DNA from: Oscillospiraceae bacterium
GTDB taxonomy: Bacteria > Bacillota > Clostridia > Oscillospirales > Ruminococcaceae
Length of the DNA stretch: 64,000 nucleotides
Direction of reading: 5' to 3'
NCBI GenBank assembly: GCA_031266415.1
Contig: JAISBB010000001.1
Span: forward strand, 221,556 to 285,555
Part shown: in pieces, positions 1 to 64,000 of the stretch
Layout: every line of letters begins with the position of its first letter
Position numbering within the stretch: position 1 is the stretch's first letter
The notes under the pieces: model-generated
What the model was told of the DNA's origin: nothing
Database searches by the model: none
Seen by the model: only the letters and a program-made list of their open reading frames with translations
Program-made: the position numbers and the translations under genes

Positions 1-621
1 TGTATGGATTGTTCCGGATTGACAGCAAATATCTGTAGAAGCACTTGGCCTCAATCTGATTGGGGGCAGATTTTGGGGCCCCAACGGATGGGGTCGCACA
101 GAATTGGTCCATCGTTAGAAGCTGATGGATGGGGGCAGGTATGCCCACACGGGACAGCAGCACCAGCACCTGGCGATCTGGCGTTTACAGAAACAGCAGG
201 TCACATCGCAATTGTTGTCGCATGTTGTTCCGACGGGAGTGTTGTTCTGCTGGAAAGCACGCCGCCAAGGATTGCGTTGCGAGGAACACCGTCTACAAGT
301 GGCAGACGGGCGAGCGAAGCTGCAGCGCTTTCCGAGGAATTTATGGCCCGCTATCACCCTGGAGATTGCGAGCAGTTTCGGGGGTGGGAAACACAAACAC
401 TATGGCTTGTTAATAACCCTTGGATGGATGACCACCCACAAGTACGAGATACATTAAGTCTTTTTTGTCATCACAAAGCAATAAATGAGTATGCCCTTTT
501 TAAATTTAACCAACGTGTTGTTACAGATCGCACAGGACTGCGGAGAATGGACCCGCGCGAGGTGATGGAACGAGTCGTGACGTGGTGGGCTGCACAACGT
601 GGCGAAGCATTAGACCATTGA
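1..621 (+). CDS. NlpC/P60-like cell-wall hydrolase, 3' part (gene starts upstream of the window)
   Basis: The frame is open from nt 1. A DCSG catalytic-Cys motif (MDCSGL) is followed about 60 aa later by GDLAF..GHIAIVV, the Cys/His arrangement of NlpC/P60 papain-like hydrolases. The first ~400 nt are visibly G+C-rich and generate shadow ORFs. Confidence 0.5.
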   Translation, partial: CMDCSGLTANICRSTWPQSDWGQILGPQRMGSHRIGPSLEADGWGQVCPHGTAAPAPGDLAFTETAGHIAIVVACCSDGSVVLLESTPPRIALRGTPSTSGRRASEAAALSEEFMARYHPGDCEQFRGWETQTLWLVNNPWMDDHPQVRDTLSLFCHHKAINEYALFKFNQRVVTDRTGLRRMDPREVMERVVTWWAAQRGEALDH

Positions 622-900
622 AACAAAATATTGGCAAAGAGTTGACTAATCAGGGGTTGCTGGAATTCACAACCAGGCAATGGGAACAAATTTGATAGAC
701 ACAGTGCTTTTTGAGCAGGAGTGACAATTTAGATAGCACAGTTTGTATTAGTAATTTTTATTCCGTCAGTGACGCACCTGGCGCAGTGGCTAAAGCAGTG
801 GTAACAGTTGTACTAAGCATGTTGTTGAAAATTATTACGAGAAAAAATACAAGTGTTGATTGAAGAGTTTGTTAAATTTTGTTGTGATAATTCTTGGTGG

Positions 901-977
<77 letters not shown>

Positions 978-1043
978 AAAAATGAAGTAATGCAAAAAAG
1001 TGTTCCCCTTCCCTTCTAGAAAATTATTTTGCGAGAGATAAAT

Positions 1044-1119
1044 GGGGATGTAGCTCAGCTGGGAGAGCATCTGCCTTGCACGCAGAGGGTCAGGAGTTCG
1101 ATCCTCCTCATCTCCACCA
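1044..1119 (+). tRNA. tRNA-Ala (anticodon UGC)
   Basis: GGGGATGTAGCTCAGCTGGGAGAGC... with anticodon loop CTTGCAC, the G3:U70 identity pair and an encoded CCA. Confidence 0.95.
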
Positions 1120-1329
1120 CAAGTTGTTTCCAAATTTTAGATGTTGGTTCGTGCTTTTTGTTTCAGCAAAAAGCAGGAACTAGTATCTTGTTGAAAGCAA
1201 GAAACTAGAAGTTGTACATTGACAATTGAATAGTGAAAACTGCGATAGATAGAGTATAATTTGTTATTTTTAGGAAATTAAAATTCCGTAAAGGGTAACA
1301 ACTACAATCAATTAGAGCAGAAAGAACAT

Positions 1330-4182
<2,853 letters not shown>

Positions 4183-4228
4183 TAGTTCTTGCATTGCAGT
4201 TTACATTATTCGGTTTTAATGTGCAAAA

Positions 4229-4344
4229 TCCGGTGTAGATAACGGCAAGGGAACACCTGTTTCCATACCGAACACAGAAGTTAAGCTTGCTGGTGCCGAA
4301 AATACTTGGCGGGAAGCTGCCCGGGAAAATAGGAATATGCCGGA
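4229..4344 (+). rRNA. rrf: 5S ribosomal RNA
   Basis: About 116 nt containing GAACACCTGTTTCCATACCGAACACAGAAGTTAAGC. The terminal helix pairs TCCGGTG at the 5' end with ATGCCGGA at the 3' end. Confidence 0.9.
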
Positions 4345-4410
4345 ATAAATAGGAATTGGCGAAGGGTTGTTTAAACTTCCCTTCGCCAGTTTAAGATCAT
4401 CTTAAAATGT

Positions 4411-4486
4411 GCACCACTAGCTCAGTTGGTAGAGCAACTGACTCTTAATCAGTGGGTCCTGGGTTCGAATCCCTGGTGGTGCACCA
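4411..4486 (+). tRNA. tRNA-Lys (anticodon CUU)
   Basis: GCACCACTAGCTCAGTTGGTAGAGC... with anticodon stem-loop ACTGA-CTCTTAA-TCAGT. The acceptor GCACCAC pairs with GTGGTGC, and CCA is encoded. Confidence 0.9.
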
Positions 4487-4492
4487 AGGGAT

Positions 4493-5476
4493 ATGGGACA
4501 TTGGATTTCAAGAAAGGCAGTGTGGAACATTTTGAAAGATGGCTACGGCAATCCAAAAAAGTGTTTAGCAAGTTGGTTTTGTGTTATGCTGACAATTTTC
4601 AGTTTTTGTAATCTAAAAACTATTGCGGCAATAGGCCCGAATAAGCTGCAGTGGCCACCAGATTGTTTTAAAAATGAGCAATTTACTTTTTTGGTTGATA
4701 AAACCCAGAAGTTTGCGTGCTTACTCTATTGCTTAAACAGTGATAAAAGTGATGAAAGTAAAGTGACAATCCCGGCAACAATAAAACATAACGGGGACAA
4801 TTTGGAGGTTGTTGACATTGAACATGAGTTCTCTAACCGCCATCCATCACCCGAGCGTGTGAAAATTGTGGAAATAAAAAACGGCGTGCGAAAGTGGAGC
4901 CCAACTGCACTTGGTGCCTTTTGTAATCTAGAGAAATTGCATATCCCAAAATCAGTAAGAATAAAGGACGGGACCATGTTTAGCGGGCTACCAAAAAACA
5001 TTGCAATTAAATTAAACCGCAAAGACTATAAATATGAAAATGATACACTTTACGATGCAAAAAAGCGAATTCTTATTTGGTGTAACATTTATGGGAATAA
5101 ATATGTCGCCCCCTCAAGCCTAGAAGTAATTAGCAGAAATGCATTTTGTAGTTCTGAGGTAAATTGTGTGGACTTAACCAAGACAAAAAATTTAAAAAGT
5201 ATTGGGCCATACGCTTTTGCAGGTAAGGAAATAAAAAGAATTTCCATTCCGGCAAGTGTACAGAAAATTGGGAATGGTGCGTTTTTTGGCTGTCCATTAG
5301 AATCTGTAACATTTTTAAAATATAATCCCAAACTAATTATAGGTTACGATGCATTTTTTGAGGAAAGTGGAAAAAATCCACAGATTAAAGTACCAAAAGG
5401 CACAAGTGAATTATTTAAAAATAAATTAAAAGTGAGTGGCATTTGGGATAGAAAATCAGCAAAAGCGTGGCGTTAA
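4493..5476 (+). CDS. BspA-type leucine-rich-repeat (LRR_5) protein; start uncertain
   Basis: Repeated IP.SV..IG..AF..C motifs typical of PF13306 (for example ISRNAFCSSEVNCVDL, ISIPASVQKIGNGAFFGCPLESVTF). The ORF opens 7 nt after tRNA-Lys, so the true start is probably internal, for example M32 at 4586. Confidence 0.6.
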   Translation: MGHWISRKAVWNILKDGYGNPKKCLASWFCVMLTIFSFCNLKTIAAIGPNKLQWPPDCFKNEQFTFLVDKTQKFACLLYCLNSDKSDESKVTIPATIKHNGDNLEVVDIEHEFSNRHPSPERVKIVEIKNGVRKWSPTALGAFCNLEKLHIPKSVRIKDGTMFSGLPKNIAIKLNRKDYKYENDTLYDAKKRILIWCNIYGNKYVAPSSLEVISRNAFCSSEVNCVDLTKTKNLKSIGPYAFAGKEIKRISIPASVQKIGNGAFFGCPLESVTFLKYNPKLIIGYDAFFEESGKNPQIKVPKGTSELFKNKLKVSGIWDRKSAKAWR

Positions 5477-5495
5477 ACCAAGAGGCTTTCAATAA

Positions 5496-5571
5496 TCCTC
5501 CTTAGCTCAGTTGGTAGAGCATGCGGCTGTTAACCGCAGGGTCGTTGGTTCGAGCCCAACAGGGGGAGCCA
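5496..5571 (+). tRNA. tRNA-Asn (anticodon GUU)
   Basis: TCCTCCTTAGCTCAGTTGGTAGAGC... with anticodon loop CTGTTAA, T-arm GTTGGTTCGAGCCCAAC and an encoded CCA. Confidence 0.9.
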
Positions 5572-5600
5572 ATGGTCCTTTTCTAAACAATTTCTAATCA

Positions 5601-5630
5601 TTGGTATGCAGCTGTTAACCGCAGGGTTGG
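5601..5630 (+). pseudogene. Degenerate partial copy of the tRNA-Asn D/anticodon region
   Basis: GCTGTTAACCGCAGGGT (5611-5627) is identical to 5526-5542 of tRNA-Asn, and the flanking TTGGTA..TGC also aligns. No acceptor or T arm is present. Confidence 0.5.
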
Positions 5631-5648
5631 CAACTCTTTTGTAAATAT

Positions 5649-5725
<77 letters not shown>

Positions 5726-6005
5726 AAAATATATTTTTCAACCGGTGGAAAGGGTAAAATTTTAATATGCCTCCTGCAAATTAAAAATTAAAAGCTGGGG
5801 GCTATTTTGGTGAGCAAACACACAACCTAAAATTAATTTAAAAAAGGAACGTACCAAAAAAGATGCGGCGTTGTGTTCTTTTATTTTTTCTGATTTTTAA
5901 TGTTGCGAGCTTTACGGCATTTCCAAGTGAGTTGGTAAAGTTAGTGAAGAACTGCAGAAAACCATACAAAAATTTCGGTATAAAGTTGACAACAACGACA
6001 AGAGT

Positions 6006-6957
6006 TTGGAAATTAAACAAACGGACAATGGCCTATTCGACGTTGTTATAAACGAAGAAACGGGCTGGGCTATCATATTGATTGTTTATGCAAGCAGCGA
6101 AGAAATTGTTATCCCGGCAACCATTGAAGTCGGTGGTAACACATATAACGTGTGGGGCGTTGCTTGGGAAGCATTTAACTCGTCCTTCTGCAGAAGCTTA
6201 TCCAGCCCGGGGCGGGGGGGTCAAAACTGAGCATATAGACCGCGATATTGTAAAAAGGAGTTGTGTCACCGGGGGTATCAATATTTACAACTTGTTTGGG
6301 TGCATTAGGGAATGTTGATTTCACCAGATTATGCCACCAGTTTTTTCCAAAAGGTGCGGAAGTTGTGCTGGAGCGCAACGACATAATTAATGAAGATGGA
6401 ATTATTTACGATCTCACAAAAACCAAAATCCTGGAAGTAACACCGAGCCACAAAATTAAACATTTTAAAGCATCGCCCATTCTCGAAGAAATGGCTTTCG
6501 TTCTATCTTACTAACCCTCTTAAAAGTGTAGATTTAAGCGATGCAAAAAAGTTAACTAAAATTGACGAAATGGCATTCTATATACAAGACAAAATTAAAA
6601 CTTTTGTGTTTCTTCCCCACCTTAAAGAGATTGGCGAAAGCGCGTTATCTGGATGCACTGGAATAAAAACCCTTACCTTCACAGGGCCCGCAGTGGACCT
6701 AAAAATTGGCAATGAAGCATTTAGGGCGAAAAAGGCGCAACAAAGTTTGGAAAATAATTGTGCCGGCAAGCGAAAAAGGAAAATATTTAGAAAAATTCAA
6801 AGCGGCAAACTACCCAATTCCAGCCGAAAATATAACGGAAGCGGCAAGAGAAAAGAATCCAATACATATTGCTGCGGGCGGAATTGTAGGTATTGGGCTC
6901 ATTCTTGGTAGGTATGTATTCATTCGAAGAATTCGAAAGAATAAAAACCCCGTCTGA
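6006..6957 (+). pseudogene. BspA-type LRR surface-protein gene broken into at least 4 frames
   Basis: LRR_5-like segments continue across ORFs 6006-6230, 6082-6318, 6263-6514, 6570-6911 and 6706-6957. The last piece ends in a TM anchor plus a basic tail (IAAGGIVGIGLILGRYVFIRRIRKNK). One frame change coincides with a G7 run at 6214-6220. Confidence 0.6.
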
Positions 6958-7045
6958 GAGGTTGGGGATGGAACAAACTGGAACCTATTCGAAATCTGCA
7001 TGAGGCAACCACAAAAGAGAAGAAACCCTGTTAAAGAACAAGGCC

Positions 7046-7085
7046 GCTGGCTTGCAAAACTATAACAAGCCAGCTGTGTTTGTGT
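7046..7085 (+). terminator. Possible intrinsic terminator after the LRR pseudogene
   Basis: 9-bp stem GCTGGCTTG / CAAGCCAGC (7046-7054 / 7066-7074) followed by the T-rich tail TGTGTTTGTGT. Confidence 0.4.
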
Positions 7086-7255
7086 GGCCGGCAAAGAATA
7101 ATCGTACCCTTTATGTTCAGATTTCATTTGCATACAGAAAGGAAATTTATAAAAATACCATCTGTTAAAAAATAATGGATGGGATTAATTTTTCCATTGC
7201 GTACTCAGAACTTTCACAATGTTATACTTTTCACTTCAATACAAAAGGAGTAAAA

Positions 7256-7759
7256 ATGAGGTTAGCACGAGAATTTTATTTACACAATGCCGTTTCTTTG
7301 GCACCGCTTTTGTTGGGGAAATTACTCTGCCACAAAAACGGGCGTGAAATTATAAAATCAAGAATAACAGAAACAGAAGCATATCTCGGCGAAAGCGATT
7401 CCGCATGCCACGCCCATAATGGGGAAACGCCTCGCAACAGTGTAATGTATAACCAAGGTGGGAAAGCATACATTTATTTGTGCTATGGGTTGCACAACAT
7501 GCTAAACATCGTAAGCGGGCCTGAAAAAAATCCACAGGCAGTACTCATCCGTGGGGTAGAAAATTACAGCGGCCCTGGGAAATTAACAAAGGCATTGCAA
7601 ATAACCAGAGATTTGAACGGCACAGATTTAACCGTTTCAAAAGACCTTTGGATTGAAGATGGTCCCCTGTTAGATTACATGGCAGCTCCACGGATTGGAA
7701 TCGGCTACGCAAAAGAAGAGGACAAAAAAAAGCTATGGCGATTCATTGCGAAAACTTAA
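7256..7759 (+). CDS. mpg: DNA-3-methyladenine (alkylpurine) glycosylase, Mpg/AAG family
   Basis: REFY..NAV.LAP.LLGK, ITETEAYLG..D.ACHA, GKAYIYLCYGLHNMLNIV and AVLIRGVE match PF02245. The ATG at 7256 follows an AAGGAG RBS, whereas the longer ORF from 7175 has none. Confidence 0.85.
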   Translation: MRLAREFYLHNAVSLAPLLLGKLLCHKNGREIIKSRITETEAYLGESDSACHAHNGETPRNSVMYNQGGKAYIYLCYGLHNMLNIVSGPEKNPQAVLIRGVENYSGPGKLTKALQITRDLNGTDLTVSKDLWIEDGPLLDYMAAPRIGIGYAKEEDKKKLWRFIAKT

Positions 7760-8418
7760 AACAAAAAGGCGAGATAAAAGTGGATATAAAATCCCCAACT
7801 GAGCATCATAAAAATTATATCGAATATATCACAAACTTCTGTAAAACACACCAAATCAGCTTGTTTTTATACGGCTCCTTAATTGAGGGAACAGCAACAA
7901 GATTTTCTGACATAGACCTGTGTTTACACGGCAACATTACAGAAGAGCTGCTGGACAAATTAATTTGTGGGTATGACTCAATAGTAATGGTCAATGTAAC
8001 TGAACAGCCTCCTGGGGTTTTAATACTAAATTACTCTAACTTGCTTAGTGTAGATTTAGACATTCGAATCACGGTCTTTGCAGAAGAGCTGGAATCTGCC
8101 CTAATTTTGTGTGATTTCGGCTGGGGAATTGGCCTACAAAAAATCAGAAGAACATTTACTTATAATTTCCCCCCGGAACATCAAACGTTACGATTAATTC
8201 ACCGCTGTGCAATTAAACACCTTTGTAAAAAACAGACAGCCGTTGACGATTTATTAAGTGAGATTATTGCAACAACAAAAAGCACATGCAGCGTGGCATT
8301 GAATAAGGGTGAAAGCACAGCATTAATCCTGAAGAAAGCGCTAGCAGCACTTGAAATTAAATATAACATAGGCCATAAAATCATCAAGATGTTTCACCAT
8401 CTATTTGAATTTATGTAA
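7735..8418 (+). CDS. Nucleotidyltransferase-domain protein (Pol-beta/ANT-like fold)
   Basis: [22 protein letters not shown] is the GS-x10-DxD minimal nucleotidyltransferase motif, followed by a helical C-terminal half. The real start may be the in-frame GTG at 7780, which would avoid the overlap with mpg. Confidence 0.5.
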
Positions 8419-8450
8419 AAGGTACCTGGCAAAAAATAATAAATAAAAAG

Positions 8451-9262
8451 GTGATAAACATGATTACGACGGATTTTCATATACACTCGGAATTTTCTAG
8501 CGATTCTACCGCAAAAATTTCAGAAATAGTGATTGCTGCAATTCATCAAGGGATCACCGCAATATGCATAACAGACCATTACGACCTAGATCAGCCGGGA
8601 ACATTAAAACAACATCCCCTGGAAATGCCGCGTTACTTAGAGTCACTGAAAAATGCACAAAAAAATACGCCAAAGACATTCATGTGCACTTCGGCATTGA
8701 AATGGGCTTAGACAGCAACTTAAAAGAAGAACTGTACAGTTTCACAGAAGGATACAACTTTGACTTTGTGATAGGGTCATCGCACACAGTAAACGGCAAA
8801 AATCCATATTATCGCGAATTTTTTGAAGAAGAAACAGAAGAAAGTGCCATTCTTAAATATTTCGAATCAATTTTAGAAAATGTAAAAAACATCACAAATT
8901 ATTGCGTTTATGGCCACTTAGATTATATAATGAGATTTTGTCCAAAACAAAATCACGATTTCAAATTAAGCGATTACTACGACCTTTTTTCGGAAATATT
9001 AAAAACAATAGTAAATAACGAAAAAGGGATTGAAGTAAATACCTCTGGCTTACGTTACGGTTTGAAATATCCACGTCCACACCCAGAAATTTTAAAATTA
9101 TATAAACAACTGGGTGGTGAAATTATTACCATCGGTAGTGACTCACATTCACCAGAAACAGTTGGGTTCGCATTTTATTTCGTGACTGATTTGCTAAAAT
9201 CTATCGGCTTTAAATATTATTCCACCTTTAAAGCTATGCGACCTGATTTCCATCTCTTGTAA
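8451..9262 (+). pseudogene. PHP-family histidinol-phosphatase-like gene split by a frameshift in an A7 run
   Basis: The N-terminal [13 protein letters not shown]...ITDHYD motif lies in ORF 8451-8711. The rest of the PHP fold (HFGIEMG, GSSH, YGHLDY, GSDSH) lies in ORF 8564-9262. The frames join at A7 (8659-8665), and one extra A would restore ..[17 protein letters not shown].. Confidence 0.7.
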
Positions 9263-9815
9263 GCCAATCTTCCCGTGTTATAGCGTAATTCACAAAATCC
9301 TGAAAATTGCCACAATTATCAAGGCAACCAGCTTTTGCAACTCCTTCAAGTCGCATTCCGACTTTACGCATCACACGCCCAGAGGCCTGATTTCGAATAT
9401 CATGCCCCGCTGTGACCCGATTGAAATTGGCATAATTAAATAAGAAAGCTAAAACAGCAGTTAACGCTTCTGTCATTATTCCATTGTTCCAAAAATTTTT
9501 TGAAAGCACATAATGCAAGTTCCCACAATCAATTCTTTCTTCTATTTCACTCACATCAAAGCACCCAATTGCAGCCCGAGATGGCACGAGTGTAATGCAC
9601 CATTTATAGCAATCTTCATTTTGATATGAATTCAACCATTTTTGTAAAATCCCTCGTGTTTCTTCAACATCTTTATGTGCGTTCCAAGTTAAATAGGTAA
9701 CATTTTCTGGGTCTTTCGCCCAAGATGCAAAGATATCAGCAGCATCAATAACCTCAAACTTACGAAGCAATAACCGTTCAGTCCTAATATTTTGAGTCCC
9801 AAGATGATTAATCAA
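9234..9815 (-). CDS. GNAT family N-acetyltransferase (RimJ/RimL-like)
   Basis: TERLLLRKF...D...I..W, the acetyl-CoA loop RNQASGRVMRKVGM and a length of about 190 aa. Confidence 0.8.
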   Translation of the reverse strand: MINHLGTQNIRTERLLLRKFEVIDAADIFASWAKDPENVTYLTWNAHKDVEETRGILQKWLNSYQNEDCYKWCITLVPSRAAIGCFDVSEIEERIDCGNLHYVLSKNFWNNGIMTEALTAVLAFLFNYANFNRVTAGHDIRNQASGRVMRKVGMRLEGVAKAGCLDNCGNFQDFVNYAITREDWLTRDGNQVA

Positions 9816-10426
9816 AAGAAAAACACACCTTCCACATTTAGACTAACCTTTTACTTTCGCCGCTCTCAAAATTAAAATACCAAAATCCTAGAATCGCAAA
9901 CTGGACAGACGAAAAAATCAGCACCTAATATATCAACAAAAGCATTTACAATATAAACATTTTACAAAAGAAGTCTGCACACAAGAACCAGAATTACTAA
10001 AAATGTTCATTGCCTCTAAATATCTTGCTTATAAACCAAAGTTGTAGTAACGCAGGGGCAAATGTAAATTGACAAATAAAGTTTGCACTATCCAATTGAA
10101 AATTCATCATAATAACTTTCCTAGGCAAGAACAGAATTCCCTTGAGGAATGTGGACACTTTCAGTGGTTAAATTATACGACCTCTCGCCCACTATCCACA
10201 TCCTTCATTGTCTACAACATACTTTTAACCTTAACAGACCTTAAGTCACTTTGATTTTGTTCAATTGTATCACAAAACAAAGTCCCCGTCAAATCAATCT
10301 CCCAGATTTAACATCGTTATTCAAGTAAATTCATTTGTTTTGCTGCAGAAATACTGAAAATCTTTTCATAAATGCACCCGAAAAACAAAAAATTTATCAC
10401 GCAGCACCCACAAGCCCTATTATTTA

Positions 10427-10435
10427 TGTTATAAT
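10427..10435 (+). promoter_or_regulatory. Extended -10 element (TGTTATAAT) upstream of tRNA-Leu
   Basis: TGn-TATAAT lies 17 nt before the tRNA 5' end. No good -35 element was seen. Confidence 0.4.
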
Positions 10436-10452
10436 GTGGTGCGTAGTGCAGC

Positions 10453-10535
10453 GCAGTCATGGCGGAACAGGCAGACGCGCACGTTTAAGGGGCGTGTGGG
10501 TAACCGTGTGGGTTCAAGTCCCACTGACTGCACCA
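10453..10535 (+). tRNA. Class II tRNA-Leu, anticodon read as AAG (A34)
   Basis: Acceptor GCAGTCA pairs with TGACTGC. The D-arm is TGGCGGAACAGGCAGACGC, the anticodon stem-loop is CACGT-TTAAGGG-GCGTG, the variable arm is 11 nt, the T-arm is GTGGGTTCAAGTCCCAC, and CCA is encoded. Position-by-position alignment to the canonical ...GACGCG-stem-loop-stem layout of Leu tRNAs puts A-A-G at positions 34-36. Confidence 0.8.
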
Positions 10536-10651
10536 AATTTTTTCTTTTTTGCCGGCGAGCTAGGCAGATTCCCTCTTGAAAAAACACAAAATAAAAGCTT
10601 GCATTGTTCCGGCACATGAAATTGCATGCAAAAAATAAGGGGAAAATGAAA

Positions 10652-12370
10652 ATGTTAATGAGCCAACTACTGGGCAACCGGTACAAAGAATGGCCTGCAG
10701 ATGCAATTGCAAAAAGTCACGGGTTGTTACTGCGCGGTGGTTATATCCGGCAAGTAGCCTCTGGAATTTATTCACAATTGCCACTTGCACAACGAATCTC
10801 AAATAAAATTATAAAAATAATTAAAGAAGAGATGGAACAGATTGGATTCGAAGAAGTTTTAATGCCAATTGTTATGCCAAAAGAATTGTGGGAAGAATCT
10901 GGCAGGTACTACAGTGTGCAAAATGAACTAGTTCGATTTAAAGACCGCACAGAACACGATATGGTACTTGGCATGACACATGAAGAAGCTGTTGTACAGC
11001 TAACCAGAACAGAAGCAATCACATATACCAAATACCCATTTGCCGTTTATCAAGTGCAAACTAAATTCCGCGATGAAGCAAGGCCACGTAGCGGCTTAAT
11101 TCGAGTACGTGAATTTTTAATGAAAGATGCTTACTCATTTCACACAACAAAAGAAAGCCTTGATGAATATTATAAGTTGTGTTTCAACGCCTACATGAAC
11201 ATATTTAAGAGGGTTGGCCTTAAAAATTTCATTGCCGTAAAATCAGACATCGGCATGATGGGCGGCGATGAAGCTCACGAATTTATATTACTTTGCGAAA
11301 TTGGTGAAGACTCAATTGCAATTTGCCAAAAATGTGGGTATAAAGCCAATGTTGAAGTTGCAGACGGGCTGTGCGAATTGCCAAAAACTAGAACCCAACC
11401 ACGCGAAGAAATTTACACCCCCAGCTTAAAAACCATCAACGAGCTACAAAATGCACTGCAAATTTCACCCCAAAGAATAATTAAAGCTTGTATTTTTAGA
11501 ACAAAAATCACGTCAAAATTAACCATTGTATTTATCCGCGGAGATCTTGAAGTTAACGAATCAAAATTAAAAGCTTTGTTGCGCGAAGAAGCGTTGCCAC
11601 AAACAGCTTCTGCAGAAATAAATCTCTGTTGGGGGTACATTGGCCCCGTGAATTTAAATCAAGATCAATATAACATCTATTATGACGAATCTTTACGGGG
11701 AGCAACTGGCATGATATGCGGTGCAAACAAAGAGGAGTACCACATTAAAGGGTTAAATATTACAGATCTTAAAATTACAGAATTCGTAAATTTATATAAG
11801 GCAACAGCCGAGATGCTTTGCCCAATCTGTAAAACAAACCACTTGGAAATAAAGCGCGGCATAGAAATCGGCAATATTTTCAAACTTGGCGATAAATACA
11901 CAAAAGCAATGAATATGATTTACACCGATAAAACAGGCAAAGAAAAAAATCCAATCATGGGTTGCTATGGCATTGGCGTTGGCAGACTTTTGGCAGCGAT
12001 TGTTGAAGAAAATTACGACGAAAACGGACCCATTTGGCCAGCTTCTGTTGCTCCATTTGAAGTCCACATAATTGCAATCAAAGCGCAAGATGAAGCCGTA
12101 AACACCCTTGCCAGGCAGCTCTATGAAGAATTAAAAGCGAAGGTTAGTGTAATTTTAGACAACCGACATCTTTCTGCCGGCGTGCAATTTGCAGAAGCAG
12201 ATTTGGTTGGAGCCCCAATTAGAATCGTTATTAGCCCAAATGCCATCGAATCTGGCGAATTTGAAATAAGCACCAGATGTCAAACACATACTTTAAAGGT
12301 TTGCAGCTCAAAAATTCGTGAAACCGTTGAAAAATTACTAACTTACCAAAGTGAACAACCACCAGTTTAA
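10652..12370 (+). CDS. proS: Proline--tRNA ligase (bacterial type with editing insertion)
   Basis: LLRGGYIRQVASGIYS.LPL, class II motifs (FRDE.RPR.GLIRVREF, GCYGIGVGRL) and about 570 aa. The ATG at 10652 lies 9 nt after the AAGGGG RBS. ATG 10646 and the ORF start at 10604 are alternatives. Confidence 0.9.
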   Translation: MLMSQLLGNRYKEWPADAIAKSHGLLLRGGYIRQVASGIYSQLPLAQRISNKIIKIIKEEMEQIGFEEVLMPIVMPKELWEESGRYYSVQNELVRFKDRTEHDMVLGMTHEEAVVQLTRTEAITYTKYPFAVYQVQTKFRDEARPRSGLIRVREFLMKDAYSFHTTKESLDEYYKLCFNAYMNIFKRVGLKNFIAVKSDIGMMGGDEAHEFILLCEIGEDSIAICQKCGYKANVEVADGLCELPKTRTQPREEIYTPSLKTINELQNALQISPQRIIKACIFRTKITSKLTIVFIRGDLEVNESKLKALLREEALPQTASAEINLCWGYIGPVNLNQDQYNIYYDESLRGATGMICGANKEEYHIKGLNITDLKITEFVNLYKATAEMLCPICKTNHLEIKRGIEIGNIFKLGDKYTKAMNMIYTDKTGKEKNPIMGCYGIGVGRLLAAIVEENYDENGPIWPASVAPFEVHIIAIKAQDEAVNTLARQLYEELKAKVSVILDNRHLSAGVQFAEADLVGAPIRIVISPNAIESGEFEISTRCQTHTLKVCSSKIRETVEKLLTYQSEQPPV

Positions 12371-12439
12371 AATCTGCAAGTAGCCTGTGTATTCTCAGAC
12401 CAGCAACAGGCTTAAGTACTACATTTACAACCATAAAAT

Positions 12440-12489
12440 AGCAAACAGTAGCAATTCGTAATTCGTATGCTGCTGTTTGCTACTTTTTT
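12440..12489 (+). terminator. Rho-independent terminator of proS
   Basis: 14-bp stem AGCAAACAGTAGCA / TGCTGCTGTTTGCT (one G:U pair) followed by ACTTTTTT. Confidence 0.75.
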
Positions 12490-12503
12490 GAAATAAAAAA
12501 CGG

Positions 12504-12580
12504 TGGCCCACCCAGCAGGACTTGAACCTGCAACCTTCAGAACCGGAATCTGATACTCTATCCAATTGAGCTATGGGCGG
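12504..12580 (-). tRNA. tRNA-Arg (anticodon CCG)
   Basis: The reverse complement reads CCGCCCATAGCTCAATTGGATAGAGT-ATCAGA-TTCCGGT-TCTGA...GCAGGTTCAAGTCCTGC-TGGGTGG-G-CCA. Confidence 0.85.
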
Positions 12581-12642
12581 CCATCAAGCCACTGCTAGCA
12601 ACAGCAGTGGCAACCAAACTTTTAACACACTTTCGAATTGAA

Positions 12643-13356
12643 TTACCAAGACTCAGAAAACGCAGTCGCAAATTTCGAAACATTAACACTAATACCAGGC
12701 CCCATTGTACTTCCAATTACACAAGATTTAAAATATGAACCTTTTTGATTATTTGGTTTTGCTTTCGCCACAGCTTGCATTAATACCGTAAAATTTTCTT
12801 CAAGTTTCTCCTTCCCAAAAGAAATTTTTCCAATTGAACAATGCATAATATTAGTTTTGTCTAACTTATACTCTATTTTTCCAGCCTTAACCTCTGTTAC
12901 CGCTTTCGCCGCATCCACAGCCACAGTTCCCGCCTTTGGTGTTGGCATCAATCCCTTGGGACCCAAAATCTTACCCAAACTACTAACAACACCCATCATG
13001 TCTGGTGTGGCAACAATTACGTTAAAATCCATCCAATTTTCATTTTGAATTCGTGCAATAAATTCTTCGGCACCAACAAAATCTGCACCCGCTTCTTCTG
13101 CTGCTTTAGCCTGATCCCCACGTGCAAGCACCAAAACCTTAACTTTTTTTCCTGTTCCATTTGGCAAAATAACAGCACCACGAATCTGTTGGTCCGCGTG
13201 CCTGGAATCAACACCCAGCCGCAAATGTACTTCAACAGTCTCATCAAATTTCGCTGTTGCCGTTTTAATGCAAACCTCAAATGCTTCTTCTGGCAAAAAA
13301 ATCTTATCTTTCCCCACTAACTTTGCACACTCAACATATCTTTTCCCACGTTTCAT
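12643..13356 (-). CDS. rplA: 50S ribosomal protein L1
   Basis: MKRGKRY....KL......Y...[22 protein letters not shown] and position downstream of rplK. Confidence 0.95.
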
Positions 13357-13431
13357 AAATATCCTCCTGTGTGGTTCACCCGGAAAGTTTTAATTAACTT
13401 CCTCCCACTTAATCCATTCCCAAAAATTCAT

Positions 13432-13854
13432 TTAATCAACAGAAACTCCCATGCTCTTTGCCGTTCCTACAATCATTGAGGCAGCAGCTTCTAACTTTGT
13501 GGCATTAAGGTCCGGCATCTTTTGGGTGGCAATTTTTTCAATATCAGCTTTCGAAATTTTTGCTACTTTGGTTTTGTTGGGAACCCCAGAACCGCTTTCA
13601 ATTCCACATGCTTTTTTTATTAACACGGCGGCCGGTGGCGTTTTTGTAACAAACGTGAAAGAACGGTCTTCAAACACAGTAATAACTACGGGAATAATTA
13701 GGCCCTCGTCACTTTTTGTTCTTTCGTTAAATTCTTTGGTGAAAGCCCCAATGTTAACCCCATGCTGGCCAAGTGCAACACCAACTGGCGGTGCTGGAGT
13801 TGCCTTCCCCGCCGGAATTTGCAACTTAATGTAATTTTTTACTTTTTTCGCCAT
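13432..13854 (-). CDS. rplK: 50S ribosomal protein L11
   Basis: [37 protein letters not shown]. The start was moved to the internal Met (MAKKV), 5 codons inside the tracked ORF. Confidence 0.95.
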
Positions 13855-13875
13855 AATATAAAATTCCACCTCTTT

Positions 13876-14388
13876 TTAAATTGGCACAAGATTTTTAAAT
13901 TCAATTTCCACTGATGTTTTTCTTCCAAACATATTAACTAAGACTTTTGCAATCCCTTTATCATAATTTATGCTTTCAACCAAACCTTCATAACCTTCTA
14001 ATGCTCCGCCGGTTACAACAACGGAATCTCCTTGGTCAAAATTTAACTCAATAAGCGTTTTTGACCCTTTCTCTTTAAATTTATCAATTTCTTCATCTGT
14101 TAATGCCTTCCTGCCAACAAAATCCGTAACTCCACGTATATTTTTAAGAGCATACCAAACGTCGTCGTTCATTTCCATTTTAATAAAAACATAATTGGGG
14201 AACAATTTTTGCTCTATTTCTTTCTTTTTCCCGTTTTTAATTTCAACCACCATAACGGAAGGGACTTTTACTTCTTTAACTACCCCATTTAACGCTTCCG
14301 TTCGAATGAACTTTTCAATGTTACTTGCAACCTTGTTTTCATGACCAGCATATGTATGCAACACATACCATTTTGCTTCTTCTTGCAC
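13876..14388 (-). CDS. nusG: Transcription termination/antitermination factor NusG
   Basis: KWYV.HTY.GHENKV, a C-terminal KOW domain (GD.V.V..G...G..G.V), and position between secE and rplK. Confidence 0.95.
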   Translation of the reverse strand: MQEEAKWYVLHTYAGHENKVASNIEKFIRTEALNGVVKEVKVPSVMVVEIKNGKKKEIEQKLFPNYVFIKMEMNDDVWYALKNIRGVTDFVGRKALTDEEIDKFKEKGSKTLIELNFDQGDSVVVTGGALEGYEGLVESINYDKGIAKVLVNMFGRKTSVEIEFKNLVPI

Positions 14389-14437
14389 GCTGTATCACCG
14401 CCATTTCTCCTTGCCATCTGAAAATTTTTACTTGGTG

Positions 14438-14662
14438 TTATTTCGGCGTTCTATCTAAAACAAAGTTTAAAATATGCATAAGGCCTACATCAAATCCCCA
14501 AACCAAAACTCCAAAAACCACTATCATTAAAAACACAGTATTTACATTGCTGATTACCTGGCGTTTTGTTGGCCATATAACTTTTTTTAACTCGCTTTTT
14601 GTTTCTAAAAACCATTTAAAAAAACCACTTTTTTCTTTTTTTTCGCCAATATATTTTGCCAC
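14438..14662 (-). CDS. secE: Preprotein translocase subunit SecE
   Basis: 74 aa with F..ET..ELKKV.WPT..QV followed by a single TM helix. Lies between rpmG and nusG. Confidence 0.85.
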   Translation of the reverse strand: MAKYIGEKKEKSGFFKWFLETKSELKKVIWPTKRQVISNVNTVFLMIVVFGVLVWGFDVGLMHILNFVLDRTPK

Positions 14663-14687
14663 AAGTCACACCACTTTCCCTTTAAAT

Positions 14688-14837
14688 CTACTTGGTTTCT
14701 TTATGCAGCACATGTTCATTACAGAATTTACAATGTTTTCTCTTTTCAAGTTTATCTGGCGTGTTTTTTTTGTTTTTACATGTATTATAATTTCTTCGTT
14801 TACACTTTGTACAAGCAAGTATAACAACTGTTTCCAT
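14688..14837 (-). CDS. rpmG: 50S ribosomal protein L33
   Basis: [49 protein letters not shown], 49 aa with CxxC...CxxC. The tracked ORF's 25-aa N-terminal extension was discarded. Confidence 0.9.
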
Positions 14838-15038
14838 TACTACTACACCTCCCAAACCTCGTTTGCTTTTTAATTCTTTACACAGAACCAACAACAATCT
14901 GGCAACTCTCAAGTAACTATGTTTTTTATTTTTAGCAAAGTTATTTTTATATTCTTTTTTTATTCACAAAAACCCTAAAACACCACCGTTAATTGTAGCA
15001 TGTCAGTTTAACCCCTGTCAACAATCTCCCGTCACAAA

Positions 15039-16823
15039 TTACCGCCGAAACCACTTTTCAATCTCTTTGCGTTTCAAAACACAACACACTGGCCTACCAT
15101 GTGGGCAACAAACAAACCCTTGCTTTTTATTTAGTTCCTCAATCAACCCTTGTAATTCTAATTCATTACTTTTATCTTTTGCTTTCATTGCCGCCTTACA
15201 CGCAATCATATACAGCAACCGTTCTTGTTGTTGTGGTAAAATGCTATTTTTGCCCACAGCTAAATTCCTTATAATTTCAAATATGGTAACATCAATATCT
15301 GCATCAAGCATTTCAATTGGGAGCGTTCTTACAATAATTGAACTATCTCCAAAATCATCTATTTCAAATCCCAAACTCAAAAAAAGTTCTTTATTTGAAA
15401 TTGCAACATCATATTCCTGCCACCCCAAAGTCACAATATGCGGAGCCATTAAAACCTGCATAAAACCTTTTTGTTTTTTCTCTTTCAAACGCTCAAAAAT
15501 CAAATTTTCATGTAATGCATGCTTATCAACCAAAACCACATCATCGCCGGATTCACAAATAATATATGTCCTTAAAACTTCACCTTTAAAAAGCAAATTG
15601 CCATAAACATTTTCTCCCTTTTCTTCTTTCAAAGTTCCAGAAGAGAGTTCACTACCGACTGCTTTTGGCTCCCGATTCAAAATCTCGTCTATTCGTTCTT
15701 TAAACGCAACCGGCAACATTTCTATTTCTTTATATTTTCTTATTTCTGTAGACTCTGGCGCCCTAAACTCCGGAACGTTTTTATTTATGTCTTTAAATAA
15801 TTCGTTCACATCTCGGGATATTTGCGGTTGCAATGCTCGAGTAACAGCACTAATCACACCATTATAAATTAGATTATATAATCTCTTTTCATCAGCAAAT
15901 TTAACGCTAATTTTCGCCGGATGAACGTTCACATCAACAAAAGAACCCGGCACACTAATTTTAAGAACACAAATCGGGTGCCTACCAACCGCTATTTTGT
16001 TTTTATATGCCTCTTCTAATGCGGCAATAAGCAAGGGGCTTCTTATATATCTTCCGTTAACAAAAAAAAATTGAGTTGTTCTACTTGCTTTTGTGTGAGT
16101 TGGGTCCCCCACATAACCTTCTAAATTAAGACTATCTTGCACCAAAAAAACTGGCAACACAGCTTTTGCCACATCTTTTCCCATCACTTCGCAAATACCC
16201 GAAAGTAACTCCCCATCTCCCGGCGTTAATAATTTAAGTGCCCCATCTTTAATAAACTTAAAAGAAACTTCTGGATTTGAAAGCGCAAATCTTTCCATCC
16301 AAATCCCAACAGCAGCAGCTTCTAGATGATCTCTTTTCAAAAATTTCATTCTAGCGGGAAAATTAAAAAAAAGCTCGCTAACAGTAATGCTTGTCCCTTG
16401 AGAACACCCCTCATCGTCACAATATTCTCGGTCACCAGCTTTAAGTTCAAGCCGCACTCCAGCAATCTGCGCTTCTGGTCTTGTAACAATTTTAAGCTTT
16501 GAAACAGCAGCAATTGCCGCCAGCGCCTCGCCACGAAATCCCAGTGTTAAAATTGCAGAAAGGTCAGCTTCCGACTTAATTTTACTGGTTGCGTGACGCA
16601 AAAATGCTGTTTCAACATCTTCTTTTGCAATCCCGATTCCATCATCTGTTACTTTAATTTTTGAAACCCCACCATTTTCAATTTCCACTTGAATAAACTT
16701 GCTGCCAGCATCAATTGCATTTTCAACCAATTCTTTAACAACAGAAGCGGGATTCTCAACAACCTCACCAGCGGCGATAAGCTCGGCAATATTTTTATCT
16801 AAAACCTGTATTTTTCTCGTCAT
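15039..16823 (-). CDS. mutL: DNA mismatch repair protein MutL
   Basis: IQ.L....A..IAAGEVVE.PASVVKELVENA.DAG (GHKL ATPase) and the C-terminal ..CPHGRP motif. Confidence 0.95.
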   Translation of the reverse strand: MTRKIQVLDKNIAELIAAGEVVENPASVVKELVENAIDAGSKFIQVEIENGGVSKIKVTDDGIGIAKEDVETAFLRHATSKIKSEADLSAILTLGFRGEALAAIAAVSKLKIVTRPEAQIAGVRLELKAGDREYCDDEGCSQGTSITVSELFFNFPARMKFLKRDHLEAAAVGIWMERFALSNPEVSFKFIKDGALKLLTPGDGELLSGICEVMGKDVAKAVLPVFLVQDSLNLEGYVGDPTHTKASRTTQFFFVNGRYIRSPLLIAALEEAYKNKIAVGRHPICVLKISVPGSFVDVNVHPAKISVKFADEKRLYNLIYNGVISAVTRALQPQISRDVNELFKDINKNVPEFRAPESTEIRKYKEIEMLPVAFKERIDEILNREPKAVGSELSSGTLKEEKGENVYGNLLFKGEVLRTYIICESGDDVVLVDKHALHENLIFERLKEKKQKGFMQVLMAPHIVTLGWQEYDVAISNKELFLSLGFEIDDFGDSSIIVRTLPIEMLDADIDVTIFEIIRNLAVGKNSILPQQQERLLYMIACKAAMKAKDKSNELELQGLIEELNKKQGFVCCPHGRPVCCVLKRKEIEKWFRR

Positions 16824-17490
16824 GCTGCTCTCCTTCTTTCAGGTCGAATACTTCATATAGCTCATGCATTACCTCATCCTTTATTAATATTACAACCCGA
16901 TCTCCTTTGAAGAGCTTCGTGTTACCCCGTGGCACAATCAACTTTCCACTGTGGTAAACAGCAACCATTGTAGATTCTACCGGAGTCTCAAGATTAGTTA
17001 ACGTAATGCCATTATTTTTAAATTCTTGCGGGATATCAAACTCAATTAATGAAACATCTCCACTGTTTAAACTTAACAACTGCCGAATAACACTTGTGTT
17101 AAGCTCTCGCTCTATTAAGCGCGCAATGTTATTTGTTGCACTAACAGGAGTATCTACCCCCAATTGTCGCATTATTTCGGCATTTTTGGGATTGTTGGCT
17201 CTTGCAACGGTTCGTTCAATTTTGAAATATTGCTTGGCCAGTTGGCACGCAATGAGATTATCTTCATCTTTTCCCGTTACACTTGCAAACACATCTGCAT
17301 CCGTCATGGCTAGCTCCAACACCTGCAAAGTAGTACCATCTCCAGAGATAACCGGAATGTCAAGGTCTCCAGCAACCCTTAAACAAACTTGCCGATCAAT
17401 TTCCACAATAATTGGATTGTGACCATGCTCGAGCAATGTTTTCGCCAAATAAAAACCCACTTTGCCGCCACCAACAATAACTACCTTCAA
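16795..17490 (-). CDS. trkA: TrkA/KtrA-type potassium-uptake regulatory protein (RCK_N + RCK_C)
   Basis: MKVVIVGGGKVGFYLAKTL Rossmann motif, a C-terminal TrkA_C-like segment and 231 aa. Confidence 0.85.
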   Translation of the reverse strand: MKVVIVGGGKVGFYLAKTLLEHGHNPIIVEIDRQVCLRVAGDLDIPVISGDGTTLQVLELAMTDADVFASVTGKDEDNLIACQLAKQYFKIERTVARANNPKNAEIMRQLGVDTPVSATNNIARLIERELNTSVIRQLLSLNSGDVSLIEFDIPQEFKNNGITLTNLETPVESTMVAVYHSGKLIVPRGNTKLFKGDRVVILIKDEVMHELYEVFDLKEGEQHDEKNTGFR

Positions 17491-17530
17491 TTTTTCCGCC
17501 TCAATCTACAACTTCTTAATAATTTTTCCG

Positions 17531-18244
17531 CTATAAGAAATCAAAAGCCCCCACTTCTTCAGACGTGAGGTACCTGTAGGCCCCTGATTTTAACATCCCA
17601 AGTTTTAAATCCCCCAAAACTATTCGTTTCAACCTAACCACTTTTAAACCCACAAGTTCACACATTTTCCGAATTTGCCTATTTTTCCCCTGCATTATCT
17701 TTATGCTCAAAACTGACCTATCTTGAAATTCTTTTTTTACAACAACCTCCGCTGGAATTAATTCTTCTTCTTCCAAAACAATTTTAGAAGAAAGTTTTAC
17801 CAATTGCCTTTCTGTTGCCTTTGGTGTTACAGTAACACTATAAATTTTAGAGACTTTATTTTTAGGGTGCATAATTTTATTTGCAAATGCACCATCATTA
17901 GTAAATAGCAATAACCCTTCAGAATTTTTATCAAGCCGCCCCACATTATAAACTCGCTCTTTAACGTCGCTTAGCAAATTAACCGCCAAACGATCCCAGT
18001 GGCTATCTTGTAAACTACTAACATATCCTCTAGGCTTGTTTAACATAATATATAACTTTTTAGATGCTTTAAACTCCACTTTTTCTCCATCAATTTCAAT
18101 CACATCACTAAAAAGGTCCACACTCATCCCGATTTTTGCAGGTTTGTTGTTTACCTTAACCCTGCCTGCCAAAATCTCTCGTTCCACTGCTCTTCTACTC
18201 ATTACTCCAAGTTCAGAGAGTATTTTTTGAATACGCTTTTTCAG
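17531..18244 (-). CDS. RsuA/RluB-family pseudouridine synthase with N-terminal S4 domain
   Basis: The catalytic motif VGRLDKNSEGLLLFTNDG and GKNRQIRKM are present. The S4 domain (L.K.L...GV.SRR..E..I..GRV.VN) is complete only if translation starts upstream of ATG 18202, at the in-frame CTG 18244 that lies 6 nt after an AGGTGG RBS. Confidence 0.8.
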   Translation of the reverse strand: MKKRIQKILSELGVMSRRAVEREILAGRVKVNNKPAKIGMSVDLFSDVIEIDGEKVEFKASKKLYIMLNKPRGYVSSLQDSHWDRLAVNLLSDVKERVYNVGRLDKNSEGLLLFTNDGAFANKIMHPKNKVSKIYSVTVTPKATERQLVKLSSKIVLEEEELIPAEVVVKKEFQDRSVLSIKIMQGKNRQIRKMCELVGLKVVRLKRIVLGDLKLGMLKSGAYRYLTSEEVGAFDFL

Positions 18245-18654
18245 TCTTTGCCACCTCTCTCGCTTGCTCCTGGCTTTCTTTTCTGATTTTTTTTAAACAA
18301 TTCTGAAAACATTGAGCACAAATCCGGGATTCCCTCAATCAAATCTTTCAGTTGATTTTTCGAACCTAATTCCATAAGTTTTACCTCTTTACCATTTTCC
18401 CCGTTAATCACCAAAAAGCCAATTGGAGTAAAACTGACTCCAGCGCCACTGCCAAGGTTAATTGCCATTCTCTCTTTTTTGTCTTTAGATTTATCTGCAC
18501 CACCCAAAGCAAAACCCAAAGAAACTTTGGAAACCGGAATTATCGTTATATTTTCTTTCACATTTATCGGCTGCCCAATCAAAACTTCTGTTTCAACTAT
18601 TTCTTTGAGTTTGAGCATAATATTTTCTACAACATTACTAAAGCTATCTTCCAC
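18241..18654 (-). CDS. ytfJ: Sporulation protein YtfJ/GerW family
   Basis: TIIPVSKVS.GF..GG.......GSGAG....P..FLVI pattern in about 137 aa, consistent with the Spore_YtfJ family. Confidence 0.75.
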   Translation of the reverse strand: MEDSFSNVVENIMLKLKEIVETEVLIGQPINVKENITIIPVSKVSLGFALGGADKSKDKKERMAINLGSGAGVSFTPIGFLVINGENGKEVKLMELGSKNQLKDLIEGIPDLCSMFSELFKKNQKRKPGASERGGKD

Positions 18655-18720
18655 TCAAATTCCACCCGTCCACCAAAATAAATTCGCAAAATTCACCATT
18701 ATTATAACACAAAAAATTAC

Positions 18721-19266
18721 TCACTCAAAATCCTCATCCGTTAAAATGTTAACAATTCGCTTATATATCTCTTCCGGTTCTTCTTCAAAACGCTTTTTAA
18801 TCATATTTAACATATCTTTCTCTGGAACAAATAACGAGATTTTCATTAATTCCAAATCATCATCGGCGATTTCACAAGTAATTGTATATCCAATTTTTTC
18901 GCGTTTGGTTTTTATACAATGCCACTTTTCAAAATCTATTCGCTTTCCATAACTTGTTGCCGATTTTGCAAGCAATTCTCTAATGTTGCCAGCCAAAGTT
19001 CCTTTCAAGGTTTGTGCCGCCTCTAGGCCACTTTCCTCAGGTGAATAGTAGCCATCAATTTTTTTCACTTGCTTGTTTTTCAACAGCTCCTCCAAAGCTT
19101 GAGAGAAATAGAAATAATTCACAAGCCCATTTAAGTCTAAAATATCAAAGATTTGCTCTTTACTAAGTGGCAACTTACAAAAACTCAGCAAATAACATAT
19201 CGCAACTTTAATTTCTGAAAGATCACTAAACCCAGAAGGCTCAACACCTGCCCGCAATTCTTCCAA
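18721..19266 (-). CDS. Conserved hypothetical protein (possibly DUF4364-like)
   Basis: Clean 181-aa ORF with compact spacing to its neighbours. No motif was confidently recognised. Confidence 0.5.
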   Translation of the reverse strand: MEELRAGVEPSGFSDLSEIKVAICYLLSFCKLPLSKEQIFDILDLNGLVNYFYFSQALEELLKNKQVKKIDGYYSPEESGLEAAQTLKGTLAGNIRELLAKSATSYGKRIDFEKWHCIKTKREKIGYTITCEIADDDLELMKISLFVPEKDMLNMIKKRFEEEPEEIYKRIVNILTDEDFE

Positions 19267-19297
19267 TAAAAGCCACCTCCTATTTTACAAAGCCTCA

Positions 19298-19975
19298 TTA
19301 TTTTAACAAATCGGGCCGTTTTTCTTGAGTGATTTTCAGAGATGATTCTCTTTTCCATTTATTGATTTTTTTTGGGTTGCCAGAAAGCAATTCTGCTGGC
19401 ACTTCAAAACCTCGCCAGATTTTTGGCCTGGTATATTGTGCACATTCCAACACGTTATTGTTATGGCTTTCCTCTAGGTAACATTTTTCACTGGGTAAAA
19501 CTCCAGAAACACAACGTAAAATAGCATCAACTAACACAAGAGCTGGTAATTCACCACCAGTTAAAACATAATCGCCAATCGAGATTTCTTCGTCAACAAC
19601 CAAATCTAAAACCCGCTGATCTACACCCTCATAATGACCCGCCAAAATAATTAAGTGGGTAACTTCTGCAAGTTCCAATACTTTTTTTTGAGTTAAGCGC
19701 GTACCCTTGGGTGACATATATATAACAACATCTTCGCCGCGAAAAGAATCTTTAAGTGCTTGAATACAACGGTAAACTGGCTCTGCTTGAAGTAACATTC
19801 CGAATCCGCCACCGTAAACGTAATCATCTACTCTTCGATATCGACCCTCTGCATAATCTCTTATGTTATGTGTGATTACTTCTACAACATTCTTAGATAT
19901 TGCTTTGCCAATAATACTCTCACCAAGTACAATTTCACACATCTGAGGGAACAAAGTTGCAATATCAATCCTCAT
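19298..19975 (-). CDS. trmD: tRNA (guanine37-N1)-methyltransferase
   Basis: MRIDI.TLFP.M, Y.RPK.WRG..VP..L.SGNH..I..WR and position after rimM. Confidence 0.95.
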   Translation of the reverse strand: MRIDIATLFPQMCEIVLGESIIGKAISKNVVEVITHNIRDYAEGRYRRVDDYVYGGGFGMLLQAEPVYRCIQALKDSFRGEDVVIYMSPKGTRLTQKKVLELAEVTHLIILAGHYEGVDQRVLDLVVDEEISIGDYVLTGGELPALVLVDAILRCVSGVLPSEKCYLEESHNNNVLECAQYTRPKIWRGFEVPAELLSGNPKKINKWKRESSLKITQEKRPDLLK

Positions 19976-20483
19976 CACCAAACAACCCTTTAATCAATGT
20001 TATTTCCATTACACCACGGTCCAATTTAACAGCTTTCACAACATCTTTTATTGCTGGAATAAGGAATTTTTGGCAATTTTCGTTTTCAATTTCATAAACA
20101 TCATTTGCACCAGTTTTAATCACATCAAAAATCTTACCATATTTTTTTTTGCTTTGGTTATCAATAACATCTAACCCAAGCAAATCTCTAACCAAGAACT
20201 CTCCTTTTTCTAGTTTAATATCGCCACGCTTAACACGCACTACTTTATTTATATACTTTCGCACTTGTTCTAAAGCATCTAAGCCTTTAATTTTCGCCAA
20301 TACAATATTTTTATGAATTCTTTTCTCAATCAAGTCTAAGTTTATTCCATCAATAAAAAACTCTTCTGTTAACAAAATATCACTTGCATCATCACACCAC
20401 GGATAAATTTTTACATCACCTTTAAGCCCATGCACACCAACAATTTTGCCAATTTCAATCAATTCATCTTTCGAAACTTCCAT
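19965..20483 (-). CDS. rimM: 16S rRNA processing protein RimM
   Basis: IGKIVGVHGLKGDVKIYP plus a PRC-barrel C-terminus. The start was set at the internal Met (MEVSK), which removes the overlap with the upstream gene. Confidence 0.9.
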   Translation of the reverse strand: MEVSKDELIEIGKIVGVHGLKGDVKIYPWCDDASDILLTEEFFIDGINLDLIEKRIHKNIVLAKIKGLDALEQVRKYINKVVRVKRGDIKLEKGEFLVRDLLGLDVIDNQSKKKYGKIFDVIKTGANDVYEIENENCQKFLIPAIKDVVKAVKLDRGVMEITLIKGLFGDED

Positions 20484-20485
20484 TG

Positions 20486-21733
20486 CTACTCTATGACCCC
20501 CACACAACCACTAGACTGCACTGTTGTAATCCTAACATTTAAAAATCTGTACTTTAAATCTTCATCAGACTTTACTAATACTTTCACGTAATTAGCGGCA
20601 TAACCTTTGAAAAACCCATTTTTGCATTTGTTCTCAAGTAATACACACACTCGTTTGCCAACCATTTTTAAATTAAATTCCATTTGATTCGCTTCCACAA
20701 CAAGCTGCATTTCTTTAAAGCGCCGTTCTTTTTCTTTATCCGGCACCTGACCTTCCATTGTTGCTGCCACAGTCCCTGGGCGCTTGGAATATGGGAATAT
20801 ATGCGCTTTTGCAAACTTCATTTTCTTCACAAACTCCAAAGAATCGTAGAAATCTGCCTCTGTTTCACCTGGGAACCCCACAATAATATCTGTGGTTATA
20901 CTTGGGTCCTCAAAGTAATTTCTGACATTATCAACGATTTTTTCATACATTTCAACCGTGTAGCTGCGATTCATTTTCTTCAAAATGTTATTAGAACCAC
21001 TTTGCAAAGAAATATGGAAATGTGGGCAAAATTTTCGCAAAAGCGTAAGTCTGCACAACATTTTATTGGTAATAACTTCGGGATTAAGCGAACTAAGGCT
21101 TACCCTTTGAATTTTTTCATTGCAACAAGTTAATTCCACTGCATCAATTAATTCACAGCCAATATCTTTTCCAAACAGTAGCAAGTTAATTCCCACCAAA
21201 ACAACTTCTTCAAATCCAACTGCTGCAACCAATGCAACCTCTTTTTGCAACTCCACCAAACTTTTCGAATAACTTTTCCCCCTAGCTTTTGGAATAATGC
21301 AATAAGAACAAGCGCGATTGCAACCGCTTTGTATTTTTACAAATGCTTTCGCTTTTCGTTGGGGCACAACAGATACTTCAGTCGCATCTTTTAACTGCAA
21401 CTTAAACCGCTCTTTTAAAAGTTCTGGCAACTTCATTTTTTCTGCATTTGAAAGGATCAAATCCACTTTAAGTTTTGCTGCCGCTTCCCTAAACACATCT
21501 ACAAAGCAGCCCATTAAAACTACAAAATCAGCACCATAATCCCTTGCCCTGTTAATCATTTGCCTTGTTTTTCTATCACTTACAGCAGTTACTGTACACG
21601 AACCAATAACAAAAATATCTGCTTCTTCGCCTTTATTTGCAATTTCGAATCCAACTTCACGAAGTTTTTGGCTTAAACACTCTGTTTCATATTGATTCAC
21701 CTTGCAACCCAATGTAAAAAATCCAACTTTCAT
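20486..21733 (-). CDS. mtaB: Radical-SAM methylthiotransferase, MiaB/MtaB family
   Basis: The N-terminal UPF0004 domain (F.TLGCKVNQYE), a radical-SAM CNRACSYC cluster and a C-terminal TRAM-like region, about 415 aa. Confidence 0.85.
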   Translation of the reverse strand: MKVGFFTLGCKVNQYETECLSQKLREVGFEIANKGEEADIFVIGSCTVTAVSDRKTRQMINRARDYGADFVVLMGCFVDVFREAAAKLKVDLILSNAEKMKLPELLKERFKLQLKDATEVSVVPQRKAKAFVKIQSGCNRACSYCIIPKARGKSYSKSLVELQKEVALVAAVGFEEVVLVGINLLLFGKDIGCELIDAVELTCCNEKIQRVSLSSLNPEVITNKMLCRLTLLRKFCPHFHISLQSGSNNILKKMNRSYTVEMYEKIVDNVRNYFEDPSITTDIIVGFPGETEADFYDSLEFVKKMKFAKAHIFPYSKRPGTVAATMEGQVPDKEKERRFKEMQLVVEANQMEFNLKMVGKRVCVLLENKCKNGFFKGYAANYVKVLVKSDEDLKYRFLNVRITTVQSSGCVGVIE

Positions 21734-21765
21734 AAAAGGCTCTTTTCCTTCCTTTTTGACAAAAA

Positions 21766-21807
21766 GAAAAACAAGATAAAAGCTGCCGCCACCAGAGTGA
21801 CAGCAGC
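21766..21807 (-). terminator. Rho-independent terminator ending the flagellar operon
   Basis: On the minus strand: GCTGCTGTCAC-TCTG-GTGGCGGCAGC (11 bp, two G:U pairs) followed by TTTTATCTTGTTTTT. Confidence 0.75.
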
Positions 21808-21826
21808 ACTTTTCTGTAAAAACAAG

Positions 21827-22525
21827 CTATTGATTCTCAGATGCTTTCCTTAGTTCATCTAAATACTCCCGCGAAATCTGGTTTAAAACACTAATCCGAA
21901 TTCCTAAATCGGCTGCCTCAACAGAAACAAGAGAATCTGACTGCGACACCGCTAAAAAACCTTGCTCAAACTCAGGTATTTGAACAACTACCGGCTCATC
22001 AGCCCCCTGGTAACTGTAACGAGCTTTTCCTGCATGGATTAATTTTGATGGCATTTCCACTCGGAAAACACCAATTTGTGATTTTTCGAAATCTTTAGGT
22101 TCCTCAAGCACAATTCTCTTCCCATTTGGGTCAAGAACGGCGCATTGACCATCAAACGTAGATAATTCCCAGTCCCCATTATCAGTAAACCACCAATCAA
22201 AGGCTCCCAGCCTAGTTAAAAAGCAGTTCCCTTCTGAATCTTCCAGCATAAAAAATCCATCACCGTTAATTGCAAAATTCGTAGAGGAATCTGTTCGAGT
22301 CGTTTCTTCTTGCCCCCAAGTATACCGACAATCAACGCCAGAACCGGCAGCAGTACAAAGATTGGTATTAGAAGAAAGCAAAGGGTTAAATCCACTAGAA
22401 TTAACAAGGCTAATTTCACTCTCCGGAGCACCACCAAATGGAACTGCGCGCTTAGACAAATCACGCATTACGTTAAAAAGTGGCTTAATTTGCCCATCAC
22501 AACAATTCAAAATAAAACACCTCAA
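21827..22525 (-). CDS. Divergent flagellar rod protein (FlgF/FlgG-like)
   Basis: NFAINGDGFFMLEDSEGNCFLTRLGAF matches the I.G.GFF......YTR.G.F core of rod and hook proteins. The termini only faintly resemble PF00460 and PF06429. Confidence 0.6.
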   Translation of the reverse strand: MRCFILNCCDGQIKPLFNVMRDLSKRAVPFGGAPESEISLVNSSGFNPLLSSNTNLCTAAGSGVDCRYTWGQEETTRTDSSTNFAINGDGFFMLEDSEGNCFLTRLGAFDWWFTDNGDWELSTFDGQCAVLDPNGKRIVLEEPKDFEKSQIGVFRVEMPSKLIHAGKARYSYQGADEPVVVQIPEFEQGFLAVSQSDSLVSVEAADLGIRISVLNQISREYLDELRKASENQ

Positions 22526-22554
22526 GTTCTTTGTTAATTTACCAATTTCTAAAT

Positions 22555-23274
22555 TTATAAAGAAAATAATTCATCGCGGAATTTGGATACAAAAGCCAAA
22601 CTTGCATTTAATCCATCGTTTTCAGCGGCCAGTTCTGCCGTCATCAAAGAATTATCAACTGAGTTAATATTACTTTTCATCAATTTGCAATTTCCCACGG
22701 CATATGTCCCCGTGGCTGCTGTTTCCAATGCATTCGGATCTTTCAGTCCAAAACGCACACCGTCACGCCAAGCTAAGTTATCTCGTGCTGTTTCAGTTAC
22801 CTTAATTTGTATTCGTTCTTGGCCTTCTATTTCAATGCCGCCATCAGGAGTCACTGCGAATTGTTCCGTATCTAATGGAATAGTGTTATTATTAACATCA
22901 AGAATCGGCTGCCCATTCACATTCACAAGCACACCTTGCTCATTGACATGCCATCTGCCATCTCGAGTAAGAAGAATCTCGCCATTATCCGCAAGAACCA
23001 CAAAAAAAGCATTTTCATTGCCCTCTACTGCAAAATCTAAAGGATTCCCCGTCTCTTCCACTTCACCCAATTCCAAATCAGGAACAATACTTTGCAAAAA
23101 AACAGAGAATTCATTTTTAGAAAGTGGTTGTTTAACAATTGCCGCACTACAACCACCTGGTTCATTACCTGGCAATTTACTCAGGAATTGCAACTCCTGG
23201 CCGATGCTCAACAAACGAGAATCGAGACACCACCCAGTTTCTGAAAGATTCGGCAAAGTGGGATTTATTCTCAT
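22555..23274 (-). CDS. Divergent flagellar rod protein (FlgF/FlgG-like)
   Basis: DFAVEGNENAFFVVLADNGEILLTRDGRWHVNEQGVLVNVNGQPIL is a rod-core motif. The C-terminal KLMKSNINSVDNSLMT resembles LE.SNV....EM. Confidence 0.6.
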   Translation of the reverse strand: MRINPTLPNLSETGWCLDSRLLSIGQELQFLSKLPGNEPGGCSAAIVKQPLSKNEFSVFLQSIVPDLELGEVEETGNPLDFAVEGNENAFFVVLADNGEILLTRDGRWHVNEQGVLVNVNGQPILDVNNNTIPLDTEQFAVTPDGGIEIEGQERIQIKVTETARDNLAWRDGVRFGLKDPNALETAATGTYAVGNCKLMKSNINSVDNSLMTAELAAENDGLNASLAFVSKFRDELFSL

Positions 23275-23314
23275 TATAATTCATCTCCTTTTTTATTTGC
23301 CAATTGCACAACAA

Positions 23315-24088
23315 CTATTTCAAATAAACAATTAAGCCTTCTTTTAATTTTTTCAACGTACGGCCATGAATTTGACAAATTCGAGACTCAGTAACCTCTA
23401 ATATATTTGCTATTTCTTTAAATTTAAGCCGTTCGCTATAATACAATGCCAAAATTAATTTTTCTCTCTCCAATAATTTTGAAATAAGCTCTGTTAATTG
23501 TTGAGCGAATTCCTTCTTAAGCAATTCTTCATCCGGTGAACCAAAACCAGTTGTATCCTGAAATTCTACCTGGTTCCCCTCTAATGCTCCATAAACCAAT
23601 TCTTCATAAGAAATAATGTGAAATCTACTTATTTCGCTAATTATTTTGCGTACATTTTCCACAGTTATTCCTAAATATTCTGCTACCTTCCCTTCCAGAT
23701 TCTCTGTTTCACTGCATTTTAAATCCACAAAAGCCTTTTCCACTTGCTTGGCTTCTCGCCTAAGCCTTCTTGGAACCCAATCTTGTTGCCTTAAATAATC
23801 AATTACATTACCTCGGATTCTTATGGAAGCAAAAGTTTCAAATTTTACTTCTCTTGTGAAATCAAATCTCTCAACACAATCTATTAATGTCATCATACCA
23901 TGATTTACAACATCTTCCATTTCAACATCATTATATGCACCGCGCATCTTAAAAACAAGACCCTTAACCAATCGCGTATATTTCATTACAATTTCATTGC
24001 GCAGCTTAACATCTCTCGTTTGACTATAACATTTCCACAGCTCTTTGTCAACCACAACCGAGTCCGACATGATTTCACGTCCCTCCAA
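23315..24088 (-). CDS. fliA: Flagellar sigma factor FliA/SigD (sigma-28)
   Basis: Region 2 (RNEIVMKYTRLV..., FETFASIRIRGNVIDYLR), the region 4 HTH (LKFKEIANILEVTESRICQIH), and position immediately after flhA. Confidence 0.9.
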   Translation of the reverse strand: MEGREIMSDSVVVDKELWKCYSQTRDVKLRNEIVMKYTRLVKGLVFKMRGAYNDVEMEDVVNHGMMTLIDCVERFDFTREVKFETFASIRIRGNVIDYLRQQDWVPRRLRREAKQVEKAFVDLKCSETENLEGKVAEYLGITVENVRKIISEISRFHIISYEELVYGALEGNQVEFQDTTGFGSPDEELLKKEFAQQLTELISKLLEREKLILALYYSERLKFKEIANILEVTESRICQIHGRTLKKLKEGLIVYLK

Positions 24089-26177
24089 TATTCTGCTCGG
24101 CCTCTTTTAAATCAACATTACCAATTGCCAATACCTGTACAGAATTTTCAATTTCATTGAAAGAAAGTACAACAATATTAGAAATAAACGTCTCAAGTAA
24201 TCTACTAATATGCACCCGAATCATAGATGACGTTAAAATTATGGGCGTCACAAATACATCTTTATGCTTTTCCAGTTGTTCTTTAACACTGTTCACAAAT
24301 TCGGTAATAATTTCTGGTTCTAGACTTAAATAGGTTTTTTTATCTGCTTTCCTAAGATTTGCTGTTATTAATTTTTCAACTTTCGGTGAAATGACAATTA
24401 CCATTAAATTCCCAGAACTTGCAAATGCTCTAGTTATTGTTCTTTTTAAAGACTGCCTTACATATTCTGTTAACAAATCTATATCTTTCACTGCCACAGC
24501 ATTTTCAGCGATTGCATTTATAATCGTTTCTAAATCTTTAATGGGGATAAATTCACGCAGAAGGTTTGAAAGGATTTTATGAAAATCCACTAATGAAACA
24601 ATTTCCGGAATAATTCCCTCAACAATTCCGCCATTAGTCTTTTTAAGGTTTTCAAGCAACATCTCAACATCTTTTCGGCTAAACAACTCATGTATGTAGT
24701 GCTTAATAACTTCAGAAAGGTGTGCTATTATTACAGAAGTCGGCTCTATCAGCGTATAACCCAATGCTTCTGCTTTTTCTTTTTCTGATTTCAAAATCCA
24801 TTTACTTGGAATTCCATAAGCTGGCTCAATTGCGTCAATACCATCCAAATCATCAGTTGAATTTTCAATATTTAATGCAAGAATGTACCCAACTAATATT
24901 TCGCCCCTAGCAACCTCTTCGCCACGCACTTTTATAACATATTGATTTGGATTTATTAAATTACTATCTTTTAATCTAATGGAAGGGAAAACTACCCCAT
25001 TATCTAACGCAAACTGCTTACGCAACATAACAATTCTATCTAAAAAATTGCCTTCTTTTGTATCGCTTACCATTTCAATCAAACTATAACCAAACTCCAA
25101 CTCCATGGGGTCAACAAAAAGCAAGTCATAAAGACTCTCTGGTTTTTTATAGTAATCTGATTCTTTCACAGATTGCTGAGCAGCCTCTGCCTTCTTTTGG
25201 CGAAGCGCTACATTTTGGTACTCCTTTTGCGCTTGCAACAAACGAATACCTAAAAAAACAAGCAAACCACCAAGCAAAAACGTTGCTATTTTCGGGAAGC
25301 CTGGGATTAAAAGGAACCCCATCAAAACACCACCAGTAATAATTAACGCATATGGTTGAGAAGTAAATTGCGCAAACAAATCTGAATGAAGATCTTCTTT
25401 TGAAGCGGCTCTTGTAACAATAATTCCAGTTGCAATTGAAATCATAAGTGAAGGTAACTGCGAAACCAAACCATCACCAACAGTTGCAATAGAGTATTTA
25501 CTTAGTACATCTTTAAAACTGCTGCCACCTTCAACCATACCCACAATTAAACCACCAAAGAAATTAACAAGAACCACAATAATTGAAAGAATGGCATCTC
25601 CCTTAACAAATTTAGAAGCACCATCCATTGCACCAAAAAAATCCGCTTCTCTTTGAATTTTGCTACGCCGCAATACTGCTTCCTGTTCACTAATTATACC
25701 GGCACTTAAATCGGCATCAATTGCCATTTGCTTACCTGGCATTGCGTCTAAGGTAAATCTGGCAGCAACTTCTGCAACTCTTTCAGAACCCTTAACAATA
25801 ACAATAAACTGGACTGCAACAACAATTAAAAAAACAACAAAGCCAATAACAATATTGCCGCTTAAAACGAAATCTCCAAATATTTTAATAACCTTCCCCG
25901 CAGAACCACTATTCGAAAGAATCAATCTGGTGGAAGAGACGTTTAACGCAATTCTAAACACAGTTGTAAGCAACAACAACGTAGGTAAAATTGAAAATTG
26001 CAAAGTTTCCTTTATATACATGGTTGTTAAGAATATAACAATGGATAATGTTATATTCAAAATGAACATAGTGTCTAATATCACAACCGGCAGAGGAATT
26101 ATAATCAACAACACCATGCAAACAATAAATATCGGGATTAACGCCGTTAGTCTCCTCATTAACACATTTCCTCTCAA
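24075..26177 (-). CDS. flhA: Flagellar export apparatus protein FlhA
   Basis: 700 aa with an N-terminal multi-TM domain, the FHIPEP motif region (AMPGKQMAIDADL) and a large cytoplasmic C-domain. Confidence 0.97.
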   Translation of the reverse strand: MRGNVLMRRLTALIPIFIVCMVLLIIIPLPVVILDTMFILNITLSIVIFLTTMYIKETLQFSILPTLLLLTTVFRIALNVSSTRLILSNSGSAGKVIKIFGDFVLSGNIVIGFVVFLIVVAVQFIVIVKGSERVAEVAARFTLDAMPGKQMAIDADLSAGIISEQEAVLRRSKIQREADFFGAMDGASKFVKGDAILSIIVVLVNFFGGLIVGMVEGGSSFKDVLSKYSIATVGDGLVSQLPSLMISIATGIIVTRAASKEDLHSDLFAQFTSQPYALIITGGVLMGFLLIPGFPKIATFLLGGLLVFLGIRLLQAQKEYQNVALRQKKAEAAQQSVKESDYYKKPESLYDLLFVDPMELEFGYSLIEMVSDTKEGNFLDRIVMLRKQFALDNGVVFPSIRLKDSNLINPNQYVIKVRGEEVARGEILVGYILALNIENSTDDLDGIDAIEPAYGIPSKWILKSEKEKAEALGYTLIEPTSVIIAHLSEVIKHYIHELFSRKDVEMLLENLKKTNGGIVEGIIPEIVSLVDFHKILSNLLREFIPIKDLETIINAIAENAVAVKDIDLLTEYVRQSLKRTITRAFASSGNLMVIVISPKVEKLITANLRKADKKTYLSLEPEIITEFVNSVKEQLEKHKDVFVTPIILTSSMIRVHISRLLETFISNIVVLSFNEIENSVQVLAIGNVDLKEAEQNIGGT

Positions 26178-26195
26178 GACACCTGCAAACTTAAC

Positions 26196-27272
26196 CTACA
26201 CTTTCTCACTGTAACCAAATTCTTTTTTCTTCAAGTTATAAACCCAAAGTAAAATCTCTGCAACCGCTTTAAAAGTTTCAGACGGAATTGTTTTATTTAA
26301 TTTAGTTTTGCAAAGTTTGCGTGCCAGCCATTTATTTTCAGTAATTGGCACTTTATTTTTTTCTGCAACTTGAATGATTTTAAGTGCAATATTATCTTCA
26401 CCTTTTGCAATTACCACTGGCGCAGAATTTTTATTTTGATCATATTTAAGCGCAACAGCGCAATGAGTTGGATTTCGAATAACAACGTCTGCTTTCGGGA
26501 CCATTTGCATCATACGGTGGCGTGCAATTTCACGCTGCCGCCGTTTTATGTACCCCTTTATTTGCGGATCTCCTTCGATTTCTTTATATTCGTCTTTAAT
26601 TTCTTGTTTTGTCATTCGAATACTTTTTTCGTAAGACCACCAGTTATACAAATAATCAACAGCTGCGATTGCCAGCAAAACTAATCCTAAATTAAACACA
26701 ATTTTAATAACTTCGTTTGCAAAAAACAACATCCCGGAACGTGGGTCTACATTCATCAATTTTGCAAACGATTCCGCCGAACGTTGATATGCCTTATAAA
26801 GTACAAAGCCCACTAAAAAAATTTTCAAGCTTTCCATAAATAATTTCAATAAACTTTTCATGGAAAACATATTTTTAAATCCTTTAAGTGGGTTAAGGTG
26901 AGAAAATTTAAACGCTATTGCTTTTTTAGAAATCAAGAATTTTGTTTGCAAACCTGTTAATAAAATGCTAAAAACAGCAATAATCAAAAGAATTGGGCTA
27001 GCAATCATGAAAAATACAAAAAGTCCTTTAAAGAACAAATCACTTCGACCTTCAAATGTGCTCCCAGTCATTTTTCCCAAATTACCAAAAACATCCACAC
27101 ATAAATTTCTTATCATAGCTACTGCATATGGCACAAATAGCTTAATAACAAAAAAACCTGCCAGCAGCGACCCAACAATCACTACATCTTTACTTTGCGC
27201 TGCACGCCCTTCTTTGCGTTCTTTTTCACGCCGCCTGCGAGTCGCTTTTTCGGTTTTATTTTCTTGCGTCAA
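26196..27272 (-). CDS. flhB: Flagellar export protein FlhB
   Basis: EKTE.AT.RRR...R.EG, four TM segments and the NPTH autocleavage site (VIRNPTHCAVAL). Confidence 0.95.
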   Translation of the reverse strand: MTQENKTEKATRRRREKERKEGRAAQSKDVVIVGSLLAGFFVIKLFVPYAVAMIRNLCVDVFGNLGKMTGSTFEGRSDLFFKGLFVFFMIASPILLIIAVFSILLTGLQTKFLISKKAIAFKFSHLNPLKGFKNMFSMKSLLKLFMESLKIFLVGFVLYKAYQRSAESFAKLMNVDPRSGMLFFANEVIKIVFNLGLVLLAIAAVDYLYNWWSYEKSIRMTKQEIKDEYKEIEGDPQIKGYIKRRQREIARHRMMQMVPKADVVIRNPTHCAVALKYDQNKNSAPVVIAKGEDNIALKIIQVAEKNKVPITENKWLARKLCKTKLNKTIPSETFKAVAEILLWVYNLKKKEFGYSEKV

Positions 27273-27287
27273 ATTAAATCAACTCCA

Positions 27288-28067
27288 TTAACTTCGCATG
27301 GCAGCCGCCAATAAACTCTCTATGTTTGAAAACATTTTATCTGTTAAATTATGCGAAAATTCAACAAACATCGGGCATAATTTTAACAACAGAATAAACC
27401 CAATTATAAATTTCACATATACATTCAATACAAAAACATTAATTTGTGGAGCCGCCTTCATTAACACACCAAGCCCAATATCCATAATCAAAATTGCCGC
27501 AACCATCGGCATAGCTATTTTCAAACTCATTGTTAAAATATTTTTATTAAACGACAACAAGTAAGAACATAACATGTTAAATTTCGGCATTTTCCCGATT
27601 GGCAGCACACGAAACGACTGAAATATGATGTTTACTAAATTTAAATGTGAATTTGTTAAGAAAAAAACCAATGTAAACAATCCACCAACAAGAGCACCAG
27701 AAATTGCTGTTTCTGAACCCGCCGCCGGATTGTAAAGCCGGTTCATAGAAAAACCCATTTGTGTGTCAATTAATTCTCCACCGGTTGTTAACACAGACAT
27801 CGCCAATTCGCAGCAAAAACCCAGCAAAAAGCCAAAAGCAAGTTCAAGAAAAATCATCGTGCAAAACCCAAGCATTGGCATTTTTTCATCGAAATCAAGT
27901 GGTGTATCAAAAATTAAAAATGCAGAGAATGCCAAAGCAGCGCAAAAAATAACACGAATCATCACGGGAACATTTTTTTTGCCGAAAAGGGGATTAAAAA
28001 CCACAAAACCCACCATTCTTGCAAACATAAGAAAAAACGCCAAATAATTGTCTAACAACCTCTCCAT
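27288..28067 (-). CDS. fliR: Flagellar export protein FliR
   Basis: 259-aa polytopic membrane protein in the fliP-fliQ-fliR-flhB position. Confidence 0.9.
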   Translation of the reverse strand: MERLLDNYLAFFLMFARMVGFVVFNPLFGKKNVPVMIRVIFCAALAFSAFLIFDTPLDFDEKMPMLGFCTMIFLELAFGFLLGFCCELAMSVLTTGGELIDTQMGFSMNRLYNPAAGSETAISGALVGGLFTLVFFLTNSHLNLVNIIFQSFRVLPIGKMPKFNMLCSYLLSFNKNILTMSLKIAMPMVAAILIMDIGLGVLMKAAPQINVFVLNVYVKFIIGFILLLKLCPMFVEFSHNLTDKMFSNIESLLAAAMRS

Positions 28068-28076
28068 TCTCTACCC

Positions 28077-28346
28077 TTATTTCACTGTTTCTATTATGAA
28101 TCTAAAAATTTCAGCAAAAAATTCAATTGATATTCGTAACATCCAAGGCCCAAGAATAATCAATAAAATACCCAATAAAATTATTTTGGGAATAAATGTC
28201 AAAGTTTGCTCGTGAATTTGGGTCGCTGCTTGAAACATAGAAATAATTAGCCCTACCACCAAACTCGTTAAAAGAACTGGTAGTGACAATTTAAATGCAA
28301 CCAAAATCGCTTCATTAAACAGTGTTAAAACTTTCGCTTCAGACAA
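28077..28346 (-). CDS. fliQ: Flagellar export protein FliQ
   Basis: 89 aa with two TM helices and the QA.TQI.E.TL.F.PK motif. Confidence 0.9.
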   Translation of the reverse strand: MSEAKVLTLFNEAILVAFKLSLPVLLTSLVVGLIISMFQAATQIHEQTLTFIPKIILLGILLIILGPWMLRISIEFFAEIFRFIIETVK

Positions 28347-28360
28347 TCGCCACCAACTCC

Positions 28361-29098
28361 TTACCTAAAACTCGTTACTAAAGATTTCACCAGCATATCC
28401 CAACCATTGGCTAAAATAAACAACAATATTTTAAATGGTAAAGAAATCATCGCAGGTGGCAACATCATCATTCCCAAAGACATTAAAATACTAGAAACCA
28501 CCATATCTATCACAATAAATGGAATAAACAAGCAAAAACCCATCACAAAAGCTCTTTTTATTTCACTAATAATAAAAGCAGGGATCACTACTTCTATTCC
28601 AATTTCTTTTACATCTTTTATCTTTGGAGACTTCGCTATACTCATAAATAACGCCATATCTTCTTTTTTCGTTTGGCGCAACATGAATTCTTTCAATGGC
28701 TGTGCTGCTGCTTTAATTGCCGCTTCTTGTTCAATTTCTCCTTTTTTATATGGGATATAAGCTTGCGTTTCTATTTGCTTTACAACGGGAGTCATAATGA
28801 AAACCGTTAACATTAAAGAAAGGCCCATTAACACTTGAGTTGGCGGCACTTGAGCAGTTCCCATTGCATTTCGCAAAAAAGAGAAAACAATTGCAATTCT
28901 GGTAAAACAGGTCATTGTTAAAACAATCGCGGGTAATAACGAAAGTAGTGTTGTTAAAAACAGAATATCAAGCACACCAGTTTCTTTGCTGTTAACGTTA
29001 ATTGAAAAACTTGCAGCAGCAACCTCACCACTACAAACACTAAACATTAGCAAAACTAACCAAATAGCCTTTATTCTTTTTTTAAACAACACTTCCAC
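28361..29098 (-). CDS. fliP: Flagellar export protein FliP
   Basis: Signal/TM N-terminus, then TSF.RI.IV.S.LRNA.G....PP.QVL.GL.L.LT.F.M.P and GF.I.IPF..ID.VV.S.LMS.GMMM.PP. Confidence 0.95.
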   Translation of the reverse strand: MEVLFKKRIKAIWLVLLMFSVCSGEVAAASFSINVNSKETGVLDILFLTTLLSLLPAIVLTMTCFTRIAIVFSFLRNAMGTAQVPPTQVLMGLSLMLTVFIMTPVVKQIETQAYIPYKKGEIEQEAAIKAAAQPLKEFMLRQTKKEDMALFMSIAKSPKIKDVKEIGIEVVIPAFIISEIKRAFVMGFCLFIPFIVIDMVVSSILMSLGMMMLPPAMISLPFKILLFILANGWDMLVKSLVTSFR

Positions 29099-29119
29099 CC
29101 CAGCCCATTAAAAAAGCGT

Positions 29120-29452
29120 CTACTCTTCCGATTTTCTGTTGCCAAACAGGAATTCCTTCATCCGCGAACACTTGTCCACTTTCTCATTTTCAATGAATGT
29201 TACACCAGTAATTTCGTGAAAAGTTACGCTGTTAGTGGAAGCACAAACAACATAATAGTGGCTTCCAATTTGCACAAGAACAAGAAAAACACCCGAAGCA
29301 ATTGCGACCTTATCTACCACCGTCATATATTTTCCAAAAGAATAGCAAAATCTATCAGCACGACGGAAGACCCATTTTGAAAAATAAGCAATGGCAATAA
29401 GCAATTCAATAGCACCGATAAACGGCACCAACCCCACCAAAAAATCACTCAT
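29120..29452 (-). CDS. fliO: FliO/FliZ-like flagellar biosynthesis protein
   Basis: 110 aa with a single N-terminal TM helix, located immediately upstream of fliP. Confidence 0.6.
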   Translation of the reverse strand: MSDFLVGLVPFIGAIELLIAIAYFSKWVFRRADRFCYSFGKYMTVVDKVAIASGVFLVLVQIGSHYYVVCASTNSVTFHEITGVTFIENEKVDKCSRMKEFLFGNRKSEE

Positions 29453-29474
29453 CTGCGAACCCCGTCTCTTTCTA

Positions 29475-30689
29475 TTATAGGATGTCCCGTAAATCTTTTG
29501 ATTTTGCTATTTCTGTAATTCTAACACCAAAATTTTCATCAACCACAACCACATCTCCTTTGGCAATTTTTTGACCGTTAATTATTACATCAACTTGTGC
29601 ACCCGCATGCTTATCTAGTTGAATAATTGTTCCTCTACCATATTCCAACACTTCTTTAACTTTTTTATGTACACGGCCTAATTCAACACTTACTTGAACT
29701 GGAATTCCCATAACCAATTTTAGGTTATCCATATTGCTTTGTTGCGATTCTTCTTCCTGCAGTGAAACCAAATCAACAGCTTTTACCTCTTCTCCATAAG
29801 CTATACCTTTTTTCAGATTCTGAGGATACGAACCCGGTGCATTTTTCTTATTGTCATTTTCCAAAAAATCCTGCATGCTATTCTTCCTTTCCGACTTTTG
29901 AAGAGATTTAAAAGCATTTTCGCTAACTCGGTTCTCATTTGATTCGTTTATTAATTCTACAGTTTCTGTCTCTTTTTTTGATACCTCTTGTAAACCAACC
30001 GCTGCGAAATTTTCAACAGGTTCCTCTGCTTGGGGCAGATACGGTTCTTCAGGCTGTTGCTTTAGCTCTTCCTCTATTTGCTTGGGTTCAAAACCAGTTT
30101 CTGGCACAGATTTTGTTTTCATTTTTTTTTGCTTCGAACCTAGCAATAGATCGCAAGGCAAAAACAAATGAAATTCACTATTTATCATTGTGGTAACAGA
30201 AAAATTAATAACCACTCTGACAATTTCATTTTTTTGAAAGCGCCGATTATGTTTTGTAAATTCACCTGCAACAAAAACATTTTCCGCTCTAATATCCCAC
30301 GGCTTATTATCTTTTTTTTGTATGCCATCTTTTATTGCCAAAAAAATCTTCCCAAATAATTCAAATACAGACTCCCTGGCAACAACATCCAACTCAAAAT
30401 CATCTTCTGATATTTCCATACCAATTATTTTACTGAAAATAACTCGAATGTCGTCTTTTGAAAAAAGCAGTAACCCAAAACCATTAAAATTATTTCGGCT
30501 CATTGAAAAATCAATTCCAATTAAATCTTTCGATGTGTCAATTTTAAATTCCGAAAAACTGCCAAAATTAATTTCTCGAACACTTGCATCAAATTCCAAA
30601 TTCAAAATTCCGGTTAAACAGCTCTTTGCAAATTCAAGAACATTTTCCAGACTTGTTTTCACAAGCGGCATCAACTCAAGCGATTGCAA
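29475..30689 (-). CDS. fliY: Flagellar motor switch protein FliY/FliN
   Basis: The C-terminal SpoA/FliN domain (IPVQVSVELGRVHKKVKEVLEYGRGTIIQLDK.AGAQVDVIINGQKIAKGDVVVVDENFGVRITEI) follows a long N-terminal region and an acidic linker. Confidence 0.85.
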   Translation of the reverse strand: MQSLELMPLVKTSLENVLEFAKSCLTGILNLEFDASVREINFGSFSEFKIDTSKDLIGIDFSMSRNNFNGFGLLLFSKDDIRVIFSKIIGMEISEDDFELDVVARESVFELFGKIFLAIKDGIQKKDNKPWDIRAENVFVAGEFTKHNRRFQKNEIVRVVINFSVTTMINSEFHLFLPCDLLLGSKQKKMKTKSVPETGFEPKQIEEELKQQPEEPYLPQAEEPVENFAAVGLQEVSKKETETVELINESNENRVSENAFKSLQKSERKNSMQDFLENDNKKNAPGSYPQNLKKGIAYGEEVKAVDLVSLQEEESQQSNMDNLKLVMGIPVQVSVELGRVHKKVKEVLEYGRGTIIQLDKHAGAQVDVIINGQKIAKGDVVVVDENFGVRITEIAKSKDLRDIL

Positions 30690-30704
30690 ATCACAAGCCC
30701 TCCT

Positions 30705-31619
30705 TTAAAAAACTTCTGTAATTTTAACGGCTTTCCTGCCGCCGAAAATCCCCACACGACCACGAAACCACTGTTCTCCACGCACATTCACCAAAACAGA
30801 AGAATCCGTAAAATTATCTAACATCATAATATCACCAGGATGCAACGACAAAACATCACCCAAATCCAATGCTGTTCCACCCAAAACAACATTTACATCA
30901 ACTTCTGTTTCTTTAATGTGCTCTAACATCAAACTCTTCTTTTGCCACATTTTATCACTTTCATCAGCACCCAAAAACCGAGTTCCAAGATTTCTAAACA
31001 CTGTTGTTAAAAACTCGACAGGCAAACAAAAACAACAGCTGCCACTCACCGGTGGGAAATCTAATTTCATATCAATAACCAAAACCACAACATCTTTATT
31101 TATGTGCCTGGTTAACCCCGGCGAAGACACAATTTCTGTGCAAGAAGCAATTATGTCAATATAACTTGACCAAGCAACTTCAACTATTGGAATTACATTT
31201 GCAACAACAAAACTTCGAAGCAAACTTAATTCAAGGTCTGTGAATTCATGGTCTTGTTTCAAATCAGCATCTAACCCGCCAAGTAATTTATTTACTATGT
31301 GGTGCCCAATCAAGCACGGGAATAACAATACGAAATGATTTTCAACATAACCTACCCCTTCTTTTATTCTTGTGTCAACAACGGGTAAAATTACATCACT
31401 TGAATATTGCTGAGAAAAATCGCCATAAACCATCTCTTGAATCGAGGTTACGTCGCACCGCGTGGCAACACCAAACAATCCCGTTAATTTGTTTGCAAAT
31501 GTTTTCGCAAAGCAATCAAAAACACAACCAACAAGCCGTACATTGTCTTTCGTGAAACGCCGCGGGGTTTTAAAATTATATTCCTGGACTCGTTCTTGAT
31601 TTAGTTTGCGCAAGTCCAT
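30705..31619 (-). CDS. fliM: Flagellar motor switch protein FliM (no N-terminal CheY-binding peptide)
   Basis: YNFKTPRRFTKDNVR....F..FA..F...L aligns with the YDF.RP.RFSK.Q.R block of FliM. A C-terminal SpoA-like domain is present (GDIMMLDN......V.V.G...F.G..G). Confidence 0.85.
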   Translation of the reverse strand: MDLRKLNQERVQEYNFKTPRRFTKDNVRLVGCVFDCFAKTFANKLTGLFGVATRCDVTSIQEMVYGDFSQQYSSDVILPVVDTRIKEGVGYVENHFVLLFPCLIGHHIVNKLLGGLDADLKQDHEFTDLELSLLRSFVVANVIPIVEVAWSSYIDIIASCTEIVSSPGLTRHINKDVVVLVIDMKLDFPPVSGSCCFCLPVEFLTTVFRNLGTRFLGADESDKMWQKKSLMLEHIKETEVDVNVVLGGTALDLGDVLSLHPGDIMMLDNFTDSSVLVNVRGEQWFRGRVGIFGGRKAVKITEVF

Positions 31620-31685
31620 TTAACGTACCCCCGTTCTTTAACTTATTTTTTTCTTACTTACCACAAAAAGAAAGCAGCTTAAGAA

Positions 31686-33161
31686 CTATCGGCCTGCGCG
31701 TGCAATTTCTTTTACAGACTCTAGTGCAGACCCCAAGCAACTAACAACACTAGAAACCGAAGCAGCTGAGACATTTGCGGAAATAACGTTGTCGGTCTCA
31801 TCTATATTTGAGCCTTTCAAAAAGCCCGCTTGCAAAGTAGCAACAGCGGTATCTGTATCCAGCACTCGAAACGGCCCAGAGCCCGGCGTCGTTTGCAACT
31901 TGCCGCCGCCTGCATCAGCCAACCCGGCGGCATTTGGCGTATCGACAACGGCAAGCCGGAACACAACACGCCGCGTTCCCTTGTAAGAAACTTCGAAATC
32001 AAAACCATTCCAACCAGGGGCGGTGGCACCAGGGGGCATAACGATACTCTCGAAAGCCTGCAAATTTTCCTTCCGGCACGGCTGTGCTGGGTACCCTGAG
32101 TTGGGGTCTCCGACGTTAAGTCTTCCTGGTAGGTTGTTATTGCGCCCAAACGCGCCATCAGAGTCGAGGTGTCCTGGCTTCCACGGCGGCAGAAACAAGT
32201 CATCGCGCATCCAATTTGGATTCATCCATCCCACCAAATCGCTGCCGTCGCTCCGTGCCAGCATCCAGGAACTTGGTTCCTCGCCGTCGCCGAGGGCGAC
32301 AGTCCGAACCGAAACGTCACCAATCGCTGTTAAACTCACTTCCGCACCGCCACCGCGATTCCCACTCCAACGCCCTCCAAACCCGACAGGGGCGGCGTCG
32401 AACTGTCTGGTTGCAGGGTTCCACGGGCCTGCGTACTGATTTCGAGTCTGTGCATCGATTGCCACAATCGGCGTCCCAAAAATAATAGGGTAAACCTTGA
32501 TAAAGTCGGGATGGTTCCGTCCTCCCGCCTTCGCGCCGTTAAGTGGCGAGCAACCAATACCTGCACCTGGAGCAGTTCGCGGTACAAACAAAAATCGCGA
32601 CGCGTTTGCGGGGCCCCGTCCCTCCGGCCTGTCTGCCACGCCAGTCCAGGCCCCCTGGTACGCAAACGCTGCATCCACGTCAGGTGGTCCTATTGGCATT
32701 AAATTCACAGCCGCTGCATCGGCCTCCGCCATACCGTGCGTAGACAAATATTTTCGATAGTTCCAATTGTCCCAATCTTCACCAGTCGTCGGGTCCTTCA
32801 ACGGAGTTTGCGCAAAACGGTGCATACCGGCAGCCGCCTGCGGGTAACAGCAAAGTGCATACTGGTGATCATTTTCCAAACAAAAACAAATGGAGTTTCC
32901 TACTGCCACATGTTCGTGGGGCGCATCAGACGGAACATCACCAAAAAACCGGGCAACACCGGTCGTCTCCGCGCCAGGGCGGCCCGCCGAAGTTCCACTT
33001 CCACCTTCGCTGGGAATTACAGTGAACCCCTTGTCGAGGCCGTAAACGGCCCTCCGCGCTGTCGCGCCAAGTAGATGACCCGCGCCAGCCTGCGCAACAT
33101 TTTCCTGTTGCATCCTTTTTAACATTCGCAGATTCGTTGCTGCTGAACTTAATCCACCCAT
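31686..33161 (-). CDS. G+C-rich, highly divergent axial protein in the flgE (hook) position
   Basis: Strong RBS (AAAGGAGAG-N7-ATG). The N-terminus LSSAATNLRMLKRMQQENVAQAGAG and the C-terminus LQAGFLKGSNIDETDNVIS weakly match the axial-protein terminal motifs. Its position between flgD and fliM supports the call, but the central ~400 aa are unrecognisable. Confidence 0.5.
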   Translation of the reverse strand: MGGLSSAATNLRMLKRMQQENVAQAGAGHLLGATARRAVYGLDKGFTVIPSEGGSGTSAGRPGAETTGVARFFGDVPSDAPHEHVAVGNSICFCLENDHQYALCCYPQAAAGMHRFAQTPLKDPTTGEDWDNWNYRKYLSTHGMAEADAAAVNLMPIGPPDVDAAFAYQGAWTGVADRPEGRGPANASRFLFVPRTAPGAGIGCSPLNGAKAGGRNHPDFIKVYPIIFGTPIVAIDAQTRNQYAGPWNPATRQFDAAPVGFGGRWSGNRGGGAEVSLTAIGDVSVRTVALGDGEEPSSWMLARSDGSDLVGWMNPNWMRDDLFLPPWKPGHLDSDGAFGRNNNLPGRLNVGDPNSGYPAQPCRKENLQAFESIVMPPGATAPGWNGFDFEVSYKGTRRVVFRLAVVDTPNAAGLADAGGGKLQTTPGSGPFRVLDTDTAVATLQAGFLKGSNIDETDNVISANVSAASVSSVVSCLGSALESVKEIARAGR

Positions 33162-33410
33162 TTTTCATCTCTCCTTTTCTCATCTTTTTCTCTACGGCAA
33201 CAATATTTTTGCCGCGGACATCACAAGCACAAAAATTAAATAACCAACAATCAAAACATCACCATATCATCATTCCGCCTCAAAGAACTACAAACGCTCC
33301 GAGACTTTTTCAAAAACGAATACATCTTCGCAATAAAATCTTTTTCTTTCAACAGAGCAATCAATTCAAAGAGAAAATCAGCGAAACAAATTATTCGCTA
33401 TCTATTTCAA

Positions 33411-34361
33411 TTACACAACCTTCCACTCTTCCGCCGGCGTTTTTTTATTCTGACCCTGGCCCAAATGGTTAATAGCCGCGTCGATTTTCCTTTTTAAGTT
33501 ACCTATGCCATTGTCATTTTTAAACTCAATTAGTTTTGTGTTCACCCGGTTTTTGGCGATAACCAACAAACGATATTTTTGTCTTCCTGCTTCTTTTGCA
33601 TCTTCAGAGCCTAAATCAATCCCTTCCTGAGTCTTTTGCATATCATCATCAATTTTCGCTAACAAAGCATTCCATTTTCCACCTAAATCATTTAGAGTAG
33701 CACGGAATTCAACTAATCGGTCACACAAATTTTTTCTCACTCCATTAGAGCGCTGTTTCTTTTCAGCCATCGCAATAAGGGCATCAATTCCTTCTTTAGT
33801 AAAAGTCATATCGTCTTGTAACTGCTGCGCCCTGTTTTCATATTCCGTAACAATTGGAGGAGTCACGCTAACTGCAGCCTCTGCTGAGACTGCCCCAAAA
33901 ACCCGATCTGCAGGAATCCAATCATCCCCAATCAATAAAGAAATAGTATTGCCCTGTTTCGAAACGGCTTTCACTTTACCTACATGCAAATCCGCATCAC
34001 CCGGGGACTGAAAACTAACAGAGCTGTCAATCAATTTCTGCGCAGTTGAGAAGGCTTTCTGTTTTGCGGCTTTTTCCATTGTGTCAGAAACACGTTGCAA
34101 CATTTCTATATTTGCCCCAGCCAAGGCAATATCCACAGCACTACCGGCACCACCACCACCAGATCCCAATCCAGCGGCAAGGTTTTGAGTAGCAATAGCC
34201 ACAAATTTCGCCGTTGTGGCCGCATTCCATTTCTCTTTTTTGCCACCTTCTGGCTTCTTCAATACTAGCTCTCCATTGGGACCCAAAGTAACAGTGGCAG
34301 CATTTTCGTTTTTGTGTCTTTCGTTAAGCTTCGCCAACAACGCACTTGAAACAATACCCAT
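33411..34361 (-). CDS. flgD: Flagellar hook-capping protein FlgD-like with a long C-terminal extension
   Basis: ...ANIEMLQRVSDTM... then AQKLIDSSVSF....GKVKAVSKQGNTISLLIGDDWIPADRVFGA resembles the FlgD Tudor-like core. It lies between fliK and the hook gene, and about 160 extra helical residues follow. Confidence 0.6.
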   Translation of the reverse strand: MGIVSSALLAKLNERHKNENAATVTLGPNGELVLKKPEGGKKEKWNAATTAKFVAIATQNLAAGLGSGGGGAGSAVDIALAGANIEMLQRVSDTMEKAAKQKAFSTAQKLIDSSVSFQSPGDADLHVGKVKAVSKQGNTISLLIGDDWIPADRVFGAVSAEAAVSVTPPIVTEYENRAQQLQDDMTFTKEGIDALIAMAEKKQRSNGVRKNLCDRLVEFRATLNDLGGKWNALLAKIDDDMQKTQEGIDLGSEDAKEAGRQKYRLLVIAKNRVNTKLIEFKNDNGIGNLKRKIDAAINHLGQGQNKKTPAEEWKVV

Positions 34362-34367
34362 ATATCG

Positions 34368-35903
34368 TCACCTCTTAACAGCAGCATCTAAAACAAACTC
34401 ACTAGCGTTTGCAGCCATTCCTTTCCAATGGTCGTAAGCTTCTTCTTTTTGGCGGTTCAAATTGTCTTGTGACCCGTTCCCTGTTGCATTTTCGCCGTTG
34501 TTTGCTCCAAAATTGCCAACATTAACAGTCTCCAACTGAATTCCACGCGCCGCTAGTTCATTTCTAAATGCAGGAAGTAACTGCAACAAAAGAGCTCGCG
34601 TTTGATTATTTTCCGCTTGTAAATCTACTGTTACTTGGTCATTCGCAACCATAACAACAACAGTCAGTTGCCCAAATTCTCCTAAGTCTAAACTAAATTT
34701 TGCAACACCATCACACTTTGCTCCAGCAGAAATATAAGCATTTTCAATTACTTCAATAAGCTGCTGTTTAATTGAAGAATACGTCTCTTTCAAAGTTGGT
34801 TCAAAATCTCTGCCTGCCGCAGCAGAAAGTGAAACATCCACATTCACAAAATCAGAACGAAAGCTCTCGGAAAAATCTTGATTCGCATTCTGATTTTGCC
34901 CTTCTTGGCCGGAACTAAAATCTTCTGAAAGCCTTTCAACAGCTTCTTCTGCTTGTAAAGAAGAAATTACTACTTCACCAGATTCCACACCCTTTTTCTG
35001 CGATTCGCCGACATTATTTCTAATATTAAGCAACTCATTGCCACTCCCAAGAGAATCCTTTTCAAATGGCAATTTTAAAAATAACGAACCTGAATCGGGC
35101 TCCGCAGACACAAACATTTCAGCAAACTGATCAGAAGAAATTTCATCAGCAGCACCATTTTCGCCAAACAAAACTGCAAATTGCGAGGATTTCCCAATAT
35201 CAATTCTTGGATGGCTATCATCCGAAACAGTCATGGCCGCGGGATTAGATTCTGAATTGCCTTTTTGCTTCTCACAGGGAGCCAACGCGGCAACTTCTGG
35301 CTCAATAACATCTACTCCTATAGGTTCCCCCGATTCTATTGCGGCACTCGACATGGGAACAGTGTTTTTTGGCACAAAGAATCCAACCCCATTTGCAGCC
35401 GCTACTTGCGAAACAACAGCAGCACTAACATCTGAAGCTTTTAGCCTCGAGGTTTTTTCTTCTTTTTCTTCACCATCACAAAACTCAGCAACACTTTGTG
35501 TTGGCGTTGCAGGATTTTTAGGTGAGGAATCTTTCCGGCCATGGGGTTCTTCTGACGGTTTTTTTTCTATTGTTCCTGTACCCTGGGACGGAAGTTGGTC
35601 CAAACTCATTTTAGACTCCGACTTTGAAGTCGCCTTTCCAACAACAAACAACGGCTGAGACGCATCCCCAATGGGGTTAGAACTCTTACTATCACTTTTC
35701 CGAAATTGGGGATGCCCCAAATTAAAACGGTTCAACAAGCCATCACTATACTTTTTTCTTTTGCTATCGCCTGCAAACATACAAAAATGATCTAAAAAAC
35801 TTACACTCACACCATTAGCTTTCTGGCCATCTCTCTGCTCTGCAAGAAAATGAGACGATTCCATTGGTAAAGTTGTTGAATCTAATATTTTTTCTGGCCT
35901 CAT
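34368..35903 (-). CDS. fliK: Flagellar hook-length control protein FliK
   Basis: A long S/P/E-rich, disordered-looking N-terminal region is followed by a C-terminal Flg_hook-type domain (LSLDLGEFGQLTVVVMVANDQVTVDLQAENNQTRALLLQLLPAFRNELAARGIQL). Lies after fliJ. Confidence 0.75.
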   Translation of the reverse strand: MRPEKILDSTTLPMESSHFLAEQRDGQKANGVSVSFLDHFCMFAGDSKRKKYSDGLLNRFNLGHPQFRKSDSKSSNPIGDASQPLFVVGKATSKSESKMSLDQLPSQGTGTIEKKPSEEPHGRKDSSPKNPATPTQSVAEFCDGEEKEEKTSRLKASDVSAAVVSQVAAANGVGFFVPKNTVPMSSAAIESGEPIGVDVIEPEVAALAPCEKQKGNSESNPAAMTVSDDSHPRIDIGKSSQFAVLFGENGAADEISSDQFAEMFVSAEPDSGSLFLKLPFEKDSLGSGNELLNIRNNVGESQKKGVESGEVVISSLQAEEAVERLSEDFSSGQEGQNQNANQDFSESFRSDFVNVDVSLSAAAGRDFEPTLKETYSSIKQQLIEVIENAYISAGAKCDGVAKFSLDLGEFGQLTVVVMVANDQVTVDLQAENNQTRALLLQLLPAFRNELAARGIQLETVNVGNFGANNGENATGNGSQDNLNRQKEEAYDHWKGMAANASEFVLDAAVKR

Positions 35904-35934
35904 TTTTCTTCACCTCCTTTCCGATTAACTAACA

Positions 35935-36378
35935 TTACCTTTCGGCAGTAACATTAGCAACAAATTCATCTATCATCTTCGCTTCATCTTTTGCCACCGC
36001 TACATTATACTCCATAAGTCGCCTTTCGCGCAACTTTTCCAAAATTTTCACATCAATGTTGGCCTCAACAACTACCTTTCTTTGTTCTTCTTTTTGCATT
36101 TTTTCATTTAAAACTGCACCAGATGCAGAATCCAGTGCACTAATTAAATAACAAACCTGGCGTTGCCGCAACTCATATTGCGTAATTTTAAGCCCTAAAC
36201 TTGCCTCCGTTTTCAAAGCCTTATTTTCCTCAACAATCTTATCCTGCAACAAATTTCGAGACTTTTCAAGCTCCAAAAGTCTTTGATTAATTTTGCTAAG
36301 CTTTCCCTGCTCTACATTCAACAATTGCTGCCGATATTCTAAAACTTTTTGCAATGTAAATTTAAATTTTTTCATCAA
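35935..36378 (-). CDS. fliJ: Flagellar export chaperone FliJ
   Basis: 147-aa coiled-coil protein (F.L.KVLEYR......E...L...) immediately after fliI. Confidence 0.7.
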   Translation of the reverse strand: MMKKFKFTLQKVLEYRQQLLNVEQGKLSKINQRLLELEKSRNLLQDKIVEENKALKTEASLGLKITQYELRQRQVCYLISALDSASGAVLNEKMQKEEQRKVVVEANIDVKILEKLRERRLMEYNVAVAKDEAKMIDEFVANVTAER

Positions 36379-37685
36379 GTAAACACTTCTTTCATTCTAT
36401 CAACCACCTCTATTCTTTCAAAAGATTCGCTTACGCCTTGTTGCAAAAACGCATTCACTTTATCAATTCGCGACACCGCATCATCTAATTTTTTATTAAT
36501 ACCCGGTTTATATGCCCCAATTGTAATAAGGTCATAGTTTTCATGATAAAGGGCCAAAATCTCTCGTATTTTGCCGGCCAAAGCCTTTTCTTCATCCGGT
36601 ACAATATCGCTCATCAATCGGCTTATGCTTGGTAAAATATCAATTGCCGGATAATGGCCTCTGCTTGCAATTTCTCTCGATAAAATTATATGGCCGTCAA
36701 TAATCCCACGAACAGTATCTGCTATCGGTTCATTTGTGTCATCACCTTCAACCAAAACCGTATATAACGCCGTAATGGAACCAGCTTTAAAATTACCCGC
36801 TCGCTCTAAAAGTTTAGGCAAAACAGCATAAAGCGACGGAGTATAACCTCTGGCAACGGGTGGTTCGCCAGCTGCTAACCCCACCTCTCTTTGCGCCATA
36901 GCAAACCTAGTTAATGAATCCATCATTAAAAGTACATCATTACCCTTATCTTTAAAATATTCTGCAATAGCCGAAGCAGTTAATGCACATTTAATTCTCA
37001 TCATCGCAGGTTGGTCAGAAGTGGCTGTTACTAAGATAGAGTTTCGCATACCAGTTTCCCCAAGGTCTTTTTCAATAAATTCCCGCACTTCACGACCACG
37101 CTCACCAACCAGTGCAATCACATTAATGTCAGCTTTTGCTTCTTTGGCAATCATTCCAAGCAATGTACTCTTACCAACACCACTTCCAGCAAAAATTCCA
37201 ATCCTTTGCCCTTTTCCAATTGTCAACAAACCATCAATTGCTTTAACTCCCAAATGGAGCATTTCGTTAATGCGAACTCTTGCCAACGGATTCTGGTTCT
37301 CACTTTCAACACCATATCTTTCATAAGTAACAATATCGCCTTTTTCATCCATTGGCTCACCAATAGCATTTATCACACGGCCAATTAACGCTTCTCCAAC
37401 AGGGATATCTAACTTTGCCTTTGTGTTTTCCACTAAATAATTAAAGCCAATTCCACCCATATCTTCATACGGAACCAACAATATTCTGTCAGCTTTAAAC
37501 CCAACCACTTCTGCATGATAAACCTTGGAACTTCGCTTGTTTTCATAGATTTTGCAAACATCACCAAGCCGCGCTCTCGGACCTGTGGCTTCAATCATAA
37601 GTCCAACAACTCTATCCACTTTTCCCATAAAAGTATAGAATTCTTTTTCTTTAAGCATTCGATTACATTTTACAAAATCTATCAT
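36375..37685 (-). CDS. fliI: Flagellum-specific ATPase FliI
   Basis: Walker A GSGVGKSTLLGMI, Walker B LLMMDSLTRFA, and the F1/T3SS-ATPase layout. Confidence 0.97.
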   Translation of the reverse strand: MIDFVKCNRMLKEKEFYTFMGKVDRVVGLMIEATGPRARLGDVCKIYENKRSSKVYHAEVVGFKADRILLVPYEDMGGIGFNYLVENTKAKLDIPVGEALIGRVINAIGEPMDEKGDIVTYERYGVESENQNPLARVRINEMLHLGVKAIDGLLTIGKGQRIGIFAGSGVGKSTLLGMIAKEAKADINVIALVGERGREVREFIEKDLGETGMRNSILVTATSDQPAMMRIKCALTASAIAEYFKDKGNDVLLMMDSLTRFAMAQREVGLAAGEPPVARGYTPSLYAVLPKLLERAGNFKAGSITALYTVLVEGDDTNEPIADTVRGIIDGHIILSREIASRGHYPAIDILPSISRLMSDIVPDEEKALAGKIREILALYHENYDLITIGAYKPGINKKLDDAVSRIDKVNAFLQQGVSESFERIEVVDRMKEVFT

Positions 37686-37708
37686 TCAAAATACCTCGCC
37701 ACAGCTCA

Positions 37709-38548
37709 TCACGGCCCTAACAACGCTTTCATTTTGTTTCTAACATTTCGAATTTGAGTTTCCACACCTGCATCAACAAATTCCAATGGCGTGTCTATCA
37801 ACAATCCGCCTTCTTCCTCTTCATCATTCACACTAATCCTCACATTTTTAAATCCAGAGACTGTTCCCAACAACCGTTTATCAAGTGCAATTTTCTCTTT
37901 CGCACCCACACTTGGAACAGTTAACAAAACCCACTCGAGTTCTCCAAATCCATCTAAAACAGATTTCGCAATATTCACATATATTTCATCATTTTTTTCA
38001 ACGATACTTTTCGTCACTTTTTGCGCGATATTAAATGCCAAGTCAACCAAATCTTCTTCATACCGCTCTAACATTTCAGCTTTGCTTTGGTTCAGTCTAT
38101 TAATTATTTCTTTTAATTCCACTAAAGTTTCATCTAATTCTTGTTTTTTCTCTTCTTCGCCTATTTTTCGCCCCAAGTCATAACCTTCTTCATAACCATC
38201 ACACATTCCACGCTTATAACCTTCGCGAAGACGTTTTCTAAGGCTGCGTTCTAAAACCACAAATTCTTTGTTTTTTTTTGAAACCAAAAGTGCCGCATCT
38301 TTTTTCGCTTTTTTTATGGCTGTTCTATAAGCTATTCTTGCACTTTCTAAACACTCAGAAGCTTTGCGCAAAAGTTCTTTATGTGTTTCTTCAAGCTTCA
38401 CCGTTAGCTCTTCTTGTACACCACTGTGATCTTCATCAGCGAAATTTTTCTTTTCTTCTAAATTTAAATCATCAAAAACTGCATCTAAAATTGTCGATTT
38501 TTTCACAGAAGAACTTGATATTTTTTTCGAATTTATTATCTTAGACAA
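37709..38548 (-). CDS. fliH: Flagellar assembly protein FliH
   Basis: Charged coiled-coil N-terminal half plus a FliH/YscL-like C-terminal domain. Lies between fliG and fliI. Confidence 0.7.
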   Translation of the reverse strand: MSKIINSKKISSSSVKKSTILDAVFDDLNLEEKKNFADEDHSGVQEELTVKLEETHKELLRKASECLESARIAYRTAIKKAKKDAALLVSKKNKEFVVLERSLRKRLREGYKRGMCDGYEEGYDLGRKIGEEEKKQELDETLVELKEIINRLNQSKAEMLERYEEDLVDLAFNIAQKVTKSIVEKNDEIYVNIAKSVLDGFGELEWVLLTVPSVGAKEKIALDKRLLGTVSGFKNVRISVNDEEEEGGLLIDTPLEFVDAGVETQIRNVRNKMKALLGP

Positions 38549-39554
38549 TCAACTCATCCTTTCCGGATTTGTCAATTTCTATTTCTCCATCCCTGCTCAA
38601 TGTTCTCACCACCTGAACAATTCGCTGCTGTGCCCCTTCCACATCAGATAAGCGTACACGAGTCATATATGAAATTTCTTCTCTTATTTCTTCAGCCAAA
38701 CGTTGCGAAACATTAGCATAAATAAATTCAACGATTTCTTCACTTGCGCCTTTTATTGCCAAAGCCAAATCACGCCTGTCCACTTCTCTTAACACCTTTT
38801 GGACTGCCTCTGGCCGCAACAACAAAAGATCTTCAAACACAAACATTCTTTTAATAATTTCTTCACTAAGCACGGGATCACGTTCCGCAATTCCTTCTAA
38901 GATACTTTTTTCCACTCTAATATCAACACTGTTTATAACATCTGCAACATATTTAACACCATCCAAAATCGTTTTCTTGCCGCCACCCATAACATCCTTT
39001 AACTTTTTCGCAATTAACTTCTCTATGTCTCTCAAAACATCGCGTGAAATTCCATTCATTTTTGCAATTCTGGCAATCACATCTATTCGCTCGTCATTTG
39101 GCAATTTTGAAACAACTGCCGAAACTTGTTCTGGCTTAGCATTTGAAAGAATAAAGGCTACTGTTTGTGGGTGCTCATTCTGAACAACACTCATCAAAGC
39201 CTTTTCATCCAAATTTTTTATTATATTCGTTGAATTTGAATCCATCATTTCTTCAATTTGCTTAAGGTACTCATCCGCCATCTTATGGCCGAAAGCACCT
39301 TCTAACATTTTTTTTGCAGATTCCATGCCACCTTCGGCAAACATTTTTTTAGAAACACACAAAGAATAAAACTCTTCCAATATTTCTTGAATCGTATCAC
39401 TAGAAATTTCACCAAGTCGCGCTACTTCTAAGGTTAACTTTCTGACTTCGTCTTCTCCAAGGTGTTTATATATTTTAGATGAATATTCACGTCCAACGGA
39501 TACAACAATAACAGCCGCTTTCTTGGCCCCAGACAAATCAGCCATTCCTCTCAA
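38541..39554 (-). CDS. fliG: Flagellar motor switch protein FliG
   Basis: G.KKAA......G...SS.I.K.L...E...L, the MFVFEDL motif and 337 aa. Confidence 0.95.
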   Translation of the reverse strand: MRGMADLSGAKKAAVIVVSVGREYSSKIYKHLGEDEVRKLTLEVARLGEISSDTIQEILEEFYSLCVSKKMFAEGGMESAKKMLEGAFGHKMADEYLKQIEEMMDSNSTNIIKNLDEKALMSVVQNEHPQTVAFILSNAKPEQVSAVVSKLPNDERIDVIARIAKMNGISRDVLRDIEKLIAKKLKDVMGGGKKTILDGVKYVADVINSVDIRVEKSILEGIAERDPVLSEEIIKRMFVFEDLLLLRPEAVQKVLREVDRRDLALAIKGASEEIVEFIYANVSQRLAEEIREEISYMTRVRLSDVEGAQQRIVQVVRTLSRDGEIEIDKSGKDELIV

Positions 39555-41245
39555 TCCTCACTTCTAATCCAGGTTTTAATAAATTGTGCTGCTGCTTCTA
39601 CATTTTCATCAATAAACTCAGCAATACCATCCAACAAATTCTGCTCATCTTCTTTTTTCAACGCCTCTGCTTTTTGCGAGTCAATTTGAAGGTCAGGGTC
39701 AGATTGCTCCAAATTCGCTGTGTTAACTTCATTTTCAATTGACTTAAACACATCCATATCTAAACCACCCACAATCTCATTTCCATTCACATTTTCTTCC
39801 GGCACAATCTCAGCTGCTACTTCCTCTGTTTGAACTTTTGATAACCCCAGTCCTTTAGCAAGGTCTCCATCTGCAAATTCTGGCTGTTTCTTATTTCTTC
39901 TAGCGCGAATTAAAACAATTACAACAACCAAGCCCAAAATCAAAACCAAACCTACACCAATCAAAGCCGCCATACCAAGAGGCATCCCCAAAAATCTTTT
40001 TTCCAGCACTTTTTGCTCATTATTAGGAGTTTCAGAAAATTTCATATTATAAAGAACTACTCTATCTTCAGGAAGTCCCGCCGCAGAAGCTACTAATCGT
40101 GCAATGCCTGTCTTTTCAACATCCGTCAATTCTTCTTTATTAACAGCAACAGCAACCGAAACGGTTTCCACAGTTGGTAAATTTTTCACAACACGCTCTT
40201 CGCGTTTGTTCACCAAGAAATCTTCCGCAACTTCTCGCTGAGCAGAAGATGTTTTTTCTTCTTGCTTTTCGGGCGTTTTGAAATTTTCTGCATTTTCTTC
40301 AATTCCGCCCAATTTTTCTTCAGTTTGTGGCTTTGAAGATTCGTCTTGAGCTGTAGCTTCCTCTCGATGTTGAATAACTCCATTGCCATAAGTCGTTTCT
40401 GTTGTTTCTTTCCCTTCAAGGTCAACACGACTTCTAACAGCAACCATCACATTCCCTTTGCCAAACATCGGCTCAAGAACAGAAAGCACCCTTTTCTTTA
40501 TGCTGCTGTCTGCCTTGTCTTCTATCTGCAAAAGATCAACATCTGCATTCGAATCTTTTTCAAAATCTGACTCCAGCAAATTGCCGGCATTATCAACAAC
40601 CACCACACGGTCTGCCTCAAGCCGCGGAACACTTCTTGCAATCAGTGATTTAATCCCTGCAACTTGTTTCGCTGAAAGTTTTGGGTCAAAACCTCCCAAA
40701 GTCAGTTTAACAGAAGCACTCGGCAATTCTTTATCTTCATCTAAAACAAATGAATTATCTTCCGGCAAAGCAATATGAATTGCGGCAGCATTAACACCTT
40801 CAATTGTTTCAATTGTTTTTTCTAATCTGTCTTGAAGTTGATATAAAAAATAAATTCGCTTTTCACTGTCTGACGAAAGAAGGCTACTACCTTCCTTAAA
40901 TATATCATAACCCGAAGGGATTTTCGAAAATCCCTCAATAGAAAGCTGCATAGCAGCAACTTCCGAATCTTTTTTGGGAACGCTAACACGCCCACCATTT
41001 TCTAAATTGGCATCAATTCCAAAACTCCTGAGTTTAGAAACCACTTTCACAGCTTCTGAAGATTCCAACCCCTCATAAACAGTAACACGAGAAGGTGCCC
41101 CACTCAACAATGAACCAATCACAAGAAACAATGAAAGCGCTCCACCAACAGAAACCCCATATATTATTTTTTTCTTTCTTTCTAAGTTGTTCCAAAAGTC
41201 ACGTGCTTTTTGCCCAAATCCCTTCAGGTCGACCTTCATATCCAA
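39551..41245 (-). CDS. fliF: Flagellar M-ring protein FliF
   Basis: N-terminal TM helix, YscJ/FliF domain (LY..L......A.V...L...GI), a second TM helix (MAALIGVGLVLILGLVVVIVLI) and an acidic C-terminal FliG-binding tail. Confidence 0.9.
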   Translation of the reverse strand: MDMKVDLKGFGQKARDFWNNLERKKKIIYGVSVGGALSLFLVIGSLLSGAPSRVTVYEGLESSEAVKVVSKLRSFGIDANLENGGRVSVPKKDSEVAAMQLSIEGFSKIPSGYDIFKEGSSLLSSDSEKRIYFLYQLQDRLEKTIETIEGVNAAAIHIALPEDNSFVLDEDKELPSASVKLTLGGFDPKLSAKQVAGIKSLIARSVPRLEADRVVVVDNAGNLLESDFEKDSNADVDLLQIEDKADSSIKKRVLSVLEPMFGKGNVMVAVRSRVDLEGKETTETTYGNGVIQHREEATAQDESSKPQTEEKLGGIEENAENFKTPEKQEEKTSSAQREVAEDFLVNKREERVVKNLPTVETVSVAVAVNKEELTDVEKTGIARLVASAAGLPEDRVVLYNMKFSETPNNEQKVLEKRFLGMPLGMAALIGVGLVLILGLVVVIVLIRARRNKKQPEFADGDLAKGLGLSKVQTEEVAAEIVPEENVNGNEIVGGLDMDVFKSIENEVNTANLEQSDPDLQIDSQKAEALKKEDEQNLLDGIAEFIDENVEAAAQFIKTWIRSED

Positions 41246-41397
41246 ACTCCTACCCCAAACCCAAAAATAGCCCTCATATTTTCCTGAAGGGCAATGTTAA
41301 ACAGCCTAACCTAAGAAAAATCATTTTACAAAACTCACTAAATCAACAAACACACAATTATCCATCTACTCTGGTTGCACAATGCCAAAAAACACTG

Positions 41398-41799
41398 CTA
41401 AATCTGCGTATTAATTAAGTTTTTTATGCCGTCTACACCCAAACTCGCAAACTTTGCCGCTGCTTTCGAAGAAACCGCGAATTCTCGCGCAGCCAACATG
41501 ACCTCTGCCGTTGAGACCTTTTCTCCATTTAAAGAACGCACCGCATTTTTCTGGTTCTCTTTTTCGGACTTCGTAACACGCCCCAAAACACTGGCACAAG
41601 AAGCTTCTAGACTAATTGGCGGCGAAGCCACGGCCGCAGCCTTATCGCCAACAATCGCAGGTGGCGGCATAAGACTCGCCAACAAATCTGAGAACCCAGA
41701 ACAAGGGCTGTGTGTCTTTTGCGAGGTTCCATCACAAAAACGAGCAAAAAGTCCCGAATTCACATTCAAAAGGTCTGGTGTTTGCCGAGCCATAGTCAT
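41398..41799 (-). CDS. fliE: FliE-like flagellar hook-basal body protein (divergent)
   Basis: The C-terminus VSTAEVMLAAREFAVSSKAAAKFASLGVDGIKNLINTQI resembles the FliE C-terminal helix that ends ...MQI. Lies between flgC and fliF. Confidence 0.55.
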   Translation of the reverse strand: MTMARQTPDLLNVNSGLFARFCDGTSQKTHSPCSGFSDLLASLMPPPAIVGDKAAAVASPPISLEASCASVLGRVTKSEKENQKNAVRSLNGEKVSTAEVMLAAREFAVSSKAAAKFASLGVDGIKNLINTQI

Positions 41800-41811
41800 T
41801 CAACTCCTTAT

Positions 41812-42363
41812 TTACTTTCCGGCAATTTTAAGTGCCGATTCTTCTGATTTACTAACCGCTTTAGCCAAATTTATCCCGAGGTTGCAAAGCGCTGCTGCGT
41901 CTTTTCCACGCAACACTTCCTTCAGTGGGTCAACATTTGAACCAACAACAAACCCCTGAGTATCAGCCAGCGGACTCTCTGGATCAAAGTCTTTGCGAAC
42001 AGGATTTTGGTTACGCATTATTTCACAGTGCACACCAGAAAATCGCGGATTTTGACCTTCACTTGTTCGCCACGGTATCTCCTTACGAAGTCGACCGATA
42101 CGGCAACACGTACCCGAATCACCACGGCGAAGATATAAAAATCCAAAGCGCCTATCTTTGTGTTTCCTTTTGCTCACACTTCTCAATAAACCTCGCGAGA
42201 ATATAGATTTTTTCGAAGCTACAACAAATACCGGAATCTTCCCCTGATAGCCGGTTACATCTTGCTTCGCAAGATTTTCTGCAACGACTGCCGACATGTC
42301 GCGGCCATTTGCCATTGCTTGGCGCGCACTTTCCCAAGCTGACTGAAGATGTTCAATTTCCAA
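41812..42363 (-). CDS. flgC: FlgC-like flagellar proximal rod protein (divergent)
   Basis: AENLAKQDVTGY corresponds to NNIANANTT, and FDPESPLADTQGFVVGSNVDPLKE corresponds to YDP.HP.AD..GYV..PNV....E. Lies after flgB. Confidence 0.6.
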   Translation of the reverse strand: MEIEHLQSAWESARQAMANGRDMSAVVAENLAKQDVTGYQGKIPVFVVASKKSIFSRGLLRSVSKRKHKDRRFGFLYLRRGDSGTCCRIGRLRKEIPWRTSEGQNPRFSGVHCEIMRNQNPVRKDFDPESPLADTQGFVVGSNVDPLKEVLRGKDAAALCNLGINLAKAVSKSEESALKIAGK

Positions 42364-42381
42364 GTTATTTCACCACACTTA

Positions 42382-42684
42382 TCAACCGAGCACACTTTCA
42401 GTTGCGTCGAAAAAAAGCGCCACGGCTGCAGACCATTTAGCCATTTCTTGTTCAGCATAAACTCGAGCCATCGTTTGATCAACTTCGTCAACATGCTCTC
42501 CCGCTGGGAGTTCTCCTACGTCAACTTGAAAAACATCCTTTTCCTTCTTTTTAACACATTCTAAAGGAGAAAAACCCGGTGCATTCATCCCCGCCAAATT
42601 AAAAGCAGCAATACGCTCTTGTTTTTCTGCAACACCAAACAAATAGTTGTGGGCAGCAATCAAGTTTACATTAGTGTCTAACAA
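42382..42684 (-). CDS. flgB: FlgB-like flagellar proximal rod protein (divergent); TTG start
   Basis: NLIAAHNYLFGVAEKQERIAAFNLAGMNAPGF corresponds to the FlgB N-terminal motif (...RQ.VIA.NIAN..TPGF). TTG 42684 lies 6 nt after a GGAGGT RBS. The tracked ATG at 42735 would sit only 9 nt from the promoter -10 element. Confidence 0.55.
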   Translation of the reverse strand: MLDTNVNLIAAHNYLFGVAEKQERIAAFNLAGMNAPGFSPLECVKKKEKDVFQVDVGELPAGEHVDEVDQTMARVYAEQEMAKWSAAVALFFDATESVLG

Positions 42685-42743
42685 ACAAACACCTCCAAAC
42701 AAAACGATGAATATACATAAATATACCAACTGCAATTAACAAG

Positions 42744-42772
42744 ATGATAACATAATTCTTTTGCAAAATCAA
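42744..42772 (-). promoter_or_regulatory. SigA-type promoter of the flagellar operon
   Basis: On the minus strand: TTGATT-N17-TATCAT with a TGn extended -10, about 55 nt upstream of the flgB TTG start. Confidence 0.55.
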
Positions 42773-42924
42773 GAAGTATATTAAACAACTCTAATTTGAA
42801 TAAATATACGCAATATAAGCTATTTTTGTCTTAAATTAAGCACATATTTACACAAATTAAATTGACTAAAAAAATCACGCCTAAATTCTTTCATAATTTC
42901 ATTTATTCACATTTATTAATATAT

Positions 42925-42960
42925 CAAATCGTCCATTTTATTTGCCGATTATTTGCCGAA
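42925..42960 (+). promoter_or_regulatory. Sigma-28-like motif within an 11-nt tandem repeat (plus strand)
   Basis: CAAA-N15-GCCGATTA compares with the SigD/FliA consensus TAAA-N15-GCCGATAT. The element TATTTGCCGA(T/A) is directly duplicated at 42939-42949 and 42950-42960. Confidence 0.3.
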
Positions 42961-43026
42961 ATCAATTTTTCAACAACAACGAATTAAATTGCACGTATCT
43001 CACAATCCTCTTTTCCAGTTTCTCGT

Positions 43027-43059
43027 AAAAAAAACATGGGGCCAAAACTTATTGGCCCC
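43027..43059 (-). terminator. Rho-independent terminator of the 90-aa peptide transcript
   Basis: On the minus strand: GGGGCCAA-TAAGTT-TTGGCCCC followed by ATGTTTTTTTT. A weaker hairpin (AGCGAA-TAAAAG-TTCGCT plus TTT) precedes it at 43091-43108. Confidence 0.75.
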
Positions 43060-43426
43060 TAAAACCGATCTCTAGAAAATGTCGAGGAAAAGCGAACTTT
43101 TATTCGCTTGAGACCTTTCAGCACAGCAGACAAAACACATAAACCCACAATAGGGAAAGAAAACTGTGCTTTTGCTAAAAGATAGACCGCCACTTTGTGC
43201 ATTCTTTCTTCAAACAACCAACAAGGGGTCAAAGCAAGCACAACTCACATGAACTCCCAAACCTCCACGCAAGTGCAAACAGATTGTTCTTCATTAGATC
43301 AATGCCACGGTTTTTTTCAGTCTCTAGCTAACCACGCGAATAAATCACAAGAAAATCAACAAACCTTCATTTCGCGGCCAGCAAAAAACAAAACACAACA
43401 CGGCCGAAGTCGTAAAAAAACCAAAG

Positions 43427-43699
43427 TTAGTTCCCCCGGCGTGGGTTGTAGGGTTGCCCATAACCGCTATCAGCAACCCTCTGTAACGCAGCGTTGAACC
43501 TCTCTCCTAAGGTTTGTGTTTGTTGTGTTTCTTGGCGTTGCGGCGGACGTTCAGGACCGACAGTGTCCCTATACGGGGTGCTACTGCGGGCGTCGCCAGG
43601 CGTGGCACTTCCATCGATCTCGATTTGGTATTCTTCGCCGGCACCACCAATAGCAAGCAAATCTACCTCCGTAAGTGTTTCAAAATCTAGCTTTTCCAT
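43427..43699 (-). CDS. 90-aa Cys-free acidic/Q/P-rich peptide with a double-glycine-type leader (or a FlgM-like disordered protein)
   Basis: It has an AAAGGAGAA RBS, its own promoter and its own terminators. The N-terminus MEKLDFETLTEVDLLAIGGA fits LSxxELxxIxGG if processing follows GA. The core is G+C-rich. Confidence 0.6.
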   Translation of the reverse strand: MEKLDFETLTEVDLLAIGGAGEEYQIEIDGSATPGDARSSTPYRDTVGPERPPQRQETQQTQTLGERFNAALQRVADSGYGQPYNPRRGN

Positions 43700-43743
43700 T
43701 TTTCATTCTCCTTTCAAATTCAAGAAAATATTTTAGTGAGGTC

Positions 43744-43772
43744 ATTGTACTGCAAATTCCCACTAAGATCAA
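43744..43772 (-). promoter_or_regulatory. SigA-type promoter of the peptide gene
   Basis: On the minus strand: TTGATC-N17-TACAAT, about 40 nt upstream of the ATG. Confidence 0.55.
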
Positions 43773-44054
43773 TGGATGGCTTTGCAACTTCAAAAACATC
43801 ATTTTGTTGACAATATATCTAATAAATTTATTGCTTACACATTTTGAATCATGAAATGCTACCACAAGTTGGCAAATTTAATGTAACCGCAGCAACAAAA
43901 ATAGCACAAATTAATGGTAAATTTTTCTTTTCTAAATCATGAACTTACAATTAATAAAGTTGTCCCTTTCGTCCTCCATTGACCAAAGAAACCACAAATC
44001 ATTCATTTTTTTCCACACCACCACCACAAAAACAAATTTCATTTCTTTGCAAAG

Positions 44055-44092
44055 CAAAAGTAGCAACTGTAAAAAAACAGTTGCTACTTTTA
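44055..44092 (-). terminator. Bidirectional-looking intrinsic terminator after the Zn-ribbon gene
   Basis: 11-bp stem AGTAGCAACTG / CAGTTGCTACT flanked by A4 and T4 runs. Confidence 0.7.
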
Positions 44093-44115
44093 ACATAATC
44101 AATTACAAAATCTCT

Positions 44116-44391
44116 TTAGTTCTCTTCCTCTCGTTTTGCAAAACATTCACTACAATAAACTGGCCGACCTTCGCTTGGTTTAAATGGGACCTTTGCTTCC
44201 GCGCCACAGCTAGCACATGCAGCCACATACATCTCACGTTTTGCACCGTTTCTTTTTCGTAAATCTCTACATTCTTTGCATCGTTGCGGTTCGTTAACAA
44301 ACCCCTTTTCTGCAAAAAATTCTTGCTCGCCAATTGTGAAAATAAACTCTGCACCACAGTCTTTGCAAATTAATGCCTTGTCTTCGTACAT
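44116..44391 (-). CDS. Zinc-ribbon protein (CxxC-x17-CxxC duplicated)
   Basis: CKDCGAEFIFTIGEQEFFAEKGFVNEPQRCKECR plus CASCGAEAKVPFKPSEGRPVYCSECF. The start is probably M37 (44391), which gives the usual ~90-aa size. The tracked ORF extends to 44499. Confidence 0.7.
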   Translation of the reverse strand: MYEDKALICKDCGAEFIFTIGEQEFFAEKGFVNEPQRCKECRDLRKRNGAKREMYVAACASCGAEAKVPFKPSEGRPVYCSECFAKREEEN

Positions 44392-44720
44392 CTCCAAAAT
44401 CTCTCCCAATATTGGTAAAATTTGCCCATTAACATGCCCGCAACGTAACTTGAAACTTAATTTGCCGCTTTCTGTTAGGGCTTCCACAGTCCCACTCACC
44501 GCCCGCTAACAAACCAGCAAACGAAAAAGTAAAACTTCACACGGTTATTTTACACGAAAGATTCAAAAAAGTCAACCTCTCCCACAAGCACTTTCCAAAA
44601 AATCACAAATCGATGCAAAACTAAACTTTTTAGCAACAAATACATTACAAACTAAATCGAACAAATTTATCTTCACAACACAGGCAATTCACTCACAAAA
44701 TTCTTCAACAAAGAATATAC

Positions 44721-46886
44721 CTAAGCTATTATCTCACGCTCTTTCTGATCTTTATCTGAAACTTTTGAACACTTTGCATCCCCTGGCAATTTGTATTTCT
44801 TTCTGTCCATATATTCCGCATATTTCCCTTTGTTGTAGTTTTGCACAGGGCGCCAAAACCCAACCACTCTGCTCCAAACTTCCGCCTCTTTTCCACATTC
44901 CGGGCACGCAAAATGTTCGCCAGAGATATAGCCGTGGTCAGAACAAACTGAAAATGTCGGCGTGATTGAAATATATGGCAATTTATAGTTATTAAATATT
45001 TTCTTAATTAAGGTTTTCGCAATTTTAATGTCTTTAATATTCTCTCCTAAATATAAATGCAAAACCGTTCCACCAGTATATAAGCTTTGGAGTTCATCTT
45101 GTAAATCTAAAGTTTCAAAAATATCTTCCGTGAACCCAACCGGCAACAACGAAGAGTTTGTGTAATAAGGAGTAGAACCACCAGCAGTTTTGATTACTTT
45201 AAATTTTTCAACATCTTTTTTGGCCAACCGATAACATGTTCCTTCCGCAGGTGTTGCTTCAAGATTATAAAAATGCCCTGTTTCTTCTTGTGTTTCTTTA
45301 ATAAAATCTCGCATGTAATTAAGGGTTTCAACGGCAAATTTCTGTCCCTCTTCCGTGGTTAAATCACTATTTTCACCAAGCAAATTAATACATGCTTCAT
45401 TCATTCCAATAAGGCCAATTGTACTGAAGTGATTATACCAAAATTGTCCAGTTCTGTCATAAAGTACCTGCAAGTAACTCGCTGTATATGGATACATGCC
45501 ACGTTGCGTTTGAGTTTCAACAATTTTTCTTTTGATTTCAAGGCTAGAAACAGCAATCTTCATTAATTTTCTCAAACGCTCTTTAAATTCACCTTTCGTT
45601 CTGGAAAGGAACGCCGCACGCGGCAAATTTAGTGTAACAACACCAACCGAACCGGTCAGCGGGTTTGAGCCAAACAACCCACCACCACGTTTTCTCAACT
45701 CACCTGTATTTAAGCGGAGCCGGCAACACATTGAAAAACCATCTTCTGGGGAAAGGTCAGAATTTACATAGTTTGAAAAATACGGAACCCCATATTTACA
45801 AGTAATTTCCATAATTTTGTCAACAACAGAACTATCCCAGTTAAACTCTTTTGTTACATTTATGGTCGGGATGGGGAAAGTGAACACTCTCCCACGGGAA
45901 TCTCCTTCCATCATTACTTCGCAAAATGCCAAGTTGATCATGTCCATTTCTTTTTGAAACTCACCGTAAGTTGCATTTGCAATTTCTCCGCCAACAATCA
46001 CAGCCTTATCTTTTAAATTATTAGGGCAAACAACATCCAATGTTACGTTCGAAAACGGGCACTGAAATCCAACACGAGTTGGCACATTAAGGTTAAACAC
46101 GAATTCTTGCATTGCCTGCTTAACCATTTTGTAATCTAGGTTGTCGTACCGCACAAACGGCGCACAATAGGTGTCGAAAGAAGACCAAGCCTGCGCGCCA
46201 GCTGTTTCACCCTGGGTAACAAAGGTTGAATTAATAATTTGCCCCAAAAACGACCGCAAATGCCTGGCAGGCTTCGATTCGACTTTCCCATTAACACCAC
46301 CAAAACCCTTGGTTAACAATTGATAAAGATCCCAGCCAGCACAATAAGAACCAAAAAAACCAAGATCATGAATGTGAAGGTCGCCAGATGTGTGAGCATC
46401 TCTAACATCTTGTGGATAGACTTCGTTTAGCCAATATTGCTTTGTGAAAGCTTCTCTAACGTAGTTGTTCATTCCATTTATTGATTTTTGCGTGTTGGCA
46501 TTTTCTTTGATTTCCCAACTATTATCTTCAATATATTCAGAAAACATCTTAACTGTTGCATCAACAAGCGCATTTGATTCTCTTGCCACTCTGCGCTTTT
46601 CTCGGTAAAGAATATATGCCTTGGCTGTTTTTGCATGTCCGTTTTCAATTAAAACTTTTTCAACAATATCTTGAATCCGTTCAATTTCTGCAACCCCGGA
46701 AGGGAATATCTTTTCGGCAATTTCCACAACTTGATTGCTCAATAATTCTGCACGGGCCCAATCATCGCCACCAACATTACTTGCCGCCTTAAATATAGCC
46801 AAAGTTATTTTATCTCTTAAAAATGGAGCAACACTTCCATCACGCTTTTGTATTTTCATCAACATAATTTTTACACGAACCTCCAT
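44721..46886 (-). CDS. nrdD: Anaerobic ribonucleoside-triphosphate reductase
   Basis: N-terminal ATP-cone (KIQKRDGSV.PF...KI..AI.KA), a C-terminal Zn site (C.DHGY....F.CPECG) and the glycyl-radical segment (SRVVGFWRPVQNYNKGK). Confidence 0.95.
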   Translation of the reverse strand: MEVRVKIMLMKIQKRDGSVAPFLRDKITLAIFKAASNVGGDDWARAELLSNQVVEIAEKIFPSGVAEIERIQDIVEKVLIENGHAKTAKAYILYREKRRVARESNALVDATVKMFSEYIEDNSWEIKENANTQKSINGMNNYVREAFTKQYWLNEVYPQDVRDAHTSGDLHIHDLGFFGSYCAGWDLYQLLTKGFGGVNGKVESKPARHLRSFLGQIINSTFVTQGETAGAQAWSSFDTYCAPFVRYDNLDYKMVKQAMQEFVFNLNVPTRVGFQCPFSNVTLDVVCPNNLKDKAVIVGGEIANATYGEFQKEMDMINLAFCEVMMEGDSRGRVFTFPIPTINVTKEFNWDSSVVDKIMEITCKYGVPYFSNYVNSDLSPEDGFSMCCRLRLNTGELRKRGGGLFGSNPLTGSVGVVTLNLPRAAFLSRTKGEFKERLRKLMKIAVSSLEIKRKIVETQTQRGMYPYTASYLQVLYDRTGQFWYNHFSTIGLIGMNEACINLLGENSDLTTEEGQKFAVETLNYMRDFIKETQEETGHFYNLEATPAEGTCYRLAKKDVEKFKVIKTAGGSTPYYTNSSLLPVGFTEDIFETLDLQDELQSLYTGGTVLHLYLGENIKDIKIAKTLIKKIFNNYKLPYISITPTFSVCSDHGYISGEHFACPECGKEAEVWSRVVGFWRPVQNYNKGKYAEYMDRKKYKLPGDAKCSKVSDKDQKEREIIA

Positions 46887-47346
46887 AATTTTTATTTTAA
46901 CATTTCATCGCAACAATCGTGTTCGTAAACACCATTGTGCTTTATTATCTGCCTTATTTTCGCTTAAGTCAAGCCCGAGAAATCGACTTTTCGCGCTATC
47001 AATTCTAGCAATTTTATCAATTGACACAAAGATATCAAAAAAGCACATTTAAACCAATGTAATAGCAAGCAATCTCACCAATAGCAAATTGCACACATTA
47101 TCATGATTGATATTTAACACAAGAAATTTCCCCAATCTTATTATATCTTTCAACTCACTATAAAAATTGGGTAAATTTAAAAATTCTACAACTAAAAATT
47201 TTCAAATTCACCCGGTATTTAATTCTCCGAAAGGAACCTTCTTCCTGTTTGCAACAAAATAAAAAACGTCTACCAAAGCCATCAAAAAGCAGATTTATCA
47301 TATTGAAATTTCGAATAAAATTCGAATAAATAAGTTATTTTTACAA

Positions 47347-49806
47347 TCAATCGTGGTTCCCCTCTACACCCAATTTTGCAAAAACTTTCGGAACAAACGA
47401 AAACAAAAATTTCAAAATAAAAAACGAGAAAACGCCCAAAACTGGGAACAATAAAAGTAATTTAACACTGTATTCTAACTCCAAAAAACCTCGCAGGGAA
47501 ACTGCCGCCAAAACGAATGCACCTGTTGTAAGTCTCCACAACATTTTTCTCAACTTACTAACAGGGCTGAAAATTCGGTACAGTAAACACAAATTAACAA
47601 ATGCAACCGTTAACACGCAAAGAGATGATACTTCTTTTACAGATAACCCTAATATCCCTGCAAAAAAATAAATCACAACAATATTTATTACCCCTGTAAC
47701 AGCACCCGGAATAGACCGAACTATTATATCCACAAGAAGTGAACCCGAAACAACAGTTGCACACGGCTCAAAACTCAAAACAAAAGCAGGAATTCCAATT
47801 GTAAACGCATTTATTAACGTTGTTTGAAGTGGCATAAACGGATATTCACGACCCCAAAACAACAAAATCATTGACAGTAAAACAGAAAAAAATACTTTGT
47901 TGAAGAACATAGCACCAGATCTTTGCATATTATTAACAATTTGTTGGCCTTCTCTTACAATATTTGGCAACAATGAAAAATCATCATTCATTAATACCAT
48001 TTGCGAAACCTGCCTTGCAGGTGGACTAGCACTGGCGAAAGAAATACTGCAATCAGCCTCTTTCAACGCCAAAACATCATTTACCCCATCACCTATCATG
48101 GCCACTTTGTGATTTTTACTTAAAGTTTTAACAACACTACGTTTTTGATTTGGAGTAAGGCGCCCCAAAATTGCATAGTTATTGGCAACATAATCTAACG
48201 AAGAAACATCAGAAACATCTAAATATTTTGAACTATTCATAATCCCTACATCCTCTGCAATCCTTGCAACTGTAAGTGGATTATCTCCAGAAAGGACTTT
48301 TATTTCAACATTTCGTTCGTTCAAAAAACTAATAACCATTCGCGCATTGGTTCTAATAACATCACTGAAACTAAAGATGGCAATTGGGACAATTTGCGCC
48401 TCATGCCAAGTTTTAAGCGTACCACTCACACACACCAAAGCAACTACCCGTTTGCCGGTTTTCATTTGCTCTTCAATTTCTTCCTTATATTTTTCGTAAT
48501 TTGTACTTAGCACAATTTCAGGGGCTCCAAAAATAAACGTACCAAATTCCTTAAATGTAACGCCGCTCCATTTTGTGGCAGAAGAAAAATGCACAACTTC
48601 TTGTACACACCAACTAGCTGTTACATTAACTAAGATTTTATTAACATATTCTTTCAATGCACAAAAGGTTTTGTTAGTTACATCATCAAGACCCACAATT
48701 AAATTAACAAGCAACAATTCCATTGATTTTGGATCCAATTGTGTTCTACACGGAATGATTTTGCAAAGCTCCAATTGATTTGTTGTTATTGTTCCTGTTT
48801 TATCTAAACAAACAACATCAATACTGGAAAGTATCTCTAAACTATAAAGCTCTTGAACCAGCACTTTTTCTTTCGCTAATTTCAATGCACCTGTCATAAA
48901 GGCAACACTTGTTAACAAAACAAAACCTTCTGGAATCATAGATAAAACTGCAGCGGAAGCGCCCTCAATTGCAGAAACTGGATTGTAACTAATGTTATAT
49001 TGGCGCAAAAACAAAACGCACCCAAGCGGCAAAATAATGCAACTAAGAATTTTAATAGTTAAGCGAATTGCCCTAACTACTTCAGAATCATACTTTTTAT
49101 ATTTTTGCGCACCTTTTGTCATTTGATTAATATAATTACTTCGGCCAACATTTAAAACCTGGGCACAGCACTCACCGCTAACAATAAAACCACCAGAAAT
49201 TAACAAATTCCCTGGTTTTTTCACAATGCACTCAGATTCTCCTGTAACCGCCGCTTCGTTGACTTCAACACTCCCCAGCCGAATAACACAATCCACCATA
49301 ACCTGCTGCGCCGTTCTTAATAAAACAAGATCATCACACACTAATTTCTCACACGGGATAGTAAAAATCTTTCCACTTCTAATTACTTTTACTTTTTGAA
49401 TTACAACCAACGAAAGTTTTTTCAACATCCATTTCGCACGAATTTCTTGAACCATTCCGATTGCCATATTAAAAAAAATCACACCTAAAAAAAAACAGTT
49501 CTTATATGAACCAACCGAAATCAAGCAAGCAGCAATAATAAAATAGATCAAATTAAAAAGGGAGAAAACATTTTTGGCAACAATATGCCAAATCTTTTTT
49601 TCTGTAAAATCAACAGCTTCATTTGAAAATCCTAATTCTTTTCTCTTCGCCACCTCTTCTTCGCTCAGCCCCATTCGCAATCTGGGCCAAATTCTTTTAA
49701 TTCCTGTTGTTCGCTCTATTGAAATACGGCTGTTTAGGCGCAACAAACCTTCTTTTCGACTGCTAAACCGAAAGAAAGTAGCTTGAGAATTAAATCGGTT
49801 TTTCAT
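47347..49806 (-). CDS. Cation-transporting P-type ATPase (P2-like)
   Basis: TGES, the phosphorylation site CLDKTGTITTN, the hinge MIGDGVNDVLALKEAD and about 10 TM segments. A GAAGGGA RBS lies 7 nt before the ATG at 49806. Confidence 0.9.
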   Translation of the reverse strand: MKNRFNSQATFFRFSSRKEGLLRLNSRISIERTTGIKRIWPRLRMGLSEEEVAKRKELGFSNEAVDFTEKKIWHIVAKNVFSLFNLIYFIIAACLISVGSYKNCFFLGVIFFNMAIGMVQEIRAKWMLKKLSLVVIQKVKVIRSGKIFTIPCEKLVCDDLVLLRTAQQVMVDCVIRLGSVEVNEAAVTGESECIVKKPGNLLISGGFIVSGECCAQVLNVGRSNYINQMTKGAQKYKKYDSEVVRAIRLTIKILSCIILPLGCVLFLRQYNISYNPVSAIEGASAAVLSMIPEGFVLLTSVAFMTGALKLAKEKVLVQELYSLEILSSIDVVCLDKTGTITTNQLELCKIIPCRTQLDPKSMELLLVNLIVGLDDVTNKTFCALKEYVNKILVNVTASWCVQEVVHFSSATKWSGVTFKEFGTFIFGAPEIVLSTNYEKYKEEIEEQMKTGKRVVALVCVSGTLKTWHEAQIVPIAIFSFSDVIRTNARMVISFLNERNVEIKVLSGDNPLTVARIAEDVGIMNSSKYLDVSDVSSLDYVANNYAILGRLTPNQKRSVVKTLSKNHKVAMIGDGVNDVLALKEADCSISFASASPPARQVSQMVLMNDDFSLLPNIVREGQQIVNNMQRSGAMFFNKVFFSVLLSMILLFWGREYPFMPLQTTLINAFTIGIPAFVLSFEPCATVVSGSLLVDIIVRSIPGAVTGVINIVVIYFFAGILGLSVKEVSSLCVLTVAFVNLCLLYRIFSPVSKLRKMLWRLTTGAFVLAAVSLRGFLELEYSVKLLLLFPVLGVFSFFILKFLFSFVPKVFAKLGVEGNHD

Positions 49807-49902
49807 GCCAATTCCCTTCTAATTCAATCTAAATGTTAAAAAATTCTTTCACAAAATATTATTCCCAACTGCCAAATTCACAAAACATAAGCCCTCGCAG
49901 AT

Positions 49903-50880
49903 TCACTTGGCGCCGTCACCTAACAAATTCTGATATGTTTCTAGGTCATTTTTTCCATAAACACAGAAAATAACTCGCTGCAACGACCCATTTGGATGAT
50001 CTTTCAAGTACTCAAGAACAGTATTTATGGCGATTTTTGCCGCTTGTTTTTTCGGGAAACGAAACTCCCCGGTAGAAATGCAGCAAAATGCAATCGATTT
50101 CAACCCCTTTTCTTCGGCAAGTTGTAAACACGAGAGATAGCAACGCCGCAATAGTGCACATTGCTTTTTTGTCGGATTTTTTCTGCGAATAATTGGACCA
50201 ACTACATGCATAACATACTTAGCGGGAAGATTAAACCCATCTGTAATTACTGCATCTCCTGTGGGTAAAAAATGTCCCAGATTGAGTAAAATTTTGTAAC
50301 ATGCCATCCTCAGTTGAAGCCCAGCCCTCGAGTGAATTGCATTATCTATGCAATGGCAACCTGGGCGGTAGCAACCCAACATCGACTTGTTTGCCGCATT
50401 AACAATGGCGTCAACTTTCAAACAGCAAATATCACCCCACAACAAGAAAATCTTAGGGTGCTTTGGAACTGCTAATACCCTTGTCGTTCCATCAACAATT
50501 CCTTCATTTGCAACTGCCATTTGCAAGTAATCATTTTGGGCTTTCCAAAATTTCTCAGGCAAAAGGCAAAAAGGGTAATTTTCGCCTAAATTTTTATTCC
50601 CTTTTTTAAGTTCCTTTTCGCTTGGAGAAAAAGGCGGACTTTGATTTCTCAAAGCTCTAAACAATCGTTCCTGAGCAAACATCCCCATCGGGACTTGCTG
50701 CTGCTCCCCCTCTAATTCTTGCAAAGTTTTTATCAAATAAGCCAAGTCGACACTCCCAGCAACCAACCCGACATTACAAAAAACCAAAAAAATGGAAAGC
50801 ACGGCCAATTTCCCAACTCGTATCATCCACAACCTCAATTCTTTCACTGCACAACAAAACTTGCCACAACAAACACTCAC
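49903..50880 (-). CDS. Macro-domain protein-ADP-ribose hydrolase family; start uncertain
   Basis: GDICCLKVDAIVNAAN..MLGC......CID.AIH..AG.QLR and CISTGEFRFP are macro-domain motifs. They are preceded by the family's helical N-terminal region (YLI..L.E......ERLFRAL.N). A hydrophobic extension lies upstream in the ORF. Confidence 0.7.
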   Translation of the reverse strand: MSVCCGKFCCAVKELRLWMIRVGKLAVLSIFLVFCNVGLVAGSVDLAYLIKTLQELEGEQQQVPMGMFAQERLFRALRNQSPPFSPSEKELKKGNKNLGENYPFCLLPEKFWKAQNDYLQMAVANEGIVDGTTRVLAVPKHPKIFLLWGDICCLKVDAIVNAANKSMLGCYRPGCHCIDNAIHSRAGLQLRMACYKILLNLGHFLPTGDAVITDGFNLPAKYVMHVVGPIIRRKNPTKKQCALLRRCYLSCLQLAEEKGLKSIAFCCISTGEFRFPKKQAAKIAINTVLEYLKDHPNGSLQRVIFCVYGKNDLETYQNLLGDGAK

Positions 50881-51011
50881 ACAAATTGAATATTCCCTTT
50901 GACAGAAAACTCAGCACTATGATAAAATTAATAGACAACAACAGCAAACTAATGGCAATTCAATTTGCAATTTATTACCGAATCTGTACAAAAAAAACAG
51001 GGAGAAAGTAT

Positions 51012-51665
51012 ATGAAAAAACATGCAAAAAAATGTCTTATGACATTAATCGCAAGTACACAAATCACCGGTTTTTTTTCAACAGCCGTCAGTGGTTTTTC
51101 ACAAACACTATATGAAAAAACGCAACGAATTCAAGAAAATACAAAGCGAATCGAAGCAGAACGCAAATCGAAAAACAAACTAAACTCACAAGGAGGCTGC
51201 CCCGCTCTTGAAAACGCCATTCTAGAACTCCTTAACCCCTACCGGGCCAACATAAGTGCAAAATTAGTTCAAAATGGCAAAACACAACTCGAATTACTAG
51301 AACAGGACCGGAAATTAATTGCCGCAGCTCGACAAAGGTCCCAAGAAATGCTCCAACACAACTACTTTGGGCACACAAGGCCAGATAAACGCTCTTGGGT
51401 TACTATTTTGCAAGAGAAACAATATAAAATCCAAAACATGGTGGCATGTGGCGAAAATATTCAAAAGGGCAAAACCACCCAACTGCCATCCGCCAAAGAA
51501 ATTATCGATGTTTTCAAACGTAGCAAAGTGCATAACAAAAATATGCTTGGCGACTGGACACACATTGGGATAGGATTTAGGGCAAAAAAACTTTCAGGTG
51601 GCGGTTATATCTGGTTTGTTACTCAACTTTTTGCAAGGCTTGAAGATGAGCAAGCTTCCGTTTAA
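51012..51665 (+). CDS. Secreted CAP/SCP (YkwD-like) domain protein
   Basis: GGGAG RBS plus ATG at 51012, a signal peptide (MKKHAKKCLMTLIASTQITGFFSTAVSG), and CAP motifs (N.YR......L.....L...A..RSQEM...NYFGH.RPD, GENI, H..NML...WTHIGIGF) consistent with PF00188. Confidence 0.8.
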   Translation: MKKHAKKCLMTLIASTQITGFFSTAVSGFSQTLYEKTQRIQENTKRIEAERKSKNKLNSQGGCPALENAILELLNPYRANISAKLVQNGKTQLELLEQDRKLIAAARQRSQEMLQHNYFGHTRPDKRSWVTILQEKQYKIQNMVACGENIQKGKTTQLPSAKEIIDVFKRSKVHNKNMLGDWTHIGIGFRAKKLSGGGYIWFVTQLFARLEDEQASV

Positions 51666-51706
51666 CAAACGGTAACGCAACGAATCTCAAAAGTAATACA
51701 GCAACT

Positions 51707-52744
51707 CTACCGATTAACACATGGTTTTGTCCGAACCCCAGCGGCACTGCCAGCTTGCCTTGCCTGGTCAAATAATTCCGACAACTCTTTACTTGACCTC
51801 ACAACCTGTAACATTTCCATCCCTTCACGAAGAAGTTCGTCCCGATTTTTAATTAATTCGGAAACCTGCTCTCGCAAATCATTAATCAATATCACATGGT
51901 CATCGTAACGTTTGCGTAAATGTACGTTTTCTTTCTTTAGTTTTTCAAATTCATGCTGCGCAACAGCACCAAATCGAGCTATCCCCCGCATCTTTGAAAA
52001 ATTTTCATCTGTTAACGCCACCATTTCAGAGCGGAATGGTAACTTGCTGCGCTTAAATGGGATATCATCAATTGATTTTACAGAAGCGTCGATACTCTTG
52101 TAATCTTGCAATTTTGTCTCAAGTTTTTGCACTTCTTTCAGCAAAATATTCCGCTTAAGATCTTCCGCCATCTTAAGAGGTTTATAAACATCGTCTGACT
52201 TTGTAATGTCGAATCCATTTTTTCTTATGCTTGCCAATGCTTTCGCGTGCAAAAGAGTAAGCCCTTTTCGATCAAATATCTCTTTAGCAGAAAGTCTCCC
52301 ATCTTTAGTTAATGGCACGAAACAAAAATGCATATGAGGGATGCGCTCATCCATATGAACAACAGCATCAACAACCAAATCCTCACCAAAATAATCCTTC
52401 AGGAAAGAAAAATTACACTCAAAAAAACTCCTAATTTTGGCCTCTTCTTGCACTTCAAAAAAACTTTTATTAGAAGTAACAAACATTGAACACAAAACCG
52501 TTGCATCTTTTCGCACAGTTCTTTGCCCCTTATAGCACTTTTTTAATATGTTTTTATATTCTAATTCATATTCCAATTTCACTAAACTAGGGTGCCCCAC
52601 AAACCTGTGCAAACGGTAGTTTAATCGCGAATGCTCTGGCGCAAACACCAACTTGTCTGAAGGATTTTCTTGTTGATTGTGTGCCTGAATTTCTGGCAAA
52701 TTAGTCAGTTTATTTTTTGAATTCAAGCAAATCAACGAAGCCAC
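51707..52744 (-). CDS. mob: MobV-family (Mob_Pre) relaxase / plasmid recombination enzyme
   Basis: The HxDExxPHxH motif is present (VVHMDERIPHMHFCFVPL), with an N-terminal ...K.K....L..IQAHNQ motif I region and a coiled-coil C-terminus. Consistent with PF01076. Confidence 0.75.
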   Translation of the reverse strand: MASLICLNSKNKLTNLPEIQAHNQQENPSDKLVFAPEHSRLNYRLHRFVGHPSLVKLEYELEYKNILKKCYKGQRTVRKDATVLCSMFVTSNKSFFEVQEEAKIRSFFECNFSFLKDYFGEDLVVDAVVHMDERIPHMHFCFVPLTKDGRLSAKEIFDRKGLTLLHAKALASIRKNGFDITKSDDVYKPLKMAEDLKRNILLKEVQKLETKLQDYKSIDASVKSIDDIPFKRSKLPFRSEMVALTDENFSKMRGIARFGAVAQHEFEKLKKENVHLRKRYDDHVILINDLREQVSELIKNRDELLREGMEMLQVVRSSKELSELFDQARQAGSAAGVRTKPCVNR

Positions 52745-52787
52745 AAAAAATCATCCTCCTTTTCTTTTAGCTTTAGCAACAATAAAA

Positions 52788-53027
52788 TTAAAGCCGTTCG
52801 ATCAGTTTAATCAAGTCATTAAGGCACTTAATGCTATCAAACTGATCATCATCTACAATAATTCCAAACTCATCTTCTAAAAACCCTAGCAAATCCAAAA
52901 TTTCTAACGAGTCTAAACCTAAACTTTCCATGGTAGAATCTGGCTTAATAATTTCTTGAGGAACACAAAATTTATTAACAAGCAAATCTCTCAATTTATC
53001 AAATGTATTCAAGCAAAAACCCTCCAC
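52788..53027 (-). CDS. Stand-alone acyl/peptidyl carrier protein
   Basis: 79 aa with an LGLDSLEILDL phosphopantetheine-attachment motif at the expected position and an acidic helix II/III. GTG start with no obvious RBS. Confidence 0.6.
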   Translation of the reverse strand: MEGFCLNTFDKLRDLLVNKFCVPQEIIKPDSTMESLGLDSLEILDLLGFLEDEFGIIVDDDQFDSIKCLNDLIKLIERL

Positions 53028-53090
53028 ACTTACAAAATTGCGAAACGACTCAAACTAAAGAGGCCTTTCCTTTTTACAAATTACTAAAAT

Positions 53091-53165
53091 TGGTGATCCG
53101 TGGGGGAATTGAACCCCCGATACCGCCGTGAAAGGGCGGTGTCTTAACCTCTTGACCAACGGACC
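53091..53165 (-). tRNA. tRNA-Glu (anticodon UUC)
   Basis: The reverse complement reads GGTCCGTTGGTCAAGAGGTTAAGACACCGCC-CTTTCAC-GGCGGT...GGGGGTTCAATTCCCCC-ACGGATC-A-CCA. Confidence 0.9.
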
Positions 53166-53172
53166 AAATATT

Positions 53173-53249
53173 TGGTAGCGGTAGTTGGATTCGAACCAAC
53201 GACCCTCCGGGTATGAACCGAATGCTCTAACCAACTGAGCTATACCGCC
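53173..53249 (-). tRNA. tRNA with CAU anticodon (elongator Met, or Ile2 if lysidinylated)
   Basis: The reverse complement reads GGCGGTATAGCTCAGTTGGTTAGAGCATTCGG-TTCATAC-CCGGA...GTTGGTTCGAATCCAAC-TACCGCT-A-CCA. It lacks initiator features. Confidence 0.85.
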
Positions 53250-53719
53250 GGACCTTAAAAATAATGTTGCGACCACTTTAAAAACTGCTATACAACATTT
53301 TCACAACCATTCGGTTAAATCCTTCAAGAAAGTAAACACGCAAAAACAATTTTACAACTCTTCACAGTTTCGCAAAAAAACAATTATTTAGGAAACGGTT
53401 GCACTGTGGCCTCTCACTGTGTTTAAGTAAACTTCTCACAAAGTTGCCGATTCTTTAATTTTCGCATGGCACACATCTTTAATTTTCACTAGAATCAAAC
53501 CACTTCTATCAATCAAAAAATGCATAATAAACCATAATCAACCAAATTTTTAATCTGATTTTCCTCTTAAATTTATTAAGACAAAAGCTTAAGGCAAGTA
53601 CCAAATCGATTTTAACACATGTACGCACAAATTACAATATCTGCCAATAAATAAACAAAATTCCAACTTCTTTGCATGCTTCACCTTTAATAATTTTAGT
53701 GCGTCATTAATAAAAAATC

Positions 53720-53748
53720 TTGCACTTCAAGATATTTTATGATAAAAT
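53720..53748 (+). promoter_or_regulatory. SigA-type promoter of the ABC transporter operon
   Basis: TTGCAC-N17-TAAAAT with a TGn extended -10, about 55 nt upstream of the GTG start. Confidence 0.55.
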
Positions 53749-53802
53749 ACTCACAGAAATGCGAACTTAAGCAATTTGCGCAATACAAGTAGGAGGTGCC
53801 GT

Positions 53803-54933
53803 GTGAAAAATGCAAAATTATTCACGGCGTTAAAATATTTCAAAAGCAACACAAAACAATCTATTATATTATTTTCAACACTAACTATATCTACCAGCTG
53901 CATTTATTTTATTTTTTCCATTATCTCCAGTATGCTTGCATGCACAAAGCATATAATTTTACTACCGAGTGAGAAATTTTCATATATTGAAACTAACCAG
54001 CAATTACAAATGCAAGATGAGATGATAACTAAAGTAAAAGCATTCCCCGAAGTAAAAAAAACAATTAACAGTACATTAAGCGGAATCTGTTTTCGGTCTA
54101 TCAGCGCATACCTTGATACTCATGTACTTACCATCCCTAATCCCGCGGACTTAAATTATATTGCTAATTACATCAATTTGGAATTATCAAATGGTCGTTT
54201 ACCAATAGAAGCCAAGGCAGAAGCTGTTTTTCACGAAAATATTTTAAAAAACCTCAATCTCAAAGTCGGGGACCTCATCACAAGTGGGACAATCAAAACG
54301 CCGCATTTAATTGGTGATTATAAAATTGTTGGCAGTTTTACAGGAGATTTAATTATAGGGATAGCCAGCGCCCCCGCAAGTTACAATAACAACTCAAGTG
54401 GAATAATCGTTATTCCAAAAGAAGGAAAACTTAATGCAATAAATACTAAGCTAAAATCACTAGACCCAAATGGAACACGCACACTCACCTATTCCCGAGA
54501 AAAATCGAGGATTGAAATTGCAACCTCATTACCTCTTATTATATTCAAAATCATAGGATCTGCGATACTAATAACACTATCATTTTGTATAAGTGCTTTC
54601 AGCAGTAGCATTTACCTTAAAAGAAGTGAAGAATTTGGAATTATGCACGCCGTTGGGTACGATAAATCATTCATAACAAAATTAATAATCAAAGAATTGG
54701 CAAATCTTACCTGTTTAGCATACATATTTGGATGTGCAATTTCAATGGCAATAATTACAATCATTAATCATTTCATATTTTCTCCAAAAGGACAAAACTT
54801 AACAATTTTGACCGCAAAGGGTTTTTTGGGAACTGCAGCAACCTTGGCAACAATGTTTTTATTTGCAGGCATCCCGATCTTACGTCGGTTAACAAAGTGG
54901 AATCCGATTTCTGTGATCGAGAGGAGAAATTAG
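53803..54933 (+). CDS. ABC transporter permease, FtsX/MacB-like
   Basis: N-terminal TM helix, a large extracytoplasmic domain, then a C-terminal 3-TM FtsX domain. GTG 53803 lies 6 nt after an AGGAGG RBS. Confidence 0.8.
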   Translation: MKNAKLFTALKYFKSNTKQSIILFSTLTISTSCIYFIFSIISSMLACTKHIILLPSEKFSYIETNQQLQMQDEMITKVKAFPEVKKTINSTLSGICFRSISAYLDTHVLTIPNPADLNYIANYINLELSNGRLPIEAKAEAVFHENILKNLNLKVGDLITSGTIKTPHLIGDYKIVGSFTGDLIIGIASAPASYNNNSSGIIVIPKEGKLNAINTKLKSLDPNGTRTLTYSREKSRIEIATSLPLIIFKIIGSAILITLSFCISAFSSSIYLKRSEEFGIMHAVGYDKSFITKLIIKELANLTCLAYIFGCAISMAIITIINHFIFSPKGQNLTILTAKGFLGTAATLATMFLFAGIPILRRLTKWNPISVIERRN

Positions 54934-54936
54934 GCT

Positions 54937-55617
54937 ATGCTACAATGCAAAAACTTGAGCTTAACATGCAAAGATGGAGAACACGAGAGGGAACTTCTGC
55001 ACGACATTAATCTTGTGATTGAAACAGGAGAAAGTGTAGTTTTTTTTGGTCCTTCCGGCAGCGGGAAAAGCTCCCTCATGTACCTACTGTCTTTGCTTCG
55101 CGTGGCTACCACAGGCGAAGTATACCTAGACAACAATGAAATTATGTCACAAAACGATAACGCAAAAGCAGCAATCAGAAAAAAACATTTTGGGTTCATT
55201 TTTCAACAATATTTTTTATTGCCTCACCTAAATGTTTTAGAGAATGTGCTTGTTCCAGAAAATAGTATATCCACAAAATCGAAACAAAAAGCAACTACCT
55301 TTTTAGAAAAATTGGAATTAACCGCATGTATAAACAAAAAAATTCATCAACTATCCGGTGGCGAGTGTCAACGCGTGGCAATCGCAAGGGCACTTATTCA
55401 CGGCCCCACAATTTTATTCGCAGATGAACCAACCGCGGCACTTGATCATAAATCAGCGCTATCTGCAATGAAAATGATACGAGAACACAAAGGAAACGGC
55501 ACACTTATTTTAACAACGCACGACACTTCAATTTTAACTGGCCAAGAAAGAATTCTTAAGCTAGAACATGGCAAAATCACAGAAATTAAACATAAAAACT
55601 TCGTTCAGGCAGGGTGA
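54937..55617 (+). CDS. ABC transporter ATP-binding protein (MacB/LolD-like)
   Basis: Walker A GPSGSGKSS, Q-loop, signature LSGGECQRVAIARAL and Walker B ILFADEPT. Confidence 0.9.
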   Translation: MLQCKNLSLTCKDGEHERELLHDINLVIETGESVVFFGPSGSGKSSLMYLLSLLRVATTGEVYLDNNEIMSQNDNAKAAIRKKHFGFIFQQYFLLPHLNVLENVLVPENSISTKSKQKATTFLEKLELTACINKKIHQLSGGECQRVAIARALIHGPTILFADEPTAALDHKSALSAMKMIREHKGNGTLILTTHDTSILTGQERILKLEHGKITEIKHKNFVQAG

Positions 55618-55671
55618 CTTTTTCATTAACTAACTGCTGACTTTTCTAAAACAGCAAAAACACAAACAGCA

Positions 55672-55708
55672 AAAACCTTGCACAAAGGGCACTTTTCATC
55701 TTGTGCAA
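55672..55708 (-). terminator. Possible terminator of holA
   Basis: 8-bp stem TTGCACAA / TTGTGCAA with a 15-nt loop. On the minus strand it is followed by GGTTTTTGCTGTTT. Confidence 0.35.
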
Positions 55709-55759
55709 AAAATCTGTAACCACATATTGAATGTCGAAATATACTCTTATTTGTTTACG

Positions 55760-56755
55760 TTATATGTTCCCAGTTAAATGCATGTGCAATCGGCAAATTG
55801 CATCTTGCAGTGAGTTATGTTGCACTAAAAAATTACTTTTAAGATCAACATCTAAGTCAGACAAAACACTCAAATATGCAACAATTGCCGCCATTGAATG
55901 AGATTGCGCTAATTTATAAGCATTTTGGACACGAAATGCTTTGCCTTTGTAAATATCATTAAAGTCAGATAGAAAAACCGTTGACGAAATATTCTCAAGC
56001 ATTGCAATTTTAACTCGTACCAAATCCAAAAATAAAGTCGAAATCGCCGCAACTATCATTGGCGGCTGCGAGTTGTTTTTCAGCAAACAAGAAAGTTGAA
56101 TTTGCGCTAAATGTAAATCTTCTTTAAGTAACGACTTAGTAATTTCAAATGCACTTTGTTCCACACTCGACGGAGTCATCAAGTCGATATCCGATTCTTC
56201 TATAGATTTTCTTGCACATGCAGCTGCGTGTGCGCAAAGTTTAGTGATTTCTTGTGCAATGGCTTGCAAATTACTAGAACAACGCTTAATTAAGTGTGCG
56301 GCATTTGTTTTAGAAATTTGTTGGCCGTTTTTTTTAACCTTAGAAACAATAAATTCCAGCAGCTGCAAATCAGACATCAAATTAAATTCTTTCAGTGTTG
56401 CACAATCTTTAATGTAAGTAATAAATTTAAAACACGCGGCCGTTAATTTAAGTTCAGAACGGAAAAAGATTAAAAAGGTTTGCTGTGGAACATGGTTCAA
56501 AAATTTCAAAAAATGTTCCTGCTGCTTCGCCGGTAAAACTTCCCACTGGAAATTGTGAACCACAACACACCTTTTTTCTTCCGCAAACGGAATAGTTTGA
56601 GCAATATTAATTATCTCACACAGTTCATATTCATCTTTTAAAATCGAAAAATTGCAAAGGTACTTGATACCAATTTGCTGAAGTAACTGGTCCAAAAATT
56701 CATATTTTCGGTAATTATCTGCTCCATAAATTACAAATGTATTCTCTCGACCCAA
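55760..56755 (-). CDS. holA: DNA polymerase III delta subunit
   Basis: 331 aa. The N-terminus FVIYG.D.Y, then ...NLQAIAQEITKL..., IEESDIDLM and the helical C-terminal domain pattern of HolA. Confidence 0.65.
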   Translation of the reverse strand: MGRENTFVIYGADNYRKYEFLDQLLQQIGIKYLCNFSILKDEYELCEIINIAQTIPFAEEKRCVVVHNFQWEVLPAKQQEHFLKFLNHVPQQTFLIFFRSELKLTAACFKFITYIKDCATLKEFNLMSDLQLLEFIVSKVKKNGQQISKTNAAHLIKRCSSNLQAIAQEITKLCAHAAACARKSIEESDIDLMTPSSVEQSAFEITKSLLKEDLHLAQIQLSCLLKNNSQPPMIVAAISTLFLDLVRVKIAMLENISSTVFLSDFNDIYKGKAFRVQNAYKLAQSHSMAAIVAYLSVLSDLDVDLKSNFLVQHNSLQDAICRLHMHLTGNI

Positions 56756-56970
56756 TGTTATGCCACCCTCTTCTACGCAAAAATATTATATCACGCAGAC
56801 AAATCACTAACAAATTTACAGTTCACAATGCACTCAAATTGCCCCCACTCAAAGTTTTTTCATTTTTAAACCCCCATAACTTTTGGATAAAATAAAACAT
56901 TGTAAAAAAGCGGAATTAAAGCTATAATTTATAAGGTGAGTTTCGATAGATTCGCGAAGGGGGACTAAAT

Positions 56971-59130
56971 TTGACTGCAAGTACAGAAAAAAAAACTTTT
57001 AAACAACAGCTGTTAAATGTAATTGCAGTAATGTTTTGCATGGGTGTTATCGTTTGCTGCATTATAAGCGTGCTGTTAACCATATTTATAGCAACCATAA
57101 TTAAAGAGCAGAAAAACATTAACGTTTCAAACATGAACCTTAATTTCACAACTATCATTTACGCAAACAACGCTCAAGCGGCTCCATATGAAGTGTGCCG
57201 CTTTCATAATGCAGAAAACAGGATATGGGTAAGTATCGACGATATTCCGGAATATGTTGGAAATGCCGCAATTGCAATTGAAGACCAACGATTTATGCAC
57301 CACAATGGTGTGGATTTTAAACGCACACTTGTTGCCTTTTTAAATGAATTCTTACATATCTTTGGAGGAAGGCAGGGTGGCTCAACAATTACTCAGCAAT
57401 TGATTAAAAATGTTACTGGCGACAAACGAAAAAATGCTTTGAGAAAAATCAAAGAGATCATATCCGCACTTTACCTTGAAAAAAAAAACACCAAACAAGA
57501 GATCTTAGAGGCTTACCTTAACGTTGTTTATTTTGGACACAATACAAACGGAATTGAAGCTGCCGCCAACCTTTATTTTAACAAACCAGCAAAAGATTTA
57601 ACACTGCAAGAAAGCGCAAGCATTATCGCCATAACCAAATATCCTGTAAAATATGATCCATTTTTACACCCCGAAAACAACAAGGGACGCCGTGAACAAA
57701 TTTTAAAAAAAATGCTAGATTTCGAATTTATAACCAAAGAGGAATATGAGAAAGCCGTTTCTGAAGAACTGCCGTTGGCTGATGGCAACCATCTCAAAAG
57801 GAACAGCAATGTAATAAATAATTATTTTGTGGATTATGTCATCAACAATGTAATAAATGACCTAATGAAACAATATGGATTCACTCGCCAATATGCAACA
57901 AAACAAGTTTACAATGGTGGCTACCGTATTTATACAACAATGGATGAATCCGTGCAAATGATTATGGAAAACAAGATTTCAGACCATTCTATTTTTTCTC
58001 ATGTGCGAGGCAGTAACAAACCACTGCAAGCCGCAATGGTTGTAATGGAACCAAACGGTGCAATTAAAGGAATGGTTGGCGGCACTGGCGAAAAAAAAGC
58101 CAATCGTTGTTTAAATCGCGCAGCGGATACTTACAGGCAACCAGGCTCTGCATTTAAACCTATTGCTGTTTACACACTTGCAATAGAGAAAAATTTATTA
58201 AACTATTCTTCTCTGGTTTGCGACAAACCATTTGCCACAATAAATGGGAACCCCTGGCCACATAACGCATATGACGCTTATTGGAACAACATTTTACTGC
58301 CACGGGCTTTAGAGCAATCGTCAAATGCAGTAGCTGTAGACATATGTAATAAATTAGGACCCGAGAAGTGCTTTAATTTCGTAAAAGATAATTTCGGGTT
58401 AAATCTAACAGATAAAATGGTAATAGATGGAAAGATATACACCGATAAAAATCTAGCAAGTATGGGACTTGGAGCCTTAACAAAAGGGGTTAGTGTTGTT
58501 GATCTTACAGGTGCATTCCAAATCTTCGCCAACGGTGGTAATTTTAATAAACCTTACGCATATACAAAGGTTATAGATAGCAAAGGCCACGTTGTTTTAG
58601 AAAACAACGCCGTTCCAATCCACGTAATTTCAAGCGGGACTGCTTCTAGCATGAATTACCTTTTGCAAGACGTTGTAGACAACGGAACCGGAAGAGCAGC
58701 AAAATTAAATGGACGCCAGGTTTATGGAAAAACTGGAACCACATCTTATGACAAAGATGTTTGGTTTATTGGCGGCACAACACATTACATTGGCGGAATT
58801 TGGGTGGGCTACGACATCCCGAAACCCATGCAAGGCTTGTGGCCGCATTACCCACCAACCAATCTGTGGCACAATGTAATGCTAGAAATTCACAAAAAGA
58901 TCCCAGTAACAGAATTCGAAATAGATAAAAGTAGCACAAAGAAATGCGCATTCTGCACCAATAGCGGAATGCTTGCAACACCCCATTGCAAAAATCAACA
59001 GATTGGCGTTTACAAAATTGAAAACACGCCGCAACCTTGCACCGCTTGCGAAAAAGCAAATTCACTTGAACAACAAGCCGCAGCAACAGCGACACAAAAC
59101 ACTGCCCCCACGCAACAACCACCACAATAA
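56971..59130 (+). CDS. Class A penicillin-binding protein (PBP1A-type transglycosylase/transpeptidase)
   Basis: TTG start after a GAAGGGGG RBS. GT51 motifs IAIEDQRFMHHNG and GGSTITQQL. Transpeptidase motifs SAFKP, SSN and KTGTT. Confidence 0.9.
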   Translation: MTASTEKKTFKQQLLNVIAVMFCMGVIVCCIISVLLTIFIATIIKEQKNINVSNMNLNFTTIIYANNAQAAPYEVCRFHNAENRIWVSIDDIPEYVGNAAIAIEDQRFMHHNGVDFKRTLVAFLNEFLHIFGGRQGGSTITQQLIKNVTGDKRKNALRKIKEIISALYLEKKNTKQEILEAYLNVVYFGHNTNGIEAAANLYFNKPAKDLTLQESASIIAITKYPVKYDPFLHPENNKGRREQILKKMLDFEFITKEEYEKAVSEELPLADGNHLKRNSNVINNYFVDYVINNVINDLMKQYGFTRQYATKQVYNGGYRIYTTMDESVQMIMENKISDHSIFSHVRGSNKPLQAAMVVMEPNGAIKGMVGGTGEKKANRCLNRAADTYRQPGSAFKPIAVYTLAIEKNLLNYSSLVCDKPFATINGNPWPHNAYDAYWNNILLPRALEQSSNAVAVDICNKLGPEKCFNFVKDNFGLNLTDKMVIDGKIYTDKNLASMGLGALTKGVSVVDLTGAFQIFANGGNFNKPYAYTKVIDSKGHVVLENNAVPIHVISSGTASSMNYLLQDVVDNGTGRAAKLNGRQVYGKTGTTSYDKDVWFIGGTTHYIGGIWVGYDIPKPMQGLWPHYPPTNLWHNVMLEIHKKIPVTEFEIDKSSTKKCAFCTNSGMLATPHCKNQQIGVYKIENTPQPCTACEKANSLEQQAAATATQNTAPTQQPPQ

Positions 59131-59301
59131 GCCCCGCCACCAGTAACCCTGCCAACAAAAAACTTAACATTTAACAGGGAAACTGGCACAAATAAAAGGT
59201 CTTCACCTCTTGTATTGCCTTTTCTCTGCAATTTCCAAAACAAAAAACACTTTGCTAAACTCTGTGACAAAACAAGTGAACAGCAAAATGCCAGCTGCCT
59301 T

Positions 59302-60247
59302 TCATTTTAGTAAGTCTCGGCGTTTAAGAATCCAAAAACTGCCTACTGTTGAACACAGTGAAAAAACAATAAGGAACCAAAACGCATATTTGCCATTAAG
59401 TGGAAGTTCCACATTCATACCATAGAAACTGGAAATTAAAGTTGGAATTGCCAATAAAATAGTTATAGAAGTCAAAAATTTCATGGCAGAATTCAGATTG
59501 TTAGATATAACAGACGAATAACTATTCATGCTAGTTTTAACAATTCCAGAATAAATGTTAGACATATCTACCCCTTGTTTAATTTCAATTAAAACATCTT
59601 CCAATAAGTCTTGGTCTTCTTCATAAATTTTAAGCACGCGGCCTCTTAAAATCTTCTCGATTGTCATTTGATTTGCCTTAAGAGACGTGGAAAAATAAAC
59701 CAAAGATTTCTCAATTTCCAACAATTGCAACAACTCTTTGTTTTGCATTGAATGCCGCAATTCAGATTCCAACAAGGTTTCAATTCGGTCAATCTGTTTC
59801 AGATATTGCAGGAATCTAAGTGCAATTCTATAAAGAATAACAAATAAAAAGCGAGTTTTAAATTGCGTATTTACATTCTTTACCATTGAGTCAGTTAATT
59901 CTTTCATCACGGTGTTTTCTTTAGATGAAATTGTCACAACATTGTCTTTTGTAACAACAACACCAAGCGGCATGGTTGAGTAAAGAATAGAATTTTCACC
60001 TTGACGTAAAGCATACGGAACATCTACCATAATCAAAATTTGGTCGCCGGCATCACTAATCTCTGTCCTTGAAGATTCTTCTTCGTCAAGGGCAGAATTT
60101 ACAAACATCGCGTCTATTGCCAACGTATTTTTTAAATACTCCAGCTCCGCATCTTCTGGCTCTGTAGCATTAATCCAACAACCAACTTCCCAACTATCTA
60201 TCTCGCAAACCACATTATCTACCGATTTATAAAATTTTAACAACACA
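59302..60247 (-). CDS. corA: CorA-family magnesium/cobalt transporter
   Basis: C-terminal ..ILLAIPTLISSFYGMNVELP.. (YGMN motif) plus a second TM helix. The start was set at the GTG 6 nt after GAAGGGG. The tracked ORF start at 60306 overlaps prs. Confidence 0.85.
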
Positions 60248-60275
60248 TTCACCCCCTTCGTTACTAAAATTACGT

Positions 60276-61253
60276 TCAATAATCTGATGAAACAGGCTCT
60301 TCCCAATGAAGCCGCCTTATCACATCTGCAAACAATGCAGCCGTTGAAAGCACTTTTATTTTATCTATTTTTTTCTCTTTTACAAGCGGAATCGTATCCA
60401 AAAGAACCAGCTCTTTCATGGGACTTTCCTTAATAATTTCAATCGCGTCACCAGAAAGAATCCCATGAGTTGCACACGCATAAACATCTTTCGCGCCACC
60501 TATTTTTTTCAAAGCAGAAACAGCATTGCAAAGTGTCCCTGCCGTATCAATCATATCATCTAAAATTATAACACTTTTGTCTTGCACATTGCCAATTATG
60601 TTTAATACTTCACACATATTGGCTTTAGGGCGACGCTTATCTACAATTGCCATTAGAACATCCATTTTTGCTGCAAACACGCGTGTGCGCGTTACAGACC
60701 CAACATCAGGAGAAACTATTACCAAATCTTCCTTTTTGCCGTTAAATTTCTCTGAAAAATATTTAAAAAACATGGGGGCACCAATAAGGTGGTCCACTGG
60801 GATATTGAAAAATCCTTGTATCTGAAGTGCATGCAAATCCATTGTGAGAACCCTATTTGCCCCAGCAGAAGTTAAAACATCCGCAATAAGTTTCGCAGAA
60901 ATTGGATCTCGTGGTTTTGCTTTGCGGTCTTGCCTTGCATAACCGAAATACGGCATCACAGCTGTTATTCGACCAGCAGAAGCACGCCTGCAAGCATCTA
61001 TCATAATTAATAGTTCCATTAGATTGTCGTTCACGGGGAAGCAAGTTGACTGAACTAAAAAAACATCAACCCCTCTAACAGTTTCTGCAAGCGAAACTTT
61101 AATTTCGCCATCTGAAAATTTAGCAACTTCCATTTGGCCAACAGGGACTTCAAGCACGTTCGCAATCTCCAAAGACATATCTTTACTAGCACTTCCCGAA
61201 AATATTTTAAACCCATTCTCCGTGAATCTCAAAAACCACACCATCCTCGCCAA
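60276..61253 (-). CDS. prs: Ribose-phosphate pyrophosphokinase
   Basis: KIFSGSA...L...IA..L......V..FSDGEI.V...E.VRG.DVF.VQS and the PRPP-binding loop IILDDMIDTAGT. Confidence 0.95.
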   Translation of the reverse strand: MARMVWFLRFTENGFKIFSGSASKDMSLEIANVLEVPVGQMEVAKFSDGEIKVSLAETVRGVDVFLVQSTCFPVNDNLMELLIMIDACRRASAGRITAVMPYFGYARQDRKAKPRDPISAKLIADVLTSAGANRVLTMDLHALQIQGFFNIPVDHLIGAPMFFKYFSEKFNGKKEDLVIVSPDVGSVTRTRVFAAKMDVLMAIVDKRRPKANMCEVLNIIGNVQDKSVIILDDMIDTAGTLCNAVSALKKIGGAKDVYACATHGILSGDAIEIIKESPMKELVLLDTIPLVKEKKIDKIKVLSTAALFADVIRRLHWEEPVSSDY

Positions 61254-61524
61254 AAATCAAGGCAAAAGCCCATTTGCATGATATCATTCCCCAGAATATC
61301 TGTCAATTATTTTCATAAATTCAAAATCATATTCACGTTTTTTCTTCCATCAATATTGCAAACCCCCTTAATGTTAGTTGTAATTTCAAATAAATAGCAT
61401 AATAAAAACGAAAAAACTTGCCTAAAGTTTTTTTTTATGATAAAATGAAAGCAGGGTGTGCGTTTTCTTTATATTTAAGCGCAAAACTCGAAATTTAATT
61501 CATGTGTATTTGGGGGGTTATTTC

Positions 61525-61797
61525 ATGACACGGCAAGATGTAATAGATGCACTTGCAGCCAAAACCGGATTAACCAAGAAAGACTCAACTGCTTTTTTAT
61601 CTACCTTTTTTGAAATTATTGGAGAAAAGTTGGCAGCGGGTGACAAAATATCTTTTACCGGATTTGGAACATTTGAAGTTCGGGAGCGTGCCGCTAGAGA
61701 TGGTGTTAATCCCAGAACAGGCGAACAAATATCAATTCCGGCTTCAAGATATGCAGCATTTAAGGCTGGCAAAGTATTAAAAGAGACAGTTAACTAA
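61525..61797 (+). CDS. hup: DNA-binding protein HU
   Basis: MTRQDVIDALAAKTGLTKKD...GFGTFEVRERAARDGVNPRTGEQISIPASRYAAFKAGK. The ATG at 61525 follows a G-rich RBS. Confidence 0.95.
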   Translation: MTRQDVIDALAAKTGLTKKDSTAFLSTFFEIIGEKLAAGDKISFTGFGTFEVRERAARDGVNPRTGEQISIPASRYAAFKAGKVLKETVN

Positions 61798-61828
61798 AAA
61801 GTCTCTAAATAAAAGCAGAAAATAGTCT

Positions 61829-61860
61829 TCCAATCTCCTTCGATTGGAGGGCTGTTTATT
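61829..61860 (+). terminator. Possible terminator of hup
   Basis: 7-bp stem TCCAATC / GATTGGA, then GGGCTGTTTATTTT. The T-run is not immediately adjacent. Confidence 0.35.
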
Positions 61861-61867
61861 TTAATTT

Positions 61868-62485
61868 TTGGTAAATGGAGTGGTCACGTTGATATACAAT
61901 TTTTTCGCTATGATGTTTAGAATGCGTTACATTAATCGCTGGGGTCTTTTTCGAAACACCTGTTTCGAAAATATCTGCGAACATGGTTTAGACGTGGCTA
62001 TTCTTGCGCATGCGTTGGCTGTAATTAAAAATAAAAGGTGCGGAGGCTCTGTAAACCCAGAACATGCAGCACTAATTGGCATTTACCATGACGCAGCAGA
62101 AATCTTTACAGGGGACCTTCCAACCACAATAAAATATATAAACTCTGAAATATGCAAAGAATATAAAAAAATAGAGAAACTGGCTTCTAAAAAACTGTTG
62201 GAGATGTTGCCAGCAGATATAAAACCGGAATATGAAAACATTTTTGAACCAACAGACTCCGAAATTATAAAAATTGTTAAAGGTGCAGACAAACTGGCCG
62301 CATTAATTAAATGCATAGAAGAAAACAAAGTCGCGAATTCGGAATTTGCAAATTTTGAAAAAGGGATTTTAGAAGAATTAAAAAATCTAAATTGCCCCGA
62401 AATAAACATTTTTTTAGAAGAATTCTTGCCAGCATACAGATTATCACTCGGCGACCCCAATTTTGTGGGAGATTTAACAATATAA
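61868..62485 (+). CDS. HD-domain 5'-deoxynucleotidase (YfbR-like)
   Basis: RY.NRW......E.ICEHGLDVAILAHALA and IYHDAAEIFTGDLPT.IKY contain the HD metal ligands. Confidence 0.75.
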   Translation: MVNGVVTLIYNFFAMMFRMRYINRWGLFRNTCFENICEHGLDVAILAHALAVIKNKRCGGSVNPEHAALIGIYHDAAEIFTGDLPTTIKYINSEICKEYKKIEKLASKKLLEMLPADIKPEYENIFEPTDSEIIKIVKGADKLAALIKCIEENKVANSEFANFEKGILEELKNLNCPEINIFLEEFLPAYRLSLGDPNFVGDLTI

Positions 62486-62535
62486 AATGCACTACAGAAT
62501 CTTAAAAATCCGCACAAACAGGAGAACCACATCTT

Positions 62536-62871
62536 ATGAAAGTGGCAATAATTGGGTCTCGAAACATAAAACTACAGTTAGAAGTAATTGGCCAACATCT
62601 ACCAAAAGAATGCATTGAAATTATTAGCGGCGGCTCACGTGGAGTTGACTCTGCTGCTTACCTGTTTTCAAAGTCGCGCCGGATTCCATTTCGATGTTTT
62701 TTGCCAGACTACCACACATTTGGACAAATGGCACCACTTGTGCGAAATCAACAAATAATTAAAGCGGCAGATTTTGTGCTGGCTTTTTGGAACGGATATT
62801 CTAAAGGGACACAATTTGTAATAAAAAAGTGCACGCAAGAGTTAAAATCATTTAAGGTGATAAGATGCTGA
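62536..62871 (+). CDS. SLOG-superfamily protein (DUF2493-like)
   Basis: MKVAIIGSR......I..........IISGGSRGVDSAA...........F.PDY...G..A...RNQ.I...ADFVLAFWNG.SKGT matches the DUF2493 pattern. The stop overlaps the tadA ATG (AGATGCTGA). Confidence 0.6.
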   Translation: MKVAIIGSRNIKLQLEVIGQHLPKECIEIISGGSRGVDSAAYLFSKSRRIPFRCFLPDYHTFGQMAPLVRNQQIIKAADFVLAFWNGYSKGTQFVIKKCTQELKSFKVIRC

Positions 62872-63347
62872 CAAGTAACGATATTCTTATGAGATTTGCC
62901 ATTGCAGAAGCAAGAAAAGCTGCAGCCCAAAACGAAGTCCCGGTTGGTGCTGTAGTTGTAAAAGATAATAAAATTATAAGTAAAGGCTATAATTCTCGTG
63001 AACAGACTCAAAATGCAATTGCACATGCAGAAATATTGGCAATTAAAGCCGCGTGTAAAAATTTGGGTTCTTGGCGGCTATCAGGCTGCACTCTTTATGT
63101 TACACTAGAGCCCTGCCTTATGTGCATTGGTGCAGCAATTAATGCGCGGCTGCCTGAAATTATTTTTGGGTGCTTTGCTCCAGCAAACCTGCCACACAAA
63201 ATCAACTTAAAAATCAAGGGCGGCGTTTTAGAACGTGAATGTGCCGACTTGCTCATCGGGTTCTTTGAAAAAAAACGCCTGCTTAAAAAAGAAGAAAAAA
63301 CACTATGCAATGGGAGCAATTTCTGTCCCCGGGAAAAAATGCTCTAA
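62865..63347 (+). CDS. tadA: tRNA-specific adenosine deaminase TadA
   Basis: EVPVGAVVV......I..GYN, the zinc motifs HAEILAI and TLEPCLMCIGA, and about 160 aa. Confidence 0.9.
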   Translation: MLTSNDILMRFAIAEARKAAAQNEVPVGAVVVKDNKIISKGYNSREQTQNAIAHAEILAIKAACKNLGSWRLSGCTLYVTLEPCLMCIGAAINARLPEIIFGCFAPANLPHKINLKIKGGVLERECADLLIGFFEKKRLLKKEEKTLCNGSNFCPREKML

Positions 63348-64000
63348 AATCATTTCAAAGTCCCAACCATCTATCTCTGCGTAAAATTTCGCACCCCACT
63401 GACTAAGCCCAACACCGTGCCCACAGCCAAATGAAACAAATTTAAATAAATCTCTGTCTTCGTTATAATACACTTCGAACTTAGAAGAGCCTATTTCTGG
63501 CAACACCATTTGCCGAATTAGGCTCCCTGTGATTTTTTTAAATCCTTTCAAAAACGGAACATAGCACATTTCATGCCCGGCAATAATCATATGCTTGTTA
63601 TAACCACCTTTTGTTCTGTTAATAACTCTAAACCATTTTTTTACAGGAACTGAATTTTTTTCCAGGTTAATCCCCATTCCATTTTGAAATCGTTCTTTCA
63701 ATTGCTTGCGCGTGAAAACTTTGGTTTGTTTATAGTTAGGTGCCAATTTATCATGTGGGCTTTCCACACTAACAAGATACGGCGATTTATGCCAAATATC
63801 TTCTGAGCTGTTGGTTCTTCCCGCGGAGCAACTATGGTAAAGTGTTCCCGCAATTTCTCCGTTGAAAAAAACACCCAAATGCATCACTTGTTTAACAATT
63901 TCTTTAACTCTTTCACTCGGTGGTTTCATAAAAACACTTGGAGACTCTCCCTTTTTATTTTTAAAAAGCAAATAACTGTGGGAAACTAAAGTCTGCGCTT
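63303..64000 (-). CDS. spoIID: SpoIID/LytB-domain protein, 3' part (gene continues past the window end)
   Basis: The frame stays open to nt 64000 (..AQTLVSHSYLL.. upstream of the tracked TTG). Motifs include YHSCSAGRT and the C-terminal GCGHGVGLSQWGA..YAE.G....ILEHFFPGTEI. Confidence 0.85.
   Translation of the reverse strand, partial: AQTLVSHSYLLFKNKKGESPSVFMKPPSERVKEIVKQVMHLGVFFNGEIAGTLYHSCSAGRTNSSEDIWHKSPYLVSVESPHDKLAPNYKQTKVFTRKQLKERFQNGMGINLEKNSVPVKKWFRVINRTKGGYNKHMIIAGHEMCYVPFLKGFKKITGSLIRQMVLPEIGSSKFEVYYNEDRDLFKFVSFGCGHGVGLSQWGAKFYAEIDGWDFEMILEHFFPGTEIAPIA

Follow-up and report, generated by a model that had tools for sequence, protein, structure and literature searches.

Buchnera-type insect endosymbionts conserve the core of the flagellar export apparatus but have lost, or are losing, other functions of the flagellum. 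For the hook gene itself, one study lists flgE of Campylobacter jejuni as a hot region of recombination and its centre as hypervariable (PMC4866539, citing Luneberg 1998). Here we describe a gene, termed ORF X, in the flagellar operon of an uncultured gut Oscillospiraceae bacterium represented by a metagenome-assembled genome. It lies within a 64,000-nucleotide stretch of DNA (the window) in which the gene order is fliJ, fliK, flgD slot, ORF X, fliM, fliY, fliO and fliP, and it is recorded at NCBI as MDR1260360.1, 'hypothetical protein LBJ83_01410'. Judged from its position and sequence, ORF X is a homologue of a clade-specific, divergent FlgE of related Oscillospiraceae. We give an even chance to the fuller proposition that it is the organism's own flgE, diverged almost beyond recognition, and that its foreign-looking codons result from the import of a G+C-richer flgE allele.

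A preliminary description of this DNA had noted that the gene at the place of flgE is barely recognisable, and this is borne out, position and C-terminal homology marking it as a relative of FlgE. The neighbours that it named, FliK, FliJ, FliM and FliY/N, were confirmed with Pfam and NCBIfam models, and the flgD-slot protein proved only marginally FlgD-like (E 0.002). ORF X lies where gene order places FlgE, after flgD and before either flbD-motAB or fliM, in an arrangement common to five related loci. There are no stop codons in its own frame, compared with 8–16 in the other five frames and approximately 20 in shuffled sequences (Poisson P ~2e-9); since about 20 would be expected, ORF X is a genuine coding gene. 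A good Shine-Dalgarno sequence is located 9 nt upstream, within the initiation region AGGAGAGATGAAAAATGG. A nearly identical initiation region (43696–43712) belongs to the other small G+C-rich ORF, which encodes 90 aa (43427–43699), and there are no further matches in the window. The coordinates of the features are collected in the table.

Table. Features at and around ORF X, with the related loci used for comparison.
Feature	Position in window	Strand	Evidence or source
fliM, downstream neighbour of ORF X	30705..31619	(-)	Pfam FliM and FliMN_C; 44–55% identity to relatives
Downstream spacer between ORF X and fliM, 66 nt	31620..31685	(-)	ORF map; gene maps of relatives
ORF X, CDS in flgE slot, 491 aa	31686..33161	(-)	Open frame; NCBI and JGI records; identical Logan contig
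FlgE-homologous C-terminal half, residues 270–488 (C-terminal part of D1 and D0 helix)	31698..32354	(-)	hhalign, Smith-Waterman, BLASTP
Sole match to a curated axial-protein model, residues 394–458	31788..31982	(-)	TIGR03506 FlgEFG_subfam, 25.5 bits, E 9.6e-6
N-terminal half without detectable homology, residues 1–269, with 5 of 7 Cys	32355..33161	(-)	Null results with Pfam, PDB and Smith-Waterman
Initiation region AGGAGAGATGAAAAATGG (Shine-Dalgarno and start codon)	33158..33175	(-)	2 matches in window, 0.00 expected
Upstream spacer, 249 nt, A+T-rich	33162..33410	(-)	flg_new (TIGR02530) stands here in relatives
flgD-slot gene, 316 aa	33411..34361	(-)	NCBIfam FlgD, E 0.0022
Examples of clade FlgE			PG1894_198 BNZN01000004.1; MAG Ncb351_bin1 JAISZR010000001.1; rumen and cecum MAGs RGIG1454, RGIG1955

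Homology to FlgE was detected in the C-terminal half of the protein. Residues 270–488 match a profile of the clade FlgEs with an hhalign probability of 96.1% (E 3.6e-9) and reach Smith-Waterman z-scores of 8.7–13 against five relatives, and BLASTP against clade FlgEs returns 23–25% identity (E 5e-6 and 5e-5), again for this half only. A clade profile that includes ORF X in turn matches solved FlgE/FlgG structures with E-values of 3e-17 to 1e-8. The motifs VGW-N-N, A-x-P-C and G-S-N-I-D (as GFLKGSNIDE) are all found in this half, and the conserved C-terminal D1/D0 segment, comprising the G-x-L-E-x-S-N-V-D motif and the terminal helix, is present. Family cut-offs are not reached: the TIGR03506 score falls short of the curated value of 70.25 bits, and no FlgE equivalog model exceeds 15.7 bits, where 469 would be needed. 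Searches of ORF X against Pfam found neither PF00460, PF22692 and PF06429 nor any other family at E <= 1, and a PDB sequence search gave nothing at E <= 10. The HMM searches thus agree that the gene is barely recognisable, with a TIGR03506 match at E ~1e-5 that is below cut-off and no Pfam family, and public annotation overlooks ORF X because all curated models fail.

Both ends of the protein had been thought to resemble an axial protein, which holds for the C-terminus but not for the N-terminus, where the D0 helix (PF00460) and the D1 motif (PF22692) were not detected and residues 1–120 align to the relatives with z <= 1.7. At the position of the near-universal D1 motif A-I-x-G-x-G-[FY]-F in a MAFFT alignment, ORF X reads ICFCLENDHQY, a positional placement without statistical support. 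The N-terminal D0/D1 signatures required for polymerisation are not detectable in ORF X. A single-sequence AlphaFold2 model has a pLDDT of 31.9, too low to be of use. The count of seven cysteines given earlier was correct (residues 92, 94, 104, 105, 204, 362 and 475, alongside ten tryptophans), although cysteine is less of an oddity than it seemed, as every clade FlgE contains Cys, including the invariant one of A-x-P-C. No near relative or donor of ORF X was found among approximately 15 billion proteins and in plasmid and phage collections, the best match having 25% identity. When 1.8 billion representative proteins were searched exhaustively, ORF X itself was the only match; a profile search of a 5.8-billion-protein index (alignment A1) returned the query alone, and a FliM-based search of GTDB genomes had no match; a metagenome scan yielded mainly generic FlgE/FlgG N-termini plus one rumen-type relative.

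The relatives that carry the clade FlgE are Oscillospiraceae from termite-associated assemblies, rumen and cecum. Their slot protein has 425–461 aa and scores 66–99 bits against TIGR03506, with three of the four tested passing the cut-off (L007, at 66.1, fails), and its best equivalog-level matches are mostly FlgE models. These proteins share with ORF X the slot, the motifs VGW-N-N, [FY]-x-A-x-P-C and L-E-G-S-N-V-D, the presence of Cys and the flanking spacers; those of L001 and L007 are likewise Gly/Ala/Pro-rich, and L007 also has a GC3 excess. They differ in aligning with one another over their full length at 30–73% identity, whereas ORF X aligns with them only at the much lower identity and over the half length given above.

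Sequence divergence in this clade is distributed very unevenly over the flagellar operon. Between L001 and L007, identity is 92% for FlhA and 85% for FliM, compared with 47% for FlgE, 35% for FlgD and 55–57% for FlgG, and in the strain-level pair L093 and L001 it is 92% for FliM and 73% for FlgE. Expressed as ratios of −ln(identity), the axial proteins evolve ~2–4.5 times faster than FliM, while the export machine is 60–90% identical. The window organism shows the same contrast with its relatives: FliI (74–78%), FlhA (70–71%), FliG (73–74%) and the export apparatus overall (60–78%) are well matched, whereas FlgE retains ~23% over half its length and FlgD no detectable identity. FliM, itself well conserved, was our yardstick for divergence. 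The flgD-slot protein is less recognisable than ORF X (hhalign probability 2.9% against the clade flgD-slot proteins), and all exported axial proteins of this organism are below family cut-offs. The weak recognisability remarked on earlier is therefore real but not special to ORF X, being common to all exported axial proteins here.

Attention had also been drawn to the spacers on either side of ORF X and to a hairpin in the upstream one. All of these exist, but they are less unusual than supposed, since spacers (82–119 nt) flank flgE in all relatives. Downstream of flgE, two relatives (L004 and L005) have flbD-motA-motB, which the rumen branch retains and the window lacks at this place, and three others have a spacer of 116–119 nt. 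Upstream, all relatives keep flg_new (TIGR02530), encoding 129–152 aa, at the place of the 249-nt spacer; tblastn gave no signal for a flg_new remnant in this spacer or for flg_new fused into ORF X. The hairpin with its T-tract (33379–33400) is weak, the count of terminator-like hairpins around ORF X is not above shuffled expectation, the predicted RNA fold of the spacer is not unusual (z −1.2) and no sigma-70-like site was found in it on the strand of ORF X, which together speak against a promoter, terminator or riboswitch of its own in the spacer.

The anomaly in G+C content and third codon positions that first singled out this gene is real. ORF X has a G+C content of 0.558 (GC1.618, GC2.539, GC3 about.516) in a window of 38.8% G+C, in which the other 49 ORFs have G+C of.32–.48 and GC3 of.24–.44, and it is the largest G+C island outside the rRNA operon (300-nt maximum.597; mean.381, sd.049). 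From its amino-acid content and the codon usage of the host, a GC3 of.353 would be expected, compared with.514 observed (z +7.9), while the other genes of the window have z from −2.0 to +2.6, leaving ORF X as the one strong outlier of 50. The G+C richness of the gene is made up of two layers, its amino-acid make-up and a synonymous G+C excess. With respect to the first, ORF X is rich in Gly, Ala, Pro and Arg and poor in Asn, Lys and Ile, as are the FlgEs of L001, L007 and L093. A native, amino-acid-driven composition, one of the readings offered initially, consequently explains GC1 and GC2, which sister FlgEs share, but fails as a full account of a gene whose GC3 departs so far from expectation.

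With respect to the second layer, fourfold sites are near-uniform in ORF X (A.23, C.22, G.28, T.27), whereas same-strand host genes have T at.34–.52 and C at.04–.17, a strand skew that is absent from ORF X. NNC codons are enriched, but AAG, CAG, GAG, CGG and ACG are favoured as well, so the shift concerns G+C in general and not just C at the wobble position. The codon log-likelihood is better under the usage of L001 than under that of the host, and is similar under L007 usage (−1.736). Within the gene, GC3 is.55 in codons 32–434 and.35 at the ends, so that the host-like character of the last ~40 codons stands numerically. The mosaic that had been read into it falls short of significance: G+C climbs and drops inside ORF X, but 37 of 200 permutations do as well as the two-change-point model. 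Elsewhere, the flgD-slot gene is only mildly G+C-shifted (GC3 z +1.9), and a mild to clear shift is seen in the fliE-slot gene and in the 90-aa ORF, which lies upstream of the flgB-slot gene.

Our preferred explanation is that ORF X would be the hook subunit gene of an already divergent FlgE lineage specific to gut Oscillospiraceae, in which the type III-exported proteins (FliK, FlgD, FlgE and rod proteins) appear to evolve at several times the rate of the export machine, and that the long branch to the window organism may have left FlgE recognisable only in its C-terminal D1/D0 half. The intact frame and strong Shine-Dalgarno sequence suggest that the protein is still made, in which case it would probably be exported by the conserved FliI/FlhA/FlhB/FliPQR and polymerise on the rod as a hook or hook-like tube. 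The synonymous G+C excess would then stem from recombination, in which all or most of the gene was replaced by the flgE of an unsampled clade member richer in G+C. The imported allele would still be unameliorated in the window organism, and alleles of flgE would be exchanged repeatedly within the group. The recombining flgE of C. jejuni offers a precedent (PMC4866539). On whether such an import accounts for the synonymous excess, we are evenly divided. A horizontally acquired or recombinant hook gene, proposed at the outset, is thus the reading that we favour for this excess, against which stand the missing donor and the intragenic change-point, to be expected if crossovers fell in conserved ends of the gene, that did not reach significance. 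None of the sampled clade members has a genome GC3 >=.52, so the donor stays hypothetical. ORF X is equidistant from its relatives, being no closer to the G+C-richer FlgEs of L001 and L007 than to the A+T-rich rumen FlgEs, and no flanking repeats, integrase, silent cassettes or diversity-generating retroelement were found within 25 kb of it. Extreme divergence needs no import, since the flgD-slot gene is equally unrecognisable with an almost host-like GC3, and the G+C shift of the fliE-slot gene and the 90-aa ORF hints at something broader than the swap of one gene.

A possible but doubtful alternative is that the gene was inherited vertically and acquired its composition in situ through a gene-specific G+C drive, for instance selection on the mRNA or, at a recombination hot spot, GC-biased gene conversion. 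Such a drive would raise G+C at all three codon positions and so give rise to a Gly/Ala/Arg/Pro protein and to faster amino-acid change. The excess does recur at flgE, with a GC3 z of +6.4 in L007 next to +7.9 in the window organism, and is slight yet still positive in L001 and L093. All codon positions are raised, Gly, Ala, Arg and Pro being increased and Asn, Lys and Ile decreased relative to the rumen-clade FlgEs, and the failure to find a donor for import also favours such a drive. However, the fast-evolving flgD, fliK and flgG genes lack a GC3 excess of this kind, and an excess of +0.16 to +0.20 GC3 seems far above the effects reported for biased conversion in bacteria. The direction of synonymous change was polarised with a G+C-rich outgroup in the sister lineages L001 and L093 rather than in the window organism. 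There, flgE shows 28 S>W and 12 W>S changes, unlike the neighbouring fliM and fliY (38 S>W and 55 W>S; Fisher p 0.0025), and no net AT-to-GC synonymous flux in flgE was found in these two lineages. This implies that in L001 and L093 a flgE once rich in G+C is approaching the composition of its host by decay, which fits a post-import state and not an ongoing drive. Recombination at flgE in another organism, as described in the Campylobacter study (PMC4866539), also counts in favour of the drive, as does a link between recombination and GC3 that has been documented in bacteria (PMC4450053).

We regard it as unlikely that the product of ORF X descends from a hook subunit but has ceased to form a canonical hook, in a flagellum reducing to an export apparatus of the Buchnera type, with the gene either relaxed or repurposed for a secreted or surface protein that keeps the C-terminal axial module. 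Such a reduction would be in keeping with a well-conserved export gate and ATPase alongside axial proteins that are every one below family cut-offs, with the loss of flg_new without trace, with the unmatched N-terminal 269 aa and the apparent replacement in the alignment of the universal D1 glycine motif, and with the absence from the operon of flbD-motA-motB (present beside flgE in L004 and L005), fliL, flhF/flhG and che genes. Our view covers 64 kb of the genome, so motAB and flagellin genes may lie elsewhere. Against reduction, the 491-codon frame is intact and preceded by a strong ribosome-binding site, the C-terminal 220 aa are still collinear with the clade FlgE, including G-S-N-I-D, and a gene under relaxed constraint should drift to lower G+C where mutation is A+T-biased; this reading alone leaves the codon anomaly unexplained. 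The earlier suggestion of a non-hook cargo protein with axial termini is conceivable but gained no positive support; homology spans the C-terminal 220 residues and not merely the outermost ends, and the N-terminus is not detectably axial-like.

It is highly improbable that amino-acid content, or translational selection acting on a native gene with high expression, accounts for the composition by itself. All clade FlgEs do have high GC1 and GC2, and NNC codons are enriched in both ORF X and the flgE of L007, but GC3 is 7.9 sd too high after conditioning on amino acids, the shift extends to AAG, CAG, GAG, CGG and ACG, and flgE GC3 matches the host in the rumen and cecum relatives. In this genome the NNC fraction is.11 for ribosomal protein L1 and.28 for L11, and this lack of an NNC preference argues against translational selection; we consider this account already largely refuted. 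An artefact, whether a chimeric assembly (the source being a metagenome-assembled genome) or a G+C-rich non-coding element or structured RNA misread as an ORF (RNA genes often forming G+C islands in A+T-rich genomes), is barely credible, since an independent Logan assembly is 100% identical over 20.9 kb including ORF X, ruling out a chimera as far as this can be tested, a structured RNA or non-coding island is ruled out by the open frame and by the lack of any Rfam match, even when the gathering threshold was relaxed to E <= 1, and the protein-level homology to the clade FlgE is significant.

These results place ORF X, publicly 'hypothetical', in the flgE slot and family, and as a well-documented extreme case it calls for caution with homology-based flagellar inventories in MAGs. 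The decoupling of axial and export proteins inside one operon is striking, and its possible causes include diversifying selection by host, protists or phages, or loss of motility. Returning to import, a synonymous G+C excess in flgE of two lineages that is decaying in two others offers a natural system for the study of recurrent allele import at a surface gene. More speculatively, and with a low probability in our estimation, the hook gene of the L001/L007-type subclade, apparently from termite guts, might be a hot spot that repeatedly takes in or generates G+C-rich alleles, which decay afterwards; hook divergence would have run away, with the N-terminal polymerisation half replaced here and the export machine frozen, and ORF X might be a re-tooled exported surface protein of a flagellar apparatus from which flg_new and the motor genes beside flgE have disappeared.

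In comparison with known systems, ORF X would resemble flgE of Campylobacter jejuni (Luneberg et al., 1998; Yahara et al., 2016, PMC4866539) in being a hot spot of variation or exchange in which change lies mainly outside the conserved terminal segments. The variation in C. jejuni is among strains of one species, D0 and D1 are intact and no large compositional shift is reported, whereas in ORF X the whole N-terminal half is beyond recognition. The window operon is like the Buchnera-type reduction in conserving the export core and in having neither motAB nor che genes in the operon, and unlike it in that its axial genes are intact ORFs rather than missing, the status of motility genes being known for the 64 kb covered. 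From the FlgE typical of Firmicutes (TIGR03506; PF00460, PF22692, PF06429), ORF X differs in its low model score, its lack of a Pfam domain, its seven Cys and ten Trp, its 55.8% G+C in a 38.8% region and in residues 1–269, corresponding to D0, the start of D1 and D2, which are unrecognisable. It shares with this family the slot between flgD and fliM, ~220 C-terminal residues that are homologous via the clade profile, the G-x-L-x-G-S-N-[IV]-D motif with a C-terminal helix after it and a typical length of 491 aa, and the findings on ORF X do not amount to a new kind of system.

The ORF in the flgE slot of the flagellar operon is a real, protein-coding feature, because its frame is open (no stops, compared with 8-16 in the five other frames and ~20 in base-shuffled copies; P ~2e-9), no Rfam family matches the region even at E <= 1, and an independent Logan assembly (run SRR14710922) matches the window at 100% identity across 20,915 bp that include the gene. 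An assembly artefact is essentially excluded. The product contains seven cysteines, as the preliminary description had counted, and ten tryptophans, and the spacers that were said to bracket the gene measure 249 nt and 66 nt.

Features of the window discussed in the text
Feature	Position	Strand	Remarks
flgE-slot CDS	31686..33161	-	491-aa ORF
Initiation region of flgE-slot gene with Shine-Dalgarno, AGGAGAGATGAAAAATGG	33158-33175	-	start-codon spacing good
flgD-slot gene	33411-34361	-	316 aa; NCBIfam FlgD match only E 0.002
fliE-slot gene	41398-41799	-	second GC3 outlier: G+C.48, GC3.44, z +2.6
Whole flagellar operon	21827-42735		
90-aa ORF upstream of flgB-slot gene	43427-43699	-	G+C.531, GC3.473 vs host ~.31
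Initiation region of 90-aa ORF, AGGAGA-ATGAAAAATGG	43696-43712		
Double treble-clef zinc-finger protein	44116-44499	-	127 aa; PF13451 plus PF23477
rRNA operon	1-5722		16S end, two tRNAs, 23S 1332-4182, 5S 4229-4345, further tRNAs

Database searches bear out the description of this gene as barely recognisable. No Pfam family matches its product at E <= 1 and no PDB sequence at E <= 10; the sole curated match is to TIGR03506 (the FlgE/F/G subfamily; E 1e-5, residues 394-458) at 25.5 bits, well under the cut-off of 70.25 bits. When 1.84 billion cluster representatives were scanned exhaustively with phmmer, the protein itself and three repetitive giants were the only hits, and a word-indexed search of 5.8 billion proteins returned only the protein itself, whose public record is 'hypothetical protein LBJ83_01410' from an Oscillospiraceae MAG.

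Related loci were reached via the neighbouring FliM, the closest relatives being 44-55% identical. They comprise another Oscillospiraceae MAG (L001), its strain-level kin (L093), SRA-derived Logan contigs (L002, L004 and L005) and assemblies labelled 'Clostridia bacterium' that carry FACS and PG1894 isolate codes (L003 and L007); rumen and cecum MAGs (L090-L092) came from a search of GTDB species representatives, and one further contig (L008) from a metagenome scan. Wherever a locus extends upstream of fliM, the slot behind the flgD-slot gene encodes a protein of 425-461 aa that lacks Pfam domains. These proteins score 99, 97, 75 and 66 bits on TIGR03506 (members tested), their best equivalog-level matches are mostly FlgE models, and their profile matches solved FlgE and FlgG structures with E values of 3e-17 to 1e-8, so that the slot is occupied by a FlgE-type protein in the relatives, as the assignment by gene order had implied. 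In L007, fliF is present as one ORF of 145 aa and another of 424 aa (27-1795 of Clostridia bacterium PG1894_198, BNZN01000004.1), which points to a frameshift or pseudogene or else to an error in the single-cell assembly.

The window protein aligns with the clade FlgE profile over residues 270-488 (hhalign probability 96.1%, E 3.6e-9), is 23-25% identical to relatives by pairwise BLASTP (E 5e-6 and 5e-5), scores 8.7-13 sd over shuffles in Smith-Waterman comparisons and has the motifs VGW-N-N, A-x-P-C and G-S-N-[IV]-D in common with the clade. Residues 1-269 have no significant similarity to anything, relatives' N-terminal halves included (z <= 1.7), and ICFCLENDHQY stands at the position collinear with the near-universal A-I-x-G-x-G-F motif. 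The proposal that both ends resemble an axial protein is therefore supported for the C-terminal side but not for the N-terminus. Because the slot is shared and the C-terminal half matches the clade profile, we assign the gene as homologous to a clade-specific FlgE by position and, over its C-terminal half, by sequence. Position and C-terminal homology identify it as the hook gene of this lineage, and the intact frame, ribosome-binding site and conserved export apparatus suggest continued expression and export of its product.

As a rule, the axial proteins of the window organism are hard to recognise. Neither the flgB-slot nor the fliE-slot protein has a significant family match (the single Pfam match of the latter is FliE, E 0.043), FlgC reaches 32-35 bits against cut-offs of 102-170, and TIGR03506 gives 57 and 31 bits for the two FlgF/G-like proteins. 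The flgD-slot gene is less recognisable than the flgE-slot gene, with a nearly host-like GC3, and its product has no profile similarity to the relatives' flgD-slot proteins (hhalign probability 2.9%). Cytoplasmic and membrane components are well conserved with L001 and L007 (FliI 78%, FliG 73-74%, FlhA 70-71%, FliP 67-73% and FlhB 60-61% identity). Identities between L001 and L007 are 92% for FlhA and 85% for FliM versus 47% for FlgE, 35% for FlgD, 48% for FliK and 55-57% for FlgG; between L093 and L001 they are 92% for FliM, 73% for FlgE and 70% for FlgD. With distance taken as -ln(identity), FlgE evolves at ~4x the rate of FliM in the L001/L007/L093 branch and ~2x in the rumen branch, and a near-saturated FlgE is expected at the window organism's distance (FliM ~50%). 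At equal FliM distance, the window protein scores 35 bits versus 164-172 bits for other pairs, reflecting either extra acceleration in this lineage or replacement of the gene.

The gene has a G+C content of 55.8% (GC1.618, GC2.539, GC3.516) versus 38.8% for the whole window and.32-.48 (GC3.24-.44) for the 49 other tabulated ORFs, and is the largest G+C island apart from the rRNA operon, which accounts for the other G+C-rich stretches. Amino-acid make-up common to the clade explains part of this: GC1 and GC2 are raised in all clade FlgEs, and the L001, L007 and window proteins are poor in Asn, Lys and Ile but contain ~13% Gly, 13-14% Ala and 6-7% Pro. Cysteine, singled out earlier as a peculiarity of this protein, makes up 0.9-1.4% of every clade FlgE. 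The claim of anomalous composition survives at synonymous positions, where GC3 is.514 versus.353 expected from amino acids and host codon usage (z = +7.9), the strongest deviation in the set (the other 49 genes range from -2.0 to +2.6). Codon usage fits the 46%-G+C relative L001 better than the gene's own genome, with L007 usage similar, and the four bases are nearly equally frequent at its fourfold sites (A.23, C.22, G.28, T.27) versus a strong T >> C skew in other minus-strand genes. Translational selection is ruled out because ribosomal proteins L1 and L11 have no NNC preference and the shift takes in AAG, CAG, GAG, CGG and ACG; pure amino-acid or expression effects are essentially excluded. 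The host-like last ~40 codons, previously taken to suggest a mosaic, are visible in the GC3, which is.35 at both ends of the gene versus.55 in codons 32-434, but 37 of 200 permutations matched the two-change-point model, which thus falls short of significance. Across the window, fourfold sites of minus-strand genes are T >> C and G > C, and plus-strand genes are rich in A and have a larger NNC fraction; this strong third-position asymmetry suggests a leading-strand location for the flagellar operon.

The initiation regions of the flgE-slot gene and the 90-aa ORF, which has no Pfam match, are nearly identical, and nothing else in the window matches (0.00 matches expected). Between nrdD and the flagellar operon sits the gene for the zinc-finger protein.

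After flhA, the window operon continues with a sigma factor, two FlgF/G-like genes, a radical-SAM gene, rimM and trmD. This layout is found in L001 and L007, whose branch has sigma - flgG - flgG - radical-SAM and lacks flbD-motAB beside flgE; L004 and L005 keep flbD-motAB there. A flgE-specific GC3 excess recurs in the branch that also holds the window organism's nearest synteny match (L007,.60 vs.46 expected, z +6.4; L093,.56 vs ~.50 in neighbours; L001,.50 vs.48 expected, z +0.9), and flgE GC3 is host-like relative to neighbours in the rumen and cecum relatives. When synonymous L093-L001 differences were polarised with L007, an outgroup itself G+C-rich, flgE showed 28 changes from G/C to A/T and 12 in reverse, unlike fliM plus fliY (38 and 55; Fisher p =.0025). 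Thus in these sister lineages of the window organism a G+C-rich flgE is decaying to genome composition, as an imported allele under amelioration does and a gene under continuing G+C drive does not.

The chances are about even that the synonymous excess in the window gene arose by recombination, which would have swapped in an allele from a G+C-richer, unsampled member of the clade. Such import would fit the status of flgE elsewhere as a hot region of recombination (PMC4866539). The collections and flanks searched gave no link to mobile elements, plasmids or phages. A G+C drive acting in situ and specific to flgE, for instance biased gene conversion (PMC4450053), would explain the recurrence in flgE, the shift at every codon position and why no donor turned up, but we consider it rather unlikely, since the L093/L001 polarity runs the opposite way and the size of the effect also counts against it. 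Unlikely, too, is a partly orthogonal reading in which the protein is no longer a canonical hook and the flagellum is under reduction. The operon contains no flg_new, flbD-motA-motB, fliL, flhF/flhG or che genes; within the 64 kb analysed, the traceless loss of flg_new, the lack of motor genes beside flgE and an N-terminal half beyond recognition fit reduction, which however leaves the G+C rise unexplained.

What emerges is a well-delimited anomaly of ordinary identity, the hook gene, whose unusual history is only partly explained; the clade's decoupled, very fast exported flagellar proteins and the recurrent flgE-specific G+C excess are notable. The protein descends from a FlgE and probably works like one, but its score and its N-terminal D0 and D1 signatures fall short of curated membership, and for this reason we file it as an extreme FlgE variant and not with the ordinary members. 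In evolutionary behaviour it most resembles the hypervariable, recombining flgE known from Campylobacter jejuni, from which the present case differs in scale, half the protein being beyond recognition, and in its shifted composition.

Follow-up and report, generated by a model that had tools for sequence, protein, structure and literature searches.

A small ORF beside a clostridial flagellar operon as a plausible precursor with a double-glycine-type leader

What is the function, if any, of the small reading frame that lies directly upstream of the flagellar operon in this Oscillospiraceae genome? We looked at it within the window, by which we mean the whole 64,000-nucleotide stretch of DNA that was analyzed. 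A previous reading, made from the letters of the DNA only (here the sequence-only reading), regarded it as an uncharacterised secreted-peptide candidate, a label that we find tenable. Our own proposal, which we put forward tentatively, is that the ORF is a plausible new PCAT-type cargo, namely a lineage-specific precursor with a double-glycine leader. Below we describe the locus and weigh this proposal against other possible explanations.

The locus and its coding status

The features of the locus, in the order in which they would be transcribed, are the following.

43744..43772, minus strand: sigma-70-like promoter site TTGATC-N17-TACAAT, 45-73 nt 5' of the ATG, 9/12 match
43706-43714, minus strand: Shine-Dalgarno sequence AAAGGAGAA, with GGAG ending 8 nt before the ATG
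43427-43699, minus strand: ORF with an ATG start, 90 aa
43640..43699, minus strand: codons 1-20, MEKLDFETLTEVDLLAIGGA, candidate double-glycine-type leader (F-15, L-12, D-8, L-7, I-4, G-2, A-1)
43430..43639, minus strand: codons 21-90, 70-aa core, hydrophilic, Cys-free and mostly disordered (predicted)
43427..43429, minus strand: stop codon TAA
43420..43440, minus strand: weak terminator-like hairpin and T7 overlapping the stop codon, 7 pairs of which 3 are GC (terminator scan)
43060..43426, minus strand: G+U-rich 3' region of 367 nt, from the stop codon to the terminator stem
43091..43108, minus strand: weak hairpin AGCGAA-loop-TTCGCT followed by TTTCC, 6-7 bp, which also forms in the computed fold
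43028..43059, minus strand: strong intrinsic terminator GGGGCCAA-loop-TTGGCCCC followed by a T-run, stem 43059..43038, 8 bp of which 6 are GC

The ORF, with the peptide sequence given before, as well as the ribosome binding site, the promoter site and the strong terminator that the sequence-only reading had listed are all present, and the 3' region that it put at ~370 nt is the 367-nt segment listed above. The same reading described two tandem terminators; the one at 43038-43059 is indeed strong and the hairpin at 43091-43108 does exist, but the latter is weak and was missed by the terminator scan. The other boundary of the unit is the terminator of the upstream zinc-ribbon gene, at about 44056-44093, and this layout supports the view of the locus as a self-contained unit between two terminators.

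The signals differ in weight. Promoter-type matches are no commoner in the region than in shuffled sequence (6 observed vs 4.9 ± 2.3), so TTGATC-N17-TACAAT carries little weight alone and is suggestive by its position only. The initiation region is more specific in that AGGAG at -16..-5 is found ahead of only 0.77% of the ATGs of the whole window, and AAAGGAGA-ATGAAAAATG is a near-copy of the initiation region of the flagellar gene at 31686-33161 in the same window.

The ORF is probably translated into protein, judging from its codons and its start. The annotated frame has the top score among the six frames, and its score of -10.9, compared with -32.1 ± 6.9 in 3000 composition-matched shuffles with an open frame, corresponds to a fraction of 0.0017. 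GC at the first codon position exceeds that at the second and third, which is the pattern of real genes. The codon usage of the leader is host-like. The core codons are far more GC-rich than those of the leader, as had been noted before (57% and 42%, with 38.8% for the window), and a stretch of the core DNA is low-complexity CAA/ACA. The synonymous codon score of the core (-0.15) is below that of every host gene (mean 0.21, minimum -0.06). Conservation lends translation no support because the ORF has no homologues.

These last points lead to one possible alternative, which is that the ORF is untranslated and that the locus either gives rise to a non-coding RNA of about 700 nt or yields no product; the frame would then be open by chance, in a patch rich in GC and poor in T. 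We consider this unlikely, although several observations speak for it. At the base composition of the ORF, an open frame of 90 codons has a probability of about 0.02 per frame, and on the opposite strand the same patch holds further long ORFs of 100 aa and 80 aa. When the window ORFs with lengths of 60-140 aa, which are mostly spurious, are ranked by host-codon score, this ORF comes only 74th of 139. The 3' region, in addition, folds somewhat better than its shuffles when the terminators are included (z = -3.5), but the effect becomes marginal when they are removed (z = -2.1), and the RNA of the ORF itself is unstructured (z = 0.10). The latter, together with the absence of an Rfam match, argues against a structured RNA gene in the GC-rich patch: Rfam 15 at gathering scores gave no match in the region, a search of 42700-44150 against Rfam at E<=10 returned noise only, and ARAGORN detected no tmRNA, so this candidate was rejected. 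The non-coding explanation also needs three coincidences to occur jointly, which are a canonical Shine-Dalgarno sequence ideally spaced from the first ATG (0.8% of ATGs), a frame signal with p about 0.002 and the best leader match of the window at the very N-terminus. A second gene within the 3' region was rejected as well; the small ORFs there have starts in a poor context and no family match, and this includes the sole hydrophobic small ORF nearby (43059-43241).

Leader, core and known double-glycine systems

Double-glycine leaders carry Leu(-12)-X3-Glu(-8)-Leu(-7), are hydrophobic at -4 and terminate in Gly-Gly, Gly-Ala or Gly-Ser (PMC6363468, PMC6959990); Gly-Ala thus counts among the recognised cleavage motifs (PMC6363468). 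At -12, Ile or Val also fits the class. In the ORF the corresponding residues are in register, namely F6(-15), L9(-12), D13(-8, a conservative change), L14(-7) and I17(-4), followed by G19-A20 at the end, and the leader length of 20 residues is within the class norm of about 15-30. The sequence-only reading had proposed this alignment and a cleavage after G19-A20, and an independent matrix agrees with both. We built this matrix from 26 known double-glycine leaders, whose sequences were not taken from a curated alignment, and scored all 65,948 stop-free 15-mers of the six-frame translation of the window. Residues 6-20, FETLTEVDLLAIGGA, were the top scorer with 11.5 bits. In leave-one-out scoring 24 of the 26 known leaders reach at least 11.2 bits, which places the ORF within their range, at its low end. 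The exact tail probability of the score is 1e-5 to 2.6e-6 per 15-mer, and 0.2-0.7 matches as strong are expected by chance anywhere in the window. The match is thus notable only because it is placed at the N-terminus of an ORF; once every ORF N-terminus of the window is taken into account its chance would be ~0.03, which we regard as modestly significant.

Single-sequence AlphaFold2 prediction shows residues 11-17 (positions -10 to -4) as helical, with pLDDT of only about 56-66, and a leader helix is likewise present in the PCAT1-CtA structure (PMC6959990). A search with bacteriocin leader models had also been suggested; the leader and bacteriocin models of Pfam and NCBIfam (e.g. TIGR01847 and the ComC families) gave no match even at E<=10, a negative of limited force because these models are short and weak.

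The core is strongly hydrophilic (GRAVY -1.42, pI 4.93) and does not contain any hydrophobic or amphiphilic segment. The sequence-only reading described it as acidic, disordered and lacking Cys. The whole 90-aa peptide is Cys-free and the core is predicted to be mostly disordered, but "acidic" overstates its charge, which is only mildly so, with 10 D+E vs 8 R. The statement that a C-terminal helix is missing is also not quite right, since AlphaFold2 predicts one helix at residues 64-77 with pLDDT 80-88.

By its sequence, such a core is too hydrophilic for a bacteriocin, and neither the class II bacteriocin nor the short quorum peptide that had been considered agrees with a 70-aa core of this kind. 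The likeness to class II bacteriocin and pheromone precursors such as pediocin PA-1 and ComC is confined to the leader, with its Leu(-12)-X3-[Glu/Asp](-8)-Leu(-7)-X2-Ile(-4)-X-Gly-[Gly/Ala]. What we take to be the closest look-alike is the pediocin leader, ...LTEKEMANIIGG, compared with ...LTEVDLLAIGGA in the ORF. Members of that class are cationic and amphiphilic or hydrophobic, and have an immunity gene nearby. The ORF core shows none of these properties, and genes for immunity, an exporter or a two-component system are absent next to the ORF.

A different comparison is with CtA, the substrate of PCAT1 in Acetivibrio (Clostridium) thermocellus, whose 90 residues consist of a 24-residue leader and a 66-residue unstructured cargo (PMC6959990). 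The ORF has the same total length and a leader of 20 residues, also with a double-glycine-type end and leucines at -7 and -12, and the CtA helix from -10 to -4 is paralleled in the ORF by a prediction of low pLDDT; the cargo, 70 residues long, is likewise unstructured by prediction and has no assigned function, and both hosts are Clostridia. The two peptides differ in that no sequence similarity is detectable between them, and the cleavage motif would be Gly-Ala in the ORF but is Gly-Gly in CtA. The CtA gene reportedly adjoins that of PCAT1 (the report is that of Lin et al. 2015), whereas the ORF has no exporter gene within 64 kb.

MAM (microbial anti-inflammatory molecule) of Faecalibacterium has been proposed, mainly from modelling and gene co-occurrence, as a clostridial envelope protein that is no bacteriocin but is exported by a PCAT, which would also remove its double-glycine leader, about 21 residues long (PMC12184118). 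It differs from the ORF in being a helical protein of 135 aa with a conserved leader motif (MMMPAN...VxGG), highly abundant and encoded beside its PCAT, and it showed no sequence similarity to the ORF in any search.

Based on these comparisons, the mechanism that we tentatively suggest is as follows. The monocistronic gene would encode a 90-aa precursor made of a 20-residue leader, up to Gly19-Ala20, and a 70-residue cargo. The leader would form a short amphipathic helix over -10 to -4, and Leu-12, Leu-7 and Ile-4 would fit into the C39 peptidase groove of an ABC exporter (PCAT/AMS) whose gene would be located elsewhere in the genome. This exporter would cleave after Gly-Ala and move the unfolded 7.8-kDa cargo, Gly21-Asn90, outside the cell. 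In its architecture the precursor would resemble CtA and differ from a membrane-active bacteriocin or a short pheromone.

If this is true, the ORF would be a second CtA-like case, with a long, unstructured, non-antimicrobial cargo that carries a double-glycine leader and is encoded apart from its exporter, and it would come from a deep, almost unsampled lineage of Clostridia. Genome mining that begins with the exporter misses cargo genes that are not linked to one. We know of no established function for a CtA-like cargo. Small lineage-specific ORFs are common, and this orphan ORF is a modest and unproven lead.

Relatives, exporter and genomic neighbourhood

A search for homologues, also suggested before, gave none. 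From 5.8 billion protein clusters only the query itself was returned as a genuine relative, and an exhaustive phmmer (HMMER) search had the same outcome. The sole other protein match, P0002, was rejected; it consists of 18 tandem Big_13 Ig-like repeats of 21.9 bits each, and its E-value is inflated because of this repetition. A scan of JGI metagenomes and GTDB genomes with the peptide showed no relative, a back-translated 12-residue leader pattern gave zero matches, and the ORF matches no Pfam or NCBIfam family. In the PDB, the full peptide had weak unrelated matches only (E of at least 0.19) and the leader alone had none. PHROGs contains one marginal match to the N-terminus, phrog_30940, of unknown function (E = 0.088).

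The sequence-only reading saw the flagellar neighbourhood as a clue. When FliF was used as a probe, no relative was found among GTDB genomes, and 80 NrdD loci that were compared had no similarity to the region. FliG led to one relative, Clostridia bacterium PG1894_198 (74% identity). In this sole relative genome other genes and a spacer of about 200 bp precede flgB, and no homologue of the ORF occurs in the 15 kb there. Nothing supports a functional tie between the ORF and the flagellar operon, and its position there is most likely incidental.

The absence of an adjacent C39-peptidase ABC exporter, modification enzyme or immunity gene, as observed before, holds across 64 kb (for the immunity gene, no obvious one). 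The larger ORFs of the window, roughly 50 in number, all lack a C39 domain, and an FtsX-type pair (53776-55617) is the only ABC system there. PCAT cargo genes usually adjoin the exporter gene, and therefore this absence counts against the PCAT-cargo reading.

Competing explanations for a translated or decaying locus

Another hypothesis accepts translation, for which its evidence equals that of the PCAT-cargo reading, but keeps the product in the cytoplasm as a fast-evolving, disordered small protein whose leader likeness is a coincidence. As a sub-case, the protein could be an anti-sigma-28 factor similar to FlgM but highly diverged, whose C-terminal helix would bind FliA and which might exit through the flagellar export apparatus. 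We find this hypothesis doubtful. It fits the lack of a nearby exporter, and the window contains the gene of a FliA/WhiG sigma factor at 23315-24088 (TIGR02479, 206 bits, cut-off 189.6), so that the genome can be expected to encode an anti-sigma factor as well. The length of 90 aa, the disorder, the lack of Cys and the confidently predicted helix at its C-terminal part also fit FlgM. The FlgM profile PF04316, with which the sequence-only reading had proposed to check this alternative, does not match the ORF at E<=10, and the PDB search matched no FlgM chain; the profile negative has little weight, since the flagellar proteins of this lineage are so diverged that FlgB and FlgC of the host escape Pfam too, and with NCBIfam models FlgC attains only about 33 bits where the cut-offs are 102-170.

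Other features speak against the FlgM-like sub-case more directly. FlgM binds sigma-28 via several C-terminal helices, whereas the ORF has a single predicted helix followed by about 13 residues, so that the sigma-binding helices would be missing or too few. The unit has its own sigma-70-like promoter site, and its strong terminator stands between it and flgB. The upstream zinc-ribbon protein is of the CxxC-x17-CxxC family TIGR04272 and not YvyF, whose gene is the neighbour of flgM in B. subtilis, and a yvyF-flgM-like gene pair was rejected on this ground. The locus is not conserved 5' of flgB in the one relative, and this explanation would not account for the leader match, for which p is about 0.03 over the window.

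Less probable still is that the locus is a decaying remnant acquired horizontally, for example the 5' end of a gene for a bacteriocin-like or secreted protein, which lost its partners, kept its signals and has no function. The core looks foreign in its GC and codon usage while the leader is host-like, the 3' region is long and featureless, an exporter is absent nearby, the region 5' of flgB differs from that of the relative, and genes for tRNAs and a Mob_Pre relaxase are located at a distance of 8-10 kb. Against this, comparison with plasmid and phage records revealed no similarity at the DNA level, the locus is not flanked by direct repeats that would mark an insertion, composition profiled at 1 kb is without an island boundary, and no protein family is matched in any other frame of the region. 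An origin from a mobile element was rejected on the first three of these points.

Finally, it is very improbable that the ORF encodes an exported motility regulator, a FlgM analogue with a bacteriocin-type signal whose 7.8-kDa cargo would leave through a distant PCAT or the flagellar export gate and act on FliA-dependent expression. A sigma-28-like promoter is seen in antisense orientation at 42925-42951, and with such a regulator it might add feedback.

Layout of the locus and its probable translation

The candidate 90-residue gene next to the flagellar operon (the ORF) is read here, tentatively and by analogy, as a real orphan gene for a double-glycine-leader cargo like CtA, the 90-residue substrate of the exporter PCAT1. 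Its leader (residues 1-20) would be cut by a C39-peptidase-containing ABC exporter (PCAT) encoded elsewhere, outside the window. The sequence-only reading had described a self-contained locus, and by sequence reading and a terminator scan we recovered the same 90 residues together with the ribosome-binding site, the promoter-like site and both hairpins:

43699 to 43427, minus strand: the ORF, with an ATG start, encoding a 90-residue peptide
43706-43714, minus strand: ribosome-binding site AAAGGAGAA, its GGAG ending 8 nt 5' of the ATG
43772..43744, minus strand: candidate promoter TTGATC-N17-TACAAT, 9/12 match
43440..43420, minus strand: weak terminator-like site over the ORF stop codon, from the terminator scan
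43091-43108, minus strand: weaker hairpin, present in sequence and fold
43059..43028, minus strand: strong terminator, 8-bp stem with 6 GC pairs, then a T-run
44116-44499, minus strand: upstream zinc-ribbon gene, with its own terminal hairpin at about 44056-44093
23315-24088: FliA/WhiG sigma factor gene, in the flagellar operon

Since the zinc-ribbon gene ends in its own hairpin, 43028-43775 is an isolated unit within the 1.4 kb that separate that gene from flgB, and the strong terminator insulates it from flgB. The promoter candidate is sigma-70-like and is favoured by its position only, as 9/12 matches are not rarer than chance (6 observed versus 4.9 +/- 2.3 in shuffled sequence). AGGAG at the observed spacing precedes only 0.77% of window ATGs, and the initiation region AAAGGAGA-ATGAAAAATG is nearly identical to that of gene 31686-33161 and similar to that of fliK (34368-35903).

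We trained a codon model on 38 window genes, and under it the annotated frame clearly outscores the other five (-0.12 per codon versus -0.57 to -0.96); its total of -10.9 also beats composition-matched open-frame shuffles (-32.1 +/- 6.9), 0.17% of which reach it. GC1 exceeds GC2 and GC3, the pattern of real genes. Other intrinsic signs point the other way: the codon score is below that of all real genes tested, including the diverged flgB, flgC and fliE (+0.14 to +0.36), it ranks 74th among 139 ORFs of 60-140 aa, mostly spurious, and codon choice in the core is unlike that of the host. No relatives were found by word-indexed search of a 5.8-billion-cluster protein database, by exhaustive phmmer against 1.84 billion representatives, in JGI metagenomes or in GTDB genomes, and the back-translated leader pattern gave zero matches; this carries little weight either way because the lineage is poorly sampled. 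The lone other phmmer match is to a protein with 18 identical Ig-like repeats and is an artefact of them. A possible, if doubtful, explanation is that the locus makes a non-coding transcript in which the ORF is open by chance; the RNA structure of the ORF is not unusual (z = 0.10) and the region has no Rfam family or tmRNA match, which opposes an RNA gene. Taken together, the Shine-Dalgarno and frame signals, the leader match and the isolation of the unit between terminators make it likely, in our view, that the ORF is translated.

A proposed double-glycine-type leader and its cargo

To check the proposed leader alignment without a pattern fitted to the ORF itself, we used a 15-column matrix of 26 double-glycine leaders known from the literature, not taken from a curated alignment. 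The segment FETLTEVDLLAIGGA, whose last position is residue 20, scored 11.5 bits, the top of 65,948 stop-free six-frame 15-mers (runner-up 9.0) and above all 13,524 15-mers of real window proteins. Known leaders mostly score higher (leave-one-out median 19.1; at least 11.2 in 24 of 26), which puts the segment near the bottom of their range. A 15-mer reaches this score with an exact tail probability of 1e-5 against the protein background and of 2.6e-6 against the six-frame background, thus a single such match anywhere in the window is unremarkable, 0.2-0.7 being expected by chance. Within the 15 admissible N-terminal positions of the ORF, P is about 1.5e-4, and after correction for about 200 ORF N-termini the chance is estimated at about 0.03.

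The residues L9 (-12), D13 (-8) and L14 (-7) have a spacing that fits the ComA consensus, Leu(-12)-X3-Glu(-8)-Leu(-7) (PMC6363468). I17 occupies position -4, the suggested source of exporter specificity (PMC6959990), and G19-A20 stand at the putative cleavage site, Gly-Ala being an accepted leader ending (PMC6363468). AlphaFold2, run on the single sequence, predicts with only moderate confidence a helix at residues 11-17 (positions -10 to -4), and in the PCAT1-CtA complex a two-turn leader helix spans positions -10 to -4 (PMC6959990). The matrix rank and these residue positions bear out the proposed register; none of the curated Pfam or NCBIfam models for leaders matched the ORF. Residues 1-32 (43699-43604) marginally match positions 1-32 of phrog_30940 (E = 0.088), a 71-position phage protein family without assigned function; its members, too, may be small proteins that carry a leader.

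The putative cargo (residues 21-90) has a pI of 4.9 and a GRAVY of -1.42, lacks Cys, Trp, His, Lys and Met, and is predicted by AlphaFold2 to be disordered apart from residues 64-77, where a helix is called with confidence. The class II bacteriocins and quorum peptides whose leader consensus the sequence-only reading had invoked are not supported as models for such a cargo: a membrane-active class II bacteriocin is ruled out by its hydrophilic, disordered character, and short pheromones are unlike it. PDB searches found no chain with sequence similarity to the peptide. The cargo would fit known PCAT loads: CtA joins a leader of 24 residues to an unstructured cargo of 66 that makes no specific contact with the transporter (PMC6959990). 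Both products thus total 90 residues with a long unstructured cargo. For MAM of Faecalibacterium, likewise from the Clostridia and not a bacteriocin, export by a PCAT has been proposed (PMC12184118). As had been stated, an exporter is missing nearby; no C39 peptidase domain occurs in the larger ORFs of the 64-kb window, whose sole ABC system is an FtsX-type pair (53776-55617). If the CtA-like reading is true, it is of modest interest, as the function of such cargo is unexplored and the gene would lie apart from that of its exporter.

The flagellar neighbourhood and other possible origins of the ORF

The downstream genes form a single operon of flgB, flgC, fliE, fliF, fliG, fliH, fliI, fliK, fliM, fliN/Y, fliP, fliR, flhB and flhA, with fliA and then two FlgF/G-type rod genes also in it. 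Over 21827-42735, fliA directly follows flhA, and flhF/flhG and chemotaxis genes are absent between them. The rod/hook genes are extremely diverged (41398-42735, holding flgB, flgC and fliE; 31686-33161; 33411-34361): FlgB and FlgC have no Pfam match at E<=10, the 5.8-billion-cluster database contains no homologue of FlgC, whose NCBIfam matches all stay under threshold, and the 491-aa and 316-aa genes at the expected flgE/flgD places lack Pfam matches. The flgC-fliE stretch has a GC of 46-52%, above that of the window.

It is also possible, if doubtful, that the ORF encodes a translated cytoplasmic orphan protein. A FlgM-like role, which had been offered as the alternative, is a minor sub-case of this and quite improbable. 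FliA is present, therefore an anti-sigma factor is expected somewhere in the genome; PF04316 (FlgM) gave nothing against the ORF at E<=10 and no FlgM structure matched, a weak negative because FlgB and FlgC of the same organism also escape Pfam. Against this role also stand the sigma-70-like promoter, the terminator between the unit and flgB, and a zinc-ribbon neighbour other than YvyF.

Judging from its proteins, the source organism is a deep, barely sampled Clostridia lineage: its NrdD reaches no more than 73% identity with that of any GTDB species, FliF has no relative in GTDB genomes, and FliG has one, in Clostridia bacterium PG1894_198, that is 74% identical, after which identity falls to 45%. 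In this relative flgB is preceded by dprA-like and pfkA-like genes (named from translations, not family searches), a 395-aa gene and a spacer of about 200 bp, with nothing similar to the ORF. In the window itself, the genes upstream of the ORF encode a CxxC-x17-CxxC zinc-ribbon protein, NrdD, a P-type ATPase, a macro-domain protein, a CAP-domain protein and a Mob_Pre relaxase. As the gene order upstream of flgB differs, the flagellar neighbourhood is not conserved and the adjacency is probably incidental; no functional link of the ORF to flagella is supported.

In synonymous codon choice the leader resembles the host (+0.08) and the core, residues 21-90, is foreign (-0.15; host genes have a mean of 0.21 and a minimum of -0.06), and the core has a GC of 57% versus 38.8% for the window and a CAA/ACA low-complexity run; that the ORF is a decaying remnant of acquired DNA is nevertheless improbable.

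Further features around the locus

The zinc-ribbon product (44116-44499) is 127 aa long, carries two zinc ribbons (zf_Tbcl and a CxxC-x17-CxxC domain, TIGR04272) and is not YvyF; its gene directly follows nrdD, where the NrdG activase might be expected. The Mob_Pre (plasmid recombination/relaxase) gene adjoins tRNA-Glu and tRNA-Met (51707-52744 and 53091-53249), which hints at an integrated mobilisable element; neither flanking repeats nor a composition step were found.

The 367 nt 3' of the ORF stop codon are G+U-rich, have no family match and, with terminators removed, fold marginally better than shuffles (z = -2.1). Small ORFs there lack good start signals and family matches. One of them, 43059-43241 (minus strand), is a hydrophobic 60-aa ORF (47 aa from an internal ATG) with poor start contexts, no family match, one membrane-helix-like segment and a basic tail, ending exactly at the strong terminator; it might conceivably encode a small membrane peptide with, for example, an immunity or toxin-like role. 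An antisense 100-aa ORF crosses the region (43195-43497, plus strand); it is open because that strand is A+C-rich and T-poor and hence has few stop codons, and its Pfam matches are all far below cut-off.

In the flgB upstream spacer, CAAATCGTCCATTTTATTTGCCGATTA (42925-42951, plus strand) has the form of a sigma-28-type promoter, TAAA-N15-GCCGATAA; no other site in the window matches the degenerate sigma-28 pattern without a mismatch. It is directed away from flgB, antisense toward the ORF locus, and could be an antisense promoter, a regulator site or chance. Two copies of the direct repeat TTTGCCGA also occur here (42940-42961).
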